IMG/VR virus record: IMGVR_UViG_3300046804_003518
Span: 64,001-128,000 of that record
DNA from: a virus
DNA: 64,000 bases
Reading direction: 5' to 3' (one strand)
Below, piece after piece: positions 1-64,000 of the stretch (the stretch's first letter is position 1; each line of letters begins with the position of its first letter). The translations under genes and the position numbers were made by a program. Below the pieces are notes generated by a model that saw only the letters and a program-made list of their open reading frames with translations, ran no database searches and was not told the DNA's origin.

Positions 1-3
1 ACG

Positions 4-1089
4 ATGTTTAATGATATGGTCGTCTGGAGAAAGAATGCCGCTGGTACTATCGTTAAGCGCATTAAGGTGCCTATTGCCTATGGACCTAGAGCAAAGTTTT
101 TATCAAGAATTCAACAAGATCCAAATTTAACAAAACCAGATGCAATTAGCTTACCAAGAATGAGTTTCCAAATTACTGGATACAATTATGATGCGTCTAG
201 AAAACTTTCAACTGCTAATCAAATCAAAACACCAGCTGATTCCGACAGGAAAAATTCATCCGTATATAACCCTGTCCCTTGGAACATAGATTTTGACTTG
301 TCAATTTACGTTTTAAATGCTGAAGATGGTACGATGCTAATTGAGCAAATACTACCATACTTTACTCCAGAGTGGACAAATACTATTAAGCTTGTAGACG
401 ATTTAGATCTTCGTATGGATGTCCCAGTTGTATTAAATACTATTACAACCGAAGACACATATGAGGATGCTTATGAAAATAGAAGAACTATTATTCATAC
501 ATTAAATTTTACAATGAAGGGTTATGTGTTTGGTCCAGTTAAAGATAAGAATATTATTAATACAGCTCTAACAAGAACATTCGTTGCTCCTGGATTTGAA
601 GCTGATATTGAAACTGCAAATAGTGGACCAAATGCAGTAATTGGTGTGGGAATAACAAACGCTGGCAGCGGCTATGTCAACAATCAGATTATTACATTCT
701 CTAATGGTACAAGCAACAGCACTGCTAAGATTACTACAAACGCTACTGGCTCTATTACCAGCCTAGTAATACTAACTGGTGGTAACTTTGCAAATTCATC
801 TATTATCAGAACTCAAGTTGCTAATACTACAACTACATCTAATGCAACAAACGGTAACACTTCTGCAGGTACTGGTGCAGTATTTAATGTAACGCTTGGC
901 TCTGAACTATTCTACACAACTGTTACAGTAGCACCTGGATTGGATGCTAATGGTAATCCAACCACAAACGCTGAAATATCAATTGCCGCCAATAGTATTG
1001 CTGCTAACGATAATTGGGACTTTATCATTACAACAAATACGAACCCCAATTTTCCAGTAGATGATCCAACAAATGACCCAGACATTTAA
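4..1089 (+). CDS. gp15: Tail sheath stabilizer/tail terminator gp15 (N-terminus probably begins before the window), with a ~90-aa insertion
   Basis: KVPIAYGP, LPRMSF, PVPWNIDFDL, EQILPYF motifs; lies directly upstream of terminase genes as in T4-like phages. Confidence 0.9.
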   Translation: MFNDMVVWRKNAAGTIVKRIKVPIAYGPRAKFLSRIQQDPNLTKPDAISLPRMSFQITGYNYDASRKLSTANQIKTPADSDRKNSSVYNPVPWNIDFDLSIYVLNAEDGTMLIEQILPYFTPEWTNTIKLVDDLDLRMDVPVVLNTITTEDTYEDAYENRRTIIHTLNFTMKGYVFGPVKDKNIINTALTRTFVAPGFEADIETANSGPNAVIGVGITNAGSGYVNNQIITFSNGTSNSTAKITTNATGSITSLVILTGGNFANSSIIRTQVANTTTTSNATNGNTSAGTGAVFNVTLGSELFYTTVTVAPGLDANGNPTTNAEISIAANSIAANDNWDFIITTNTNPNFPVDDPTNDPDI

Positions 1090-1102
1090 ACATAAAGAAA
1101 CA

Positions 1103-3164
<2,062 letters not shown>

Positions 3165-3183
3165 AACATGAACCCAGGGAATT

Positions 3184-3191
3184 TATAAATA
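3184..3191 (+). promoter_or_regulatory. T4-type late promoter TATAAATA
   Basis: Exact consensus upstream of gp18; gp55 is encoded in the window. Confidence 0.85.
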
Positions 3192-3237
3192 ATTTCAGTA
3201 GCTTTATTCAATAGATTTGTCTACGAGGAGAATCACG

Positions 3238-5550
3238 ATGGCATTTCAAGTTAGCCCAGGCGTAAACGTAAGCGAAATCGACTTGACAACAGTGGTTCCT
3301 GCCGTATCCACCACAGAAGGTGGCATTGCAGGTACATTCCGCTGGGGTCCAGTAAACGAGCGCGTAAACATGTCTTCAGAAGTTGAACTAGTCAAAACAT
3401 TTGGTAAGCCAAGTGACGACAACTTCGAGACGTTCCATGTTGCATCTTCATTTCTAGCATATGGCAACCAGCTATATGTTGTTCGTGCTGCTGACGCAAA
3501 TGCATATAATGCATACGCAAACACATCAGCCGCCACAGACCTACAAGTTAAGAATCTAGATGACTACTTAACAAAGACAACAGGTTCCGGCCAAGGTGCA
3601 ATTTACCGCGCCAAGTGCCCAGGTTCAATTGGTAATTCACTAAAGGTTTCTATTTGCGACTCTGCAAATGCATACCAATCCAATTTAATGTCATCTGTTA
3701 ACAACAGCAACAACACACTAACATTTGCAGTGTCAGTTGGTGCAAACACAGGTACATTAACAGCAACACAAGCATCACAAAACGTAACAGCAATCACAGT
3801 ATCAGCTGGTGGTTCTGGTTACAACAATGCAGACGTTATTGTTCTTTCAAACGGTGCTGCAAACACAGGTAACTGCACAATTGTAACAAACTCAACTGGT
3901 GGTATTACATCAGTAACAGTTGTTGGTGGTGGTCAGTTCCCAAATACATCAGTAATTAGAGTACAAGTTGCTAACTCAACAGCAGGTGCCAACTCAACAA
4001 ATGGCAACACATCAGCTGGTGCAAGTGCTACATTCTCAATTACGCTTGGTTCAACAGCTGCTGCTAACTCATTAGCAAATACAGAACTAAACACACAGCT
4101 AGACCTAATTACAGTAGGCGACAAGCTAAAGGTTGGTTCACAGTATCTAAAGGTTACATCAGTTGGTGCTACATCAGGTGTCTCAAACGGTGTAGTAAGA
4201 GCAACGCTAAGCTTTGAAGACCTATACACAGGTTCAGCTGCTGTTAGCAAGTCAACAAACTCAACTTCAACAGAAGCAGTAACACGTTACTGGGAATTCT
4301 TTGATGTTGTTGATTCAGCTCCAGGTACATCAGCATATGTTTCAGAGCGTGGTGGTTCATCAGATGAACTACACGTTGTAATTGCTGACGAAGATGGTAT
4401 ATTCACTGGCGTCAAGAATACAATTCTTGAGAAGTGGGAAAGAGTATCAAGAGCAACTGATGCCAAGAGAGAAGGCGCCACAATCTACTATAAGGACGTT
4501 ATCAATAACGGTTCAGATTATGTTTGGTGGTTTAAGGACAATGGCTCAGCTGCTTCAAACACAGCAGTCAATATGTCATCAGCCGACGTCAACGCTAAGC
4601 CAACTACAAAGTCATTTGCGGGTGGTTCAGATGGTGGTGGCGAAGCAAACATTGCATTCTCTTACCTAGCTTCTGCATACGACAAGTTTGCTGCTGCTGA
4701 TGAAGTAGATGTTTCTCTACTTCTAACAGGTAAGGCAAGAGGCGGTACATACGGTGAGCAGCTAGCTAACTACCTAATTGACAATGTTGCAGAAGTTCGT
4801 AAGGACTGCGTAGTATTCGCATCCCCAGAAAGAGGCGATGTTGTTGGTATACAATCAGGCACACAAGCTGTCAATATTGTAGAGTTCAGAAATGCTCTAA
4901 GATCATCTTCATACGGTGTTCTAGATTCTGGCTACAAGTACACATACGATCGTTACAACGATGTATACCGCTTTGTACCACTAAATGGTGATACGGCTGG
5001 TCTATGTGTAAGAACTGACAATCTACGTGATCCATGGTGGTCACCAGCTGGCTTCAATAGAGGTCAGATTAAGAACATTGTCAAGCTAGCTTACAATCCA
5101 GATAAGGCTGACAGAGATACACTATACAAGGCAGGCGTCAATCCAGTGGTTACATTCCCTGGTCAGGGCACAGTGTTGTTTGGTGACAAGACTCTACTAG
5201 CTAAGCCATCAGCATTTGATAGAATCAACGTACGCAGATTGTTCATTGTCCTAGAGAAGGCAATTGCTACAGCTGCTAAGTTCACACTATTCGAGTTCAA
5301 CGATGACTTCACAAGAGCCCAGTTCCGTAACTTAGTAGAGCCATATCTACGTGAGATCCAAGGCCGTCGTGGTATCTATGACTTTAAAGTAGTCTGCGAT
5401 ACAACGAATAACACGGCTGAAGTAATTGATAGCAATCAGTTTGTTGGAGACATCTACATCAAGCCTGCTCGCTCAATTAACTTCATCCAGCTAAACTTCG
5501 TAGCAGTACGCACTGGTGTCGAGTTCAGCGAAGTTGTTGGCCAGTTCTAA
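3238..5550 (+). CDS. gp18: Tail sheath protein gp18
   Basis: MAFQVSPGVNVSEID, FRWGP, WWSPAGFNRG, INVRRLF, YIKPARSINFIQLNF motifs; AGGAG RBS before ATG 3238. Confidence 0.97.
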   Translation: MAFQVSPGVNVSEIDLTTVVPAVSTTEGGIAGTFRWGPVNERVNMSSEVELVKTFGKPSDDNFETFHVASSFLAYGNQLYVVRAADANAYNAYANTSAATDLQVKNLDDYLTKTTGSGQGAIYRAKCPGSIGNSLKVSICDSANAYQSNLMSSVNNSNNTLTFAVSVGANTGTLTATQASQNVTAITVSAGGSGYNNADVIVLSNGAANTGNCTIVTNSTGGITSVTVVGGGQFPNTSVIRVQVANSTAGANSTNGNTSAGASATFSITLGSTAAANSLANTELNTQLDLITVGDKLKVGSQYLKVTSVGATSGVSNGVVRATLSFEDLYTGSAAVSKSTNSTSTEAVTRYWEFFDVVDSAPGTSAYVSERGGSSDELHVVIADEDGIFTGVKNTILEKWERVSRATDAKREGATIYYKDVINNGSDYVWWFKDNGSAASNTAVNMSSADVNAKPTTKSFAGGSDGGGEANIAFSYLASAYDKFAAADEVDVSLLLTGKARGGTYGEQLANYLIDNVAEVRKDCVVFASPERGDVVGIQSGTQAVNIVEFRNALRSSSYGVLDSGYKYTYDRYNDVYRFVPLNGDTAGLCVRTDNLRDPWWSPAGFNRGQIKNIVKLAYNPDKADRDTLYKAGVNPVVTFPGQGTVLFGDKTLLAKPSAFDRINVRRLFIVLEKAIATAAKFTLFEFNDDFTRAQFRNLVEPYLREIQGRRGIYDFKVVCDTTNNTAEVIDSNQFVGDIYIKPARSINFIQLNFVAVRTGVEFSEVVGQF

Positions 5551-5569
5551 TTGATAAGGAGAGACGTAA

Positions 5570-6106
5570 ATGGCATTCAATATTAACGAAATTAAGAGTC
5601 AGCTAGCACTTGGTGGTGCTCGCCCATCTCTTTTCCAAGTAAGACTTACAAATCCAGCAACGTCCGAAGCCGATGCAGTCGTACCATTCATGGTTAAGGC
5701 TGCCCAGATTCCAGCTTCAACAATTGCTCCGATTGAAGTCTTCTACTTTGGCCGACCAATTAAGTTGGCTGGCCAAAGAGTGTTTGATAACTGGACAGTC
5801 ACAGTTATCAACGATGAAGACTTTAAGGTCAGAAAGGCATTGGAGACATGGTCGTATAACATCAACTCATATTCAGGTAACATTCGCGAATTTCCAACAT
5901 CCGCACCATCTGAATATAAGTCACGTGCTGAAGTTATCCAATATAGCAAGACAGGTGAAGAACTACGCACATACGTCTTCGAAGGTCTATTCCCACTAGC
6001 AATCGGTCCAATCGAGCTATCATGGGAAAATGGTAACGCCATCGAAGAATTCCAGTGTGAGTTTGCTCTAGATTACTGGACAGTCCCAGAAGACGGTCAA
6101 GAGTAA
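5570..6106 (+). CDS. gp19: Tail tube protein gp19
   Basis: GGARPSLFQV, GRPIKLAG, FDNWTVTVINDEDF, FALDYW; follows the sheath gene. Confidence 0.95.
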   Translation: MAFNINEIKSQLALGGARPSLFQVRLTNPATSEADAVVPFMVKAAQIPASTIAPIEVFYFGRPIKLAGQRVFDNWTVTVINDEDFKVRKALETWSYNINSYSGNIREFPTSAPSEYKSRAEVIQYSKTGEELRTYVFEGLFPLAIGPIELSWENGNAIEEFQCEFALDYWTVPEDGQE

Positions 6107-6118
6107 TAAGGGTTTGGG

Positions 6119-6150
6119 AGGGCCGCTAAATATAAGCGGCCCTTCTACTC
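6119..6150 (+). terminator. GC-rich hairpin after gp19 (terminator or processing site)
   Basis: AGGGCCGCT-7nt-AGCGGCCCT with a weak U-tail. Confidence 0.5.
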
Positions 6151-6170
6151 TTATCTAGAGGTTATATAAT

Positions 6171-7724
6171 ATGGAATTATTTGGCTTTACAATTAAACGA
6201 AAGGAAGAGGAACAGCCACAGATTGTGGCAGTCACTCAGCCTTCTTTCGTTCCTCCAGTAAATGACGATGGTGCCGTTATCGTATCAGGTGGCGGCGTTG
6301 TTGGTACTTATGTTGACCTAGAGGGTACAGCAAGAACCGAAGCTGAGCTAATCACAAGATATCGTCAGCTATCTCTCCAGCCAGAAATTGAAACTGCAGT
6401 AGAAGAAATTGTAGGTGAGATGATCTCCTATGATTCTAACCAAGAGCAGGTCAATATCAATCTTGACGATCTTGAGTTTTCAAAACAACTGAAAGACAAA
6501 ATTGTAGATGAGTTTGATGAAGTTAAGAAACTACTTGACTTCTCATCATCTGGTTTTGATATTATCAGAAGATGGTACATTGATGGTAGATTATACTATC
6601 ATGTAATTATTGATACAACAAACCCACAAGATGGTATTAAAGAGCTACGCTACATTGATCCAAGAAAGATTAGAAAGATCAGAGAGATCAAAAAAGACAA
6701 GAAGACAATTACTGTCCAAAATGAATACTACATGTACAATGATAAGGGGTTCCAGTCAAAGGAAGTCACATCATCTACAAATGGTTTAAGAATTGCCAAA
6801 GATTCAATTGTTCTAGTATCATCAGGTATACTAGACGAAAATAATTCATACGTTCTGTCATACCTTCATAAGGCTATTAAGCCTATGAACCAGTTACGTA
6901 TGTTGGAAGATGCTTCCGTTATCTATAGATTAACAAGAGCACCAGAAAGAAGAGTATTCTATATTGATGTTGGCAACCTTCCAAAGATGAAGGCAGAACA
7001 ATATCTTGCTGATATGATGCAGCGTCATAAGAATAGATTAGTCTATGATGCCACAACCGGTGAAGTCAGAGACGATAGAAAGTTTATGACAATGACAGAA
7101 GACTTCTGGATTCCTCGTCGTGAAGGTGGCAAGGGCACAGAAATCCAAACTCTGCCTCCAGGTGCAAATCTAGGTCAGATGGATGATGTTCTATACTTCC
7201 AGAAGAGATTGTATCAGTCGCTACATGTTCCTGTAACAAGACTAAATTCAGAACAAGGATTTAGCCTAGGTAGATCTGCAGAGATTACAAGAGAAGAACT
7301 AAGATTCTCAAAGTTTGTTGACCGCCTAAGAATGAAGTTCTCAGTGTTGTTTAAGGAAGCTCTTGGTAAGCAGCTAGTACTAAAGGGTATCGTTGCTCAA
7401 GAAGAACTACCTGAGATTATGTCAAAGGTCAAGTTTGACTATGTCCAAGATGGCTACTTCACAGAGTTGAAGGAAGCTGAGATTATTACAAACAGAGTCA
7501 ATACTGTAAAGAATATGGAAGATATGATTGGCGTTTACTACTCTCGCAACTTTGTTCGTAAGAAGGTTCTACGTCTATCAGACGATGATATTGAACAAAT
7601 GGAAGAAGAGAATGCTGAGGATCCAATCCTTCAGCAGCAGGCTCAGCAACAAGATGCTCAGCAAGAGATGGAACAGCAGCAAACCCAACTCCAGCAGCGT
7701 AAAGCTGATATGGAGCAGGTTTAA
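6171..7724 (+). CDS. gp20: Portal vertex protein gp20
   Basis: RRWYIDGR, ELRYIDPRKI, RAPERRVFYIDVGNLPK, EDFWIPRREGGKGTEI. Confidence 0.97.
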   Translation: MELFGFTIKRKEEEQPQIVAVTQPSFVPPVNDDGAVIVSGGGVVGTYVDLEGTARTEAELITRYRQLSLQPEIETAVEEIVGEMISYDSNQEQVNINLDDLEFSKQLKDKIVDEFDEVKKLLDFSSSGFDIIRRWYIDGRLYYHVIIDTTNPQDGIKELRYIDPRKIRKIREIKKDKKTITVQNEYYMYNDKGFQSKEVTSSTNGLRIAKDSIVLVSSGILDENNSYVLSYLHKAIKPMNQLRMLEDASVIYRLTRAPERRVFYIDVGNLPKMKAEQYLADMMQRHKNRLVYDATTGEVRDDRKFMTMTEDFWIPRREGGKGTEIQTLPPGANLGQMDDVLYFQKRLYQSLHVPVTRLNSEQGFSLGRSAEITREELRFSKFVDRLRMKFSVLFKEALGKQLVLKGIVAQEELPEIMSKVKFDYVQDGYFTELKEAEIITNRVNTVKNMEDMIGVYYSRNFVRKKVLRLSDDDIEQMEEENAEDPILQQQAQQQDAQQEMEQQQTQLQQRKADMEQV

Positions 7725-7765
7725 TTGAACAGATTGATAAATAATTAGAATATTGGAGTTATTAT

Positions 7766-7990
7766 ATGTCAGAACAAGTAAGAGATATGATTGGTGCAGT
7801 TATCAACCAGGATGCAGCAGCATTCCTTGATAAGTTTGAAACTGCAATCAACACAAAGGTAGCAGCTAAGCTGGATGCAATGTATCCAGAGGTAGCTCAC
7901 GCAGTAATGAATCCACAGGCTGAAGCTTCAGAAGCTCCAGCCGAAACACCAGCTGAGCCAGCTAGTGCAGAAGCACCTGCTGCAGAATAA
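7766..7990 (+). CDS. Small acidic prohead core protein (gp67-like position)
   Basis: 74 aa, acidic Ala/Glu/Pro tail, immediately after the portal gene; near-late promoter GATAAATA upstream. Confidence 0.55.
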   Translation: MSEQVRDMIGAVINQDAAAFLDKFETAINTKVAAKLDAMYPEVAHAVMNPQAEASEAPAETPAEPASAEAPAAE

Positions 7991-8002
7991 CAGAGGACAA
8001 TC

Positions 8003-9454
8003 ATGGCCACAATCCGCGAATCATTAAAAAAGCTAACAGAAGTTGCAAAGCCTGTTCCTGGTGATGAGCAGGAGTTTGTGGCTAAGCATGTTATTAAAAC
8101 ATTTGACCTACAAGGTAAGGATGCTATTCATAAGGACGAAACTCCATATGAAGCAATCCTAAAGAATGTAGCTGCAGTAAAGAGCCCATCTGAAAGAGCT
8201 GAAAAGCCTGGTGAGAACCATGGCCACAATAAGCCAGGCGAATCAGAGGCTGCCTACCATGTTCCAGAATCAAGAGAGCAAAAGATTGCAAAGCTTTCAA
8301 TGATGATGGAGGCAACAATTGACCCAAAAGAACAACAGCTAGCTGATGCATTAAAGAGTCTGCTAGCTGAAACATTTTCCCTTTACCTAAAGGCCCATCA
8401 CTACCACTGGAATGTAATGGGTCCAGACTTTGCTCAGTACCACGAATTCCTTGGTGAGCTATATGCAGAGGTTCATGGTGCAGTGGATATGATTGCCGAG
8501 AACATTAGAGTTCTTGGTGAACTTGCTCCAGGTAATCTTCGTACAATGGATTCAAGTCAATACACAGACCCACATTTAATGATTGTAGACCTAATGATGG
8601 ATAACGAGAAGGTTCTTCAATCATTAAAAGATTGCTACAAGCTAGCAGAGTCAATGGATAGACTTGGTATTTCTAATTTCCTACAAGATAGACTAACAGC
8701 ACACGAGAAACATCACTGGATGATGCAAGCAATTGCTGGCGTCAAAGGTGAGGAGCCAATGCAGGAAGCAAAGCAAGTCACTGGCGTTAAGATGCACTAT
8801 CATAACCCAAAGACTGGTGAGAAGTTCCATGAGATTCATTTCTCAGTTCCTGCTGCAGAGAAGTTTAGAAAGCAGCACGAGAAGGCTGGCTTTAAGTTAG
8901 TAAAGAAAGAAGCACAGTTTAGTGAGGCTGCAACTCCAGCTCAGCAAGCTGCTATTGCCATTGCCATGAAAAAGGCTGGCAAGAAGCCAAAGGGCATGAA
9001 GGAAGAGGCTGAACAAATTGATGAAATTAAGTTTAGTGATGTTCTTAAAGCTACTCATGGTAAGTCACCAGAAGAGAAGCAAGCAATTATTAAGCAGATG
9101 CGTGATCAAGAAAATGCATCAAAGCCTAAGGCTAAACCTCGTCCTCCTGAAAAAGTAGAACCAGGTCCAATTGGCAGCAGATTTGATGAAGAGAATAGAC
9201 CACTACTTCCAAGACAAAAAGAAATTGCTCGTGAACTTCTAAAGAAAGAAATGGAAGCTCGTAAGAAGCAACGCAATGACAACAGACAAGCTGGCACTCC
9301 AAAGATTACAGAATCTGAAGAGAGCAGAAGAGAAGAAAACGATAAGGAGCGCGAGGCAAGAGTAGCAACTCCAAGACCTCATACACCAAAAGGTGTTGAG
9401 GCAATGAGATATAGACTTCAGTCTGTTAAAAAGCAGATTATTGACAAAACATGA
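8003..9454 (+). CDS. Multidomain prohead core/internal head protein with an embedded Dps (ferritin-like) domain
   Basis: Dps signature HHYHWNVMGPDFAQYHEFLGELY...VDMIAE at ~8312-8767; highly charged flanks with many x-x-E sites; lies between gp20 and gp21. Confidence 0.75.
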   Translation: MATIRESLKKLTEVAKPVPGDEQEFVAKHVIKTFDLQGKDAIHKDETPYEAILKNVAAVKSPSERAEKPGENHGHNKPGESEAAYHVPESREQKIAKLSMMMEATIDPKEQQLADALKSLLAETFSLYLKAHHYHWNVMGPDFAQYHEFLGELYAEVHGAVDMIAENIRVLGELAPGNLRTMDSSQYTDPHLMIVDLMMDNEKVLQSLKDCYKLAESMDRLGISNFLQDRLTAHEKHHWMMQAIAGVKGEEPMQEAKQVTGVKMHYHNPKTGEKFHEIHFSVPAAEKFRKQHEKAGFKLVKKEAQFSEAATPAQQAAIAIAMKKAGKKPKGMKEEAEQIDEIKFSDVLKATHGKSPEEKQAIIKQMRDQENASKPKAKPRPPEKVEPGPIGSRFDEENRPLLPRQKEIARELLKKEMEARKKQRNDNRQAGTPKITESEESRREENDKEREARVATPRPHTPKGVEAMRYRLQSVKKQIIDKT

Positions 9455-9732
9455 AAAAGTTTTTAGATTATCTTAATGAAGAAGGTGAACTACAAGGAGG
9501 CTTGCATAGCAAGAATCCAGTAAAAGCAAGAAAGGCTGGTGGGCAGCTTAGAGCAGAAATGCGTAATAAGATTCCCGCCAGTGATGCAGAGAGATTAATT
9601 AGCAAGTATAGTAACCATCCTGCACTTGCTGCAAGTTTAAGACATGCAAAGGAAAAGTATCCTGAAGCTGACGTGAGACCAATATTAAAGACTCACATTA
9701 GACGAATGAAGATACCACATATGGGTGTATAA
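9451..9732 (+). CDS. Putative internal head protein
   Basis: N-terminus MKKFLDYLNE resembles the T4 internal-protein capsid-targeting sequence; basic protein. Confidence 0.55.
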   Translation: MKKFLDYLNEEGELQGGLHSKNPVKARKAGGQLRAEMRNKIPASDAERLISKYSNHPALAASLRHAKEKYPEADVRPILKTHIRRMKIPHMGV

Positions 9733-9734
9733 AC

Positions 9735-10001
9735 ATGGCAGACACAGTAAAGTTTTTAGCTTCTGAAATAACATTAACAAGTGCTAATACCGTTGGCTTA
9801 GCTAACATTGTTAGACTTGTTAATACAGACAACACAACAGCTTCAACCATTACACAGAAGAATGGTGGTTCAACAGTGGCTACATTTACACTTGGTACAA
9901 GGGATTCAGCCTTTGGTTGTATCTATGTAATGAAGACACCAGCCCATACACTAGAAGCATCAGGCGGTACAGTTAAAGCTGTATCAATAGCCTACTATTA
10001 A
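9735..10001 (+). CDS. Hypothetical small virion protein
   Basis: 88-aa beta-rich ORF in the head operon with late-gene codon usage. Confidence 0.5.
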   Translation: MADTVKFLASEITLTSANTVGLANIVRLVNTDNTTASTITQKNGGSTVATFTLGTRDSAFGCIYVMKTPAHTLEASGGTVKAVSIAYY

Positions 10002-10013
10002 AGGTAAACGACA

Positions 10014-10673
10014 ATGAAACTAATCTGCGAAGTATTAGAAGAAGTAAAGTTAATAACAGAAGAAAAGGAAGATGGCAAGAAGGACTTCTATATTGAAGGT
10101 GTCTTCATGCAGGCTGATATTCAAAATAGAAATGGCCGTATCTATCCAATGCCTGTTATGGAAAAAGAAGTTGGTCGCTACGTAAAAGAATACGTAAACA
10201 CTAAAAGAGCTTTTGGTGAACTTGGTCATCCAGAAGGTCCACAAATTAACTTAGACCGTGTATCTCACGTTATTACTGAGTTAAAGAGAGATGGATCAAA
10301 TATTGTTGGCCGTGCAAAGTTACTAGAGACACCAATGGGTAATATCGCTAAGAGTATTATTCAAGGTGGTGGTTCCCTAGGCGTATCTTCACGTGGTATG
10401 GGTTCATTGAAAGAAAAGAACGGCATTATGGAAGTGCAAGATGACTTCCTATTAGCCACAGCTGCTGATATTGTTGCTGACCCTTCAGCCCCTAATGCAT
10501 TTGTTAATGGCATTATGGAGGGTGTAGAGTGGGTCTGGGATAATGGTATCCTCAAACAGCATCAAATTGAGCAGTATAAGCAAGAGATTGAGAAGGCGGC
10601 AGCCAAACCAAATAAGCGTGCTCTTGAAGAAGCAATGCTTAGAACGTGGTCTGACTTCCTGTCAAAACTCTAA
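10014..10673 (+). CDS. gp21: Prohead protease gp21
   Basis: YIEGVFMQA, NRNGRIYP, GELGHP, GVSSRGMGS, DIVADPSAP. Confidence 0.97.
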   Translation: MKLICEVLEEVKLITEEKEDGKKDFYIEGVFMQADIQNRNGRIYPMPVMEKEVGRYVKEYVNTKRAFGELGHPEGPQINLDRVSHVITELKRDGSNIVGRAKLLETPMGNIAKSIIQGGGSLGVSSRGMGSLKEKNGIMEVQDDFLLATAADIVADPSAPNAFVNGIMEGVEWVWDNGILKQHQIEQYKQEIEKAAAKPNKRALEEAMLRTWSDFLSKL

Positions 10674-10676
10674 TTT

Positions 10677-10684
10677 TATAAATA
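10677..10684 (+). promoter_or_regulatory. T4-type late promoter TATAAATA
   Basis: Exact consensus upstream of gp22. Confidence 0.85.
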
Positions 10685-10724
10685 ATATTAACCAATTTAC
10701 GTAAAATTTTTGGGAGAAAATACA

Positions 10725-11585
10725 ATGTCAGATCTTCAAGAGTTTAAGGTTGACGCCGTCAACGCTGAAGTAGCCGATCCAGTTGCACCAGCTGGTGGCG
10801 AAGATAGCTCAAAGGCGTCTAAGAAGGGCAAGCCAGAAATGCCAATGGAAAAGCTAAAGGCCGTACAAGAGGACCTAGCTGCTCTATTTGACGGTTCTGA
10901 GCTAACTGAGGATTTCAGAGAAAAAGCAACAGTCATTTTTGAAGCTGCTATCAACGAGAAAGTATCTGGCGTTGTAGCATCTCTAGAAGAGCAATACGAA
11001 GCAAAGCTAACTGAAGAAGTAGCTGCTATTGAGGAAGCTCTTGTAGAAAAGATCGATAGCTACCTAGACTACGTGGTCGAACAGTGGGTAGAAGAGAACA
11101 AGCTAGCAATTGAAAGCGGTATTAAGGCCGAAGTAGTTGAGAGCTTCATGGAAGGACTAAAGGGTCTTTTCACAGAACATTATGTTGATGCTCCACAAGA
11201 GAAGCTAGACATCCTAGCCCAGGCACAGTCAGAAGTTGAAGAACTAAAGACAAAGTTGTCTGCATCAATCAATGAAAATATTGAACTATCTAAGAAGCTA
11301 GAAGCTGCAGAAGCAGAAAAGGTATTTTCTGAAGTATCAGAAGGCCTAGCTGCAACGCAGGTTGAGAAGCTTCGTACATTAGCAGAAGGCCTAGAGTATG
11401 CTGACGTTTCTTCATATAAGAAGAAGCTAGGCATGATCAAGGAATCCTACTTTGCTGCTAAGAAGGTAGAGTCAAATGCTCAGCAACAGCTAAATGAGGA
11501 AGTCGCTCCTGCTCCAGCAGAGAAGGTAGTTGATCCAGTCATGAATAAGTACGCTGCAGCGATTTCCCGTTCGGTCCAAAAGTAA
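10725..11585 (+). CDS. gp22: Prohead core scaffold protein gp22
   Basis: Acidic coiled coil, FREKATVIFEAA, IDSYLDYVVEQW; between the protease and major capsid genes. Confidence 0.93.
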   Translation: MSDLQEFKVDAVNAEVADPVAPAGGEDSSKASKKGKPEMPMEKLKAVQEDLAALFDGSELTEDFREKATVIFEAAINEKVSGVVASLEEQYEAKLTEEVAAIEEALVEKIDSYLDYVVEQWVEENKLAIESGIKAEVVESFMEGLKGLFTEHYVDAPQEKLDILAQAQSEVEELKTKLSASINENIELSKKLEAAEAEKVFSEVSEGLAATQVEKLRTLAEGLEYADVSSYKKKLGMIKESYFAAKKVESNAQQQLNEEVAPAPAEKVVDPVMNKYAAAISRSVQK

Positions 11586-11591
11586 CCAATT

Positions 11592-11599
11592 TATAAATA
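11592..11599 (+). promoter_or_regulatory. T4-type late promoter TATAAATA
   Basis: Exact consensus upstream of gp23. Confidence 0.85.
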
Positions 11600-11627
11600 T
11601 TAGATAACCCCTAAAGGAGAGATAAAG

Positions 11628-12971
11628 ATGTTTTCTAACGAACAACTTCTAAAGAAGTGGCAGCCAGTTCTTGAGCACGCAGACCTTCCAGCAATTAAGG
11701 ATTCTCTACGTAAGTCAGTAACTGCTCAGCTACTAGAAAATACAGAGCGTTCAATGGCAGAAAACGGCGGTGGCGCACGTGCTCTATTGGAAGCTGGTAC
11801 ACACACACCAACTAACGCAACTGGCACAGCTGGTTTCGGTGATGGCGTTGCAAACTACGATCCAGTGCTAATCTCACTAGTTCGTCGTTCAATGCCAAAC
11901 CTAGTTGCTTATGACGTTTGCGGCGTTCAGCCAATGACAGGCCCAACAGGCTTGATCTTCGCAATGCGCAGCAAGTACAGCTCAGCAGCTAACTCAGCTA
12001 CAGAAGCATTCTACAACGAAGCTAACACAGCCTTCTCAACGATTGCACTAGGTAACTCAACAGTTAACCTACCAGGCTATCGTAACGTAGGTACAGTTCC
12101 TGGTACAGCAAACAACGCAGAGTCCAACACATATAACTGGGCCGGCGGTATGTCAACAAACCAGGCTGAAGCACTAGGTAACGCTTCAAACGCAGCTTTC
12201 GCAAACATGGCTTTCTCAATTGAGAAGGTTTCTGTTGAAGCAAAGAGCCGCGCATTGAAGGCAGAGTACACAATGGAACTAGCCCAAGATCTAAAGGCTA
12301 TCCATGGTCTAGATGCCGAAGCAGAGCTATCAAACATTCTACAGTCAGAAATCCTTGTAGAAATCAACCGCGAAGTTATCCGTACAATCAACGTAACAGC
12401 TAAGCGCGGTGCTAACTCAACAACATCAGCCGGTACATTCGACCTAGACGTCGACGCAAACGGCCGTTGGTCAGTTGAGAAGTTCAAGGGTCTAATGTTC
12501 CAAGTAGAACGCGAAGCTAACCAAATTGCCAAGGACACACGTCGTGGCAAGGGTAACATCATCCTATGTTCGTCAGATGTTGCATCTGCCCTACAAATGG
12601 CTGGTGTTCTAGACTACGCTCCTGCTCTAAACAGCAACGCTCTAAACGTTGACGACACAGGCAACACATTTGCTGGTGTTCTAAACGGTCGTATCAAGGT
12701 CTACATCGACCCATACGTAACAGACAACTACATGACAGTTGGCTATAAGGGCGCAAGCGCATTCGATGCTGGTATCTTCTACTGCCCATACGTTCCACTA
12801 CAGATGGTTCGTGCAGTCGGTGAAGATTCATTCCAGCCAAAGATTGGCTTCAAGACACGCTACGGCATGGTCGCAAATCCATTCGCAGAAGGTGCTGCAT
12901 ATGGCAATGGCGCTATGACAAAGGACGCAAACGTATACTACAGACGCGTTCTAGTAAGCAACCTACTATAA
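11628..12971 (+). CDS. gp23: Major capsid protein gp23
   Basis: GVQPMTGPTGLIFAMR, SRALKAEYTMELAQDLKAIHGLDAE, FYCPYVPL, KTRYG. Confidence 0.99.
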   Translation: MFSNEQLLKKWQPVLEHADLPAIKDSLRKSVTAQLLENTERSMAENGGGARALLEAGTHTPTNATGTAGFGDGVANYDPVLISLVRRSMPNLVAYDVCGVQPMTGPTGLIFAMRSKYSSAANSATEAFYNEANTAFSTIALGNSTVNLPGYRNVGTVPGTANNAESNTYNWAGGMSTNQAEALGNASNAAFANMAFSIEKVSVEAKSRALKAEYTMELAQDLKAIHGLDAEAELSNILQSEILVEINREVIRTINVTAKRGANSTTSAGTFDLDVDANGRWSVEKFKGLMFQVEREANQIAKDTRRGKGNIILCSSDVASALQMAGVLDYAPALNSNALNVDDTGNTFAGVLNGRIKVYIDPYVTDNYMTVGYKGASAFDAGIFYCPYVPLQMVRAVGEDSFQPKIGFKTRYGMVANPFAEGAAYGNGAMTKDANVYYRRVLVSNLL

Positions 12972-12995
12972 TCCTTAACGGGAAAATAGAAAGAG

Positions 12996-13022
12996 AGGGC
13001 CGCGAAAGCGGCCCTTTTTTTT
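12996..13022 (+). terminator. Rho-independent terminator
   Basis: AGGGCCGC-GAAA-GCGGCCCT followed by a T-run. Confidence 0.9.
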
Positions 13023-13045
13023 GCTTGATAAATATTGGTATGGAA

Positions 13046-13648
13046 ATGCATTCATTCAAAACATATCTTAGTGAGCAAGCTGAGCTTGGTCTAACAGTGT
13101 TTGACCTTGACGAAACACTATTCCACACAAAAGCTAAGATTAAAGTAATGCATGGCAGTAAAGTAGTTCATACGTTAGATAATCAACAATACAATCATTA
13201 TAAACTTAAACAAGGTGAGTCGTTTGATTACGGTGAATTCAGAAGTGCTGATATATTTGAAAAGACTTCTACGCCAGTAGCAAAAATGATTGGTAAGGCA
13301 AAAGCAATTATTAACAATGCTTTTGCAAAGGGCTCAAGAGTTATTATATCAACAGCTAGAGCAGATTTTGATAATAAAGAAGTTTTTCTAAGAGCGTTAG
13401 ATGCTCATGGTATTGACACCAGTAAGATACACGTTGAGAGAGCTGGCAACCTAAAGCTGGGCTCTAGTGCTAAAAACAAAAAAGCTATATTTCGTAAGTA
13501 TCTAAGAAGTGGTCTATATAAAAGAATTAGATTCTTTGATGATGATGCAAACAATTTGACAAGTTTCAAATCTTTGCAAAAAGAATATCCACAAGTACTA
13601 TTCCAAGCATGGCATGTAGGTCCAGATGGTTCTGTAACAAAATACTGA
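13046..13648 (+). CDS. HAD-superfamily phosphatase, putative internal head protein
   Basis: VFDLDET (motif I), ISTAR (II), K, FFDDD (IV); N-terminal MHSFKTYLSE. Confidence 0.75.
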   Translation: MHSFKTYLSEQAELGLTVFDLDETLFHTKAKIKVMHGSKVVHTLDNQQYNHYKLKQGESFDYGEFRSADIFEKTSTPVAKMIGKAKAIINNAFAKGSRVIISTARADFDNKEVFLRALDAHGIDTSKIHVERAGNLKLGSSAKNKKAIFRKYLRSGLYKRIRFFDDDANNLTSFKSLQKEYPQVLFQAWHVGPDGSVTKY

Positions 13649-13656
13649 GGTGATTT

Positions 13657-13866
13657 ATGATTGAGAATGCTAGATTTATGACTAAGTTTGTTAAAGAAAA
13701 CAGAACAGCAGAGTTGTTTCAGCTTGATGATAGATCAGGCTACATTGTAAGAATGATTGAAAATCAAAAAATTAAAGAAGATAGAGTCATCAAGGGCAAG
13801 TCTATCTATTACATTAACGATACGTGTGAAAACTGGTGTGAAGGTATAATTGACCCATGGATCTAA
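13657..13866 (+). CDS. Hypothetical protein
   Basis: 69-aa ORF with GAGGTG RBS, overlaps the start of the next gene. Confidence 0.6.
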   Translation: MIENARFMTKFVKENRTAELFQLDDRSGYIVRMIENQKIKEDRVIKGKSIYYINDTCENWCEGIIDPWI

Positions 13867-14879
13867 TTCCTATTGAAGTTGATAGCAGTGGATTTAAACG
13901 CCACGAGATGTTAAAACATTTAGTCCGACTTGATTTGGACTTAACAGGTCTATGCAATAGACAATGTTCATTTTGTCCTCGTAGTTTGGATGCTGACCCT
14001 TTGTATCCCAATATCAACAAGCAAATGTCAATGGAAACAATTGAGATTGTTATTAAAGAACTGCTATCAATAAATTTTAAAGGTTGGGTAGAGCTAGCCG
14101 GTAGAGGCGAAAGCACACTCCATAAAAAATTTGAAACTATTGTGGATATGTTAACTGCTGCTCCTAGACAGTGGAAAGTCAGACTAACAACAAATGGTTA
14201 TAAAATAGATGAGTGGTGGAACTCTTCGGTTGGAATGAAGTTAGATGAACTTATTCTTAATAGTTATGAATCTGAACAAGAGTATATTGATAGACAGCAA
14301 CAGTATGTTACCCTTCCTAGTGGAGGTTCAGTATATCACTACTATAAGCAAGATGGCTTTACTATTGACCAAATAAACAACATGCCCTCTTATAAAGAAA
14401 ACGGAAAGAATTGGAAACACGCCTTTAACAATAGAGCTGGTTATTTTAAAAACCAGGATAGAAGAAATGTTGAATTGGATTATACAAACTTGGTTACACT
14501 TCCTAATGGCAAGAAAATAAAAATTAGTGAGGCACCTTGTTGGCATCCAATGAGACAAATATTCATTGACTTTGACGGTAATTATCAGATGTGCTGTAAT
14601 GACTGGTTAAGTCAAATAAAAATTGGCAATGTTCACGAGAGATCATTAATTGATATGTACTTAAATGATCCTAAAATTAATAGAATAAGATGGAGATTGT
14701 TGAATAAAGATAGAACAACAATTTTGCCATGCGCCAAGTGTGATGATATCCAAGGGGCCACAACACAGGCAGTAGAGACTGTCACAAGATTCAAAAAGAG
14801 TAAAGCATATCAAGAACACGTTGTTCCATTAGCGAGACTTGGCAAGCAATTTGATTCAGATTTAATAAAGGGTATATGA
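13857..14879 (+). CDS. Radical SAM protein with C-terminal SPASM/twitch domain
   Basis: CNRQCSFC (CxxxCxxC), GRGE, TTNG; C-terminal CWHP...DFDGNYQMCC...CAKC. Confidence 0.85.
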   Translation: MDLIPIEVDSSGFKRHEMLKHLVRLDLDLTGLCNRQCSFCPRSLDADPLYPNINKQMSMETIEIVIKELLSINFKGWVELAGRGESTLHKKFETIVDMLTAAPRQWKVRLTTNGYKIDEWWNSSVGMKLDELILNSYESEQEYIDRQQQYVTLPSGGSVYHYYKQDGFTIDQINNMPSYKENGKNWKHAFNNRAGYFKNQDRRNVELDYTNLVTLPNGKKIKISEAPCWHPMRQIFIDFDGNYQMCCNDWLSQIKIGNVHERSLIDMYLNDPKINRIRWRLLNKDRTTILPCAKCDDIQGATTQAVETVTRFKKSKAYQEHVVPLARLGKQFDSDLIKGI

Positions 14880-15487
14880 TTCCTCTAGCACCTGGCAAAT
14901 ATGACCGACTCACTATGTTTAGTGATCCTTGGAAATTTTATGTAATGGATAACTTTTTACCATTCAATTTGTATAACAATATTTTAAATTTAAAAAATAA
15001 ACACAATCATTTTAGATTTATTGATCAATGGGAGAATGGAAGAGTAGAGTCTACTGAAACAACTGGATTTCCAAAAAAGCATTCAATATATCTTCACAAT
15101 AAGCCTGTATTAAAAGCAAGTATTGCTGATGTTGTTTGTGGTAATTTAGGTTCTTTACTTCCTAATAGTTATTTTGTTATACCAGATTTTGTTAGATGTG
15201 AACCAGGTTATGTTTATCCCCAACACAAAGATCATAAATTAAAATATATTTCTATTGTTGTATTTTTAGACCCATTGAAATCTTGTGGTACAATATTTAA
15301 CCACCAGTCAGAAAGATATGTTGTTGGTTGGAGACAAAATAGAGCCTTAGTGTTTAAAAATGATGAACATGGACCACATTCTTATGTAAATACAACAGAC
15401 ACATATAGGTATACGTTGAACATTTATATTACTACCGATAACGATGAACCATTCAAAGTAGTGAATGAACAAACAATAAATATTTAA
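14876..15487 (+). CDS. 2-oxoglutarate/Fe(II)-dependent oxygenase
   Basis: HKD...H...R facial-triad pattern (YPQHKD, HSY, RYTLNIY). Confidence 0.7.
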   Translation: MIPLAPGKYDRLTMFSDPWKFYVMDNFLPFNLYNNILNLKNKHNHFRFIDQWENGRVESTETTGFPKKHSIYLHNKPVLKASIADVVCGNLGSLLPNSYFVIPDFVRCEPGYVYPQHKDHKLKYISIVVFLDPLKSCGTIFNHQSERYVVGWRQNRALVFKNDEHGPHSYVNTTDTYRYTLNIYITTDNDEPFKVVNEQTINI

Positions 15488-15503
15488 AACAAAGGTATTT
15501 TGT

Positions 15504-16004
15504 ATGTCAATCCAAAAAAGTTTTTTATCACCATTAGGTTATCAGCTAACAATTCAAAAGATACCAAATGCTGTGCTCAATGTGGTGTCGGTTAATATTC
15601 CAGGTATCACTGTTGAAGATGCAGAAATCTTAACACCATTCAAAAATATTAAGTATCCTGAAAAGGTTGTGTACAACGACTTTGTTGTTAGATTCAAAGT
15701 TGACGAAAATATGTCCAACTATAAAGAGATATTTGATTGGATGCATCTAATTGGTCGACCAGAACAATTCAGTCCTCCTAATACAAATGCTATCTACCCA
15801 AATGATATCTATAGTACCTATTCGTCTGATGGTACACTACTGATCCTCAACTCCGCTAACAAACCAAATATTGAGGTAAGATTCAGAGACCTATTCCCCG
15901 TAGTTCTTGGTGATATTGAATTCACATCTCAGGATACAGATGTTACCTACATTGAGGCAACAGCAACGTTTAGGTGTCTACTGTTTACCATTCACAATGT
16001 TTAG
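15504..16004 (+). CDS. gp3: Tail completion/tube terminator protein gp3
   Basis: FLSPLGY, F.VDENMSNYKEIFDWM, FRDLFPVVLG; precedes uvsY as in T4-like phages. Confidence 0.8.
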   Translation: MSIQKSFLSPLGYQLTIQKIPNAVLNVVSVNIPGITVEDAEILTPFKNIKYPEKVVYNDFVVRFKVDENMSNYKEIFDWMHLIGRPEQFSPPNTNAIYPNDIYSTYSSDGTLLILNSANKPNIEVRFRDLFPVVLGDIEFTSQDTDVTYIEATATFRCLLFTIHNV

Positions 16005-16012
16005 GGTATAAT
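15984..16012 (+). promoter_or_regulatory. Sigma70-like promoter for uvsY
   Basis: TTTACC-N17-TATAAT. Confidence 0.55.
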
Positions 16013-16040
16013 ATACCTACCGTAGGGTAGGAAATATATT

Positions 16041-16475
16041 ATGAAGCTCGAAGAAATATTTGGTGAATGGGAGAAGGATAGCAAAGTTGACCGATCAGAA
16101 CTCGGCGACGTTGCATTGAACATTCCTAAGCTCCATCACAAGTACTTTAAACTATTCTCCCACGAACGTCTATTGCTAAGAAAGCTTGAGCAGGACATGA
16201 AGAAGTTGAAAAAGCTAAAGTGGGAGTACTACACGGGAGTTCTCGATCAAGAGACACTTGAGGAGATGAAGTGGGAACCGTTCCTACAAAAAATCCTGAA
16301 ACAAGACGTACCTACATATATTGATAGTGATTCAGATATTATTACTCTTAACCTAAGAATAGCTGTTCAGCAAGAAAAGATTGATGCATTAGAGTCAATC
16401 ATTAAGTCCATTATGAACTTAGGGTTCCAAGTTAAGAGTGCAATTGATTGGGAAAAGTTTAAGACAGGACAATGA
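16041..16475 (+). CDS. uvsY: Recombination mediator UvsY
   Basis: W.KDSK.D, IPKLHHKY, KWEYYTG, IKSAIDWEKF-like C-terminus. Confidence 0.9.
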   Translation: MKLEEIFGEWEKDSKVDRSELGDVALNIPKLHHKYFKLFSHERLLLRKLEQDMKKLKKLKWEYYTGVLDQETLEEMKWEPFLQKILKQDVPTYIDSDSDIITLNLRIAVQQEKIDALESIIKSIMNLGFQVKSAIDWEKFKTGQ

Positions 16476-17932
16476 CAGAAACACTAGTCGTCTCAAAATT
16501 TAATGATGTATATGTGACGGTTGATTGTGACGCTAGTGTTGCAATGGAGCTGAAGGACTACTTTACCTTTAAGGTTCCTGGTTATCGCTTCATGCCTGCC
16601 TACCGTAATAAGGTATGGTCAGGCGATATTCATCTATTCAATCCAATGAGCAAGAGAATATACTTTGGATTGATTCCCTATATCAACAAGTTTTGCGAAA
16701 CACGAAACTACAAACTTCAATTCCATGATAGCGTGGATGGCTTTGCTAGTATTGATGAACAGTCCGTTGTAGACTTTATCACTAATCTTAACTTACCATT
16801 TAAGCCAAGAGGCTATCAGCTTGAAGCCTTCATTCATGGTATAAGAACAAAAAGATCATTACTAGTCTCTCCCACTGCTTCTGGTAAGTCATTAATCATT
16901 TATATGATTACAAAGTGGTGGCAGCGAACAGATTTCAAAACTCTTATTATTGTTCCAACTATCTCTCTTGTTGAACAGATGAAGGGTGACTTTGTATCGT
17001 ATGGTGGCGATGAAAATGATATCCACACTATCATGTCTGGTAGGGAAAAGAATTCAGACAAGCCAATTGTCATATCTACCTGGCAATCAATTTATAAGAT
17101 GCCAAGACAATGGTATGAGCAGTTTGATGTTGTTATTGGAGATGAGGCCCACCAGTACAAGGCTAAGTCGTTAACATCCATCTTAGAGAAGATGACAAAG
17201 TGTCCCATTAGAATGGGATTCACTGGTACACTTGATGGCACACAAACACATAGACTAGTTTTAGAAGGTTTGTTTGGAGCAGTAAAGAAGGTAACAACTA
17301 CTGCTGAACTTATTGAACAAAAGCATCTGGCTGACTTTAAGATTCAGGCTATCGTACTCAAACATACAGATGCAAACAAAAAAGAATATAGTAGATGTGA
17401 GTATCACGATGAGATTGATTTCTTGGTTCGTAATGAATCAAGGAACAATTTTATATCTCAGCTATCCTTGCATCTAAAAGGTAACACTCTTATCCTTTAT
17501 CAATTTATAGAGAAGCATGGCAAGCCTCTACATAAGATGCTCATAGATCAAAACAAAGAGGATAGACATATTTTTTTTGTATCTGGAGAAGTAGAGGTAG
17601 AGGATAGAGAGCTTGTAAGAAAGATTACAGAGCAAGAGGACAATGCAATCATTGTAGCCTCTTACGGTACGTTCTCAACTGGTATAAATATTAGAAACCT
17701 ACACAATGTTGTGTTTGCTTCACCTACCAAGTCAAGAATCAGATCTCTCCAGTCAATTGGTAGAGCTCTAAGAAGAGGGGACAATAAGCAACAAGCAACA
17801 TTATATGATATCGCTGACGATCTTTCTTGGAAGAAGTCGAAGAATCATACCCTAAAGCATTTTATTGAGCGAGTGGGAATTTATACTAGTGAGAAGTTCG
17901 AATATAAAATCACGAGCTATCAGTTGAGGTAA
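16472..17932 (+). CDS. uvsW: SF2 DNA helicase UvsW
   Basis: SPTASGKS, GDEAH, TGT, FSTGINI, QSIGRALR. Confidence 0.95.
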   Translation: MTETLVVSKFNDVYVTVDCDASVAMELKDYFTFKVPGYRFMPAYRNKVWSGDIHLFNPMSKRIYFGLIPYINKFCETRNYKLQFHDSVDGFASIDEQSVVDFITNLNLPFKPRGYQLEAFIHGIRTKRSLLVSPTASGKSLIIYMITKWWQRTDFKTLIIVPTISLVEQMKGDFVSYGGDENDIHTIMSGREKNSDKPIVISTWQSIYKMPRQWYEQFDVVIGDEAHQYKAKSLTSILEKMTKCPIRMGFTGTLDGTQTHRLVLEGLFGAVKKVTTTAELIEQKHLADFKIQAIVLKHTDANKKEYSRCEYHDEIDFLVRNESRNNFISQLSLHLKGNTLILYQFIEKHGKPLHKMLIDQNKEDRHIFFVSGEVEVEDRELVRKITEQEDNAIIVASYGTFSTGINIRNLHNVVFASPTKSRIRSLQSIGRALRRGDNKQQATLYDIADDLSWKKSKNHTLKHFIERVGIYTSEKFEYKITSYQLR

Positions 17933-17935
17933 GTT

Positions 17936-18352
17936 ATGGCAGCATTCATTCTTGTCAAACTGAGCGATGATGACTCTTTCATTATTGGGGAGCTTCACAA
18001 CGAAACAGAAGATGATGTTGTGATGAAGTATCCTGTTACTGTTAGGTTAAGAACAACAGTTAACCAAACAACAAATGTTACTACTTCTAAACTAATGCCA
18101 TTTTCTGAGAACAATATTGTAGCACTAAAGAAAAGCTCAATCATTGCTTTCTCAAAGCCTAATGAGCGTATTATTAAATACTATCTGAAATTTATTGAGA
18201 GATTCCAACAGATACTAGATGAAGATCTAGAAAAGGACATCTGTGGTCTCCAAGACGACTATAACGATAGTCCTCTTGGTATTGAAATAGATGATGAAGA
18301 TGATGTAGAGGGTCTAACAATTATGGCAGGTTCTACACCTGTCTTGCACTAA
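17936..18352 (+). CDS. Hypothetical protein (Sm-like beta N-terminus, acidic tail)
   Basis: Fills the gap between uvsW and gp55 with a RBS-like GAGGT. Confidence 0.65.
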   Translation: MAAFILVKLSDDDSFIIGELHNETEDDVVMKYPVTVRLRTTVNQTTNVTTSKLMPFSENNIVALKKSSIIAFSKPNERIIKYYLKFIERFQQILDEDLEKDICGLQDDYNDSPLGIEIDDEDDVEGLTIMAGSTPVLH

Positions 18353-18377
18353 TAATATATCTGACCCCCACAAAGGT

Positions 18378-18406
18378 GATTATACAGAGTAGAACACAAA
18401 AAGTCA
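18378..18406 (-). promoter_or_regulatory. Antisense sigma70-consensus promoter
   Basis: Minus strand reads TTGACT-N17-TATAAT. Confidence 0.6.
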
Positions 18407-18409
18407 ACG

Positions 18410-18439
18410 GTTGAACTAACTATCTAATTGTGTTATTAT
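18410..18439 (+). promoter_or_regulatory. Sigma70-like promoter for gp55
   Basis: TTGAAC-N18-TATTAT with extended -10 TGn. Confidence 0.5.
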
Positions 18440-18465
18440 ATTTAAATGTTTGAAAAGGATTTGTA

Positions 18466-19035
18466 ATGAGCGAAGTTAAAGATAAGGCTAACCACTACGT
18501 TAGTAACGATGAATTTTATAAGGCTATCGTAGAATTTAGAAAGAAAGTTCTAGCTGCAGAAGCGCAGGGACTACCAAAACCTGTGATCCCACATTACATC
18601 GGCGATTGTTTGATCAAGATTGCTAATAAACTTTCCTATAGCCCTAACTTTATCAACTACACATTCCGCGATGAAATGATTGCGGATGGTTTGGAAAACT
18701 GTATTAACTATTTCCATAACTTTGACCCCGATAAGTCTACTAACCCTTTCTCTTACTTTACACAGATCATCTACTTTGCTTTTCTTCGCCGTATCCAGAA
18801 GGAGAAGAAGTATATGTATGTAAAGCATAAGGTCACCCAGCAAAAAATGATTAGCCATGAACTAATGAACATTCAAGAGCTAGATGAGCTTGGTGAGTTC
18901 GATATTGAGATTACTGACTATACATCCAACGACTATATGGATAACTTCATTGAGCAGTTTGAAGCAAGTGCTCTAAAGAAGAAGACCGAAAGGCAAGCTA
19001 AGAAAGGCCTTGAGAAGTTAATTAAGGAAGACTAA
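18466..19035 (+). CDS. gp55: Late-transcription sigma factor gp55
   Basis: HYVSNDEF, PNFINYTFRDEMIADG.ENC, NPFSYFTQIIYFAFLRRI. Confidence 0.96.
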   Translation: MSEVKDKANHYVSNDEFYKAIVEFRKKVLAAEAQGLPKPVIPHYIGDCLIKIANKLSYSPNFINYTFRDEMIADGLENCINYFHNFDPDKSTNPFSYFTQIIYFAFLRRIQKEKKYMYVKHKVTQQKMISHELMNIQELDELGEFDIEITDYTSNDYMDNFIEQFEASALKKKTERQAKKGLEKLIKED

Positions 19036-19038
19036 ATT

Positions 19039-20118
19039 ATGAAGATCGCTTTGATCACTGATACGCACTTTGGTGGGCGTGGTGACTCTCCTATATTCTC
19101 TGAGTACCTTGGTAGGTTTTATAAAGAGGTATTCTTTCCATACCTTTATGAAAATTATATCACCGACATTATCCACCTTGGTGATATTGTAGACCGTCGC
19201 AAGTATATCAGCTACCTTTCTCTGAGAAAGTTTAAGGAGCAGTTCATTAAGCCTGTCATCGACAAGAACCTCAACCTTCATGTCATTATTGGTAACCACG
19301 ACACATTCTATAAGAACACTAATGATGTAAACTGCATGACTGAGTTGTTTGGTACTAACAAACCAAAGAACATCAACTGGTATACAGAAGCAACAGAAGT
19401 AGAGTTTGGTAGTACAAACATTTTGTTTGTTCCTTGGATGTGTAGTGAGAACTTTGAACAAACAGTTGAAAGAATAGCCGACACAAGTGCCCAGGTGTGC
19501 TTTGGTCATCTTGAGCTTGCAGGCTTTGAGATGCAGAAGGGTACAATCATTGATCATGGTTATGATGCTAAACTTTTTAAGAAGTTTGATATTGTTCTCT
19601 CTGGCCACTATCATCATAGATCAACAAAGGGCAATGTAACCTATCTTGGTTGCCCATATGAGATTGTCTGGTCTGACTATGATGACCCTAAGGGCTTCCA
19701 TGTCTTTGATACAGAGACAAGAGAGATTGAGTTTGTACCAAATCCGTTACTACTTTTTGAAAAGCACTACTACGATGACCTTGGTAAAGAAAGAGATGAT
19801 GTTGTCCTTGATGACTACTCCCACCTCAAAGGTAAGTTTGTAAAGGTTGTTGTAAAGAATAAGAATAACCCGTATTGGTTTGATAGTGTCATCGATAGAA
19901 TTGAGAGAGCTGGTGTAGCAGACCTTCAAGTAGTTGAAGATCATTTACATCTTGACTTAGAAGAAGATTCAAGTATAATATCCGACGCTGAGGACACTCT
20001 AACAATCATTAGAAAGTTCTCCGACCAATACATTAGTAATAAAGACAATGTACCAAAGCTGAATAAGCTTCTTGGTGATTTGTACATTGAAGCAATGGAA
20101 CTACAGACTAAGCAATGA
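19039..20118 (+). CDS. gp47: Recombination nuclease subunit gp47 (Mre11/SbcD-like)
   Basis: DTHFG, LGDIVD, GNHD, SGHYH metallophosphoesterase motifs. Confidence 0.95.
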   Translation: MKIALITDTHFGGRGDSPIFSEYLGRFYKEVFFPYLYENYITDIIHLGDIVDRRKYISYLSLRKFKEQFIKPVIDKNLNLHVIIGNHDTFYKNTNDVNCMTELFGTNKPKNINWYTEATEVEFGSTNILFVPWMCSENFEQTVERIADTSAQVCFGHLELAGFEMQKGTIIDHGYDAKLFKKFDIVLSGHYHHRSTKGNVTYLGCPYEIVWSDYDDPKGFHVFDTETREIEFVPNPLLLFEKHYYDDLGKERDDVVLDDYSHLKGKFVKVVVKNKNNPYWFDSVIDRIERAGVADLQVVEDHLHLDLEEDSSIISDAEDTLTIIRKFSDQYISNKDNVPKLNKLLGDLYIEAMELQTKQ

Positions 20119-21827
20119 TACTCTTTAAGAAAGTTAAGTGGAAGAACTTTCTCTCTACTGGTAATAACTTTACCGAGATTGATCTTACCAAGCATAAATC
20201 AACATTGATTGTAGGTACGAATGGTTCTGGTAAGTCAACCATTCTTGATGCCATCTCGTTTGCCCTCTATAATAAACCATTCAGAAAGATCAATAAGCCA
20301 CAGCTTGTTAACTCTATCAATGGTAAAGAACTCTGCGTAGAGCTGGAGTTTGTTGTAGGTAGTGCAAACTATAAAATTGTTAGGGGGATTAAGCCAAACA
20401 GGTTTGAGATCTATAAGAATGATGTTCTTCTCAATCAGGATGCTGATAGTAAAGACTATCAAGAGGTTGTAGAAAAGCAGATCATTAAAATGAACCATAG
20501 AACATTCTCACAGGTAGTTGTTCTAGGTTCTTCTACCTATGTCCCATTCATGCAACTCTCTGCAGCAAGTAGAAGAGAGGTCATTGAAGACTTGCTTGAC
20601 ATCCAAGTCTTTACTACAATGAATACTTTGCTAAAGAGTAAAGTGGCAAGCAATCAAGATGAGCTCAAGCAAGCAAAGTATGATAGTGATCTTATCGATG
20701 AGAAGATCAACATTCAGAACAGCTATATCGATTCTCTAAACAAAGATGTTCAGAATAAGATTGAAGAAAACAAAGTAAAGATCAAGCAGACTCAATCTGA
20801 GATTGATGTTCTTGGTGTTGATGCTGCCACAAAGAATGGTACTATTGATAATAAGCTAAAGCAAACTGCTAACCTCGATAAGCTAACCAAGAGAATGGAA
20901 AAGTCACTTGTCTTGAAAGAGAAGACAGTGGATAGAATCTCTAAGTTGAATAAAGAGATTAAGTTCTTCCACGACAACGATGATTGTCCAACTTGTAAGC
21001 AAGGTATCCAACATGACTTCAAGAGTGAGGCAATTAATTCCAAGCAGACTCAGGTTGCTGAGATTCAAGAGAACCTAACTCTACTTGAACAGGATTATAA
21101 TAACACAGTTAGTGAGATTAATAGGATCAATGTAATCCAAAAAGAGATTCAAACAATCCAGCACGAGCTTGCTAAGATTCAAGCTGAGATCTCTTCTAAG
21201 AAGAAGTTTATTGACTACCTACAAAATGAGATTGATGCTCTTGAGGGTAACACTGCTAATGTTGATGCAGAAAAGGCAAAGCTAAAGGAACTAAAGAAAC
21301 AAAAGCAGGAAGCTGAAGACAAGAAGCAAAGGCTACTTGAGGATTACGAAATCCTCCAAGCTGCTTCTGCTCTATTGAAGGATGGTGGTATTAAGACTAG
21401 AATCCTTCGTCAGTATATTCCTATCATTAATAAGCTGATCAACAAGTACTTGGCTGCCATGGACTTCTTTGTCCAGTTTGAAATTGATGAACAATTTAAC
21501 GAGACTATTAAGTCTAGATTCAGAGATGAGTTTAGTTACAATTCATTCTCTGAAGGTGAGAAGATGAGAATCAACTTAGCTGTTCTCTTTACATGGAGAG
21601 CAATTGCTAAGATGAGAAATAGTGCTGCTACTAATCTTCTGATCATGGATGAGGTGTTTGATAGTTCTCTAGATAGTTCTGGTACAGATGAGTTCTTGAA
21701 GATCATTCAGACTCTCACTGCTGATACTAACACATTCATTATTAGCCATAAGACAGATCAGCTATTTGATAAGTTCCATAATGTTATTAAATTTGAGAAG
21801 ACAAAAAACTTTTCAAGGATTGTGTAA
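20115..21827 (+). CDS. gp46: Recombination ATPase subunit gp46 (Rad50/SbcC-like)
   Basis: GTNGSGKS, CPTC zinc hook, FSEGE signature, MDEVFD. Confidence 0.96.
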   Translation: MILFKKVKWKNFLSTGNNFTEIDLTKHKSTLIVGTNGSGKSTILDAISFALYNKPFRKINKPQLVNSINGKELCVELEFVVGSANYKIVRGIKPNRFEIYKNDVLLNQDADSKDYQEVVEKQIIKMNHRTFSQVVVLGSSTYVPFMQLSAASRREVIEDLLDIQVFTTMNTLLKSKVASNQDELKQAKYDSDLIDEKINIQNSYIDSLNKDVQNKIEENKVKIKQTQSEIDVLGVDAATKNGTIDNKLKQTANLDKLTKRMEKSLVLKEKTVDRISKLNKEIKFFHDNDDCPTCKQGIQHDFKSEAINSKQTQVAEIQENLTLLEQDYNNTVSEINRINVIQKEIQTIQHELAKIQAEISSKKKFIDYLQNEIDALEGNTANVDAEKAKLKELKKQKQEAEDKKQRLLEDYEILQAASALLKDGGIKTRILRQYIPIINKLINKYLAAMDFFVQFEIDEQFNETIKSRFRDEFSYNSFSEGEKMRINLAVLFTWRAIAKMRNSAATNLLIMDEVFDSSLDSSGTDEFLKIIQTLTADTNTFIISHKTDQLFDKFHNVIKFEKTKNFSRIV

Positions 21828-22378
21828 TGTGGATCAAGCAAGTATTCAATAAACAGTGGACTGATAGTGTCCATAAGTTAGCTGAAAAATATACAGATCA
21901 GCAAGGGGATTATGAGATTGTCTCTTTAAAGGACCCAACTAAAAAAGAAAAGAAGACAGAAAATTATTTAATGAGGGCAATCCCAACAGCTAAAGAAAGA
22001 CAGCTAGCTGATTTTGTAAAAGATACTGCGTTCAAAGCTAATTGTGAAATGTATGGATTCAATGTCTGGTTTGAAACAGATTCAATTCAATATACAACAT
22101 ATAAATCAGATACAAATATGGAATTTCCTCTCCACACAGACTCCGTGTGGTTTGGCAAGCCTGTCGTTCATAAGCTAACAATTGTAATTGGGTTAACAGA
22201 CAAGGATGAGTATACAGGGGGAGAATTTGTTATTGGGGGTCGAGCAGAAACAAGTATTAAGTTAACAGCTGGCCAAGCAATTGTTTTTCCTTCTATTATG
22301 TGGCATGGCGTAAAACCAGTGTTGACGGGAACCAGACAAACATTAGTGGCCTGGTATAAAGGCCCAAGGTGGATGTAA
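21827..22378 (+). CDS. 2OG-Fe(II) oxygenase (PKHD-like)
   Basis: HTD, KLT, YTGGEF, FPS..WHGV.PV..GTR..LV.W. Confidence 0.85.
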   Translation: MWIKQVFNKQWTDSVHKLAEKYTDQQGDYEIVSLKDPTKKEKKTENYLMRAIPTAKERQLADFVKDTAFKANCEMYGFNVWFETDSIQYTTYKSDTNMEFPLHTDSVWFGKPVVHKLTIVIGLTDKDEYTGGEFVIGGRAETSIKLTAGQAIVFPSIMWHGVKPVLTGTRQTLVAWYKGPRWM

Positions 22379-22379
22379 C

Positions 22380-22946
22380 ATGCTGCCAAAAATTATAGTA
22401 CGTCCAAACTTCTTTCCTGCATGGTGGTGTGATAACATAAACAACCACATGACCAATAATGTTCCACTAAGTGGGTTTGGAAAGAAGGGTGTTAGAAGGT
22501 GTGATGTAAGATTACTAACACCCAACATGAAGCCATATCAAGGTGTGTTTAATTCTATCATGGACTTTGCTAAGGCAAATATTGAGAACCTTGGTATTGA
22601 CATTGATTACAAGATTGATGGACCAATCCAACATATCACTTATAAAACTGGCCATCATGTAGGATGGCATGATGATACAATGAACTACAACATGGCTCTA
22701 AACAATCCTTTGTATAGCGACTTAAAAACCGATAGAAAGGTATCATTGACTGTCATGCTATCTGACCCTACAGATTACACTGGAGGCAATTTTGTGTTTG
22801 AAAAAGGTTACCCTTTAAACACAAAGGTTGAGGGTAAAGGTACCGTTGCAATGTTTACATCATACACACCTCACATGGTTACTGAAATTACATCTGGTGT
22901 GAGGAATATATTGTTTGTGTTTATAACTGGTCCTACATGGAGATAG
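22380..22946 (+). CDS. 2OG-Fe(II) oxygenase (PKHD-like)
   Basis: WHDD, RKVSLTVML, YTGG.F, F.S..PH.V..ITSG.R. Confidence 0.85.
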   Translation: MLPKIIVRPNFFPAWWCDNINNHMTNNVPLSGFGKKGVRRCDVRLLTPNMKPYQGVFNSIMDFAKANIENLGIDIDYKIDGPIQHITYKTGHHVGWHDDTMNYNMALNNPLYSDLKTDRKVSLTVMLSDPTDYTGGNFVFEKGYPLNTKVEGKGTVAMFTSYTPHMVTEITSGVRNILFVFITGPTWR

Positions 22947-22989
22947 TTGAAAAAATCTACTAGTTGATGTATACTTACAATTATAAATA
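22947..22989 (+). promoter_or_regulatory. Tandem sigma70-like and late promoters for queE
   Basis: TTGAAA-N17-TATACT (22947-22975) then TATAAATA (22982-22989). Confidence 0.65.
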
Positions 22990-23011
22990 TGTTTAATTTG
23001 AGGCTTCTGTA

Positions 23012-23932
23012 ATGCAAAAAGAATATCATTATTCTGAGATCTTCTATTCTGTTCAAGGTGAAGGTCGATACACTGGTATACCAACTGCTTGGTTAAGATA
23101 CTTCCTCTGTAATCTCCAGTGTGATGGGTTTGGTCAGAAAGATCCAACTGACCCTAAGACATATAAACTTCCTTATAAAGAAATGAACGTCGACTTCATT
23201 AAGAGAGTTGAAGACCTTCCTGTATGGAAGTATGGTTGCGATTCTTCCTACTCTTGGGCAAAGAAGTTTAAGCACTTAATGCATAAGGGTACTCCTGAGT
23301 ATATTGCTAACCAAATTCTTGGTTACATTAGAACAGAACACAATACAGAGGCAAGATTTGATCATCCATCAGGTCAGCCTATTCATATGTGCTTTACAGG
23401 TGGTGAGCCTTTAATGAAGCACGCTCAGGATTGTACTGTTGGAGTTCTAGATTACTTTGATAGTATTAAGAATAGTCCTAAATTTGTTACATTCGAGACT
23501 AATGCTACACAAGCTCTGAAGCCAGAGTTTAGTAACTTTATGACTAACTGGAGAGAGATGGGTAGAGAGATTTTCATTTCATCTTCCCCTAAGCTCTGGA
23601 CTACTTCCGGCGAAACAAACAAGGATGCTATCATTCCTGAGGTATTAGCTGAGTATCATTCTCTTTCTAAAGGCCATGGACAGATTAAGTATGTTGTCAA
23701 TGGCAAGAAAGAAACATGGGATGAAGTTGAACACGTAACGAACGAGTTTAGAAAGGCTGGAGTTACATTCCCTGTTTGGATTATGCCAGTTGGTGCCACA
23801 GAAGAAGGCCAGACAGGTGAGCTAGAAGGTTACATGAGTGCTGGTGCTATTGCTGAAGAAGCCTTTAAGAGGGGCTATAATGTATCGGCAAGAGTCCATG
23901 TGTATTTGTGGGGTAACACAATTGGAGTCTAA
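23012..23932 (+). CDS. queE: 7-carboxy-7-deazaguanine synthase (radical SAM)
   Basis: SEIFYSVQGEG, CNLQC...CD (long Cx-insert form), FTGGEPL, ETN, SPKL, R.HVYLWGN. Confidence 0.93.
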   Translation: MQKEYHYSEIFYSVQGEGRYTGIPTAWLRYFLCNLQCDGFGQKDPTDPKTYKLPYKEMNVDFIKRVEDLPVWKYGCDSSYSWAKKFKHLMHKGTPEYIANQILGYIRTEHNTEARFDHPSGQPIHMCFTGGEPLMKHAQDCTVGVLDYFDSIKNSPKFVTFETNATQALKPEFSNFMTNWREMGREIFISSSPKLWTTSGETNKDAIIPEVLAEYHSLSKGHGQIKYVVNGKKETWDEVEHVTNEFRKAGVTFPVWIMPVGATEEGQTGELEGYMSAGAIAEEAFKRGYNVSARVHVYLWGNTIGV

Positions 23933-24467
23933 TTTTGAGCAGTTAGAAATCCTCAGTAGGGAGGATATAGAATATCTTAAACAAATGTATGAGAGATATC
24001 CCAAACAATTTTGGACTAGGGATTTCAATTTGTTTAATTTATATAAGTGTGACATACCAAGACAAATGAATGCTCAAGATTTGGATTTTATGAGGATGGT
24101 CTCTAATAAAATTAAACATCATGTTGAGTTTAAGAATGATGCAGCACATTACTTTTTAAAGTATGTTCCTAATTCCTTCACAGTTGTTCATGTAGATAAT
24201 CCTCAAAGAATTAAAAGAACAGCAGTAACACTAATAGATGCTTCACCAGATTTAGTTGGTGGTGATGTTGTTTTACTTAGAGATATTGCAAAGAGTGAAT
24301 TGGTTTCAGGTCCACTCCGTCCTGAATCACCAGTACCAAATGTTAAAGTTCCGATTGTGGTTAAGTCCAAACTAGGCTCAACTCTAATATACAATTACAA
24401 TGTTAAGCATGGGGTTAGTAAAGTTGAACAGGGATATCGTTTAGTTCTTATATCATGGTTTAATTAA
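23922..24467 (+). CDS. 2OG-Fe(II) oxygenase (start uncertain; ORF track 23838)
   Basis: HVD...GGD...KHGVSKV..G.RLVLISW. Confidence 0.7.
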   Translation: MESNFEQLEILSREDIEYLKQMYERYPKQFWTRDFNLFNLYKCDIPRQMNAQDLDFMRMVSNKIKHHVEFKNDAAHYFLKYVPNSFTVVHVDNPQRIKRTAVTLIDASPDLVGGDVVLLRDIAKSELVSGPLRPESPVPNVKVPIVVKSKLGSTLIYNYNVKHGVSKVEQGYRLVLISWFN

Positions 24468-24468
24468 T

Positions 24469-24930
24469 ATGAAGAAAATTAAGTATACAAAAAAGCAATT
24501 TGATAATGACATTGAAGTTCTTGTCAAGAAAATCAAGAAGTCAAAAATAAACTTTAGTTACATTGTGGCACTATCAAGGGGCGGATTGATCCCTGGTGTT
24601 GTACTATCCCACAAGCTAAATTTAAAGTTAGTTCCAATTAATTGGTCCCTAAGAGACCATGGAGAAAAGGAATCCAATCTTTGGATTCCAGAAGATATTG
24701 GTAATGGTAACAATGTCCTCGTTGTCGATGATATAATTGATAGCGGTGAGGCTATTAAGACGTTGCTAGAAGATTGGAATTTATCAGCATGTGATAAGCT
24801 CGATTATAGTAGAGTGTTTGTCGCCTCCTTGATTTATAACAAGGATCAGAGTATAGTGCCTGAGTTTTATGGCACAAAAATTTCAAGAAAGAAGACTCCA
24901 GAATGGTTTGAGTTCTGGTGGGAGGTTTAA
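24469..24930 (+). CDS. Type I phosphoribosyltransferase (Gpt/xanthine-guanine PRT-like)
   Basis: LSRGGLIPG, PRPP-binding VLVVDDIIDSG, C-terminal W..F.WE. Confidence 0.85.
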   Translation: MKKIKYTKKQFDNDIEVLVKKIKKSKINFSYIVALSRGGLIPGVVLSHKLNLKLVPINWSLRDHGEKESNLWIPEDIGNGNNVLVVDDIIDSGEAIKTLLEDWNLSACDKLDYSRVFVASLIYNKDQSIVPEFYGTKISRKKTPEWFEFWWEV

Positions 24931-25395
24931 ATGGTAAGTAATTTTTATTCGACGAAAAGGATTGGACCAATCTCCACTGGTCATCGTCAATGGAGAGACA
25001 ATGGCCATTGTAGATGGGCCCATGGTTATGGCCGATATGTTAAGCTGACATTTGGATGCAGCACATTAGATGATAAAATGTGGTGTATGGATTTTGGTGA
25101 TCTTCGTTGGGTTAAGAAGTGGCTAGAAGAGCAGTGGGACCATAGAATGCTTATTGCCTCTGATGATCCTCTACTTCCTGAGTGGGAAAGAATGCATGCG
25201 CTTGATGGTATTAACATTAACGTAATGGATGTTACAAAGGGTCATGGTCCTGGTATTGAGGGTTCATGTAAGTTTGTATTTGATAACATAAATCCTAAAG
25301 TTCAAGAGTTGACTGAAGGCCGTGTTTGGGTGGATACTATCGAGATCTTCGAACACGAATTCAATTCAGCTATCTACATTAACCCTGAGGTGTAA
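24931..25395 (+). CDS. queD: 6-carboxy-5,6,7,8-tetrahydropterin synthase
   Basis: H....C..AHGY, MDFG.L, DH, T-fold size, E...NSA C-terminus. Confidence 0.88.
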   Translation: MVSNFYSTKRIGPISTGHRQWRDNGHCRWAHGYGRYVKLTFGCSTLDDKMWCMDFGDLRWVKKWLEEQWDHRMLIASDDPLLPEWERMHALDGININVMDVTKGHGPGIEGSCKFVFDNINPKVQELTEGRVWVDTIEIFEHEFNSAIYINPEV

Positions 25396-25397
25396 AA

Positions 25398-26345
25398 ATG
25401 GGTATTGATTACTCCAGCAAGATGCCAGATCTTGTATTTAATTATGATGACAAGTTTTATTGTGAGGAGTTACCTGACCCTCAAGTTAATCCAGTTCTAC
25501 CTGGCGCAAGAGTTCCTCTCCGTAAGGTAGGTATTGCTCCAGTTGACCTTCCTATCATGGTCAAGCGCCGTGATGGTAACACACAGCAGTTGCAGGCAGA
25601 AGCCAGCCTTTATTGCTCTTTGGATGACCCTAATGCTAAGGGATTGAATCTTTCGAGACTCTATCTCATCATGCATAATAAGATCAAAGACCACCTTTCG
25701 ATCGATGGCATCCAAGGAGCATTAAAGGAGCTTGCTGAGAAGCAAAATAGTAAGAATGCCTATTGTAAGCTTCGCTTCAAGTATCCTTGGACACAAGAGG
25801 CTCTTCGTTCTCGTAGAGACGAAAATCCAGAAGAAAAGCTTCGTGGTCATATTGCCTATAAGGTTGAACTAGAAGGTCAGTATCGTAGTGGAGAGTATAA
25901 GTTCTTCATTACTATTGATTATGTCTATAGTTCAACTTGTCCGTGTTCGTTTGAGTTGGCCTATGATGCACGCACTCATAGGCAAGCTGCTGCTAATGCT
26001 CATAGCCAGAGATCTATTCTAAAGGTCAAGGTTGAGTTTGACCCAAGTAAGATCATTTGGTTTGAGGACATTGTAGAACTTTGCAGAAAGCATATTCCAA
26101 CCGAAGTTCAGATTGTTGTTAAGAGACGAGATGAACAAGCGTTTGCCGAACTAAATGGTGCCAACCTGTTGTTCTCTGAAGACGTTTGCCGTATCATGTA
26201 CGCTGCGTTGGACGAATGGTATGACAAGGGTCGTATTAAGGACTTCTCTCTAGCTGTATCGCATGAAGAGAGTTTACATCCTTGGAATGCTATTGCGGTC
26301 ACTTCTAAGTTCAATCCTAGTGAGGTTCCTGGATGTCTGGTCTAA
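25398..26345 (+). CDS. folE2: GTP cyclohydrolase IB (FolE2)
   Basis: KVGI, G.N.SRL, STCPCS, AHSQRS, F.ED..R, EESLH. Confidence 0.92.
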   Translation: MGIDYSSKMPDLVFNYDDKFYCEELPDPQVNPVLPGARVPLRKVGIAPVDLPIMVKRRDGNTQQLQAEASLYCSLDDPNAKGLNLSRLYLIMHNKIKDHLSIDGIQGALKELAEKQNSKNAYCKLRFKYPWTQEALRSRRDENPEEKLRGHIAYKVELEGQYRSGEYKFFITIDYVYSSTCPCSFELAYDARTHRQAAANAHSQRSILKVKVEFDPSKIIWFEDIVELCRKHIPTEVQIVVKRRDEQAFAELNGANLLFSEDVCRIMYAALDEWYDKGRIKDFSLAVSHEESLHPWNAIAVTSKFNPSEVPGCLV

Positions 26346-26725
26346 AAGATCCGTACGATTATCGCTTCCGTGGCGTTTATGGTGTCTACAATGATGCTGG
26401 AGAACTAATGTATGTTGGTTCAACATCTCTAGGTCTAAAGGTTTTGGAAGAGAACCATAGGAAGGCTAGAGAGAAGGGTTATGACATGACTAAATTTAGG
26501 ACTCTTCTTGAACTTGAAGAAAATAAGTCATGGAATTTTGTATGGTTAATTAAGCCATACAACTGCCAGCAACCACATATTGAGTTTGCCGAACAAACTC
26601 TCATTGAAGCAATGAATCCAAAGCACAATGTTGACAAGACACCATACAAGTCATCAATCTGCTACGACAGATATGCTGATGTTTTACAAGTGTATGGTGA
26701 AGAGTTGGAGTACTTAAATGATTAA
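26333..26725 (+). CDS. Compact GIY-YIG endonuclease
   Basis: GVYGV...MYVGST, conserved E (AEQ) and NPKHN. Confidence 0.75.
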   Translation: MSGLKDPYDYRFRGVYGVYNDAGELMYVGSTSLGLKVLEENHRKAREKGYDMTKFRTLLELEENKSWNFVWLIKPYNCQQPHIEFAEQTLIEAMNPKHNVDKTPYKSSICYDRYADVLQVYGEELEYLND

Positions 26726-27107
26726 GAAAAAGATTTGGGTCACGTTCCAGAAGGAAGGCATCCATTGCTATCCTGCTGCTGCAACAGATGAGAAGCTAAA
26801 GGATGTTGCATTCCTAGCCAATCCCCATAGACATATGTTCCACTTTAAGGTATATCTTGAAGTGTTCCATGATGATAGAGATGTTGAGTTTATCTTGTTG
26901 AAGCGAGAGCTCGAAGGTCTATATGGAAATGGAACATTGAAGCTTGACTTTATGTCTTGTGAGATGATTGCAGATGAACTTCTTGCATATCTAAAGAACC
27001 AATACCCAGGTCGTGATGCAACCATTATTGTGAGTGAAGATAATGAGAATGGTTGTGAGCTTGTTTATGAGCGATACATTCCTGTTCAATCAATGAAGGA
27101 TGAATAA
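26718..27107 (+). CDS. QueD paralogue (T-fold), DpdL-like putative CDG decarboxylase
   Basis: LANPHRHMF (LxxxHRHxF), DRDVEFI, SCEMIA, VSEDNENG; DpdL match is from recollection and was not searched. Confidence 0.7.
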   Translation: MIKKKIWVTFQKEGIHCYPAAATDEKLKDVAFLANPHRHMFHFKVYLEVFHDDRDVEFILLKRELEGLYGNGTLKLDFMSCEMIADELLAYLKNQYPGRDATIIVSEDNENGCELVYERYIPVQSMKDE

Positions 27108-27590
27108 TTAAACTAACAGCTTATTTCCTTTTTGAAGATTCTCTTGTGAAGTAAGTATTTGGAGGTTCCATGGCACGTGAAGTCCGCATACATCAGGATG
27201 ACGAAGGGGTATAATGTGATCAACGTGATGGTCTTTAGGACAAGAATTGTATATAGCGCGGATGTCCTCCTTAAAGAATTGGCTAATTGGTTGTCGAGCT
27301 GCCTTCCTTCGCATAGAAGAGTCGTAATTATTCCATTTACGGCCAGCTTCAGATGCTCGCCATTTCTTCCCCGACTCTCTAAATGTTTCTTTGAGATTAT
27401 CGTATGAATAATAGTCACCGTATTTTGTTCGCTGTAAGTGCGAGTGGTCTTTTGACCACTCTATGTAGGACTTCTTATGTTTTTCATAATTACGTTTCCA
27501 ATAGTCTGGGTCAGACTTCTTTTTCTTCAAGCGCCATTCTTTAAGATATGCTAAACGCTTTTCACGTTCTTCCAATGTTTCTTTTTTCAT
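27108..27590 (-). CDS. HNH homing endonuclease (free-standing, antisense)
   Basis: HHVDHIIPL...GLHVPWNLQIL...N..K.N; the only clear minus-strand gene in the window. Confidence 0.88.
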   Translation of the reverse strand: MKKETLEEREKRLAYLKEWRLKKKKSDPDYWKRNYEKHKKSYIEWSKDHSHLQRTKYGDYYSYDNLKETFRESGKKWRASEAGRKWNNYDSSMRRKAARQPISQFFKEDIRAIYNSCPKDHHVDHIIPLRHPDVCGLHVPWNLQILTSQENLQKGNKLLV

Positions 27591-27591
27591 G

Positions 27592-27620
27592 TTGAATCAA
27601 CAGATGATTTGTGATATAAT
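27592..27620 (+). promoter_or_regulatory. Sigma70-like promoter for the DpdA-like gene
   Basis: TTGAAT-N17-TATAAT with TGn extension. Confidence 0.65.
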
Positions 27621-27665
27621 TATTTATGAAATCATGTATTTTGCCACATTTGTAGGAGACAAGTA

Positions 27666-28520
27666 ATGGTAAATTTTGCTCATATAGCCCCCATAGACTT
27701 CCTTGGATTAGTCAAGGATAGACCAGCCCACTTAACACTTGCTCATCTTGTTGATACAAGTAATGAGTATACAGAGTTTTATAGAGCTCAAAACAACAGT
27801 CTCAACATTATGGACAATAGTGCATTTGAGATGTATAAGCAAGGTAAGCCAATGCTAACTCCAATGAAGGTATTGGAGATGGCAACCATCATCAAGGCTG
27901 ACTATGTTGTGATGTCTGACTATCCAGGAGAGCATTCTTCTAAAACTATCCAAGCTGCTATCGATCTTGCCCCATTGTTTAAAGGTCAGGGGTTTGGTAC
28001 ATTCTTTGTACCTCAATCTAAGATTGGTGATATTGAGGACTTAATTAGTGCCTTTGATTGGGCATCAACATCTAAGCATGTTGACTACATTGGTGTATCC
28101 ATTCTTGGTGTACCCAATGCATATAGTGTAGAGAAGGGTAATAAGCTTCAGCGCTTTGTTGCTCGCTTTATGTTCATGCAAGAGTTATATGACCGTGGCA
28201 TTCTTCAGCGTATTCGAAGAAACAAAAAGAAGATCCACTTCTTAGGTATGGTTGATGGTCCAAATGAAATTAAGTTGATGGAACCATATAGAGACTATAT
28301 CGACACATGGGACAGTAGTGCTGGTGTATGGCTAGGATTGAATGGTGGAACATTTGATGGTAGTCCAACTGGTATCATTGATGGTAAGTTTGAACTAGAA
28401 GTAGACTTCGATCTCAAACAATCTCAAGTCTCCATTGACAATTACAAGCTAGCCAAGTATAATATGGACTACATTGATAGCATTGTAACCAAATATTTAA
28501 ATGATGATGCAGGATATTAA
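27666..28520 (+). CDS. dpdA: DpdA/TGT-like DNA guanine transglycosylase
   Basis: IMDNSAFE, SDY, VPQ, IHFLG, TWDSS TIM-barrel motifs; located in the que cluster. Confidence 0.7.
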   Translation: MVNFAHIAPIDFLGLVKDRPAHLTLAHLVDTSNEYTEFYRAQNNSLNIMDNSAFEMYKQGKPMLTPMKVLEMATIIKADYVVMSDYPGEHSSKTIQAAIDLAPLFKGQGFGTFFVPQSKIGDIEDLISAFDWASTSKHVDYIGVSILGVPNAYSVEKGNKLQRFVARFMFMQELYDRGILQRIRRNKKKIHFLGMVDGPNEIKLMEPYRDYIDTWDSSAGVWLGLNGGTFDGSPTGIIDGKFELEVDFDLKQSQVSIDNYKLAKYNMDYIDSIVTKYLNDDAGY

Positions 28521-28521
28521 T

Positions 28522-28806
28522 ATGGCAGAAGTGAAGTATAGATTTAGAGAAGATAAGGTCTTGATTGAGGCCTTAAAGTATATTAACGGAACCTATCAGC
28601 AGCATTATGTTGGTAAGGAGGAAGTCCAGACGATTGATGTTTGGAATTCATTAGGTAGTGTTGATACTACTGCAAGAGATACTGCTATTAAGTATCTAAT
28701 GAGATATGGTAAGAAGGATGGATACAATAAGAAGGATTTGCTCAAGGCTATCCATTACATTGTTCTTCTTTACCACTTTACCCAAGCAGAGGAGCCAAAA
28801 GAATGA
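28522..28806 (+). CDS. DUF3310-like protein
   Basis: HY...QTID...AIKYLMRYGKKDG..KDLLKAIHY. Confidence 0.75.
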   Translation: MAEVKYRFREDKVLIEALKYINGTYQQHYVGKEEVQTIDVWNSLGSVDTTARDTAIKYLMRYGKKDGYNKKDLLKAIHYIVLLYHFTQAEEPKE

Positions 28807-29297
28807 TGATTCATATTATGGGTGAGCATGATTCTAAGCTCACAAATGTCCAACCAGGTGATGTTCAACCTAATGCTGTTGACCTAAGGCTTGGTAAAGT
28901 TTTTAGAATTCTCCCCAATGTGTGTACTCTATCTGAAAAACAGAAGGGCCACAGAGGTTCTGTCGAGCTACAACCAGACGATCAAGGATTCTGGCATCTT
29001 GAGCCAGGTACGTATGAAGTCGTGATGGAGAACATTATCGAAGTGGGTCAGGGTGAAGCTGGATGGGTTATTACTCGTTCAACTCTAAACCGTAACGGTA
29101 TCTTCCTAACTTCTGGTCTATATGATTCTGGCTATCATGGCGTAATGGCTGGCGCAATGCATGTACATTGTGGACCATTTAGTATCCAAAAAGGAACTAG
29201 AGTAGGCCAATTTTTATTATTCAAGGCTGAGAGCTTACATAAATATGATGGTAGTTATGGCTTGAATAAAGAGCATGATAAAAAGTATGGTGTATGA
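28803..29297 (+). CDS. dCTP deaminase/trimeric dUTPase family protein
   Basis: QPNAVDLRL, RSTLNRNG, YDSGYHG, R.GQ. Confidence 0.85.
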   Translation: MMIHIMGEHDSKLTNVQPGDVQPNAVDLRLGKVFRILPNVCTLSEKQKGHRGSVELQPDDQGFWHLEPGTYEVVMENIIEVGQGEAGWVITRSTLNRNGIFLTSGLYDSGYHGVMAGAMHVHCGPFSIQKGTRVGQFLLFKAESLHKYDGSYGLNKEHDKKYGV

Positions 29298-29796
29298 TTT
29301 GATTGACCACAAGAGTGCAATCTTAGAGCAGGAGTTGCCTCTTTTTGATTTTGAAAATCCTCCTGTCGATCCAATGGAGCTTGCCAAGAATCTTCTTGAG
29401 ACAATGCGTCACCACAAGGGGATCGGGCTATCAGCTAATCAAGTAGGACTTCCATATAGAGTGTTCATTATGGAAGGTGAACCTGCATTTGCGTGTTTTA
29501 ACCCAAAGATTGTTGATGTTTCAGAGGAAGTTGTTTCTCTCGTAGAAGGATGTTTATCATACCCAGGTGTTGCTGTTCCTGTGAAGAGACCAGCTCACAT
29601 TCGTGTTCGCTTTTCAGCACCAGATGGTAATACAATGACGAGAAAGTTTACTGGCATGACAGCTAGAATATTCTTACATGAGTATGACCATCTCCAGGGA
29701 ACAAATTTTCTTCAGAAGATGCACCCTGTACATAAAGAAAAAGCTTTAAGACAGCTAAAGAAATATACACGTTATTTGAAAAACCAACAGAGGTAA
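29287..29796 (+). CDS. def: Peptide deformylase
   Basis: GIGLSANQVG, EGCLS, HEYDHLQG. Confidence 0.95.
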   Translation: MVYDLIDHKSAILEQELPLFDFENPPVDPMELAKNLLETMRHHKGIGLSANQVGLPYRVFIMEGEPAFACFNPKIVDVSEEVVSLVEGCLSYPGVAVPVKRPAHIRVRFSAPDGNTMTRKFTGMTARIFLHEYDHLQGTNFLQKMHPVHKEKALRQLKKYTRYLKNQQR

Positions 29797-29801
29797 TTGT
29801 A

Positions 29802-30107
29802 ATGAATATTAAAATTGTTAAGTTAGTAAACGGTGACGAGATCATTTGCGATCTTGAAGAGACCAAGACAAAGTTGAAGTTGAAGAAGCCTTTGCTTCTC
29901 GCCTTCCAGGAAAACCGCTTGGTATTTGTTCCATTCATGCAGTATACAACTGCAATGGAAGGATTTGAACTTCTACCAACAAGCGTATTGTTTGTAACTG
30001 ATCCAGTTGATTCTCTAATCAATGACTATCAGATGGCCACAAGCCAGATCTTAACTCCACCACAGGCTGCGGGTGGCAAGAAGAGTCTCCTTCGCGCAGT
30101 GGAGTAA
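29802..30107 (+). CDS. Hypothetical protein (Sm-like)
   Basis: IVKLVNGDEII pattern; GAGG RBS. Confidence 0.65.
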   Translation: MNIKIVKLVNGDEIICDLEETKTKLKLKKPLLLAFQENRLVFVPFMQYTTAMEGFELLPTSVLFVTDPVDSLINDYQMATSQILTPPQAAGGKKSLLRAVE

Positions 30108-30113
30108 TATCTA

Positions 30114-31076
30114 ATGGAAATTAAAATTGAAATCGAGGAGCTACGAAAGAGATCCCTCTTTGTAGCAACTCCAATGTACGGTGGCCAGTGTCATGGTAAC
30201 TATACTCGCTCAATGTGCGACCTAACAGCACTTTGTGTAAAGTATGGTATCAATATGAAGGTCTACTACCTATTCAATGAGTCGCTAATCACCAGAGCAC
30301 GTAACTACTGTGCCGATGAGTTTATGAGAAGCGATTTCACCCATATGATGTTTATTGACTCCGATATCGGATTTGATCCAAACGATGTTATTACATTGTT
30401 GGCTCTTCAGTCCGATGAATCACCATATGACATCATTGGTGGTCCATATCCCAAGAAGTGCATCTCTTGGGAAAAGGTTAAGCAAGCTGTTGATAAGGGT
30501 GTTGCTGATGAAAATCCAAACGCTCTTGATCAGTTTGTCGGTGACTATGTTTTCAATCCTGTTATCGCTAAGGAAGGCCCAACTCAGATTAAGTTGAGTG
30601 AGCCAGCTGAGGTACTAGAGATTGGTACTGGCTTCATGATGATTCGTAAAAACACATTCAGGAAGTTCCGGGAAACATTCCCATATCAGTCATATAAGCC
30701 AGACCATGTTCGTACAGAACACTTTGATGGTTCAAGAGAGATCTTTGCTTTCTTCGATACACCAATTGATGGCAAGAGAATGTACATGGGTGCTGAGCTA
30801 AAGGCATACTTGGAAGCTAATCCAAACGCAACACCTGATGATATTGTTAAGTTTGTTGATGATCCAAACAACACTGTATTAAGACAGTACTCGAAGAGAT
30901 ATCTCTCTGAAGACTACATGTTCTGTCAGTGGGTTCGTAACATGGGCTTGAAGGTTTGGTTGTGTCCTTGGATGCAGTTGAACCATACTGGTTCTTATAC
31001 GTTTGGTGGTAGCCTAGCTGCTCTAGCGTCTGTTGGTGCAGCGGCGACAGCCGACATTTCGAAAATTAAAAAGTAA
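30114..31076 (+). CDS. GT-A fold glycosyltransferase-like protein
   Basis: ATPMYGG, ESLITRARN, FIDSD (DxD), GTGFMMI, YLSEDYMFC. Confidence 0.8.
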   Translation: MEIKIEIEELRKRSLFVATPMYGGQCHGNYTRSMCDLTALCVKYGINMKVYYLFNESLITRARNYCADEFMRSDFTHMMFIDSDIGFDPNDVITLLALQSDESPYDIIGGPYPKKCISWEKVKQAVDKGVADENPNALDQFVGDYVFNPVIAKEGPTQIKLSEPAEVLEIGTGFMMIRKNTFRKFRETFPYQSYKPDHVRTEHFDGSREIFAFFDTPIDGKRMYMGAELKAYLEANPNATPDDIVKFVDDPNNTVLRQYSKRYLSEDYMFCQWVRNMGLKVWLCPWMQLNHTGSYTFGGSLAALASVGAAATADISKIKK

Positions 31077-31093
31077 TTTGAGGTAATTATATT

Positions 31094-31369
31094 ATGGCAT
31101 TTGATAAGCAAAAGGTGAAGGCAGTCCTTGTTGAAGTTTCCAATTCAATGACACGCATTGATGCAGAAAAGGAATTCATTAAGGATGCAATTGATGCTGC
31201 ATCTAAGATCCATGAAATTCCTAAGAAGACCCTCAACAAGATGGCAAAGGTATTCCACAAGAATAACTATGCCCAAGAGTTATCTTCAATTGAAGAGTTT
31301 ACTACAATGTATGAGAACATTGTAGGTAATGTATCGATGGTAGAACACGAGCGTCGCCATCGGGAATAA
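31094..31369 (+). CDS. Double-stranded DNA-binding protein, T4 DsbA-like
   Basis: Helical ~90 aa protein, K..NKMAKVFHK.N pattern similar to T4 DsbA. Confidence 0.6.
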   Translation: MAFDKQKVKAVLVEVSNSMTRIDAEKEFIKDAIDAASKIHEIPKKTLNKMAKVFHKNNYAQELSSIEEFTTMYENIVGNVSMVEHERRHRE

Positions 31370-32148
31370 TGAAGAATAACTTAGTTATCTATACTCCTAG
31401 AACTGGTAGTACATTCTTAACGGAAATATTAGCTGCTAGTACTGGAACTGTTAATCTAAACGAGTCTATTGTAGATAGTTGTGTTTCAGCTTTTAATAGA
31501 CAAGAAGTTTTTAGCAATCCGTACTATGCAGCCTACCGACCAAGTTTACAAGCATTAATTAATAAAGAATTTTCTGAGGGGGGTACCCGTAGCTTTAAAC
31601 CATATGCTGATGCTAAACAGCTTAGAATTAATTTGTTAAAGCAGACAAGTATGTGGACAGTAAAAGAAACATCATCACCCTTTCAAAATAATTTTGAATT
31701 TGTTAAGTACTGTTGTAATTCTGATGATGTAAATGTGTATATGGTTTACAGGAAGGATATTGTCTCACAATTCATTTCCTTTATACACATGGTCAACAAC
31801 AAATCAATATTCACCCAGAGTGATATTGGTAACTCAGAATTAAAGCCTGGTAACATTACAGATAGAACAATAGCAGCAAAGACTCCAGTGTTTGTTGATA
31901 TGTTAGTCTACTGGAGACTTCTTTATGAAATGTTTAAGGACAAGGTAACGCTAGTTAACTATGAAGATGTAATCAAGACGATGGACTTCTCATCTCTTGG
32001 AATTGATAAAGATGTTGTGGAAAAATACAATATGAGGGATAATCATATTGTTCCAACACCATACAAGTATGGTGATATGAATAGTCCTACTTGGCATGCA
32101 GCGATCAATACTATTGAAAGCGTCAAGTGGGTTACAAATACATTATGA
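31369..32148 (+). CDS. Sulfotransferase-like protein (Stf0-type P-loop)
   Basis: TPRTGSTFL 5'-PAPS loop, YRKDIVSQFIS 3'-PB motif, YED. Confidence 0.7.
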   Translation: MKNNLVIYTPRTGSTFLTEILAASTGTVNLNESIVDSCVSAFNRQEVFSNPYYAAYRPSLQALINKEFSEGGTRSFKPYADAKQLRINLLKQTSMWTVKETSSPFQNNFEFVKYCCNSDDVNVYMVYRKDIVSQFISFIHMVNNKSIFTQSDIGNSELKPGNITDRTIAAKTPVFVDMLVYWRLLYEMFKDKVTLVNYEDVIKTMDFSSLGIDKDVVEKYNMRDNHIVPTPYKYGDMNSPTWHAAINTIESVKWVTNTL

Positions 32149-32157
32149 GGTTATATT

Positions 32158-32832
32158 ATGAAAATTTCAAGTCAGACCTTACAGGTCCTGAAGAACTTTG
32201 CTTCGATCAATCCTAATCTGTTGGTGAAGCCGGGAAACGTACTAAGCACAATCAGCACTAATAAAAACATATTTGCGAAGGCTACGGTTGCTGAGTCGTT
32301 CCCGGCTTCATTTGCTATCTACGACATGCAGCAATTCCTCGGTGTTATTAGCATCTTTGAGGATCCAGATTTTACCTTTGGTGATAAGTCTGTAACTATC
32401 TCCTCTGAGGGAAGATCGGTTGACTATATCTACGCCAACCAAGAAACAATTGTGGCTCCTTCTGACAGCGTTGCTCAAAAGATTGCAGTCAACAATCCTG
32501 AGATTACATTTGACCTTACAGCTCAAGGACTAAACGAGGTTGTTAAGGCGACTGCAATTCTACAACTTGATAAGATTAATGTTGTAAGCAGTAACGGTGT
32601 AGTTAGTGTTGTTGTAGCAGACCCTAAGAACCCATCTTCCAATAAGTTCTCGCTAAAGGTGAATGGCACATCTACATCTGATCTGGCTATGGCATTTGCT
32701 GCTGAGAATCTGAAGGTAGTTGCTGGAGATTATAAGGTAAACTTATCATCTAATGGTATTGGTTCGTTTAAGAATGATAAGCTGAACCTCGAATACTTTG
32801 TTGCTGCAGATACTAAGTCAAAGAAGGCTTAA
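32158..32832 (+). CDS. gp45: Sliding clamp gp45
   Basis: MKISSQTLQVLKNFASIN, FAIYD...FL; directly upstream of the clamp loader. Confidence 0.93.
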   Translation: MKISSQTLQVLKNFASINPNLLVKPGNVLSTISTNKNIFAKATVAESFPASFAIYDMQQFLGVISIFEDPDFTFGDKSVTISSEGRSVDYIYANQETIVAPSDSVAQKIAVNNPEITFDLTAQGLNEVVKATAILQLDKINVVSSNGVVSVVVADPKNPSSNKFSLKVNGTSTSDLAMAFAAENLKVVAGDYKVNLSSNGIGSFKNDKLNLEYFVAADTKSKKA

Positions 32833-32835
32833 TCC

Positions 32836-33774
32836 ATGTTACAGGAAGTGTTGTGGGTTGAAAAATACCGTCCTCGAACTATAGCTGATTGTATCCTACC
32901 AAAGGATATCAAGAAGACATTCCAGGCATTTATTGATAGTGGGACTATTCCTAACTTACTGCTAACAGGCACACAAGGTACTGGTAAGACAACTGCTGCC
33001 AGAGCTATGTGTGAACAGCTTCAGTGTGACTATATCATCATTAACGGTTCTATGAATGGTGGTATTGATACTCTAAGAAACGAGATCCAGCAGTTTGCTA
33101 GCACTGTATCGTTTAGCGGTGGTAGGAAGATGGTTATCCTCGATGAGGCCGACTATCTCAATGCTCAGTCGACTCAACCAGCTCTTAGAAACTTTATGGA
33201 AGAGTTTTCTAAGAACTGTGGATTCATTCTAACTTGTAACTTCAAGTCTAGAATCATTGAGCCACTACATTCAAGATGCTCTATTGTTGAGTTTAAGATT
33301 CCACCCAAGGAGAAGCCAACATTAGCTGGCGAGTTCTATAAGAGGACTCTCAACATCCTTGCTCAGGAAAACATTAAGTACAATAAGAATGTTGTAGGTG
33401 AGCTGATTGCTCGCCACTTCCCAGACTGGCGAAGAGTGTTGAATGAACTTCAGCGGTATAGCGTTGGTGGTGAGATTGATTCTGGTATTCTTGTTAATCT
33501 ATCAGATGAGCACTTCACTCAATTGATTACTATCCTAAAGGATAGAAGATTCAATGACATGAGGAAGTGGGTGGCTGAATCTAATGATATTGAGTCATCT
33601 GTCCTTTTTAGAAAGATCTATGACTCGTTATCTGTCCTTGTTAAGCAAACATCTGTTCCTCATGCAATCCTTATTCTTGCTGAGTATCAATATAAGGCAG
33701 CCTTCGTTGCAGACCAGGAAATCAACCTTGTTGCGTGTTTGAGTCAGCTGATGGCTGAGGTTGAATACCTATGA
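32836..33774 (+). CDS. gp44: Clamp loader large subunit gp44
   Basis: WVEKYRP, GTQGTGKTT, ILDEAD, SRC motif. Confidence 0.96.
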   Translation: MLQEVLWVEKYRPRTIADCILPKDIKKTFQAFIDSGTIPNLLLTGTQGTGKTTAARAMCEQLQCDYIIINGSMNGGIDTLRNEIQQFASTVSFSGGRKMVILDEADYLNAQSTQPALRNFMEEFSKNCGFILTCNFKSRIIEPLHSRCSIVEFKIPPKEKPTLAGEFYKRTLNILAQENIKYNKNVVGELIARHFPDWRRVLNELQRYSVGGEIDSGILVNLSDEHFTQLITILKDRRFNDMRKWVAESNDIESSVLFRKIYDSLSVLVKQTSVPHAILILAEYQYKAAFVADQEINLVACLSQLMAEVEYL

Positions 33775-34163
33775 ATCCGTTCGACTTTTTGAACGCCATC
33801 AATTATACAAAGATTGATGTCATATCTACCTCGGAAAATCCGGAAAAAGCCGAGAAATTGTACAACCCTTTCCTAACAAATCGTGGTTTATCGTATTTTG
33901 CGGATACTGTGCTGTATTGCAATGAAATGAACAGATACCACGAATTAGACAAAAAGCTCCAGTTTGATTTTCTTCTAAATAGTATTAGGAAGAACAAACG
34001 GTTCTCCAAATGGCATAAGGCTGAAGTAGACGAAGATACACAGCTTGTTAGTGACTACTATAAGTGCAACATTAGGAAGGCTAAAGAGATACTAACAATA
34101 CTATCTACAGAACAGCTTAGACAATTAAAAGAAAAAATGCATGTGGGTGGGGCGAACAAATGA
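33771..34163 (+). CDS. gp62: Clamp loader small subunit gp62
   Basis: YNPFLTNRGLSYF.D, EMN, KRFSKW. Confidence 0.92.
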   Translation: MNPFDFLNAINYTKIDVISTSENPEKAEKLYNPFLTNRGLSYFADTVLYCNEMNRYHELDKKLQFDFLLNSIRKNKRFSKWHKAEVDEDTQLVSDYYKCNIRKAKEILTILSTEQLRQLKEKMHVGGANK

Positions 34164-34585
34164 TTACAGTAGACAGTTTTATTGAGGTTACTCTAAAGCA
34201 GAACGATGACTTTCTAAAGGTTAAAGAGACATTAACCAGAATCGGCATTGCTTCCGAAAAGAACAAGACCCTCTATCAGTCTTGTCACATTCTCCATAAG
34301 AAAGGCAAATATTACATTGTACACTTCAAGGAGCTTTTTGCCCTTGATGGTAGACCATCGTCCTTAACAGATGATGATGTCGCAAGAAGAAATACTATCG
34401 TCAATCTACTTTCGGATTGGGGACTAGTAGGTCTCGTTGATGTGGAACGAACTAAAGAGCCAGTTGCGCCAATGAGACTAATCAAGGTCATTCCGTATAA
34501 GCAAAAGAACGAATGGCAATTGGTTACGAAGTATAACATTGGCCGATCAAAGAAAGAAGGCAATGCTAGTGAAGAAAGCAATTAA
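34160..34585 (+). CDS. regA: Translational repressor RegA
   Basis: DDFLKVKETLTRIGIAS, LYQSCHILHK.G.YYIVHFKELFALDG. Confidence 0.97.
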   Translation: MITVDSFIEVTLKQNDDFLKVKETLTRIGIASEKNKTLYQSCHILHKKGKYYIVHFKELFALDGRPSSLTDDDVARRNTIVNLLSDWGLVGLVDVERTKEPVAPMRLIKVIPYKQKNEWQLVTKYNIGRSKKEGNASEESN

Positions 34586-34603
34586 AGCAAATAGGAGAAA
34601 ATC

Positions 34604-34822
34604 ATGGAAACGTTAATTGTTGTTGTTATTGCAGCTGTTGTTGGTTACATCGCATGGAAGATCATTAAGAAGCCAGATGTAAACAACGATGGTAAGGTTG
34701 ATGCTCAAGACGTTGTTGCTGCCGCTAAGGAAGTCGCTACAGAGGTAAAGGCTGGAGCTGATAAGGCAGTTGAGAAGGTCAAGAAGGCTCGTAAGCCAAG
34801 AGCACCAAAAGCAGGCAAGTAA
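34604..34822 (+). CDS. Small membrane-anchored protein with an EF-hand-like loop
   Basis: N-terminal hydrophobic helix, DVNNDGKVDAQD, Lys/Ala-rich tail; AGGAG RBS. Confidence 0.7.
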   Translation: METLIVVVIAAVVGYIAWKIIKKPDVNNDGKVDAQDVVAAAKEVATEVKAGADKAVEKVKKARKPRAPKAGK

Positions 34823-34918
34823 ACGAAACTCGTTTAGTTGCATGTAGATACCTTGTAAGAACAGGGTATATTTGTAGTAAGAGATGGTTCTTATTACAGC
34901 AAAACCACGCGGATGTTG

Positions 34919-34993
34919 TAACTCCTTGATTCTACAGGAGTTGTAACTCCGCGTTTTTATTAGGAATTTTCAGTATATTGTAACTTGTTGATT
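34919..34993. promoter_or_regulatory. Two IHF-consensus sites
   Basis: TAACTCCTTGATT (34919-34931) and TAACTTGTTGATT (34981-34993) match YAANNNNTTGATW. Confidence 0.6.
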
Positions 34994-35010
34994 CTAAAGG
35001 GTATCTTCTG

Positions 35011-35039
35011 TTGACCTTAGACGACCGGTAGCGTATACT
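35011..35039 (+). promoter_or_regulatory. Early sigma70-type promoter
   Basis: TTGACC-N17-TATACT. Confidence 0.8.
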
Positions 35040-35113
35040 GCTCGCATTGGTTGGGTGGTCTGACCGATACCGAACTCCGGTTCGGGTTTTGTTATGTTGT
35101 GAGGATTTATATT

Positions 35114-35533
35114 ATGGCTTCTATTACTATTCCGGGAAACGATGGCCCGCTGACCATCGAGAACTTGCCGCTTAACAAGGTTGAGCGTGCATCTGCTGCT
35201 GCGGACACCTATGTGGCTGCTGGTCTTTCGAATACGGCCGTCATTGGCAAGATGTCGAAGTATCAGACCGAGGCTCAGGTTGACATTCCGGCTGCTGTGA
35301 CCAAGACGGTCAAGGCTAAGGCTCCTAAGGCTGTGGCTCCGGCTGCTCCGTCGAAGACCAAGCGTGCTAAGGGTGCTAACAACGCCAAGCGTGCTCGTGC
35401 TCTCGAGATGTTCAAGGACATGACCGCTCAGGGTCTCTCGCAGGAGAAGATGCTGAAGGCTGTTCAGGACGAACTCAAGATCACGTACGCGAACACGTAC
35501 TACTACTACTCGCGAGTGTTCAAGAAGGCCTAA
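35114..35533 (+). CDS. Early protein, Ala/Lys-rich with a possible C-terminal HTH
   Basis: GAGGA RBS before ATG 35114; GC3-rich codons; ITYANTYYYY helix. Confidence 0.7.
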   Translation: MASITIPGNDGPLTIENLPLNKVERASAAADTYVAAGLSNTAVIGKMSKYQTEAQVDIPAAVTKTVKAKAPKAVAPAAPSKTKRAKGANNAKRARALEMFKDMTAQGLSQEKMLKAVQDELKITYANTYYYYSRVFKKA

Positions 35534-35617
35534 TCGCCTTGGAGGCCGACAACCTGGCTGAAGTTGCCTTGTGTAACTCCCCACGTAATGTCGGCCTCCT
35601 CTTTTCTTGAGGTAAGT

Positions 35618-35833
35618 ATGTTTCAGAAATTTGATCCAGCACAGACGCAGAAGTTCTTAGAAGAGGCTAACAACATCGTTGCTACCGTTAGTTCGGTAAT
35701 GGCGAATGAAGGTAACGACCTCACATCGAAGGACCTCTACGATCTTGTTGAGCGAATTGAACGAGCAAGGAATCTTCTCTTGACCGTTGGTGACCGAAAG
35801 TACTTTATAGAGCGTGAGCAGGAAGTAGCCTAA
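35618..35833 (+). CDS. Hypothetical early protein
   Basis: GAGGT RBS before ATG 35618. Confidence 0.65.
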   Translation: MFQKFDPAQTQKFLEEANNIVATVSSVMANEGNDLTSKDLYDLVERIERARNLLLTVGDRKYFIEREQEVA

Positions 35834-36081
35834 TGAGTAAGTTGAAACACGATTTGATTGGTGAAGACTTCAAGAAGCTTCTTGGTGAGATGGTTGCAAG
35901 CCCTAATGTCTCTCTCGAAGAGGTTAAGGAGTTCTGCATTGAGCTGATCAATAAGGGTGTAAGTTCTCGAGCCAAGAAGGATGTGTTCATTCGCGAAGTG
36001 CAATCTGCAAAGCGAAAAGACATGGCCGCCTGGCCCGTGTATAGTTACATCTTGGCTGGTGAAGGTAAGAAGGTAGGTTAA
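35833..36081 (+). CDS. Hypothetical early protein
   Basis: Translationally coupled (TAATG). Confidence 0.65.
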   Translation: MSKLKHDLIGEDFKKLLGEMVASPNVSLEEVKEFCIELINKGVSSRAKKDVFIREVQSAKRKDMAAWPVYSYILAGEGKKVG

Positions 36082-36082
36082 T

Positions 36083-36400
36083 ATGGTCCACTACGAATAC
36101 GAAGCAAAGCATATGAGTTTCTATGAGATCAAAGAGGCGAATGGTTTTGTAAGTATGTGGTCAATCTATGATGGTGTCAATGACCCAAGTGAGCCATCAC
36201 CATACGAAGGCAAGACAATGTCCTATATGAACAATTGGGGCGAACCTGTAGAGGTGACGTTGCCTTCTGGTAAGTTGACATGGCTTCAGCTTTGGGCTGC
36301 TGCCGATAAGTGTATCAAACAGTCTGGCGATACACATCACATCTTCATCGAGGGGTTTAGGAAGAACGGTGGTATACTTGAATTGATTACAGGAAGTTGA
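36083..36400 (+). CDS. Hypothetical early protein
   Basis: Operonic spacing; HHIFIEGF motif. Confidence 0.65.
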   Translation: MVHYEYEAKHMSFYEIKEANGFVSMWSIYDGVNDPSEPSPYEGKTMSYMNNWGEPVEVTLPSGKLTWLQLWAAADKCIKQSGDTHHIFIEGFRKNGGILELITGS

Positions 36401-37797
36401 TGAGTGTAACAGCATCGCTTAAAGCAACAGACGGAATCTTTTCATCCTCACAGCGGACGCCACACAAAGTGGCCATCCGTTGTGGGGATCGCTCCGTTTC
36501 CTATTCTGAACTGACCAATAAGGTCAGACAAATCCAGCACTATTGTGTACATAAGCTCAAACTCAAGCCAGGTGATAGAGTATCGCTACTTGGTAACAAT
36601 TCAATAGAATACCTTGAGATATTAATCGCTCTAATTGATATTGGTGTTGGTGTGGTGACAATTAACCCAAAGTCTTCTCAGGAAGAGATTGACAGGTTGA
36701 GAAATGATTTGGTCACTTCAGTAAATTTTATTCTACGCGCCCCCCATATACTTTTTACTGAGGCCGGGGCTTATGAATCTACAGTAGATCTTTCGGAGGA
36801 ACTTCTAACTGACGAAGTAACCTTTGATTGGAATCTACCATCCACAATTATATTCTCTTCTGGTACAACGGGTAGATCCAAACCAATATTCATATCACAT
36901 AAGACAAGAGTTATGACATCTCTTTCTATGCCTCTGAGTTGGCGTTGGCAGCAAAATGATATCTACCTATCACTACCTTCTCTCTCTACGGGTGGAGGTA
37001 GTGGTTGTGCTCTTGCTGCTCTCTATATTGGAATGGAAGTTGTGATTCCTGAACAATACACAACCGAGTATCTTGTTGATATCATCAATAAGCGAAAGGT
37101 TACTACAATGGTAACAGTACCAGCACTTACCTATAAACTTGTCAACCAAAGATACAATCATGCAATCAATTCAGTAATATCAACTGCTGATGTTTTCCCT
37201 TATCAACTAAAAGTAGATGCCTACAACTTATGGCCAATGGCATTATATGAAACATATGCAACAACTGAGCATGGTCCAATAACATTACTCACACCTGATG
37301 ACCTTTGTAATAAACCAAACTCTGTTGGTCGTCCTTGTATTGGTTCAATGGTTAAAATCGTAGACGAACAAGGAGCTGGAGTTCCAACTAACACTCCAGG
37401 TAACATTGTAGCAACAACTCTCACACAAACAGGTGAAGGGTGGTTACCAACCAACGACATCGGATATCTTGATAGCGACAACTACCTTTACATTTTAGGT
37501 AGAGCTAATAATATGATTGTTACAAGAGGGTTCAATATACATCCTCTTGAAATTGAAGAAGCAATTAATCAGTATCCAGGAGTTGTTGAATCATGTGTTG
37601 TTGGTAAACAAAATGCCAGGTGGGGCGAGATACCTGTTGCCTTCATTGTTGGAGATGTAGATACTAGTTCGTTAAAGGCCTATCTCAGAAATAGGCTAGC
37701 AAAATATAAAGTTCCTCGTACATTTATCGTAGTTGAATCAATACCTAAGAATATTTTAGGTAAAATTGAACGCAACAAATTACGCGAACTATTATAA
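36397..37797 (+). CDS. ANL-superfamily AMP-forming acyl-CoA synthetase/adenylation enzyme
   Basis: FSSGTTGRSK P-loop, YATTE, TNDIG, GRANNMI, IPKNILGKI (A10 Lys). Confidence 0.88.
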   Translation: MMSVTASLKATDGIFSSSQRTPHKVAIRCGDRSVSYSELTNKVRQIQHYCVHKLKLKPGDRVSLLGNNSIEYLEILIALIDIGVGVVTINPKSSQEEIDRLRNDLVTSVNFILRAPHILFTEAGAYESTVDLSEELLTDEVTFDWNLPSTIIFSSGTTGRSKPIFISHKTRVMTSLSMPLSWRWQQNDIYLSLPSLSTGGGSGCALAALYIGMEVVIPEQYTTEYLVDIINKRKVTTMVTVPALTYKLVNQRYNHAINSVISTADVFPYQLKVDAYNLWPMALYETYATTEHGPITLLTPDDLCNKPNSVGRPCIGSMVKIVDEQGAGVPTNTPGNIVATTLTQTGEGWLPTNDIGYLDSDNYLYILGRANNMIVTRGFNIHPLEIEEAINQYPGVVESCVVGKQNARWGEIPVAFIVGDVDTSSLKAYLRNRLAKYKVPRTFIVVESIPKNILGKIERNKLRELL

Positions 37798-37800
37798 ATA
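37793..37800 (+). promoter_or_regulatory. T4-type late promoter TATAAATA
   Basis: Exact consensus upstream of hsp20. Confidence 0.75.
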
Positions 37801-37862
37801 ATACTGTAGATGCCATAACGGGTCTACTAAAACATTAACTCGCTTATTAAAGGAGATAAACT

Positions 37863-38348
37863 ATGACTAGACATACTCTAAGTCTATTCGATCAATTCGA
37901 TCGCGCGTGGCACAACCACTCAGTTGGCTTTGACAGAGCATTTGAAATTTTACAGCATGCTGCCAATGTCGCCAAGACCAACGACAACTTCCCACCCTAC
38001 TCTTTAGTTAAGAAGGACGACTTCAATTACGAATTGGAGATGGCTGTTGCCGGATTCAATGAAAAGGATTTGGAAATCGTTACTTCTAAAAACAGACTAT
38101 CTGTGGTTGGCATGAAGCCTGAGAAGGATGATCGTGAGTATATTGTGAAAGGAATTGCAGGACGCAGTTTCGCTCGTGAATTTGTTCTTGCTGATACTAT
38201 TGTTGTACGTGACGTGAACTTAATTGATGGTATTTTGACAATCAAGCTAGAAAATGTAGTACCTGAGGAGCAGAAGCCAAGGAAGATTACAATTGGTAAA
38301 AAGCCAATTGAGTCTAAGGCAGAACTACTTGTCGAAGAAGGCAAGTAA
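37863..38348 (+). CDS. Small heat shock protein Hsp20/IbpA family
   Basis: FPPYSL, LEMAVAGF, GIAGRSFAREF, DGILTI. Confidence 0.95.
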   Translation: MTRHTLSLFDQFDRAWHNHSVGFDRAFEILQHAANVAKTNDNFPPYSLVKKDDFNYELEMAVAGFNEKDLEIVTSKNRLSVVGMKPEKDDREYIVKGIAGRSFAREFVLADTIVVRDVNLIDGILTIKLENVVPEEQKPRKITIGKKPIESKAELLVEEGK

Positions 38349-38354
38349 CTAATG

Positions 38355-38384
38355 GAAAGGGGGCTGCAATGGCCCCCTTTCTTT
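38355..38384 (+). terminator. Rho-independent terminator
   Basis: GAAAGGGGGC...GCCCCCTTTC-TTT. Confidence 0.8.
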
Positions 38385-38465
38385 ATCAAATATTAAGATT
38401 TGATTAAGGCTTGACGTCTCAATGTTAAATATTGAAGGCAATGTTGCCATATAGGAGACATCTAA

Positions 38466-39509
38466 ATGAAATCTAAGTTAGCAATTCTTTTTGCTTTATC
38501 ACTACTTGTTGTATCTCATGTTGCCCATGCCCAGTCGCGTGATGCAATTTCAATTGTGGGATCTTCAACAGTATATCCATTCACAACAACTGTAGCAGAA
38601 CAGTTTGGTCGTCAGGGAAAGTTTAAGACACCAAAGGTGGAGTCAACAGGTACGGGTGGCGGCATTAAGCTATTCTGTAACGGTGTTGGTCCACAGTTTC
38701 CTGATATTGTTAATGCTTCTCGTAGGATGAAGGCAGCTGAATTTCAAACCTGTGTTCAGAATGGCGTAAAGGAAATTCTTGAAGTCAAGATTGGATTTGA
38801 TGGACTTACGATTTCTGAATCAAAGAAGGGTAAGCTTAACGCTTTAACTCGTAAGGATGTTTATCTTGCTCTTGCCAAGCAAGTTCCAAACCCTTCTAAT
38901 CCAACTGAGTTGATTGCTAACCCATATACAACATGGAAGGATGTTAACCCATCTCTACCAGCTGTCAAGATTGAAGTTCTTGGTCCACCACCAACAAGTG
39001 GTACGAGAGATTCATTTGCTGAGCTATTCATGGAAGCTGGTTGCCAACAATATCCATGGATTAAGTCTCTCAAGGATATTGATGAAAAAAGATATAAGAG
39101 AATTTGTCAAACACTTCGTGAAGATGGTGCATATGTTGAAGCTGGTGAGAATGACAACTTAATTGTACAAAAGATTCAATCAAATCCAAATGCTCTTGGT
39201 ATTTTTGGCTTCTCATTTCTTGAAGAAAATATGGATAAGTTAAAGGGTCTTGAGATAGATGGCGTTGCTCCAACGTTTGAAACTATCGCTTCTACTAAAT
39301 ACCCTACATCTCGTCCACTTTTCATTTATGTCAAGAAAGCGCACATTGGTACGATTCCTGGCCTAAAGGAGTTTGTGGTTGAGTACGTGAGCGAAAAGGC
39401 TACCGGTGAGGAAGGTTATCTAACTGACCGCGGCCTTGTTGCTCTTGATAAGTCAGCACTATCGAAAGTGCGTGCTGATGTTAATAATATGAAAAACTTC
39501 AAGCCATAA
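38466..39509 (+). CDS. pstS: Periplasmic phosphate-binding protein PstS
   Basis: Signal peptide; GSSTVYP, STGTGGG, ASR, SGTRDSF, SRPLFIY. Confidence 0.95.
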   Translation: MKSKLAILFALSLLVVSHVAHAQSRDAISIVGSSTVYPFTTTVAEQFGRQGKFKTPKVESTGTGGGIKLFCNGVGPQFPDIVNASRRMKAAEFQTCVQNGVKEILEVKIGFDGLTISESKKGKLNALTRKDVYLALAKQVPNPSNPTELIANPYTTWKDVNPSLPAVKIEVLGPPPTSGTRDSFAELFMEAGCQQYPWIKSLKDIDEKRYKRICQTLREDGAYVEAGENDNLIVQKIQSNPNALGIFGFSFLEENMDKLKGLEIDGVAPTFETIASTKYPTSRPLFIYVKKAHIGTIPGLKEFVVEYVSEKATGEEGYLTDRGLVALDKSALSKVRADVNNMKNFKP

Positions 39510-39534
39510 TTTCGTGGCGCAACAGGAGAAAGAA

Positions 39535-40713
39535 ATGCGTAAAGCAATTCAATCATTAGTTATTTTAGGATCATTGCTAGGTAGCGTTGCATACGGACAA
39601 AGTGCAGCTGATGTTCAAGCATCGGTTGATAATTTGTCAGATGTATTTGCTAAGGATGTAGCATCACGCTGGAAGTGGAAAGGTGACTTTCGTGTAAGAA
39701 ACGAAAACATCGATCAGGAACTTGCAGTTGAGCGCAACCGTACTAGAATGCGTGTTCGTCTTGGATTTGAAGCAGAAGTAAATCCAACTGTTAAGGCAGG
39801 CTTTCAGTTTGCTACAACAGAAAATGGAGATGCTCGTTCAACAAACCAGACCTTCAGTGATGTTAATTCTAAGAAAGCACTTGATCTTGATTTAGCATAT
39901 GTTGAGTGGGCACCAAACGCAACAACCAAGCTTACGCTTGGTAAGATGAAGCAACCTCTTGTCACAACGACATCTTACTTTGTCGATAAGGACATTAATC
40001 CAGAGGGTGCTACTCTTGCGTTTAATCACGCTCCAACTGGCGTATTTGTAAATGCTGCTTTGTTTGATCTAGTTGAGCGTAGCTCAGCTGGTGATTCAAC
40101 AGCACTAGCATGGCAAGTTGGCTTGCGTGGTAAATTGAATGATGACACAGGATATGTTCTAGCTGCTGGTGAAATGAATCACCACAATGTTCAGAACCTA
40201 GCTGTAATTCAATCAGGCGCTGCAGGTAGTTTCTTTGGTAACACAACTAAGACAACTGGTTGTGTAGCTGGAGTTACAACTTGTCTTGCAAATGAGTTTG
40301 AGGTCCGTAATGCTCTAGCTGAAGTAACAACAGTGGTCGCTGGCTATCCAGTAGTTGCTTTTGTTGATTGGGCAGAGAACACTAAGGCTGTAAAACTCAA
40401 CAAGGCTCTTGCATACGGAGTCACCCTTGGAAAAGCATCACTTCCAAATTCTTGGGAAGCTGGTGTTGTAATCCAAAGCGTTGAGAAGGACGCTCTATTT
40501 GGTCAGTGGATTGATTCTGACTATGCTGCTGGTAATACAGATGGTGATGGATATACACTTCGCGGTGCATATCAATTAGCCAAGAACTGGAAACTAAATG
40601 TTGCTTATCATATCAATAAGACAAACAATGATGTTCCAGTAGTTATTAGTGGACGTAATATTATTGATCGAGACTATAAGCGTCTACAACTTGACCTAAA
40701 CTATTCATTCTAA
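39535..40713 (+). CDS. Outer-membrane beta-barrel porin (putative-porin family often found beside pstS)
   Basis: Signal peptide; GDFRVR.E, R.RVRLG, STNQT, LDLAY; alternating strands; C-terminal Phe (NYSF). Confidence 0.8.
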   Translation: MRKAIQSLVILGSLLGSVAYGQSAADVQASVDNLSDVFAKDVASRWKWKGDFRVRNENIDQELAVERNRTRMRVRLGFEAEVNPTVKAGFQFATTENGDARSTNQTFSDVNSKKALDLDLAYVEWAPNATTKLTLGKMKQPLVTTTSYFVDKDINPEGATLAFNHAPTGVFVNAALFDLVERSSAGDSTALAWQVGLRGKLNDDTGYVLAAGEMNHHNVQNLAVIQSGAAGSFFGNTTKTTGCVAGVTTCLANEFEVRNALAEVTTVVAGYPVVAFVDWAENTKAVKLNKALAYGVTLGKASLPNSWEAGVVIQSVEKDALFGQWIDSDYAAGNTDGDGYTLRGAYQLAKNWKLNVAYHINKTNNDVPVVISGRNIIDRDYKRLQLDLNYSF

Positions 40714-40739
40714 TTGAACAAATTAGATTGTGTTGACTT

Positions 40740-40772
40740 GAAAGGGGGAGCGTTGACTCCCCCTTTCTTTTT
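40740..40772 (+). terminator. Rho-independent terminator
   Basis: GAAAGGGGGAG-6nt-CTCCCCCTTTC-TTTTT. Confidence 0.85.
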
Positions 40773-40794
40773 GTATATACTATCCCTCTTTGAG

Positions 40795-40819
40795 GAAGGG
40801 GACCTAGGTCCCCTTCTTT
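40795..40819 (+). terminator. Perfect 22-bp palindrome/second terminator
   Basis: GAAGGGGACCTAGGTCCCCTTC then TTT. Confidence 0.55.
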
Positions 40820-40881
40820 ATATTAATTTTTTATTAAAGTATCTGTTTCTGTGTTAAATAATAACATACACAGGAGACCAT

Positions 40882-41631
40882 ATGAAGTACAAATCTATCT
40901 TTATATCCGATGTACATTTAGGTTCTAAAGGATGTAAAGCTGATTTGCTTTGCGACTTTCTCAAGCACAATACTTGTGAGCAGCTGTATCTTGTCGGCGA
41001 CATCATTGATGGTTGGAGACTAAGTAGGAAGTTTTACTGGCCTCAGTCTCATACAAACGTAATTAGAAGAATCCTTACCGCGGCTAAACGAGATACAAAG
41101 GTAATCTATGTGGCTGGTAATCACGACGAGGCTCTTCGTGGTCTTCTGCCATATGATATTCACTTTGGCAATATAGATCTTGTTAACCAATGCCGCCACC
41201 AGGCAATCAATGGTAAGACCTATATGGTAATCCATGGTGATATGTTTGATACAGCTCTTCGGAACAAGTTGGCCTGGCTATATCATTTTGGTGACATACT
41301 ATATAATATTCTACTGAGCATAAACGTTGTTGTTGGTAAGGTAAGGCAACGCTTTGGTCTACCTTATTGGAGTCTAAGCGCTTATTTAAAAAATAAGACG
41401 AAAGAAGCTGTTGCCTATATGAGCGACTTTGAGGTTCTAATTACCGACTACTGCCACAAACAGAAAGCGCATGGAGTGATATGTGGCCATGTTCATAAGG
41501 CAGATATAAAGATGATTGGTGAGGTTGAATATATGAATGATGGTGACTGGGTAGAGAGCTGTACTGCCCTAGTTGAGAACTATGAGGGTAAATGGGAAAT
41601 ACTAACGTGGCAAGAATTAAAATCATCTTAA
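40882..41631 (+). CDS. plcP: PlcP-type metallophosphoesterase (phospholipase C; LpxH-like family)
   Basis: ISDVHLG, LVGDIIDGW, YWPQSH, GNHD, HGDMFD, CGHVH, NDGDWVESCT; adjacent GT4 gene. Confidence 0.8.
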   Translation: MKYKSIFISDVHLGSKGCKADLLCDFLKHNTCEQLYLVGDIIDGWRLSRKFYWPQSHTNVIRRILTAAKRDTKVIYVAGNHDEALRGLLPYDIHFGNIDLVNQCRHQAINGKTYMVIHGDMFDTALRNKLAWLYHFGDILYNILLSINVVVGKVRQRFGLPYWSLSAYLKNKTKEAVAYMSDFEVLITDYCHKQKAHGVICGHVHKADIKMIGEVEYMNDGDWVESCTALVENYEGKWEILTWQELKSS

Positions 41632-42635
41632 TCACCGACGCCTGGGAACCCCAGGTTAATGGTGTCGTGACAACATATAAAAATTTAATTAACTACCTAC
41701 CTGACAACGTCTCCGTAGACATAGTTCACCCAGCTTTGTTTGATTATTTTCCCTTCACACTATACAAAGGAATCAACATACCATTGTGTTCATTCAATAT
41801 GATGTATAACTTGATTGAAAGAAGAACAATGCACTACCAAATCCAAGGGTATAGTGTATCATACCATATAGCAACAGAAGGTGTTCTTGGCTATAAGGCC
41901 AAACGCGCTCTTGATGTAATGAAGAAACCATATACTACTGCCTACCACACAAAGTTTCCCGAGTTTCTGAAGTTAATGTTTGGTATTCCAGTTTTATTTA
42001 CATCGTGGTACTTCAACTGGTTCCATAAAAAGTCAAAGGCTGTCATGTGTTCCTCACAGTCTGATTCAATGACTCATTCAGATTGGCAGACAGTTGTTCT
42101 TGGTAAGGGTTATGCCAGCCATTTCTCGTTCAAGGACCATCGTCACAAACATGATATAAATTTACTATACGTTGGTAGAGTTAGTCACGAAAAGAATATA
42201 GAGGATTTTTGTAAACTTGACCTTGATGGTTGGACAGACTGTAACGCAAAGGTATATAAAATTATTGTTGGTGATGGTCCTGCAAGAAAATCATTAGAGA
42301 AAAAATATCCTGGAATTAGGTTTGTTGGATATAAATTTGGGAAAGACCTTGCTTCCTATTACCAGAATGCTGATGTATGTGTGTTCCCAAGCAAAGTTGA
42401 TACATTTGGAATCACGATACTTGAGTCAATGGCTTGTGGAACACCAGTTGCTGGTTATCCTGTGACCGGTCCAATTGACCAAATCATTAACGGTGTCAAT
42501 GGTTATGTTGATCAAGATCTTGAGTCGGCCGTTGGTCGCTGTCTACTTCTGGAACGAGATCTTGTAGCAAATTCAGTTAGGCATATATCGTGGAAGCAAT
42601 CAGCCCAACAGTTTGTTGACTTTATAGCTGGTTGA
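41592..42635 (+). CDS. GT4 glycosyltransferase, Agt-like glycolipid synthase (start may be GTG 41607)
   Basis: ITDAWEPQVNGVV, HIATEG.LG, YHT.FPE, YVGRVS.EKN, FPS..DTFG...LESMACGTPV. Confidence 0.85.
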   Translation: MGNTNVARIKIILITDAWEPQVNGVVTTYKNLINYLPDNVSVDIVHPALFDYFPFTLYKGINIPLCSFNMMYNLIERRTMHYQIQGYSVSYHIATEGVLGYKAKRALDVMKKPYTTAYHTKFPEFLKLMFGIPVLFTSWYFNWFHKKSKAVMCSSQSDSMTHSDWQTVVLGKGYASHFSFKDHRHKHDINLLYVGRVSHEKNIEDFCKLDLDGWTDCNAKVYKIIVGDGPARKSLEKKYPGIRFVGYKFGKDLASYYQNADVCVFPSKVDTFGITILESMACGTPVAGYPVTGPIDQIINGVNGYVDQDLESAVGRCLLLERDLVANSVRHISWKQSAQQFVDFIAG

Positions 42636-42660
42636 CTGTTACCATCGTTTAATGTATACT
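42632..42660 (+). promoter_or_regulatory. Sigma70-type promoter for the Tat-protein/gp43 operon
   Basis: TTGACT-N17-TATACT. Confidence 0.75.
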
Positions 42661-42687
42661 CCCTCCTATCGTAGGAGGGACGTTATC

Positions 42688-43023
42688 ATGTCAACAAGGC
42701 GTAATTTTTTTAAGTATCTTGGACTTGCTGGTGGTGTAGCAGTAGGTGGTCCTGTCGCCGCTGCAGCTATCATTCCTAAAGGTAAACCAAAGCACATTGA
42801 ACAACTTGATGGCGGATCGCACCTGCAATTGCGAGCAACATATGGCGAGAAGGTTGGCCTCGGCACAATAAACCCAACTAACAAACTAACGGTTTTTAGT
42901 CATCAGACGCAAGAGTTTGTTCCTGGAACTGTTGAGCAGGTTGATGTTTCGTTCAAGCCAGGTCCTGATGGTGAATTGTACTTGAAAGTTAATGGGAAAT
43001 GGCGTAAAGTAGTTACTGAATGA
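42688..43023 (+). CDS. Protein with a twin-arginine (Tat) signal peptide
   Basis: MSTRRNFFKYLGLAGGVAVGG...AAA; AGGAGG RBS. Confidence 0.7.
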   Translation: MSTRRNFFKYLGLAGGVAVGGPVAAAAIIPKGKPKHIEQLDGGSHLQLRATYGEKVGLGTINPTNKLTVFSHQTQEFVPGTVEQVDVSFKPGPDGELYLKVNGKWRKVVTE

Positions 43024-45566
43024 GCAAGTTCTATACAAATGTAAGTATCCGAGGGAATAAGATTCTCCTTCGTGGCTATGAGGATGGTCGTAGAGTTCAT
43101 ACTGACATCCCATACCAACCTTTTTGTTTCCAACGATCGAGCAATCCAAATGCTCCGTATAAGACTATCGATGGTTATCCAGCCGATAGAAAGGACTTCG
43201 AATCTATCAATGACATGATGGATTACATGAAGATGTATGAGGGTGTAGAAGGAATTAAACTCTACGGAATGACATCCAAGAGTTCTCTCATCTATCCATT
43301 CATCCACGAATACTATCCTGGTGAGATTCAATACGATGCCTCTTTGATGAACATCGTTCACCTTGATATCGAGGTCGCGGCTGATGAAGGATTCCCTAAC
43401 ATCGATGAAGCTGATAAGGCACTAACTGCTATCACTATTAAGGTTAAGGATAGGTACTACACTTTTGGTTGTGGTGACTATACACCTACAGCTGACAACA
43501 TCATGTACGCCAAGTGTAAGAACGAACGCGACTTGATTATGAAGTTCTTAACTCTTTGGGATTCTCCTCTTGTTGATCCAGACATCGTAACTGGCTGGAA
43601 CGTAGAGGGGTTCGATATTCCATATCTCGTCAATAGAATCGATAGAGTATTCAATGACGAAGGTAAGATGTCAAAGAAACTCTCACCTTGGAAGATTGTC
43701 GACGACAAGGAAATCATTATGAGAGGGTCTGGTAAGACTCTCAAGGCAAAGACGCTGAGAGGAATCTCAGTGCTTGACTATTTGCAGCTCTATAGAAAGT
43801 TTACATACTCTGATACAGAAAGCTATTCTCTTAACCATATTGCTCACCTCGAGCTTGGTGAGAAGAAGATTGACTACTCTGAGTATGAAAGTCTGTTTGA
43901 TCTTTATAAGCACGACTTCCAAAAGTTCATTGAGTATAATATCCACGACGTTACTCTCGTAAGCCAGCTTGATGATAAGATGAAGCTTATCGATCAGGTT
44001 CTTGCTATTGCATATGATGCGAAGGTTGACTATATCGATACTCTTCGTACAGTGCGCATGTGGGATATGATTATCCACAACTACCTAATCGATAACAATA
44101 TTGTTGTTCCTCTTTCGAAGAACGAAGAAGAACTTAAACTTGTTAGAGAAGAGAAGGATCAACCAATTAAGGGTGCTTATGTAAAAGATCCTAAACCTGG
44201 AATGTATAAGTACGTTGTCTCATTTGACTTGACATCTCTATATCCATCGCTGATCATGCAGTATAACATCTCGCCTGATACTAAGATGAATAAGGTTGAT
44301 CTTACGCCAGAAGATTGTTTGGACAATACTGGTTCGTTCCAGATGGCTAAGGACGATGCAAAGAGTCTCGACTATACACTTTGTGCTAATGGTACGATGT
44401 ATAGAAAAGATAAGCTCGGGTTCCTGCCAGCGCTGATGGAAAAGGTCTTCGCCGATAGAAAGAAGTATAAGAAGCTAATGCTTGAAGCAAAGCAGAAGTA
44501 TGAACTATCGAAAGATCCTGAAGATGAAAAGAAATACGTTCAGTATAACAATATGCAGATGGCAAAGAAGATTCAGCTGAATAGCTGTTACGGTGCTTTG
44601 TCTAATATCTACTTCAGATTCTTTGATACAGATCTAGCTGAAGCAATCACACTATCTGGCCAGGTATCGATTCGTTGGATGCAAGCGAAGATGAATGAGT
44701 TCTTGAATAAGACTCTCAAGACTGACAATGTCGATTATGTTATTGCTGTTGATACTGACTCTCTTTATATTACTCTTGATAAGTTTGTTGATAAGGTATA
44801 CAATGGCAAGGTACCAGAAAGAGATAAAGTCATTCGTATGCTAGATAAGGCTTGTGATGAAGTCTTCCAGCCATTCATCGAAAAGAGTTATGATGACCTA
44901 GCTAACCATATGTTGATCTATAGTCAGCGTATGCAGATGAAGCGAGAGTCAATTGCCGATAAAGGTATCTGGGTAGCGAAGAAGAGATACATCTTGAATG
45001 TCTTTAACGAAGAAGGTGTTCAGTATGAGAAGCCAAAGCTGAAGATGAAAGGCATTGAAGCTGTTAAGTCTTCAACTCCTGCCAAGATCAAGGAAGCAAT
45101 TAAGAAGTCGCTTGACATTATTATGAATGGCACAAAGGATGATTTTACTAAGTATGTGGAAGACTTCAAGCAAGAGTTTGATACTCTACCGTTTGAAGAT
45201 GTGGCATTCCCTAGAAGTTGTCAAGGCGTAACCAAACATAAGATTGGTGGTAAGGCAATTCCAATTCATGTGAGAGGCGCACTCATTTACAACCATTTCA
45301 TAAATAACTTAGGACTTGACAAAAAGCACAATAAGATTCAGGATGGAGATAAGATTAAGTTCTGCTACTTGAGAACACCTAATCCATTCTCGACGAATGT
45401 TATATCATCTCCAGGTGCCTTGCCAAAGCAATTCAATATCGATCGTTATATTGATCACGATACACAATTTGAAAAGTCTTTCATTGAGCCGATGAAGTCA
45501 ATCACGGACAACATTGGTTGGGATCTTGGACAAAAGCAATTAACTCTAGAAGACATGTTCGGGTAA
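43020..45566 (+). CDS. gp43: Family B DNA polymerase gp43
   Basis: Exo DIE, FDIPY, YNIHD; Pol FDLTSLYPS, K..LNS.YG, DTDS. Confidence 0.98.
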   Translation: MSKFYTNVSIRGNKILLRGYEDGRRVHTDIPYQPFCFQRSSNPNAPYKTIDGYPADRKDFESINDMMDYMKMYEGVEGIKLYGMTSKSSLIYPFIHEYYPGEIQYDASLMNIVHLDIEVAADEGFPNIDEADKALTAITIKVKDRYYTFGCGDYTPTADNIMYAKCKNERDLIMKFLTLWDSPLVDPDIVTGWNVEGFDIPYLVNRIDRVFNDEGKMSKKLSPWKIVDDKEIIMRGSGKTLKAKTLRGISVLDYLQLYRKFTYSDTESYSLNHIAHLELGEKKIDYSEYESLFDLYKHDFQKFIEYNIHDVTLVSQLDDKMKLIDQVLAIAYDAKVDYIDTLRTVRMWDMIIHNYLIDNNIVVPLSKNEEELKLVREEKDQPIKGAYVKDPKPGMYKYVVSFDLTSLYPSLIMQYNISPDTKMNKVDLTPEDCLDNTGSFQMAKDDAKSLDYTLCANGTMYRKDKLGFLPALMEKVFADRKKYKKLMLEAKQKYELSKDPEDEKKYVQYNNMQMAKKIQLNSCYGALSNIYFRFFDTDLAEAITLSGQVSIRWMQAKMNEFLNKTLKTDNVDYVIAVDTDSLYITLDKFVDKVYNGKVPERDKVIRMLDKACDEVFQPFIEKSYDDLANHMLIYSQRMQMKRESIADKGIWVAKKRYILNVFNEEGVQYEKPKLKMKGIEAVKSSTPAKIKEAIKKSLDIIMNGTKDDFTKYVEDFKQEFDTLPFEDVAFPRSCQGVTKHKIGGKAIPIHVRGALIYNHFINNLGLDKKHNKIQDGDKIKFCYLRTPNPFSTNVISSPGALPKQFNIDRYIDHDTQFEKSFIEPMKSITDNIGWDLGQKQLTLEDMFG

Positions 45567-45570
45567 CTAT

Positions 45571-45873
45571 ATGCAAAAAGGTTATAACTTCGATTTTGGT
45601 TTCAGCGCAGTTGATGAGGATGAGCTAAAGAAGCTCACTGGTGCTGAGCAAGAGACAGAGGAGCTTTCAAAGCTCCTAGATGAGCAGGCAACGAATGCTG
45701 AGCTCTATAAGGATACTGTTGTTCAGATCCAGGAGATGATAACTCCTCTTATCAACAACCTAATGTTGAACCCAAGTAAAAACTATATCTATTGGCCAAA
45801 TAGAGTTGATAAGATGAAAGTATTCAAGGCCGAGTTAGATAAGTTGTTTACTATAGCAAAAGATGCTTCTTGA
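45571..45873 (+). CDS. Hypothetical protein
   Basis: FDFGFSAVDE...YIYWPNR; operonic spacing. Confidence 0.7.
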   Translation: MQKGYNFDFGFSAVDEDELKKLTGAEQETEELSKLLDEQATNAELYKDTVVQIQEMITPLINNLMLNPSKNYIYWPNRVDKMKVFKAELDKLFTIAKDAS

Positions 45874-46696
45874 TTATCTAGTCCTAGCTGTAGCACTAAT
45901 CCTTTCTGGTGTTGCCGCCTACTACTCAGTAGTAGGTTTGGCAGCTATCTTTAGTGGTGCATTCCTTTCTGTAGTTCTTATGGGCTCAGCTCTTGAGCTT
46001 GGTAAGCTAGTTGCAGCAAGCTGGTTATACAGAAACTGGGAAGATGCCCCCAAACTAATTAAGTACTATTTGTCTGGTGCTGTTGTAATTCTGATGTTTA
46101 TTACATCGATGGGTATCTTTGGTTACCTATCGAAAGCTCACCTAGAGACCCAGGCTTTGATGACATCAGATGTCACAGCTGAGCTACAAACACTTAACGA
46201 TACAATCGAATCTAAAACAAACACAAAAGTTTTAGTTGAAAAGCAAATTCAAAACATTGATAATACTCTAGTTAAGTATATCGAGATGGGCTCCGTGACA
46301 AAGGGTCTACAAGAGAAGCGAAGACTGGATAGCGAACGTAAAGAACTAGAACAAGAACGAAAGGCAGTTGAGCAAGAGCTTGTTGAATTGAAGTCTAAGA
46401 GAAACAAACTCGATTCAGAAGTTAAAAAGATTGAAGTTGAAGTTGGGCCACTAAAGTACATTGCAGAGTTAGTTTATGGACAAGATGCTGAAAGTCATTT
46501 TGGTAGCGCTGTTCGTATGGTCATTATACTTCTTATTATGGTTTTTGACCCTCTTGCTGTAATCCTCCTAATTGCTGCCAACTCCAACTTTGTCAATAGG
46601 GACAAAAAGATACAACAAGAAAAACGTATTCAAGAGTTGAGAAAACTTGGAAAACGTGGTATAGTAGTGAATAAGAAAGAGATACTAAAGTTATAA
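45863..46696 (+). CDS. Membrane protein with a central coiled coil
   Basis: Three N-terminal TM segments, heptad region, C-terminal TM (FDPLAV). Confidence 0.75.
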   Translation: MLLDYLVLAVALILSGVAAYYSVVGLAAIFSGAFLSVVLMGSALELGKLVAASWLYRNWEDAPKLIKYYLSGAVVILMFITSMGIFGYLSKAHLETQALMTSDVTAELQTLNDTIESKTNTKVLVEKQIQNIDNTLVKYIEMGSVTKGLQEKRRLDSERKELEQERKAVEQELVELKSKRNKLDSEVKKIEVEVGPLKYIAELVYGQDAESHFGSAVRMVIILLIMVFDPLAVILLIAANSNFVNRDKKIQQEKRIQELRKLGKRGIVVNKKEILKL

Positions 46697-46709
46697 CATT
46701 GAGGTTATT

Positions 46710-47768
46710 ATGTCAAAGTTTTTTCGTAATCTAATTGAAGAGATCAAAGATGAAGACACATCTATCGCTGAGGACGGTGCTGGTAGTGCTGAGTTCACCG
46801 GGAGCATTGACAGTGGTTCTTACTCTCTTAACGCTGCTCTTAGTGGGTCAATTTTTGGCGGCGTTCCTAATAACAAGATAACTGCTTTTGCTGGTGAGAG
46901 TGCTACTGGTAAGACGTTCTTTGTTCTTGGTATTGTAAAGAGCTTCCTGGATAGCAATCCTGATGCTGGTGTTATCTATTATGACACTGAGGCTGCTGTT
47001 ACTCGTGATATGATGAAGTCTCGTGGTATTGATACTAAGCGAGTAATCATTGCCGAGCCTGATACTATTCAGAAGTTTAGAGAACATGCTCTGAAGTTTC
47101 TAGAAGCGTATGGTAAGACAGATGAGGGTGACCGTCCTCCTATGATGATGGTTCTAGACTCTCTTGGTATGCTTTCTACTTCTAAAGAAATGGCTGACTC
47201 GCTTGAAGGTAAGGATACTAGAGACATGACGAAGAGTCAGGTCATCAAGGCTGCCTTTAGAGTCCTTACATTGAAGTGTGCGAAGTATAAGGTACCAATG
47301 CTAGTTACTAACCATGTGTATGCTATGGTTGGGTCTTATGTTCCGATGAACGAGATCTCTGGTGGTACTGGATTGAAGTATGCTGCTTCAACCATTGCTA
47401 TGTTGTCGAAGAGAAAGGAAAAGGTCGACAACGAAGTAGTTGGTAACATCATTAAGGTCAAGATGTATAAGTCTAGACTCTCTAAGGAAAATGCTCAAGT
47501 AGAATGCTTGTTAACCTATGACAAGGGTCTTGATCGTTATTATGGTCTTTTAGACTTGGCAGAGAAGTACGGTATCTTTAAGAAAGTCTCTACTCGCTAT
47601 GAGATGCCAGATGGATCTAAGGTCTTTGGTAAAAACATTCTTGAGCAACCAGAGAAGTTTTATACTGAAGAAGTTCTAAAGGCAATTGATGAAGCTGCAA
47701 AGAAGGAGTTTAGTTATGGAGCATCCGGATCCGAAGAACCACTTGAGGTGGAGTCTGGCGAAGAGTAG
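46710..47768 (+). CDS. uvsX: RecA-like recombinase UvsX
   Basis: AGESATGKT, YDTE, LDSLG, DMTK, SGG.GLKYAAS. Confidence 0.95.
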   Translation: MSKFFRNLIEEIKDEDTSIAEDGAGSAEFTGSIDSGSYSLNAALSGSIFGGVPNNKITAFAGESATGKTFFVLGIVKSFLDSNPDAGVIYYDTEAAVTRDMMKSRGIDTKRVIIAEPDTIQKFREHALKFLEAYGKTDEGDRPPMMMVLDSLGMLSTSKEMADSLEGKDTRDMTKSQVIKAAFRVLTLKCAKYKVPMLVTNHVYAMVGSYVPMNEISGGTGLKYAASTIAMLSKRKEKVDNEVVGNIIKVKMYKSRLSKENAQVECLLTYDKGLDRYYGLLDLAEKYGIFKKVSTRYEMPDGSKVFGKNILEQPEKFYTEEVLKAIDEAAKKEFSYGASGSEEPLEVESGEE

Positions 47769-47874
47769 TCTTCGCATTCTAGCTGGCGCTGTCCTTGTAG
47801 GACAATATGTTGTGGTGGCTGGCTTGTTGTTGATTGTTGCTGAAATTTTGGGTATAGTAGAAGAAATTGTATGA
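47716..47874 (+). CDS. Small hydrophobic protein overlapping the 3' end of uvsX
   Basis: AAGGAG RBS before ATG 47716; SLAKSSLRI...AEILGIVEE. Confidence 0.6.
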   Translation: MEHPDPKNHLRWSLAKSSLRILAGAVLVGQYVVVAGLLLIVAEILGIVEEIV

Positions 47875-49250
47875 TTGAAAATTATATTATCTCTGCATTG
47901 GTTCAAGAAGGTGAGTTTGCAAGAAAGGCACTCCCATTCTTGAAGAAGGATTACTTCTCTGATGAAGGTCAGAAAGTTGTCTTTGAGCTTGTAAAGCAAT
48001 TTGTAGAGAAATATAATAAGGTTCCTAATAAGGCCGTCCTTAGTGTCGACCTCGATGAACTCAAAGGCTTGAACCAGACCACCTATGATCAAGCCAAGGA
48101 ATGTATCAAACAAATTGGAATGAATCCAACAGTCGATGAACAATGGCTGTTAGACAATACTGAGAAGTTTTGTCAAGATAAGGCAATCTATAATGCCATT
48201 ATGGATTCAATCAAGATTATGGATGATAAGAAGGAGCAGCAAAGTAGAGGTGCAATACCAAAACTACTTTCCGATGCCCTCGGTGTGTCATTTGACCAAC
48301 ACATTGGCCATGACTTCCTAGAAGACTCTGAGAGTCGGTTTGATAACTACCATAAGAAAGAGAAGAGAATTCCTTTTGATATTGAGTTCTTGAATAAGAT
48401 TACTAAGGGCGGCCTTCCTCGTAAGACTCTAAACATTATCCTAGCTGGCACTGGTGTTGGTAAGTCGTTGGCGATGTGCCATATGGCTGCTCATAATCTA
48501 TCGTCTGGCCAGAATGTTTTATACATTACGATGGAAATGGCTGAGGAGAAGATTGCTGAAAGAATTGATGCTAATCTTCTAGATGTCACATTAGATGAGC
48601 TTGCCGTCCTTACTAAAGATGCCTATAAAAAGAAGATTGAAAGGTTCAAAAATAAGACTACTGGTAAGCTAATTATTAAAGAGTATCCTACTGCATCTGC
48701 TGGTAGTGCAAACTTTAGACATCTACTCAATGAACTAAGGTTGAAGAGAAACTTCAAGCCTGATATCATCTATATCGATTACTTAAATATTTGTAGTTCA
48801 TCTAGATTGAAGGCTGGTGCCAATGTTAACTCTTATACCTACGTTAAGGCTATCGCTGAAGAGCTAAGAGGCCTTGGTGTGGAGTTTGATGTTCCTATCG
48901 TCTCTGCTACTCAGACGAATAGGACTGGCTATACGAACACTGATGTTGGACTAGAGGATACTTCTGAGTCGTTTGGTCTTCCTGCGACTGCTGACATTAT
49001 GTTTGCTCTTATTGCAACCGAAGAACTTGACAAGCTAAACCAGATCATGGTTAAGCAGTTGAAGAATCGTTATAGTGATCCAACAAAGTATAAGCGATTT
49101 GTAATTGGTGTTGATAAGAGTAAGATGAAGCTCTATGATGTTGAGATGGGTGCCCAGAGTAATATCATGGATGCACCTGGTTCCCACTACAGTACAGAAT
49201 ACGAACCTTCAAGAACTGCCGAGAAATTTGGGAAGTTCGACTTTAACTAA
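47871..49250 (+). CDS. gp41: Replicative helicase gp41 (DnaB family)
   Basis: AGTGVGKS, ITMEM, IDYL, SATQTNR, KQLKNRY. Confidence 0.97.
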   Translation: MIENYIISALVQEGEFARKALPFLKKDYFSDEGQKVVFELVKQFVEKYNKVPNKAVLSVDLDELKGLNQTTYDQAKECIKQIGMNPTVDEQWLLDNTEKFCQDKAIYNAIMDSIKIMDDKKEQQSRGAIPKLLSDALGVSFDQHIGHDFLEDSESRFDNYHKKEKRIPFDIEFLNKITKGGLPRKTLNIILAGTGVGKSLAMCHMAAHNLSSGQNVLYITMEMAEEKIAERIDANLLDVTLDELAVLTKDAYKKKIERFKNKTTGKLIIKEYPTASAGSANFRHLLNELRLKRNFKPDIIYIDYLNICSSSRLKAGANVNSYTYVKAIAEELRGLGVEFDVPIVSATQTNRTGYTNTDVGLEDTSESFGLPATADIMFALIATEELDKLNQIMVKQLKNRYSDPTKYKRFVIGVDKSKMKLYDVEMGAQSNIMDAPGSHYSTEYEPSRTAEKFGKFDFN

Positions 49251-49253
49251 GTA

Positions 49254-49339
49254 AATCAACAAGTTACAGTTCCTTATAAATCAAGAGGTTATAACTCCTT
49301 GATTTTGCGTGTTGCCTTTCCTACGGATTTGCGTATAGT
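49254..49339 (+). promoter_or_regulatory. Three IHF-consensus sites plus an early promoter
   Basis: AATCAACAAGTTA (49254), AATCAAGAGGTTA (49279), TAACTCCTTGATT (49292); TTGCCT-N16-TATAGT. Confidence 0.6.
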
Positions 49340-49347
49340 GGACGCAT

Positions 49348-51726
49348 ATGTTGAACACTAAACTTAACGAGAAGTCTGCGCTTGCGCGACTGCTGGCGAC
49401 CGAGAACTTGTCTGTTCAGTACTCGGCCAAGTATCCAACCGCGTTCTTCGATCTTCAGTCGAGAACGATTCACATTCCGCTAATTCCTAACCTCGATGAA
49501 GACATCCTTGACCTGTTTGAGGGTCACGAGGTTGGCCATGCTCGTGAGACTCCTGCTGAGGGGTTCCATTCTGCAATCAATGATAATGGTGAGATCAACG
49601 ACACGTTGAAGACATATCTCAACGTTGTTGAGGATATCCGTATCGAGCGCAAGATCAAGAACGAATATCCTGGCCTCCGTCGTTCGTTTGCGAATGCGTA
49701 TAAGAAACTTGTCAGCCAGAACTTCTTTGGCGAAGACCTCCAGGCTCGAATCAACTCGATGGACTTCATCGACAAGCTGAATGTCGAAGCGAAGGTTGGT
49801 GCCCATATTCTTGTCGACTTTGACGACAACGAAAAGGCACTACTTGAGGAAGCGTACTCTCTTGAGACTTGGGATGAGGTCGTAGCGTTTGCCAAGAAGC
49901 TGATTGGCGAGCAGGCGAAGAGGAACAAGAAGCAGGAAGAGGGTGCTGCTAAGCCTAACCCTCAGAGCAATCCGCTTGATGGCAAAAAGTCCAAGTCGCC
50001 TGATGGCAAGCCGTCAGATGAGAATAACAGCAACTCTAGCGATAACGAATCCGACGAGGAGCAGGATAGTGATTCCTCTCAGCCGTCTGATGAGGATGAG
50101 AATAAATCAGAAGAGTCTGAAGATCAGGACAATAGTGATTCTGTTGCGCCTTCTCAGACTGACAAGACTTTCCGCGAAAAGGAAAGTCAGATGTTTGCAG
50201 ATGCCAAGAAGAAGGACTCCTACTATAGTCAGGATGGCGCCTCGATTACCATCGGCAAGTATAACCTCAACGAATATATCCTTCCTGCAAGTAAGCTGAG
50301 TCCTCTTGTTGATCTTGGTGCTCGAACAATGTTTGAGCACTACATCCAGAATTCTGGCAGCCACGTGAGTTCCTACCTAGGTATTCCGTTTAGTTCTTAC
50401 GATCAGTTCGTCAACTCTATGTTGACTGAATTCCGTAACGCCAACTTGGCGTATATCAACTTCCTGATCAAGGAATTTGAGATGCGTAAGAATGCTCGTA
50501 TGCTGAATCGGGGTAAGATATCAAAGACTGGTAAGATTGATGTTGCCCGCCTTCATAAGTATCGTCTTTCGGATGATATCTTCAAGCGTGTAATGAGTTT
50601 CCCGGAGGGTAAGAACCACGGAATGATCATGTACATGGACCTTTCTGGTTCTATGGCAAGCGTGATTAGTGGTGTGTTCAACCAAGTTCTTATTCTCTCT
50701 GAGTTCTGTAAGAAGGTTAACATTCCGTTCCGTGTTTACGGATTCACTGATAGCGACATCTCTATGGCGTTTGCTCGCGAGCATATTGATCCTCAATTTG
50801 GTCATCAGCGTAGTGATGCTAAGCCGCATACGTTTCAGATGCAGCATAACTTCCATCTCAAGGAATATATCTCTAGCGAACTCAACACTCGCGACTATAA
50901 GACTGCGTTCAATAACATCTTAATGATGAAAATGTACTTTGAGGCGTATTATAGTGTCCACCGTCGAAATGCTCCAAACGAAGCAGAACAGGCTCGAAAT
51001 AATCAAGTCTACTATAGCATCGATCTCAAGAAGGTTGGTGAGCAGCTTTCATCTACGCCGTTGAATGAGGCTGTTGTCCTTTCCCAGCAAATTAGCAATG
51101 AGTTTGTTGCAAAGTATAACATCGAGAATATGGTTAACATCTTCTTGACAGATGGTGAGGCCGATGGTACGAATGCAATTCGATATAATGGTGAGCGTGG
51201 CCAGTATGGCATGCGTGATGGTTATGTCCACCGTGATTGTAAGACGCAGAGCATGATTACCCATCATAGTGGTGTTCGGTATATCATTAAGCCGAACGAA
51301 TGTAAGGTTGGGTTTTCAACATACCATCTCCTCAAGATGGCTCGTAAGATTACTGGTGCTCGTTACATTGGTTACTACCTCGCTGATAACTCATCGTTCC
51401 TCTACAATGCTGCTTCGCATGATGTGGCAGTCGACCGTTCACTTGATTGGAAGATGCATCATAGCAACTTGAAGTCGAAGTACCGGAAGGATAAGTTCTT
51501 ACACTCGACGACTTATGGTTACAACGACTACTTCTACATCTCGAGCACTGGCACAATCAATGATGACGAAGATGATGAAGAGTGGTTTGATACGTTGAAC
51601 AAGCGTTACAATGGTAATGTGACAAAGAACAATCTCTCGAAGGCATTCATCGATAAGCAGACTAAGAAGCAGCTGAACCGAATCCTTCTTGTTCACTTTG
51701 GTAAGGCGCTTGCTGAGGCAGCGTAA
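49348..51726 (+). CDS. Metallopeptidase (HExxH) plus VWA/MIDAS protein, CobT-like partner of a MoxR ATPase
   Basis: GHEVGH, NVVED; acidic linker; DLSGSM and LTDGE MIDAS motifs. Confidence 0.85.
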   Translation: MLNTKLNEKSALARLLATENLSVQYSAKYPTAFFDLQSRTIHIPLIPNLDEDILDLFEGHEVGHARETPAEGFHSAINDNGEINDTLKTYLNVVEDIRIERKIKNEYPGLRRSFANAYKKLVSQNFFGEDLQARINSMDFIDKLNVEAKVGAHILVDFDDNEKALLEEAYSLETWDEVVAFAKKLIGEQAKRNKKQEEGAAKPNPQSNPLDGKKSKSPDGKPSDENNSNSSDNESDEEQDSDSSQPSDEDENKSEESEDQDNSDSVAPSQTDKTFREKESQMFADAKKKDSYYSQDGASITIGKYNLNEYILPASKLSPLVDLGARTMFEHYIQNSGSHVSSYLGIPFSSYDQFVNSMLTEFRNANLAYINFLIKEFEMRKNARMLNRGKISKTGKIDVARLHKYRLSDDIFKRVMSFPEGKNHGMIMYMDLSGSMASVISGVFNQVLILSEFCKKVNIPFRVYGFTDSDISMAFAREHIDPQFGHQRSDAKPHTFQMQHNFHLKEYISSELNTRDYKTAFNNILMMKMYFEAYYSVHRRNAPNEAEQARNNQVYYSIDLKKVGEQLSSTPLNEAVVLSQQISNEFVAKYNIENMVNIFLTDGEADGTNAIRYNGERGQYGMRDGYVHRDCKTQSMITHHSGVRYIIKPNECKVGFSTYHLLKMARKITGARYIGYYLADNSSFLYNAASHDVAVDRSLDWKMHHSNLKSKYRKDKFLHSTTYGYNDYFYISSTGTINDDEDDEEWFDTLNKRYNGNVTKNNLSKAFIDKQTKKQLNRILLVHFGKALAEAA

Positions 51727-51834
51727 CCTGCTGATTTCTAACGAATTGTAACTTATTGATTTATAACGCTTTTACCAATATGTGTAAAATTGCTGTGAAA
51801 TCCTGTTGCCTTGACCCGTTGTTTATTGGATAAT
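51724..51834 (+). promoter_or_regulatory. IHF-consensus site(s) plus an early promoter
   Basis: TAACTTATTGATT (51749) and 1-mismatch copy (51724); TTGCCT-N17-GATAAT. Confidence 0.55.
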
Positions 51835-51864
51835 GTTCCTACCGTAGAAAGAGGTATTTTTGTT

Positions 51865-53118
51865 ATGTCGAAGACTGGATTTTATGACGCTAACGCCAAG
51901 CGTCAGTTTGTAAATGACCTGACCACTCGGTTTGGTCAGTTCGTAACGCGCTCTCAAGTTCTTGAGCTTGCTAGCGAAAAGGGATTCCCCATCCCATATT
52001 GGTTCCTGAACGATAAGGGCCGCAATATCGGTCGTGGCGCCTACACCACTGGTGCTCCCACTATCAAGCCTGCTAAGGCTGCTCGTTTGGGTCCTGTTAA
52101 CCTTGACCCATCGATGTTCGCTAACACCCAGGTTGAGCCTGATGCAGCTGTTGCTATGGTTGCAACTGTCACTCCGATCAACCGTAAGCAGAACGTCTCA
52201 GCTATCGTTGAGAACCTCATCCCATCGAAGGATGCAACGTACGTTGAGTTTGGTCCGTTCGCTCGTATTGCTAAGATCATCGAGTCAAAGATCTTCTATC
52301 CTGTGTTCATTACTGGCTTGTCTGGTAACGGTAAGACTCTATCGATCGAGCAGGCTTGTGCCAAGCTCAAGCGTGAGTGTATTCGTGTCAACATCACGGA
52401 AGAGACTGACGAGGATGACCTTGTTGGTGGTAACACTCTTGTCGATGGATCTATTGTCTATCGTGAAGGTCCTGTCCTAACTGCGATGCGTCGTGGTGCC
52501 GTTTTGATCTTGGACGAAGTTGACCTTAACGCAACGAAGATTATGTGCTTGCAGTCGATCATGGAAGGCAAGCCATACCACATCAAGAAGACTGGTGAGA
52601 AGGTCTTCCCTGCTGTCGGCTTTAATATCTTCGCTACTGCTAACACTAAGGGTAAGGGTAGCGATGATGGTCGGTTCATCGGCACTAAGGTAATGAACGA
52701 GGCGTTCCTCGAGCGCTTCCCAATTACGTTTGAGCAGGACTATCCGCCTGAGAAGGTTGAGCTGAAGATCCTCAACCGTAACATGGATAAGTTCAATTGC
52801 ATGGACGAGAGGTTCGCCGAGAACCTTGTCAAGTGGGCTGGCGTAATCCGTAAGTCGTTTGCTGACGGTGCTACGAACGAAGTTATCTCTACTCGACGAC
52901 TTGTTCATATCGTTAGCGCGTTTGCGATCTTCCGCAATCGTCTCGAGGCTGTTGAGCTTTGCTTGAACCGATTCGATCATGAGACTAAGGTCTCGTTCCT
53001 TGACCTCTACACTAAAGTTGACGCTGAGGTTTCTAAGCAGCCTGAGGTCAACCCCAACACCTTTAACGACCCGACGACTTTGGCAAACAATCCTGTTGAT
53101 GCCGATATCCCGTTCTAA
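51865..53118 (+). CDS. MoxR/CobS-like AAA+ ATPase
   Basis: GLSGNGKT, LILDEVD, TANTKG, AFLERF, STRRL. Confidence 0.92.
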   Translation: MSKTGFYDANAKRQFVNDLTTRFGQFVTRSQVLELASEKGFPIPYWFLNDKGRNIGRGAYTTGAPTIKPAKAARLGPVNLDPSMFANTQVEPDAAVAMVATVTPINRKQNVSAIVENLIPSKDATYVEFGPFARIAKIIESKIFYPVFITGLSGNGKTLSIEQACAKLKRECIRVNITEETDEDDLVGGNTLVDGSIVYREGPVLTAMRRGAVLILDEVDLNATKIMCLQSIMEGKPYHIKKTGEKVFPAVGFNIFATANTKGKGSDDGRFIGTKVMNEAFLERFPITFEQDYPPEKVELKILNRNMDKFNCMDERFAENLVKWAGVIRKSFADGATNEVISTRRLVHIVSAFAIFRNRLEAVELCLNRFDHETKVSFLDLYTKVDAEVSKQPEVNPNTFNDPTTLANNPVDADIPF

Positions 53119-53131
53119 TTAGGAGACAACA

Positions 53132-53254
53132 ATGTTAGCTGAATTTGGTAATTTGTTCTTTTTGAGTTTTGGTTTTATCGTTGGTTGGACATCTTGTACT
53201 CTCTGGCACTTCTATCTTGAGTGCCGTGAGGATTGGAGGAAGGACAATGAGTAA
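53132..53254 (+). CDS. 40-aa hydrophobic peptide (not in the ORF track)
   Basis: AGGAG RBS, ATG 53132, MLAEFGNLFFLSFGFIVGWTSC..., overlaps next start. Confidence 0.5.
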   Translation: MLAEFGNLFFLSFGFIVGWTSCTLWHFYLECREDWRKDNE

Positions 53255-53435
53255 CACCGTAGAGAAGTTGGATTGTCAGGACCAGGTGTTCGCGTTTCTT
53301 GACATGCTCCGTGATTCTGGTAAGGTCAATATGTTTGGCGCTGGCCCCTATATCCAGGAAGCGTTTGAGTTTAGTAGGGCACAGGCTAAAGAGTATGTCC
53401 TTGCCTGGATGAGGAGTCACAGCGATGTTCACTAA
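53247..53435 (+). CDS. Hypothetical protein
   Basis: GGAGGA RBS; FLDMLRDSG.VNMFGA. Confidence 0.7.
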   Translation: MSNTVEKLDCQDQVFAFLDMLRDSGKVNMFGAGPYIQEAFEFSRAQAKEYVLAWMRSHSDVH

Positions 53436-53682
53436 GGCTAACATCATAGAAAGCCTAAAGGCGAACGTAGCAGAAGTTAGATTCACAAAGTCAGATGGTA
53501 CAGTGAGAATTATGAAGTGTACACTTCGCGAAGACCTCGTTGTACCGTATGTTAAAAAGACCGATAGAGTAAAGGAGGCAAATACCGACGTCGTACCAGT
53601 CTTCGATGTTGAAAAGAATGAGTGGCGCTCATTCAAGGTAGACTCTGTACAATCTATCAGTCTTTACGGCGATCAGGAATGA
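53425..53682 (+). CDS. WYL/SH3-like small protein
   Basis: F.K.DG..R.M.CTL...VFDVE..EWRSF. Confidence 0.75.
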   Translation: MFTKANIIESLKANVAEVRFTKSDGTVRIMKCTLREDLVVPYVKKTDRVKEANTDVVPVFDVEKNEWRSFKVDSVQSISLYGDQE

Positions 53683-53710
53683 TCGCCGTTTTTTTATTTG
53701 GAGTACTAAG

Positions 53711-53926
53711 ATGGAATACAAAGACTTAACTGAAGAAGAAATGGATAAATATGAGTCTGCGCTTGTTGCCATTGAGGATAAAATCCGTATAATACGCAGC
53801 CTAGGTCTCGAGAAGCAATTACTCAAGGACCTCAACCAAGATATCCCTCTTGAACTAAACATACTAATCGCTACTGCAGTGAGGATGAACATTGGACGAG
53901 AACAACTACGTAACTTCTACTGGTAA
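53711..53926 (+). CDS. Hypothetical protein
   Basis: GGAG RBS; helical 71-aa ORF. Confidence 0.55.
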   Translation: MEYKDLTEEEMDKYESALVAIEDKIRIIRSLGLEKQLLKDLNQDIPLELNILIATAVRMNIGREQLRNFYW

Positions 53927-54878
53927 GAATGGAATCACAGCTACTATTATTCAAGATTCCACTTGCTATAGAACAGGAACAAGAATAACAACATTTGAGC
54001 TAGAGTACCCAAGATTCATTCATAGTGAGTTTATGACTCACCGTATGCTCTCCAGGAACGCTGCTTCCTCGAGGGCAATTCCTGTTTCCAAGTTGATTAA
54101 GTTGGTAGAAACAAAGCCAGCAAGACCAATTGAATGGGGTAAGAATATTAAAGGAATGCAGGCTAAGGAACAACTTGATTGGCCAGAGTTGTTACAGGCT
54201 ACTACGCTTTGGGACAATACTGCTAGAGCTACATGCGCTGCTGCCAGGAAGTTTGATGATCTCAAACTCCACAAACAGATTTCAAATAGAATTCTTGAGC
54301 CTTATCAAATGATCAAGGTAGTATGTACTGCCACAACATATGATAACTTCTTCCACCTCCGTAAGCATCCTGATGCTCAACCTGAGATCAGAGAACTGGC
54401 TACTGTAATGTGGAAAGCTCTAAACCAAAGCCGTCCCCTTTCTGTTGGACCAGGCGAATGGCATGTACCATACATTCACCGTGAGGATACAGAACTAGGG
54501 CTTCAGTACTACATCTGGGAAGAACAAGACAACCTAGAGAAGCAGCTCATAAAGACATACTTAACAGCTGAGCAAGCAATTATGATTTCAGCCTCTTGTT
54601 GTGCTCAGGTTTCCTATAGAATTCTAAACACGGATATTGAAAAGGCAAGAGATATCTTCCAGCGTCTAGTTGAATCTAAACCTGTTCATGCCTCACCTTT
54701 AGAACACCAGGCAACACCAATGAGCAATTTAACTAATAGTTGTAACAGTTGTGATAGTTGGGAGAAGGGTGTTACGCATTCTGATAGAAAAGGCCGTACT
54801 TGGTCTGGTAACTTTCTTTACTGGATTCAGCATCGCCAACTAATCAATGATCATGTTGTTTGGGAATATGAGGAATAG
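53892..54878 (+). CDS. ThyX/Thy1-like flavin-dependent thymidylate synthase homolog
   Basis: PRFIHSEFMTHR.LSRNAASSRAIP, AQPEI, ASCCAQVSY, HASPLEH. Confidence 0.75.
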   Translation: MDENNYVTSTGKNGITATIIQDSTCYRTGTRITTFELEYPRFIHSEFMTHRMLSRNAASSRAIPVSKLIKLVETKPARPIEWGKNIKGMQAKEQLDWPELLQATTLWDNTARATCAAARKFDDLKLHKQISNRILEPYQMIKVVCTATTYDNFFHLRKHPDAQPEIRELATVMWKALNQSRPLSVGPGEWHVPYIHREDTELGLQYYIWEEQDNLEKQLIKTYLTAEQAIMISASCCAQVSYRILNTDIEKARDIFQRLVESKPVHASPLEHQATPMSNLTNSCNSCDSWEKGVTHSDRKGRTWSGNFLYWIQHRQLINDHVVWEYEE

Positions 54879-54881
54879 TGT

Positions 54882-55067
54882 ATGCGACTTAGTAATGTTA
54901 TTGAAATGAGTTTGATTGAAGCGGAGAATGAAGGCCTTACAAAACACGAAGCAATTGAATATGCAGCAAGAGCAAACAGCGTAAGTGTTGACGTTGTTCG
55001 AGATGTATATGAAAATCTTATATGCCTTCAGAACAAAATTGCAGATAGGTTAGGTATTAGATTATGA
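54882..55067 (+). CDS. Hypothetical protein
   Basis: 61-aa ORF with operonic spacing. Confidence 0.5.
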   Translation: MRLSNVIEMSLIEAENEGLTKHEAIEYAARANSVSVDVVRDVYENLICLQNKIADRLGIRL

Positions 55068-56083
55068 TTCAAGATGATCCCAAGTTAGACTATAGTGATG
55101 TTCTAATCGTTCCGAAGTTTTCTGATATTGATAGTAGGTCCAAGGTAGTAGTAGACTATAATCCTATCATTGCATCTAACATGGATGGTGTTGGCACATT
55201 CTCTATGGCAAGGGCCATGTACTTACATGGCGCCCACACTGCTATCGTCAAGCACTACACTCTTGACCAGTGGATTCAATTCATTAACGAATGCCTGAAT
55301 GAGGATCACGTTGGCCCTCTTGAGCATTCCTATATCTCTACTGGTATTAGTAAGGATGACTATAACCTAACAACCTCTATCATTAAAGAGATTAAGCAAC
55401 GAACTGGCCTTGTAGCTAATATTTGTGTTGATGTTGCTAACGGCTATATGGAACAGTTCTATGACTTTGTTGCTAGGCTAAGGGATGTGAATCCATATAG
55501 TACAATTATGGCTGGTAGCGTTGTTACACCAAAGGCCGTAACAAGACTAGAGCAAGCTGGTGCCAACTTAATTAAAGTTGGTATTGGTTCTGGCGCCGTC
55601 TGTACAACTCGTATTAAGACAGGTATTGGGTATCCTCAGCTGAGTGCTGTTATGGAGTGTGCCGAGGCTTGTGTTAAGTCTGATATTGTTGCTGATGGTG
55701 GTATCACAAACCCAGGCGATGTCTGTAAGGCAATTGGTGCTGGCGCTAAGTATGTCAAACTTGGTTCTATGCTAGCAGGACACGATGAAGGTGAGCAGCC
55801 TATCATTAATAACAAAGTTGTCTTCTATGGTATGAGTTCTAGAACAGCTCAGGTTAAGCATAAGGGTGAGCTTGCTGCCTATAGATCTTCTGAAGGTAGA
55901 ACTGTTTCTATTCCATATAAGGGTCCTGTGAAGAACACAATACTTGATATCCTTGGTGGTATTAGATCGTGTTGTGCTTATGTTGGAGCTGATAGAGTAT
56001 CTAAGCTCAGTATGCATACAGAGTTTATTAGGGTCAATAACCAGTACAATAGGTCAATGGAACCACACACAGTATCACTCTAA
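55064..56083 (+). CDS. guaC: GMP reductase
   Basis: LDYSDVLI, SNMDGVGT, DVANGY, KVGIGSGAVCTTR, ADGG, FYGMSS, SEG, GGIRS. Confidence 0.92.
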   Translation: MIQDDPKLDYSDVLIVPKFSDIDSRSKVVVDYNPIIASNMDGVGTFSMARAMYLHGAHTAIVKHYTLDQWIQFINECLNEDHVGPLEHSYISTGISKDDYNLTTSIIKEIKQRTGLVANICVDVANGYMEQFYDFVARLRDVNPYSTIMAGSVVTPKAVTRLEQAGANLIKVGIGSGAVCTTRIKTGIGYPQLSAVMECAEACVKSDIVADGGITNPGDVCKAIGAGAKYVKLGSMLAGHDEGEQPIINNKVVFYGMSSRTAQVKHKGELAAYRSSEGRTVSIPYKGPVKNTILDILGGIRSCCAYVGADRVSKLSMHTEFIRVNNQYNRSMEPHTVSL

Positions 56084-56085
56084 AC

Positions 56086-56107
56086 AAAGCCCCCGAAAGG
56101 GGGTTTT
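56086..56107 (+). terminator. Rho-independent terminator
   Basis: CCCCC-GAAA-GGGGG-TTTT. Confidence 0.85.
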
Positions 56108-56139
56108 GCATATATAAAGTATTATAATTGGGGAACTAT

Positions 56140-57057
56140 ATGGCTAATCTTAGCGCCAAAGAGATCAGAAAGTATGATTACAGACCTGAAGTCTTTATTA
56201 AAAAGATAAAGGAAAAGTCTCCTTTTGAAATCACTGGTGGCAAGAAAGTTACATTGATTGCTCCAAAAAATTATGAGAAGATTCTGAGATCTGGGACTGC
56301 AGTTCAGCTTAATGAACTACGCTTTGCATCAACGTCTGGAACAGCGTATAAGTTATCTGACTTTGTAAAGACACCTGAGTTTGGTGGCAAGGGAGAAGGA
56401 GCATCTACAGCAAAAGAAGATGCTGCTTTAATGTCCCTAAGAGATCAAATTAAGTCTGCAAAGAAGAAAGAAGGGTCAGCAACTATAAATATAAGAGTAG
56501 GAACTACAACATATGAAGTTGCAGATGCTGCTTCTACACCTGGAACTCCAAAGTCGGATTTCCATTTACTTGATGCTAATGGAAAAGAGATAGTTTGGAT
56601 ATCCCATAAAGATGGAAGCACCGAAAGGGACTTTCAACAATGGGGCGGTATGTCGGAGTCTAAAGAGCCAAAGATATACAGCCATCCTGAGTCTCAACAA
56701 TTTATTAAGGATATGTTGAAGCTGTATCCTAAAGGTCTTCCCAATGCAACAACTGTTGCTAGGAAGATTAAAAATTTCCAGTTAAAAAATATGGCTGTAT
56801 ATGGAAATGAGTTTGGTGGTGAATATAGTAGACAAAATGTGACACTAATGCTTCAAGGTTCAGTTAAGCTAAGTAAGAATGGTAATGTGTATAAGATAAC
56901 AGCAACACATACACATGATAATGGCGAAACAATGAAGGGTGGTTATGAACCAGTGTTCATGGCAATCTATAAAGGTGACAGAAGCGACTTTGGTATCAAG
57001 GGAACAAGAGTCGTTATTGCACCTTACGGATGTAGAAAAATAAAAGGAATGGTTTAA
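56140..57057 (+). CDS. Basic hypothetical protein, possible PD-(D/E)xK nuclease fold
   Basis: PKSDF...WISHK motif. Confidence 0.55.
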   Translation: MANLSAKEIRKYDYRPEVFIKKIKEKSPFEITGGKKVTLIAPKNYEKILRSGTAVQLNELRFASTSGTAYKLSDFVKTPEFGGKGEGASTAKEDAALMSLRDQIKSAKKKEGSATINIRVGTTTYEVADAASTPGTPKSDFHLLDANGKEIVWISHKDGSTERDFQQWGGMSESKEPKIYSHPESQQFIKDMLKLYPKGLPNATTVARKIKNFQLKNMAVYGNEFGGEYSRQNVTLMLQGSVKLSKNGNVYKITATHTHDNGETMKGGYEPVFMAIYKGDRSDFGIKGTRVVIAPYGCRKIKGMV

Positions 57058-58259
57058 TGAGCTTTATTCAGTACCTAAAAGAAACAGTAGATGATGAAAG
57101 TAAGCTAATCCACCTAAAGCATGTGGGTGAGCATGCTATTGATTCTGGTACCGAAGGTTTCAAGCACGCATTCCACACTCTACAAGATGTCCATGATGCT
57201 ATTCATGGCTCAGCCACATCGCCAACTAAGACAACAATTAAGTATGATGGCTCACCATCCGTAATCTTTGGCCATCATCCAAAGACTGGTAAGTTCTTTG
57301 TTGCGTCAAAGTCTGCCTTTAATAAAGAACCAAAGATCAATTACTCACATGAAGATATTGAGAAGAACCATGGCCATGCACCTGGCTTGGTTGAGAAGCT
57401 AAAGGCTGCGTTTACACATCTTCAAAAGACTGCTCCAAAGAAGGGTGTGTTCCAAGGCGATATCATGTACACCAAAGAGCATGGCTGGAATGCAGCTGGC
57501 TCAAATGATGTTAAGGACCACGGTGGCAAGTATCACTTTACACCTAATACTATTACATATTCTCAAGACAAGAATTCTAAGGAAGGCAAGAAGATTGCCA
57601 AGGCTAAAATTGGCGTCGCAGTCCACACAAAGTATGAAGGGGATGATCTAGAGAACATGAAAGCTCATTATGGCTTTAATGTCCATGATGAGGATAGTGG
57701 GTTTAAGCATCACCCAGATGTCCATCTGCTACCTACCCATGTAGTCCACCCAGCACAACCTCCTAAGTCTACTAAGTTCCAGCATCACATGAAGAAGGCT
57801 GTAGAAGAGTTTGAAGGGGCTACAGAAGAGACTCATAATGCTATTGCAGGCCATAGAGTTAACCTAAAGACATATATCAATAGCACAGTTAGAACTGGTG
57901 CCAAGAGATCAATTAGCGGTTACCTAGCATGGCTGAGAGCCAAACACCAGGGCGAAGTTGAGAAGCTAAAGTCACCAGCTGGTAAGGCAAAAAGACAGCA
58001 AGCCATGGATGAAGACCTAGCCCATGTTCAAAAGAACAAGCACCATTTCCAGCGTATTCTAAATATCCATGACCATCTAGAAAATGCAAAAGATGAATTG
58101 GTCCACCATCTTTCGGCTTTGGAGCACCATGGATATGAGCATTCAATCCACGGTAAGCCTTCAAAACCAGAAGGGTTTGTGGCAATCAGAAACAATAGAC
58201 CAACTAAGCTAGTCCATAGAGCAGACTTCTCGAGGGCTAACTTCTTAAAGGTTCGCTAA
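57057..58259 (+). CDS. Ligase/nucleotidyltransferase-like protein with a capsid-targeting-like N-terminus
   Basis: KYDG (motif I), QGD, EGFV, KLV; starts MSFIQYLKE. Confidence 0.6.
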   Translation: MSFIQYLKETVDDESKLIHLKHVGEHAIDSGTEGFKHAFHTLQDVHDAIHGSATSPTKTTIKYDGSPSVIFGHHPKTGKFFVASKSAFNKEPKINYSHEDIEKNHGHAPGLVEKLKAAFTHLQKTAPKKGVFQGDIMYTKEHGWNAAGSNDVKDHGGKYHFTPNTITYSQDKNSKEGKKIAKAKIGVAVHTKYEGDDLENMKAHYGFNVHDEDSGFKHHPDVHLLPTHVVHPAQPPKSTKFQHHMKKAVEEFEGATEETHNAIAGHRVNLKTYINSTVRTGAKRSISGYLAWLRAKHQGEVEKLKSPAGKAKRQQAMDEDLAHVQKNKHHFQRILNIHDHLENAKDELVHHLSALEHHGYEHSIHGKPSKPEGFVAIRNNRPTKLVHRADFSRANFLKVR

Positions 58260-59564
58260 ATGGCTCAGTTTAGAAAAGACAGACACGAATACTTACCGGA
58301 TGGCAAGACACTATTTGAAGTAGTGATGCTTGCTGACCAGTATGGCAATCGTATCGGTCCAGCCAACCCATCAGGCGTAGCAGTAGATGCTTTTGGTAGA
58401 GCAAGAGGCTCCCAGCCAGTAACACTATTTGATTCCTTTAACCGCTACGAAGATAACGGTAAGTTCTCCACAGCCAACACTGCCACGGCAACCTATTCTT
58501 ATAGTGCTAACGCTGCTACAATGTCGTTGACTGTGGATACAACATCTGGCGCTAAAGTCCAAAGAGAAACAACAAGAGTGTTTGCCTACCAGCCTGGTAA
58601 GAGCCTGCTGATAATGAATACGTTTGTAATGAATGCTCCTCAAGCAAACCTAGCTCAGAGAATTGGATACTTCAATAATCAGAATGGTGTGTTCTTAGAG
58701 CAAACTGGTACAACAATTAGATTTGGCATCAGATCATATGTTGACGGTACTGTCCAACATGAGTATGCCAACCAGGCTAGCTGGAATATTGATACACTAC
58801 TTGGAGCAGTACCAACATCTCCTTCTCAGACAACATTAGACCTAACAAAGGCTCAGATCTTTTGGTGCGATATCGAGTGGCTAGGTGTTGGTTCGGTAAG
58901 ATGTGGATTTGTAATCAATGGGCAGTTGATTCATTGCCACACATTCCACCATGCTAATGTCAATACCGGCACCTATATGACAACAGCATGTCTTCCAGTA
59001 AGATATGAAATTGAAAATTTAGGTACTACAGCTGCTTCTGCCACACTGAAGCAAATATGCTCGACAGTTATATCAGAAGGTGGCTATGAAGTTATTGGGG
59101 ATCCTAAATCTTACGGACAAGAGCCAACAACACAAAGAGAACTCGCCTCTGCTGGAACTTATTACCCTGTTGTTTCTCTAAGATTGAAGTCAGATAAGCT
59201 AGATGGGATTGCTGTACCAAAAGAAATTTCAATTGCTGCACTAAACCAGGCACTCTATAAATATAAACTAGTAGTTGGAGCAACAATTACTGGTGCAAGT
59301 TGGACATCTGCCGGTAGCGACTCATGTGTAGAATATGACGCCAATAACTCATCTACAATGGCAGGTGGTACAACATTAAAATCTGGTTTGTATAATTCAA
59401 CAAACCAGTCAGCTGCTGGTGTGACATTGGATGGGGATATGTTTAAGTTTCAGTTGGAAAGAAACGGGTTAACAAGTACGCCAACGATACTGACACTTGC
59501 AATGACATCTAGAACGGCAACGAGTAATGTTGTAGCAGCCATAGATTGGCAAGAGTTTACGTAA
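58260..59564 (+). CDS. Putative virion structural protein (beta-sandwich)
   Basis: MAQFRKD start, S/T/G-rich beta strands, late-gene codon usage. Confidence 0.6.
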   Translation: MAQFRKDRHEYLPDGKTLFEVVMLADQYGNRIGPANPSGVAVDAFGRARGSQPVTLFDSFNRYEDNGKFSTANTATATYSYSANAATMSLTVDTTSGAKVQRETTRVFAYQPGKSLLIMNTFVMNAPQANLAQRIGYFNNQNGVFLEQTGTTIRFGIRSYVDGTVQHEYANQASWNIDTLLGAVPTSPSQTTLDLTKAQIFWCDIEWLGVGSVRCGFVINGQLIHCHTFHHANVNTGTYMTTACLPVRYEIENLGTTAASATLKQICSTVISEGGYEVIGDPKSYGQEPTTQRELASAGTYYPVVSLRLKSDKLDGIAVPKEISIAALNQALYKYKLVVGATITGASWTSAGSDSCVEYDANNSSTMAGGTTLKSGLYNSTNQSAAGVTLDGDMFKFQLERNGLTSTPTILTLAMTSRTATSNVVAAIDWQEFT

Positions 59565-59572
59565 GGGGCTAT

Positions 59573-60070
59573 ATGAAGAATTTTAGTCTTTATACCGAAG
59601 AGTTAAACTTCGAAGAACAAGAAGGTAAAAATATTACCGTGGGTTCCTATGAGACTGAGAACTTTACGCTATGCTTAGGCGCCACAGACGCATTCAATAA
59701 TTTAATGAAAGAAGAGGATGTGGATATGGCTAAAGTAGAAGAAGCAGCAAAGCATGTAGATGAGGCTCTAGCTGTGGAAGCTAAGGCAATTGAAAGAGGC
59801 CATTCCACTCAGAAAGATCTAGAAGATTATGACCACCACGCTACAGCAGCAGAAGAGATTCTAGAAGAACTAGGTGATCTAGATAACCACGAATACTATC
59901 TCCGAGATGTCCATGAACCAAAGCTGGTTGACATGCTAGATGATAAAGAAATCAGTGATGAAGACCTAGAAGATGACGAAGAAGACGATTACGAAGACCT
60001 AGATGAGGACCTAGAAGTAGAGCCATTCTGGGATAACGACGAAGATTATACAGATCTATTTGACAAATAA
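59573..60070 (+). CDS. Highly acidic protein, putative internal head protein
   Basis: MKNFSLYTEE start; D/E-rich C-terminus. Confidence 0.6.
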   Translation: MKNFSLYTEELNFEEQEGKNITVGSYETENFTLCLGATDAFNNLMKEEDVDMAKVEEAAKHVDEALAVEAKAIERGHSTQKDLEDYDHHATAAEEILEELGDLDNHEYYLRDVHEPKLVDMLDDKEISDEDLEDDEEDDYEDLDEDLEVEPFWDNDEDYTDLFDK

Positions 60071-60078
60071 CAAGTTCT

Positions 60079-60086
60079 TATAAATA
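60079..60086 (+). promoter_or_regulatory. T4-type late promoter TATAAATA
   Basis: Exact consensus upstream of 60130. Confidence 0.8.
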
Positions 60087-60129
60087 TTCCGTACAAGGTT
60101 AGGGTACGCCAACCCCTTGAGGAATATCG

Positions 60130-62376
60130 ATGAAAAAGAGACTCAGTCTACAAGAATTTGTGGTTACGCGCCAAGCTGCAGCAGCTATGGCCAGCCAAGA
60201 TGCAGCAGCCGATTCTGATGCTGCTGATCCAAAAGCAAAAGCTCCAAAAAAGAAAGACGAAAAAAGGGCTAAGGGCACCACTGATACTGGTATGCCTAAG
60301 AATGAGATTGAGCTAAATCCACAGCTCGATACAACCCAAACAATGTATGAAGAGAAAGAAAAGCATGTGGTGTTTGCTTTTGGTAGAATGAACCCACCAA
60401 CTGTTGGCCACGAAAAGCTAGTTGATGCTATTAAGGCACATGCTGAGAAGGTTGGTGGCGAAGCCCATATCTACCTATCCAAGTCTCACGACAAAAAGAA
60501 GAATCCACTAGATTACGAAACAAAGCATGCATTTGCCAAGAAGGCATTTGGTGATGTTGTAAAGCATACGCCAGAAGGCCACTCTAGTATTTTTGGTATT
60601 CTTCAGCATCTTCATAACCAAGGGTTCACCCACGCAACTTTAATTGCTGGTGATGATAGAGTAGAAGATTATAGAAGAATTGCTAACACCTATAATGGTC
60701 CAGGAAAGGATTTCAACTTCAAGAAGATTGAAGTTAAGTCAGCTGGCGCCAGAGATCCAGATGCAGAAGGTGTAGAGGGAATGTCAGCCTCTAAGATGAG
60801 ATCATTGGCATCTGCTGGTAAGCATAAGGAATTTAAAGAAGGTCTACCAAAGAATCTTCAGAAGCACCATAAAGAAGTAATGAATACATTACGCACTGCT
60901 CTCCATGAAGAAGTATCACCAGAAGACTTGATGGAAGTAGTGAGCGTACAATCAAGAATTAAGAAAGCTGCTAAAGCAAGATCAATGAAAAGTCGTCTTG
61001 CATTTGGTAGAAAGAGAGCACTAAGAAGAAAGGCATCAAAGTCTGTCTTGCAAAGAAGAGCTCAAAGAGTAGCTCGTAAGTTTATGAGAGCAAGAATACT
61101 AAGAGGCCAAAAATATTCTAGCCTATCATACGGTGCAAGAGTAGCTCTGGACAAAAGACTAAAGCTAAAATCAAAGTCAGTAAATAGATTAGCTCAAAAA
61201 CTTCTACCAAGAATATCATCAGCTGAGCAAAGAAGAAAGCTAGGAGCTGGCTTTAAGGCACCAAGAGGTCTAGGGGCAGCAGCAGGTGTACCAGGTATCA
61301 GAGAGGCTCTAGATTTAATTATTAGAGAGCAACCATTAGCAACAGCCATCATTCAATCTTTACAAAAGAAATCAAACGAGCATAGTATTCCGTACGAGGT
61401 ACTAGAGACTGTATACTACCGTGGTCTTGCTGATTATGCAGCTGGCCACAGACCAACTCTAACTGCTCAGCAATGGGCATTCAATAGAGTTAATTCCTAT
61501 ATTCACGAAGGTCTAACATACCACACAGCTGATAAAGATTTAGCTGAAGCCGCCATGGATGTTAAGAGAGCACAGAAAGCCGCCCTTCAACTACACAAGA
61601 AAGGCAAGAAGACTGTAGAGGAAGAAAAAGTTACTGGTACCAATTGTGCTAATTGTAAGTGGTGGTGTGAAGAAACAGAGAAGCCAGTTGGCAAAGATGA
61701 ACTCAATGCAAATGGTGGCTTGAAGGCACCAAACAAAGAATACGTTGCAATGTCAAAGAGAGTTGATCTTGTTAGCCTACCAGGTGAAGCAACATCATCC
61801 ATCAAGGCAATGTATGAGCACGAAGAAATCAACGATTGGGTTACCGAGAGAATGTGTTGCGCCAAGTGGGATGCAGTTGGAGTTGTAAGAGACTACAAGG
61901 GTGAGTCTCCTCTAATGGCAGAAGAAGGTGGCGCTGGTTTAATTGGCACACCACAACTAACGGATGTATATAAGAATGCAACTCCTGGCCAGGGCAAGAA
62001 GTTATCATTTAAGAACTTTGTTAAGGAAGCAATTGAAGCTCCTTACGATCCACACCGAAGCAATAAGCTGGACATTATGCAAGCTGAGCAGATTAGAAAG
62101 GCAAGAGCACCATCATGGGATATGATTCAAGGTCATCACCTATCAAAGAAGTTTGTGGGTAAGGACTATCTTGATATTGAGATGTTTACAAAAGAAGTAA
62201 ATAAGCTAGCTGTAAAGATGGATCACTTTCCAGAGATAAGCAATTTTTATAACGAAGCGACTGTCAAGCTAACCACAGTTGATGTTGAAGGGTTAACAGG
62301 GATTGATTTTGAAATGGCAGCAGAGATTGATACAATTGCTAGCATGATGGGGCTGGAGGGAAGCGTCGATGAATAA
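60130..62376 (+). CDS. Multidomain protein: HxGH nucleotidyltransferase, basic domain, Cys domain and PCD-like domain
   Basis: FGRMNPPTVGH, NPL, MSASKMR; TAQQWAFNRVNS; CANC/CC..W; DHFPEI...LTT.DV.GLT..DF..A..ID. Confidence 0.75.
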   Translation: MKKRLSLQEFVVTRQAAAAMASQDAAADSDAADPKAKAPKKKDEKRAKGTTDTGMPKNEIELNPQLDTTQTMYEEKEKHVVFAFGRMNPPTVGHEKLVDAIKAHAEKVGGEAHIYLSKSHDKKKNPLDYETKHAFAKKAFGDVVKHTPEGHSSIFGILQHLHNQGFTHATLIAGDDRVEDYRRIANTYNGPGKDFNFKKIEVKSAGARDPDAEGVEGMSASKMRSLASAGKHKEFKEGLPKNLQKHHKEVMNTLRTALHEEVSPEDLMEVVSVQSRIKKAAKARSMKSRLAFGRKRALRRKASKSVLQRRAQRVARKFMRARILRGQKYSSLSYGARVALDKRLKLKSKSVNRLAQKLLPRISSAEQRRKLGAGFKAPRGLGAAAGVPGIREALDLIIREQPLATAIIQSLQKKSNEHSIPYEVLETVYYRGLADYAAGHRPTLTAQQWAFNRVNSYIHEGLTYHTADKDLAEAAMDVKRAQKAALQLHKKGKKTVEEEKVTGTNCANCKWWCEETEKPVGKDELNANGGLKAPNKEYVAMSKRVDLVSLPGEATSSIKAMYEHEEINDWVTERMCCAKWDAVGVVRDYKGESPLMAEEGGAGLIGTPQLTDVYKNATPGQGKKLSFKNFVKEAIEAPYDPHRSNKLDIMQAEQIRKARAPSWDMIQGHHLSKKFVGKDYLDIEMFTKEVNKLAVKMDHFPEISNFYNEATVKLTTVDVEGLTGIDFEMAAEIDTIASMMGLEGSVDE

Positions 62377-63127
62377 AATAAACGAAATTAGTACTAAGCC
62401 ACCAAGTGCTGCCAAGAAGTTTAAGTACTTCTTGAAGACTCCTCGTCAGATTCCAGGCCCACCAGGTGGCCATCCTGTTCCTCCAGGATATGAAAGAGTC
62501 CACGATGTAATAAGTGGTGGACATGTTTTAAGAAAGAAGCGAGATATAAGCGAGAAGGTAGGATTGGGTACAGCATTTGGCGCGGGCCTAGGTGCTGGTG
62601 TAGGAGCAGCAATGGGTGCTCCATTGGTTGGTGCAGCAGCTGGTGCATTTGCAGCTCATAAGATTGGTCAGAAGTTAAAGAAGACTTTTGGTGCCAAGCC
62701 AACATCTCAGAAGGTAGGCCAGAAGGCCAGACCAGTTACACAGCCTCGTGGAGGATTGAGAGAAATGAAAACATTCAAAGACTTTGCTGACGAGATTGAC
62801 TTTGGATTTACCGAAGAGGAATTTGAAGTCACTGGTGAAGAGGTCTATGAGGACTGGAATGAGGTTGAGGAATTAGAGGAAGCTGAAAAGGGTGGCCGTA
62901 AGGTTAAGCTTGGCAAGCCATTCCTAACACCAGGTGGTCCAAAGAAGAGATCGGTTTATGTTAAGCATCCATCAACTGGTAATGTTGTCAAGGTAAACTT
63001 TGGTGACCCTAACATGAGAATTAAGAAGAGTGATCCAGAAAGAAGAAGATCATTCAGAGCAAGACACAATTGTGAGAACCCTGGCCCAAGACATAAGGCA
63101 AGATACTGGTCTTGCAAGGCGTGGTAA
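62369..63127 (+). CDS. Basic multidomain putative internal head protein
   Basis: Gly/Ala glycine-zipper segment; C-terminal KV.FGDP...RR.SFRARH.C...ARYWSC..W domain. Confidence 0.7.
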   Translation: MNKINEISTKPPSAAKKFKYFLKTPRQIPGPPGGHPVPPGYERVHDVISGGHVLRKKRDISEKVGLGTAFGAGLGAGVGAAMGAPLVGAAAGAFAAHKIGQKLKKTFGAKPTSQKVGQKARPVTQPRGGLREMKTFKDFADEIDFGFTEEEFEVTGEEVYEDWNEVEELEEAEKGGRKVKLGKPFLTPGGPKKRSVYVKHPSTGNVVKVNFGDPNMRIKKSDPERRRSFRARHNCENPGPRHKARYWSCKAW

Positions 63128-63128
63128 G

Positions 63129-63545
63129 ATGTTAAGGTTTAAGCAACTTATTCTTGAAGACCTAGCCCACGAACAGATGGTCCAAGGCCACGTTGATGAC
63201 TTCATGGGTCACGCAAAAGAACATTTGGGACTACAAGAACTACCTAGAGTAGAGCTTGTAAACAATAAAAGAGTTGCTCAAGAGAATGCTAGCTTTGGTG
63301 GATATTATCCAGCAGAGAAGACAATTAGAGTAAACATTGCTGGTAGACATCCAGTTGATATTCTAAGAACTCTAGCGCATGAGATGGTTCATTATAGACA
63401 GGACCTAAACGGAGAGCTAGAAGATGTAGCAATGGCTGGTGAGACTGGTAGCACATGTGAGAATGAGGCTAATAGTGAAGCTGGTATTATGATGAGAAAC
63501 TACGGAAGGGCTAAGCCATCAATCTATGAGAGTTACAGAAAATAA
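63129..63545 (+). CDS. Zinc metallopeptidase-like protein (HExxH)
   Basis: RTLAHEMVH...ENEAN; starts MLRFKQLILE. Confidence 0.7.
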   Translation: MLRFKQLILEDLAHEQMVQGHVDDFMGHAKEHLGLQELPRVELVNNKRVAQENASFGGYYPAEKTIRVNIAGRHPVDILRTLAHEMVHYRQDLNGELEDVAMAGETGSTCENEANSEAGIMMRNYGRAKPSIYESYRK

Positions 63546-64000
63546 GTTTAGTAGATATCTAGGGCTTGCTCTAGGCCTACACGAAGATGATTACTATAAC
63601 CTATCAATGGATTTTTTTGATAGAGATGGGTTTGAGTTGAATGAATTGGAGCAAGCATTATATAGACGCAATATGATTAATATTGGCGAGCAGCATTTAA
63701 ACCATACTGCAAACCATGTTAGTTGGATAGAGCATGATACAAATGATGATCCAAGAATTATGATAGATCATAGTTGCCTACAACAGCGACATGATTATGT
63801 TGGCGAAGGTAGAGAATTATTACAAATAGCTTCTAATTATAGACCTGAACTAAAGAAGCTATTGGCAATAGTTCCCAAATGGGGAATAGATTTTAATGTG
63901 GATTACGTTGGTGAGACTGTTATGGAGCTATTCCATATAGAGGTTGATAGACGTAATTACGAAGAGATTTTGGATCAAAAGTACCTAGCTGAAAGGCTAA
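63526..64000 (+). CDS. Hypothetical protein, truncated by the window end (not in the ORF track)
   Basis: Open frame from ATG 63526: ...FDRDGFELNELEQ...PKWGIDFNVDY... Confidence 0.65.
   Translation, partial: MRVTENKFSRYLGLALGLHEDDYYNLSMDFFDRDGFELNELEQALYRRNMINIGEQHLNHTANHVSWIEHDTNDDPRIMIDHSCLQQRHDYVGEGRELLQIASNYRPELKKLLAIVPKWGIDFNVDYVGETVMELFHIEVDRRNYEEILDQKYLAERL

Follow-up and report, generated by a model that had tools for sequence, protein, structure and literature searches.

A predicted phosphorus and lipid-remodeling gene block, pstS-porin-plcP-agt, in an uncultured T4-like phage

An uncultured T4-like phage carries four adjacent genes, pstS, a porin gene, plcP, and agt, which we consider likely to form an auxiliary-metabolism module for phosphorus, arranged as two transcription units and predicted to remodel the lipids of the host. 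Because the phage carries PstS and the porin together with viral forms of PlcP and Agt, it probably assists phosphate uptake by its host and also frees phosphorus from the host membrane. We infer what the enzymes catalyze, that the porin is selective for phosphate, when the genes are expressed, and how the phage profits. The sequence-level claims of an earlier note on this DNA are supported under the tests that it proposed.

The first unit, pstS-porin, appears to copy a cellular arrangement, pstS-porin-pstC; in the infected cell it would add an outer-membrane channel and a periplasmic PstS that feed the host's own PstCAB. The second, plcP-agt, appears to copy the bacterial lipid-renovation operon, and its overlapping genes are probably translationally coupled. 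PlcP would cut the phospho-head group off host phospholipids to leave diacylglycerol, and Agt would add a sugar from a UDP-sugar to give a phosphorus-free glycolipid, so that the membrane stays intact. The released phosphate esters, once host phosphatases have acted, would supply phage DNA synthesis; that free phosphate from the head groups needs these further phosphatases counts against a role in phosphorus supply. In the known families, the cleavage by PlcP is Mn-dependent, and Agt/GTcp enzymes make glucosyl-, galactosyl-, or glucuronosyl-diacylglycerol.

The genes pstS, phoA, and phoH are known phosphate AMGs of T4-like cyanophages. As with the phosphate AMGs of cyanophages and pelagiphages, including the pstS of phage Mosig, the phage PstS described here would feed the host Pst transporter, and phoH is found elsewhere in the same genome; here, however, pstS is accompanied by an outer-membrane porin and lipid-remodeling enzymes. 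We found no paper describing a phage plcP-agt pair, which agrees with the earlier note, whose author knew of no characterized one, although uncharacterized plcP homologues occur in the isolates pelagimyophage Mosig and Synechococcus phage S-SRM01.

The block and its place in the phage genome

The IMG/VR record (IMGVR_UViG_3300046804_003518) is that of an uncultured T4-like virus of 188,323 bp and 40% G+C, rated 100% complete. The window, that is, the whole stretch of DNA analyzed, is 64,000 nucleotides of this record (positions 64,001 to 128,000). Its relevant features are as follows.

about 38354-38385, + strand: terminator-like hairpin and T-run closing hsp20, the upstream boundary of the block (read from the sequence)
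38423-38431, + strand: TGTTAAATA, copy 1, candidate phage late-type promoter element, 43 nt upstream of the pstS ATG
38466-42635, + strand: four-gene block pstS-porin-plcP-agt, between hsp20 and the T4-type DNA polymerase gene (polB)
38466-39509, + strand: pstS, periplasmic phosphate-binding protein with signal peptide (PBP_like_2, E 2.5e-50)
39535-40713, + strand: outer-membrane beta-barrel porin, Porin_5 family (E 5e-23)
40740-40820, + strand: two tandem intrinsic terminators closing pstS-porin (terminator scan)
40852-40860, + strand: TGTTAAATA, copy 2, 30 nt upstream of the plcP ATG
40882-41631, + strand: plcP, predicted PlcP-type phospholipase C with an LpxH-like metallophosphoesterase fold (profiles, tree, diagnostic residues)
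41592-42635, + strand: agt, predicted Agt/GTcp-type GT4 diacylglycerol glycosyltransferase (motifs, residues, viral clade)

All four open reading frames are intact, uninterrupted, and co-directional, and each has its family match, as expected from the earlier description of adjacent genes for PstS, a porin, a metallophosphoesterase, and an overlapping GT4 glycosyltransferase; the plcP stop (41631) and the GT4 start (41592) overlap by 40 nt. Around the block lie phage genes for the tail sheath, portal, major head protein, a gp46-like protein, and the family B polymerase, as well as UvsW-like and DnaB-like helicases. The block does have terminators of its own, as had been claimed: one hairpin follows hsp20 (a G+C-rich 10-bp stem, a loop of 7 nt, and a T-run, unlisted by the terminator scanner), and two follow the porin gene (40740-40767, 11 pairs; 40791-40820, 13 pairs), with a T-run after each. 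Since no terminator lies between pstS and porin or between plcP and GT4, we divide the block into two two-gene units, pstS-porin and plcP-agt, and the porin gene is probably co-transcribed with pstS.

Since the four genes are all bacterial in type and the record comes from a metagenome assembly, one could suspect host DNA misassembled onto a phage, the chimera that the earlier note had itself raised against its reading. We give this almost no credence. The gene plcP lies beside the same polB (74-99% identity) in six other assemblies, in four of which the same hsp20 (84-93%) also flanks, and a seventh (L053) has the hsp20 flank alone (86%). The G+C of the block equals that of the phage (0.401 vs 0.404 for the window), and it is these independent assemblies and the uniform G+C that exclude a chimera. 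In addition, viral plcP and agt form deep clades of their own, and the genes are bordered by terminators of phage type and by TAAATA motifs. The block genes are under strong purifying selection (dN 0.09-0.37 with dS saturated; dN/dS 0.03-0.14 where computable).

Identity of the phosphoesterase and the glycosyltransferase

Judged by its sequence, the phosphoesterase encoded at 40882, which has Metallophos and Metallophos_2 domains, is PlcP and not LpxH. The databases read it otherwise: JGI names close homologues LpxH, GenBank gives the same label to those of Mosig and S-SRM01, and virus surveys name the plcP gene “lpxH,” with AMG surveys listing viral lpxH under LPS biosynthesis. The pair would then be an LpxH of lipid A synthesis and an LPS glycosyltransferase, with which the phage alters lipopolysaccharide. 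LpxH (PDB 5K8K, 6PH9, 5B49) shares the metallophosphoesterase core and the inserted helical lipid-binding cap, and ranks first in both fold and profile matching; it is the nearest solved fold to the PlcP model (TM 0.57), but at only 15-19% identity. We nevertheless regard the LPS reading as very improbable. Against the LpxH equivalog NF003743 the phage protein scores 41.7 bits, far under the cut-off of 134, and in a second such comparison 27.2 bits (cut-off 190). In each of five beta-/gammaproteobacterial genomes, a true LpxH scores 218-284 bits and a PlcP-like paralogue, distinct from it, 34-57 bits, and it is the paralogue that the phage protein matches; tblastn with this protein gave no true LpxH at E 1e-5.

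The phylogeny proposed in the earlier note to separate PlcP from LpxH places 40882 with PlcP. In this tree of 169 sequences, made with FastTree only and with SAR11 orthologues standing in for experimentally characterized PlcP, none of which is included, the six LpxH form a long-branch outgroup (support 100) and the window protein falls on the PlcP side. There it belongs to an all-viral clade of about 70-85 sequences (support 99 for the 70-sequence clade), inside the cellular agt-linked PlcP family. It has the PlcP residues at every diagnostic position (GNHDE, CGHVH, YMNDGDWVES), with GNHDE and CGHVH replacing the GNRDF and HGHTH found in 6/6 LpxH; H81 in GNHD and N219 occur in 163/163 PlcP-like rows. 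An alignment of 26 family members, the window protein among them, shows no variation at the metal-binding residues D10, H12, D40, N80, H81, H118, H203, and H205. An LpxH identity for 40882 is contradicted by profile score, motifs, and tree, and in the partner GT4 Asp replaces Glu, as is typical of the Agt group.

This GT4 has the domains Glycos_transf_1 (E 3.5e-22) and Glyco_transf_4. Its motifs GRVSHEKN and FPSKVDTFG differ from the published GRVAXEKN and FPSXTDTFG by one substitution each, with Asp270 kept. We checked 14 of the residues to which the paper on the SAR11 enzyme assigns a function, with the numbering verified on SAR11 orthologues, and the phage enzyme keeps 12 of them, including the H/D dyad and W320 (identical are H104/D256, G16, G82, G85, R190, K195, T257, F258, G259, and E264). 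Mutating the catalytic dyad or donor-site residues of SAR11 GTcp abolishes its activity. The 44 viral GT4s all fall together in a single clade (support 97). Motifs, functional residues, and synteny agree in supporting the assignment of 41592 to the Agt/GTcp group, in line with the agt naming of the earlier note.

It is also conceivable that the two enzymes use other substrates, such as another lipid-linked or soluble phosphodiester, or an acceptor other than diacylglycerol. Compared with the SAR11 enzyme, two of the four diacylglycerol-binding residues described in the literature are changed (T162 to G and R163 to K, with H104 and W320 kept), in the PlcP model the helical cap, roughly residues 121-180, is of low confidence (pLDDT 50-64), and the viral functions are predictions from sequence. 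However, every metal-binding and family-diagnostic residue is retained, 11 of 58 cellular plcP-linked GT4s likewise have G162, and the gene pair keeps the order and overlap of the cellular operon, so we consider other substrates improbable.

The predicted PlcP-Agt pair is not peculiar to this phage. A survey of plcP-agt synteny, also suggested in the earlier note, found it to be common: a GT4 overlaps plcP or starts <200 nt downstream of it in 42/80 viral loci and in 63/80 cellular loci, including SAR11 genomes. The arrangement here is “type 2” of PMC4796936. It uses the same families as the bacterial operon, with plcP directly upstream of agt (SAR11 HTCC7211 plcP and agt PB7211_960/GTcp; Agrobacterium Agt atu2297; Phaeobacter MED193 PlcP; PMC4796936, PMC8231724), and has the same catalytic and UDP-sugar motifs and identical PlcP-diagnostic residues; pstS is nearby in SAR11 too. 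It differs in belonging to a lytic-type T4-like phage, in its separate all-viral clades and overlapping genes, in having no Pho box, and in T162G and R163K in the acceptor site; the viral and cellular proteins are only 47-60% (PlcP) and 33-42% (Agt) identical. The sequences nearest to the viral PlcP clade and to the viral agt clade are the same gammaproteobacterial ones, so the pair was probably acquired as one unit.

In other viral loci, and in Mosig, plcP is joined to pstS. Pelagibacter phage Mosig EXVC030M, a cultured T4-like phage, encodes, within the viral PlcP group, a PlcP homologue with 55.7% identity (Mosig_00120, “putative UDP-2,3-diacylglucosamine hydrolase”) that adjoins the phage pstS; unlike our phage, it has no match to the phage GT4 at E 1e-5 and no porin, and its pstS is divergent in orientation.

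PstS and the porin

The phage PstS, with a signal-like N-terminus, scores 172 bits against PBP_like_2 (cut-off 27) and 159.8 bits against TIGR02136, under the subfamily cut-off of 206.6. It had no match among PHROG families at E 1e-3, and shares 75% identity with the PstS encoded on a contig with the order pstS-porin-pstC.

For the porin, a start at ATG 39535 is more likely than one at GTG 39514; it gives a protein of 392 aa, and relatives are 391-396 aa long. A signal peptide is present and the C-terminal residue is Phe. The AlphaFold2 model (pLDDT 90.3) has strands throughout, forming a confident beta-barrel, and an N-terminal helix. Its Foldseek matches include the trimeric porins OmpM1, OmpF, OmpC, and PhoE (E down to 1e-16), the best of them being general porins. 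Like the phosphate-starvation porins OprO/OprP (PF07396) and PhoE (PDB 1PHO), it is predicted to be a beta-barrel outer-membrane channel genetically tied to pst, its nearest cellular relative sitting between pstS and pstC, and it has a conserved arginine run on adjacent strands (R53, R55, R69, R71, R73, R75). Unlike OprO/OprP, it has the N-terminal helix and belongs to Porin_5, scoring 19.0 bits against Porin_O_P, under the Pfam gathering score of 20.9, and its selectivity is putative; some homologues that are 80-88% identical carry a precomputed PF07396 match. No homologue was found among 50,697 phage records, nor was the porin found in five alphaproteobacterial genomes; together with the gammaproteobacterial neighbors on the donor side of viral plcP and agt, this gives no sign of an alphaproteobacterial host.

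Expression signals and benefit to the phage

The upstream repeats claimed in the earlier note hold in part: the 9-mer TGTTAAATA precedes both pstS and plcP, and these are its only two exact copies within the window, but no longer repeat common to the two upstream regions was found. Two close relatives (L008 and L013) have GGTTAAATA, likewise 30 nt upstream of the plcP ATG, and NTAAATA lies 28-45 nt upstream of the sheath, portal, and major head genes. The Pho-box pattern TGTMAY-N5-NGTMAY has zero matches in the whole window, including upstream of pstS and plcP, and the best intergenic score (9/12) is at background level. A direct link to phosphate starvation is thus missing for this phage, and phage late-type TAAATA promoters may be what expresses the block. 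We see as possible, with more doubt than confidence, a full phosphorus program that runs from such promoters independently of the host Pho system, in which a pst-dedicated Porin_5 anion channel works with PstS, and phospholipids, turned into glycolipids, serve as a phosphorus store for phage DNA. In that case the numerous viral “lpxH” genes reported from aquatic viromes would do the same, and viral phosphorus recycling by this route would be widespread and unrecognized.

Such promoters and the missing Pho box would also fit constitutive expression in every infection, and host lipids might be remodeled for the sake of a changed envelope (phage exclusion, lysis timing or membrane stability, grazing) and not for phosphorus. 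PMC9457565 and PMC9938194 report that lipid-remodeled cells interact differently with predators and that phage attachment is influenced by membrane lipids. We think an envelope benefit unlikely to be the selected one, since plcP-agt is physically joined here to pstS and a pst-linked porin, and to pstS in other viral loci and Mosig. Moreover, 8 of 63 non-redundant viral relatives have the Pho-box pattern, and Pho-box-like repeats are ~45-fold enriched upstream of plcP in viral relatives, which speaks for the phosphorus module.

Envelope and phosphorus benefits are not mutually exclusive.

Genomic setting and layout of the block

The window spans bases 64,001-128,000 of an IMG/VR virus entry of 188,323 bp with a completeness rating of 100%. 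T4-type proteins coded in the window include the tail sheath, portal, and major head protein, UvsW-like and DnaB-like helicases, a gp46-like nuclease subunit, and a family B DNA polymerase (PolB). The major head protein shares 70% identity with its counterpart in Stenotrophomonas phage DLP_6, and 63-66% with the counterparts in Methylophilales phage Melnitz, Sinorhizobium phiM12-like phages, and pelagimyophages. In the whole phage genome (G000) there is also a phoH homologue (G000:C1:168822-169424, 150.9 bits) and a permuted two-piece tmRNA (G000:C1:155341-155701, equivalent to L178:542-902; tag ANDDVYNMALAA) that was confirmed by ARAGORN. The latter may hint at the host: such a tmRNA points to alpha-, some beta-proteobacteria or cyanobacteria, and no further.

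An earlier note had described four adjacent intact genes, with their own terminators and upstream repeats. All four are indeed intact ORFs on the + strand with strong Pfam matches.

Features of the block and its flanks
37863-38348: hsp20, upstream flank of the block
38466-39509, + strand: pstS
39535-40713, + strand: porin (best start, ATG at 39535)
40882-41631, + strand: metallophosphoesterase (plcP)
41592-42635, + strand: GT4 glycosyltransferase (agt), 40-nt overlap with plcP
42652-43023: orf123, directly upstream of polB
43020-45566: polB, downstream flank of the block

The terminators are likewise present, with one hairpin 3' of hsp20 and two 3' of the porin gene; none was found inside the pstS-porin or plcP-GT4 pair, and the block is thus best described as two two-gene units. 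As for the upstream repeats, the 9-mer TGTTAAATA has only two copies in the 64 kb, one before each unit; a search for longer sequences common to both upstream regions gave only short, chance-type matches. As NTAAATA is located 28-45 nt upstream of the sheath, portal, and major head genes, the 9-mer looks like a variant of the phage's T4-type late promoter. A scan for sigma-70 promoters was uninformative (28 sites vs 25.8 expected).

In the window, pattern and scoring scans for a Pho box remained at background level. Among 63 non-redundant viral loci, however, eight (L004, L006, L007, L014, L041, L063, L079, and L080) carry Pho-box-like direct repeats (TGTMAY-N5-NGTMAY; for example, TGTCATGATATTGTCAT) 39-59 nt upstream of plcP, at a density ~45 times the background of the same loci. 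A link to phosphate starvation is therefore documented in relatives and missing here.

The possibility that the block is a host-contig chimera, which the earlier note had wished to see checked, can be rejected. The plcP gene adjoins the same polB (74-99% identity) in six independent assemblies, four of which share the same hsp20 (84-93%), as does a seventh (L053); in addition, the G+C content of the block (0.401) matches that of the window (0.404), which is even along its length at ~0.40. Cassette content varies among these assemblies (plcP-GT4 or plcP-pstS-porin), and all four genes are found in the window alone among 80 loci. Against relatives the block shows dN of 0.09-0.37 with saturated dS, and dN/dS of 0.03-0.14 where this is computable. 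It is a genuine, intact, and selected phage module.

For orf123, neither Pfam nor PHROGs gave a family, and a match to a twin-arginine signal is weak (E 0.002). It is kept directly 5' of polB in two relatives, L009 (61%) and L037 (86%).

Identity of the phosphoesterase and the glycosyltransferase

The earlier note had asked on which side of the PlcP/LpxH divide the phage metallophosphoesterase would fall. It is PlcP, judging from profile scores, diagnostic residues, and phylogeny. The NCBIfam LpxH equivalogs score 41.7 and 27.2 bits, far from the 134 and 190 that their cut-offs require. We searched five genomes of beta- and gammaproteobacteria in which a homologue of the phage protein occurs; all five contain a true LpxH (218-284 bits) and a separate second gene at 34-57 bits, and it is this second gene that is the homologue.

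Besides the window protein, our 169-sequence PlcP tree comprised 84 viral and 78 cellular sequences and 6 LpxH, that of Escherichia coli among them; as PlcP reference, SAR11 orthologues stood in for the characterised proteins of S. meliloti, Phaeobacter, and P. aeruginosa. The six LpxH form an outgroup on a long branch (support 100). The window sequence is placed on the PlcP side in a 70-member, all-viral clade (support 99), and nearly all viral PlcP, including that of Pelagibacter phage Mosig EXVC030M, make up one group, with gammaproteobacterial sequences as its nearest cellular neighbours. GNHD, CGHxH, and N219 are present in 163/163 PlcP-like rows, GNRDF and HGHTH in 6/6 LpxH rows, and the window protein has the PlcP state at every diagnostic column. 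An LpxH identity is accordingly rejected.

We know of no solved structure in the PlcP family. A single-sequence search of the PDB with the phage protein gave no match, and LpxH was reached by family profile only; with this profile and an AlphaFold2 model (pLDDT 78.8), LpxH is the nearest solved relative (15-19% identity, TM 0.57). In the model, a helical cap, which in LpxH is the part that holds the lipid, is inserted into a metallophosphoesterase core. PHROGs returned only generic, weak matches for PlcP and GT4.

Three cellular PlcP genes (L083, L084, and L085; two from Hyphomonas MAGs, one from a Pseudomonadota MAG) are nested in a clade that is viral apart from them. None adjoins a GT4 gene, and in G+C each fits its own locus (0.52-0.61); they may stem from an ancient transfer from phage to cell, or represent the donor lineage.

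Members of the Agt/GTcp group are recognised by the UDP-sugar motifs GRVAXEKN and FPSXTDTFG, a His104-Asp256 dyad whose Asp stands where GT4s usually have Glu, and key activity residues; they share <25% identity with other GT4s (PMC8231724). SAR11 single-cell genomes encode a 334-aa GT4 directly after plcP with these published residues at identical numbers, and it was therefore used as the alignment reference. The phage GT4, 35% identical to this enzyme, keeps 12 of 14 residues, including the dyad (H119/D270 in phage numbering) and W334; the differences are T162 to G and R163 to K. Its motifs read GRVSHEKN and FPSKVDTFG. It is, on these sequence marks, of the Agt/GTcp type, as the earlier note had proposed.

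All 44 viral GT4s fall in a single clade (support 97), and the closest cellular GT4s belong to those gammaproteobacterial genomes whose PlcP are neighbours of the viral PlcP clade. The plcP-agt pair was thus probably captured as one and later diversified in phages. DNA-glycosylation and LPS-glycosyltransferase readings were weighed and rejected.

PstS and the porin

A signal peptide and a C-terminal Phe mark the porin, which is modelled with confidence (pLDDT 90.3, pTM 0.82) as a beta-barrel bearing an N-terminal helix. By Pfam it is a Porin_5 member, with Porin_O_P just below threshold, and its Foldseek matches are trimeric porins (OmpM1, 1e-16; OmpF, OmpC, and PhoE, ~1e-11). An exhaustive search gave 2,721 representative relatives. 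The nearest of them, at 50% identity, is flanked by pstS and a long-form pstC on a contig of 63% G+C, and the PstS beside it is 75% identical to that of the phage; the layout of the phage pair is thus that of a cellular pst operon. The porin is rare among sampled Pseudomonadota (8/401, at 23-32% tblastn identity or below), and five alphaproteobacterial genomes gave no match to it. It had 0 matches among 50,697 phage records, and PHROGs gave none for PstS or porin. We consider the pstS-linked Porin_5 channel a candidate phosphate porin family of cellular pst operons and many viral contigs, and a second lead beside lipid remodelling.

Conserved arginines (R53, R55, R69, R71, R73, and R75) occupy alternating positions on two neighbouring strands, which would point them all to one side of the barrel wall, where they could form an anion path. 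The predicted N-terminal helix covers residues 24-43 (gene at 39535-40713), and the nearest cellular relatives (P0243-P0255) have N-termini 40-90 residues longer. OmpM1, the best fold match, is an outer-membrane attachment porin, so the modelled helix may be a shortened periplasmic stalk.

Distribution, naming, and implications

A pattern search of IMG/VR returned 148 contigs with a close PlcP homologue, 80 of which were examined for synteny. The GT4 gene overlaps plcP or starts ≤200 nt downstream in 42/80 viral loci, so the pairing that the earlier note had wanted surveyed is common; pstS is present in 14/80 and the porin in 10/80. Flanks at other viral loci are of phage type (NAMPT, ribonucleotide reductase, minor coat protein, and homing endonucleases). 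GT4 is directly 3' of plcP, the published type 2 arrangement, in 63/80 cellular loci, among them Pelagibacteraceae, Sphingomonadales, Caulobacter, and Paraburkholderia.

In cultured phages, plcP adjoins pstS in Mosig, and the PlcP copy of Synechococcus phage S-SRM01 is 34% identical; both are annotated LpxH. Cultured phage records gave no close GT4 (28% identity or less) and no porin. Where the GT4 of other phages starts, Mosig has a 72-aa hypothetical ORF (Mosig_00121, L001:6695-6913) that overlaps its plcP homologue at the end; no match to the phage GT4 was obtained there by tblastn, and the ORF could be a GT4 remnant or an unrelated small gene.

Phage pstS, phoA, and phoH for phosphate uptake are a textbook case of metabolism reprogrammed by viruses. 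In the block, one AMG of this known kind, pstS, stands beside a porin linked to pst and a PlcP-Agt pair of viral type, and the most likely function of the whole is phosphate uptake together with phospholipid-to-glycolipid conversion in the infected cell. Our literature searches (phage plcP, lipid remodelling AMGs, and phosphate porin AMGs) found no paper describing phage plcP or agt, in agreement with the earlier note, and neither gene is mentioned in the pelagimyophage survey or the Mosig announcement. As far as these searches reach, a phage route that would free phosphorus from the host's own membrane is undescribed. Two virus surveys list viral "lpxH" as an LPS-biosynthesis AMG (PMC10653327, PMC9611531); given the PlcP results on viral homologues, this is probably the same family under a wrong name.

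If the enzymes act like their bacterial orthologues, the lipid composition of infected cells would shift in phosphate-poor waters, lipid-based phosphorus-stress markers, phage adsorption, and grazing would be affected, and the "lpxH" entries of both surveys would need a new label. The module is easy to test, because working expression assays exist for both bacterial enzymes.

Just upstream of hsp20, the window encodes an acyl-CoA/AMP-binding ligase (36397-37797; FadD/MenE-like, 264 bits, under every NCBIfam cut-off), and the relatives L008, L010, and L013 have a ligase in the same position, 38-39% identical. A 357-kb contig with many small unannotated genes and a 79% identical PlcP homologue has the order pstS-plcP-GT4-fatty acid desaturase. 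The ligase and this desaturase may be further lipid-related phage genes.
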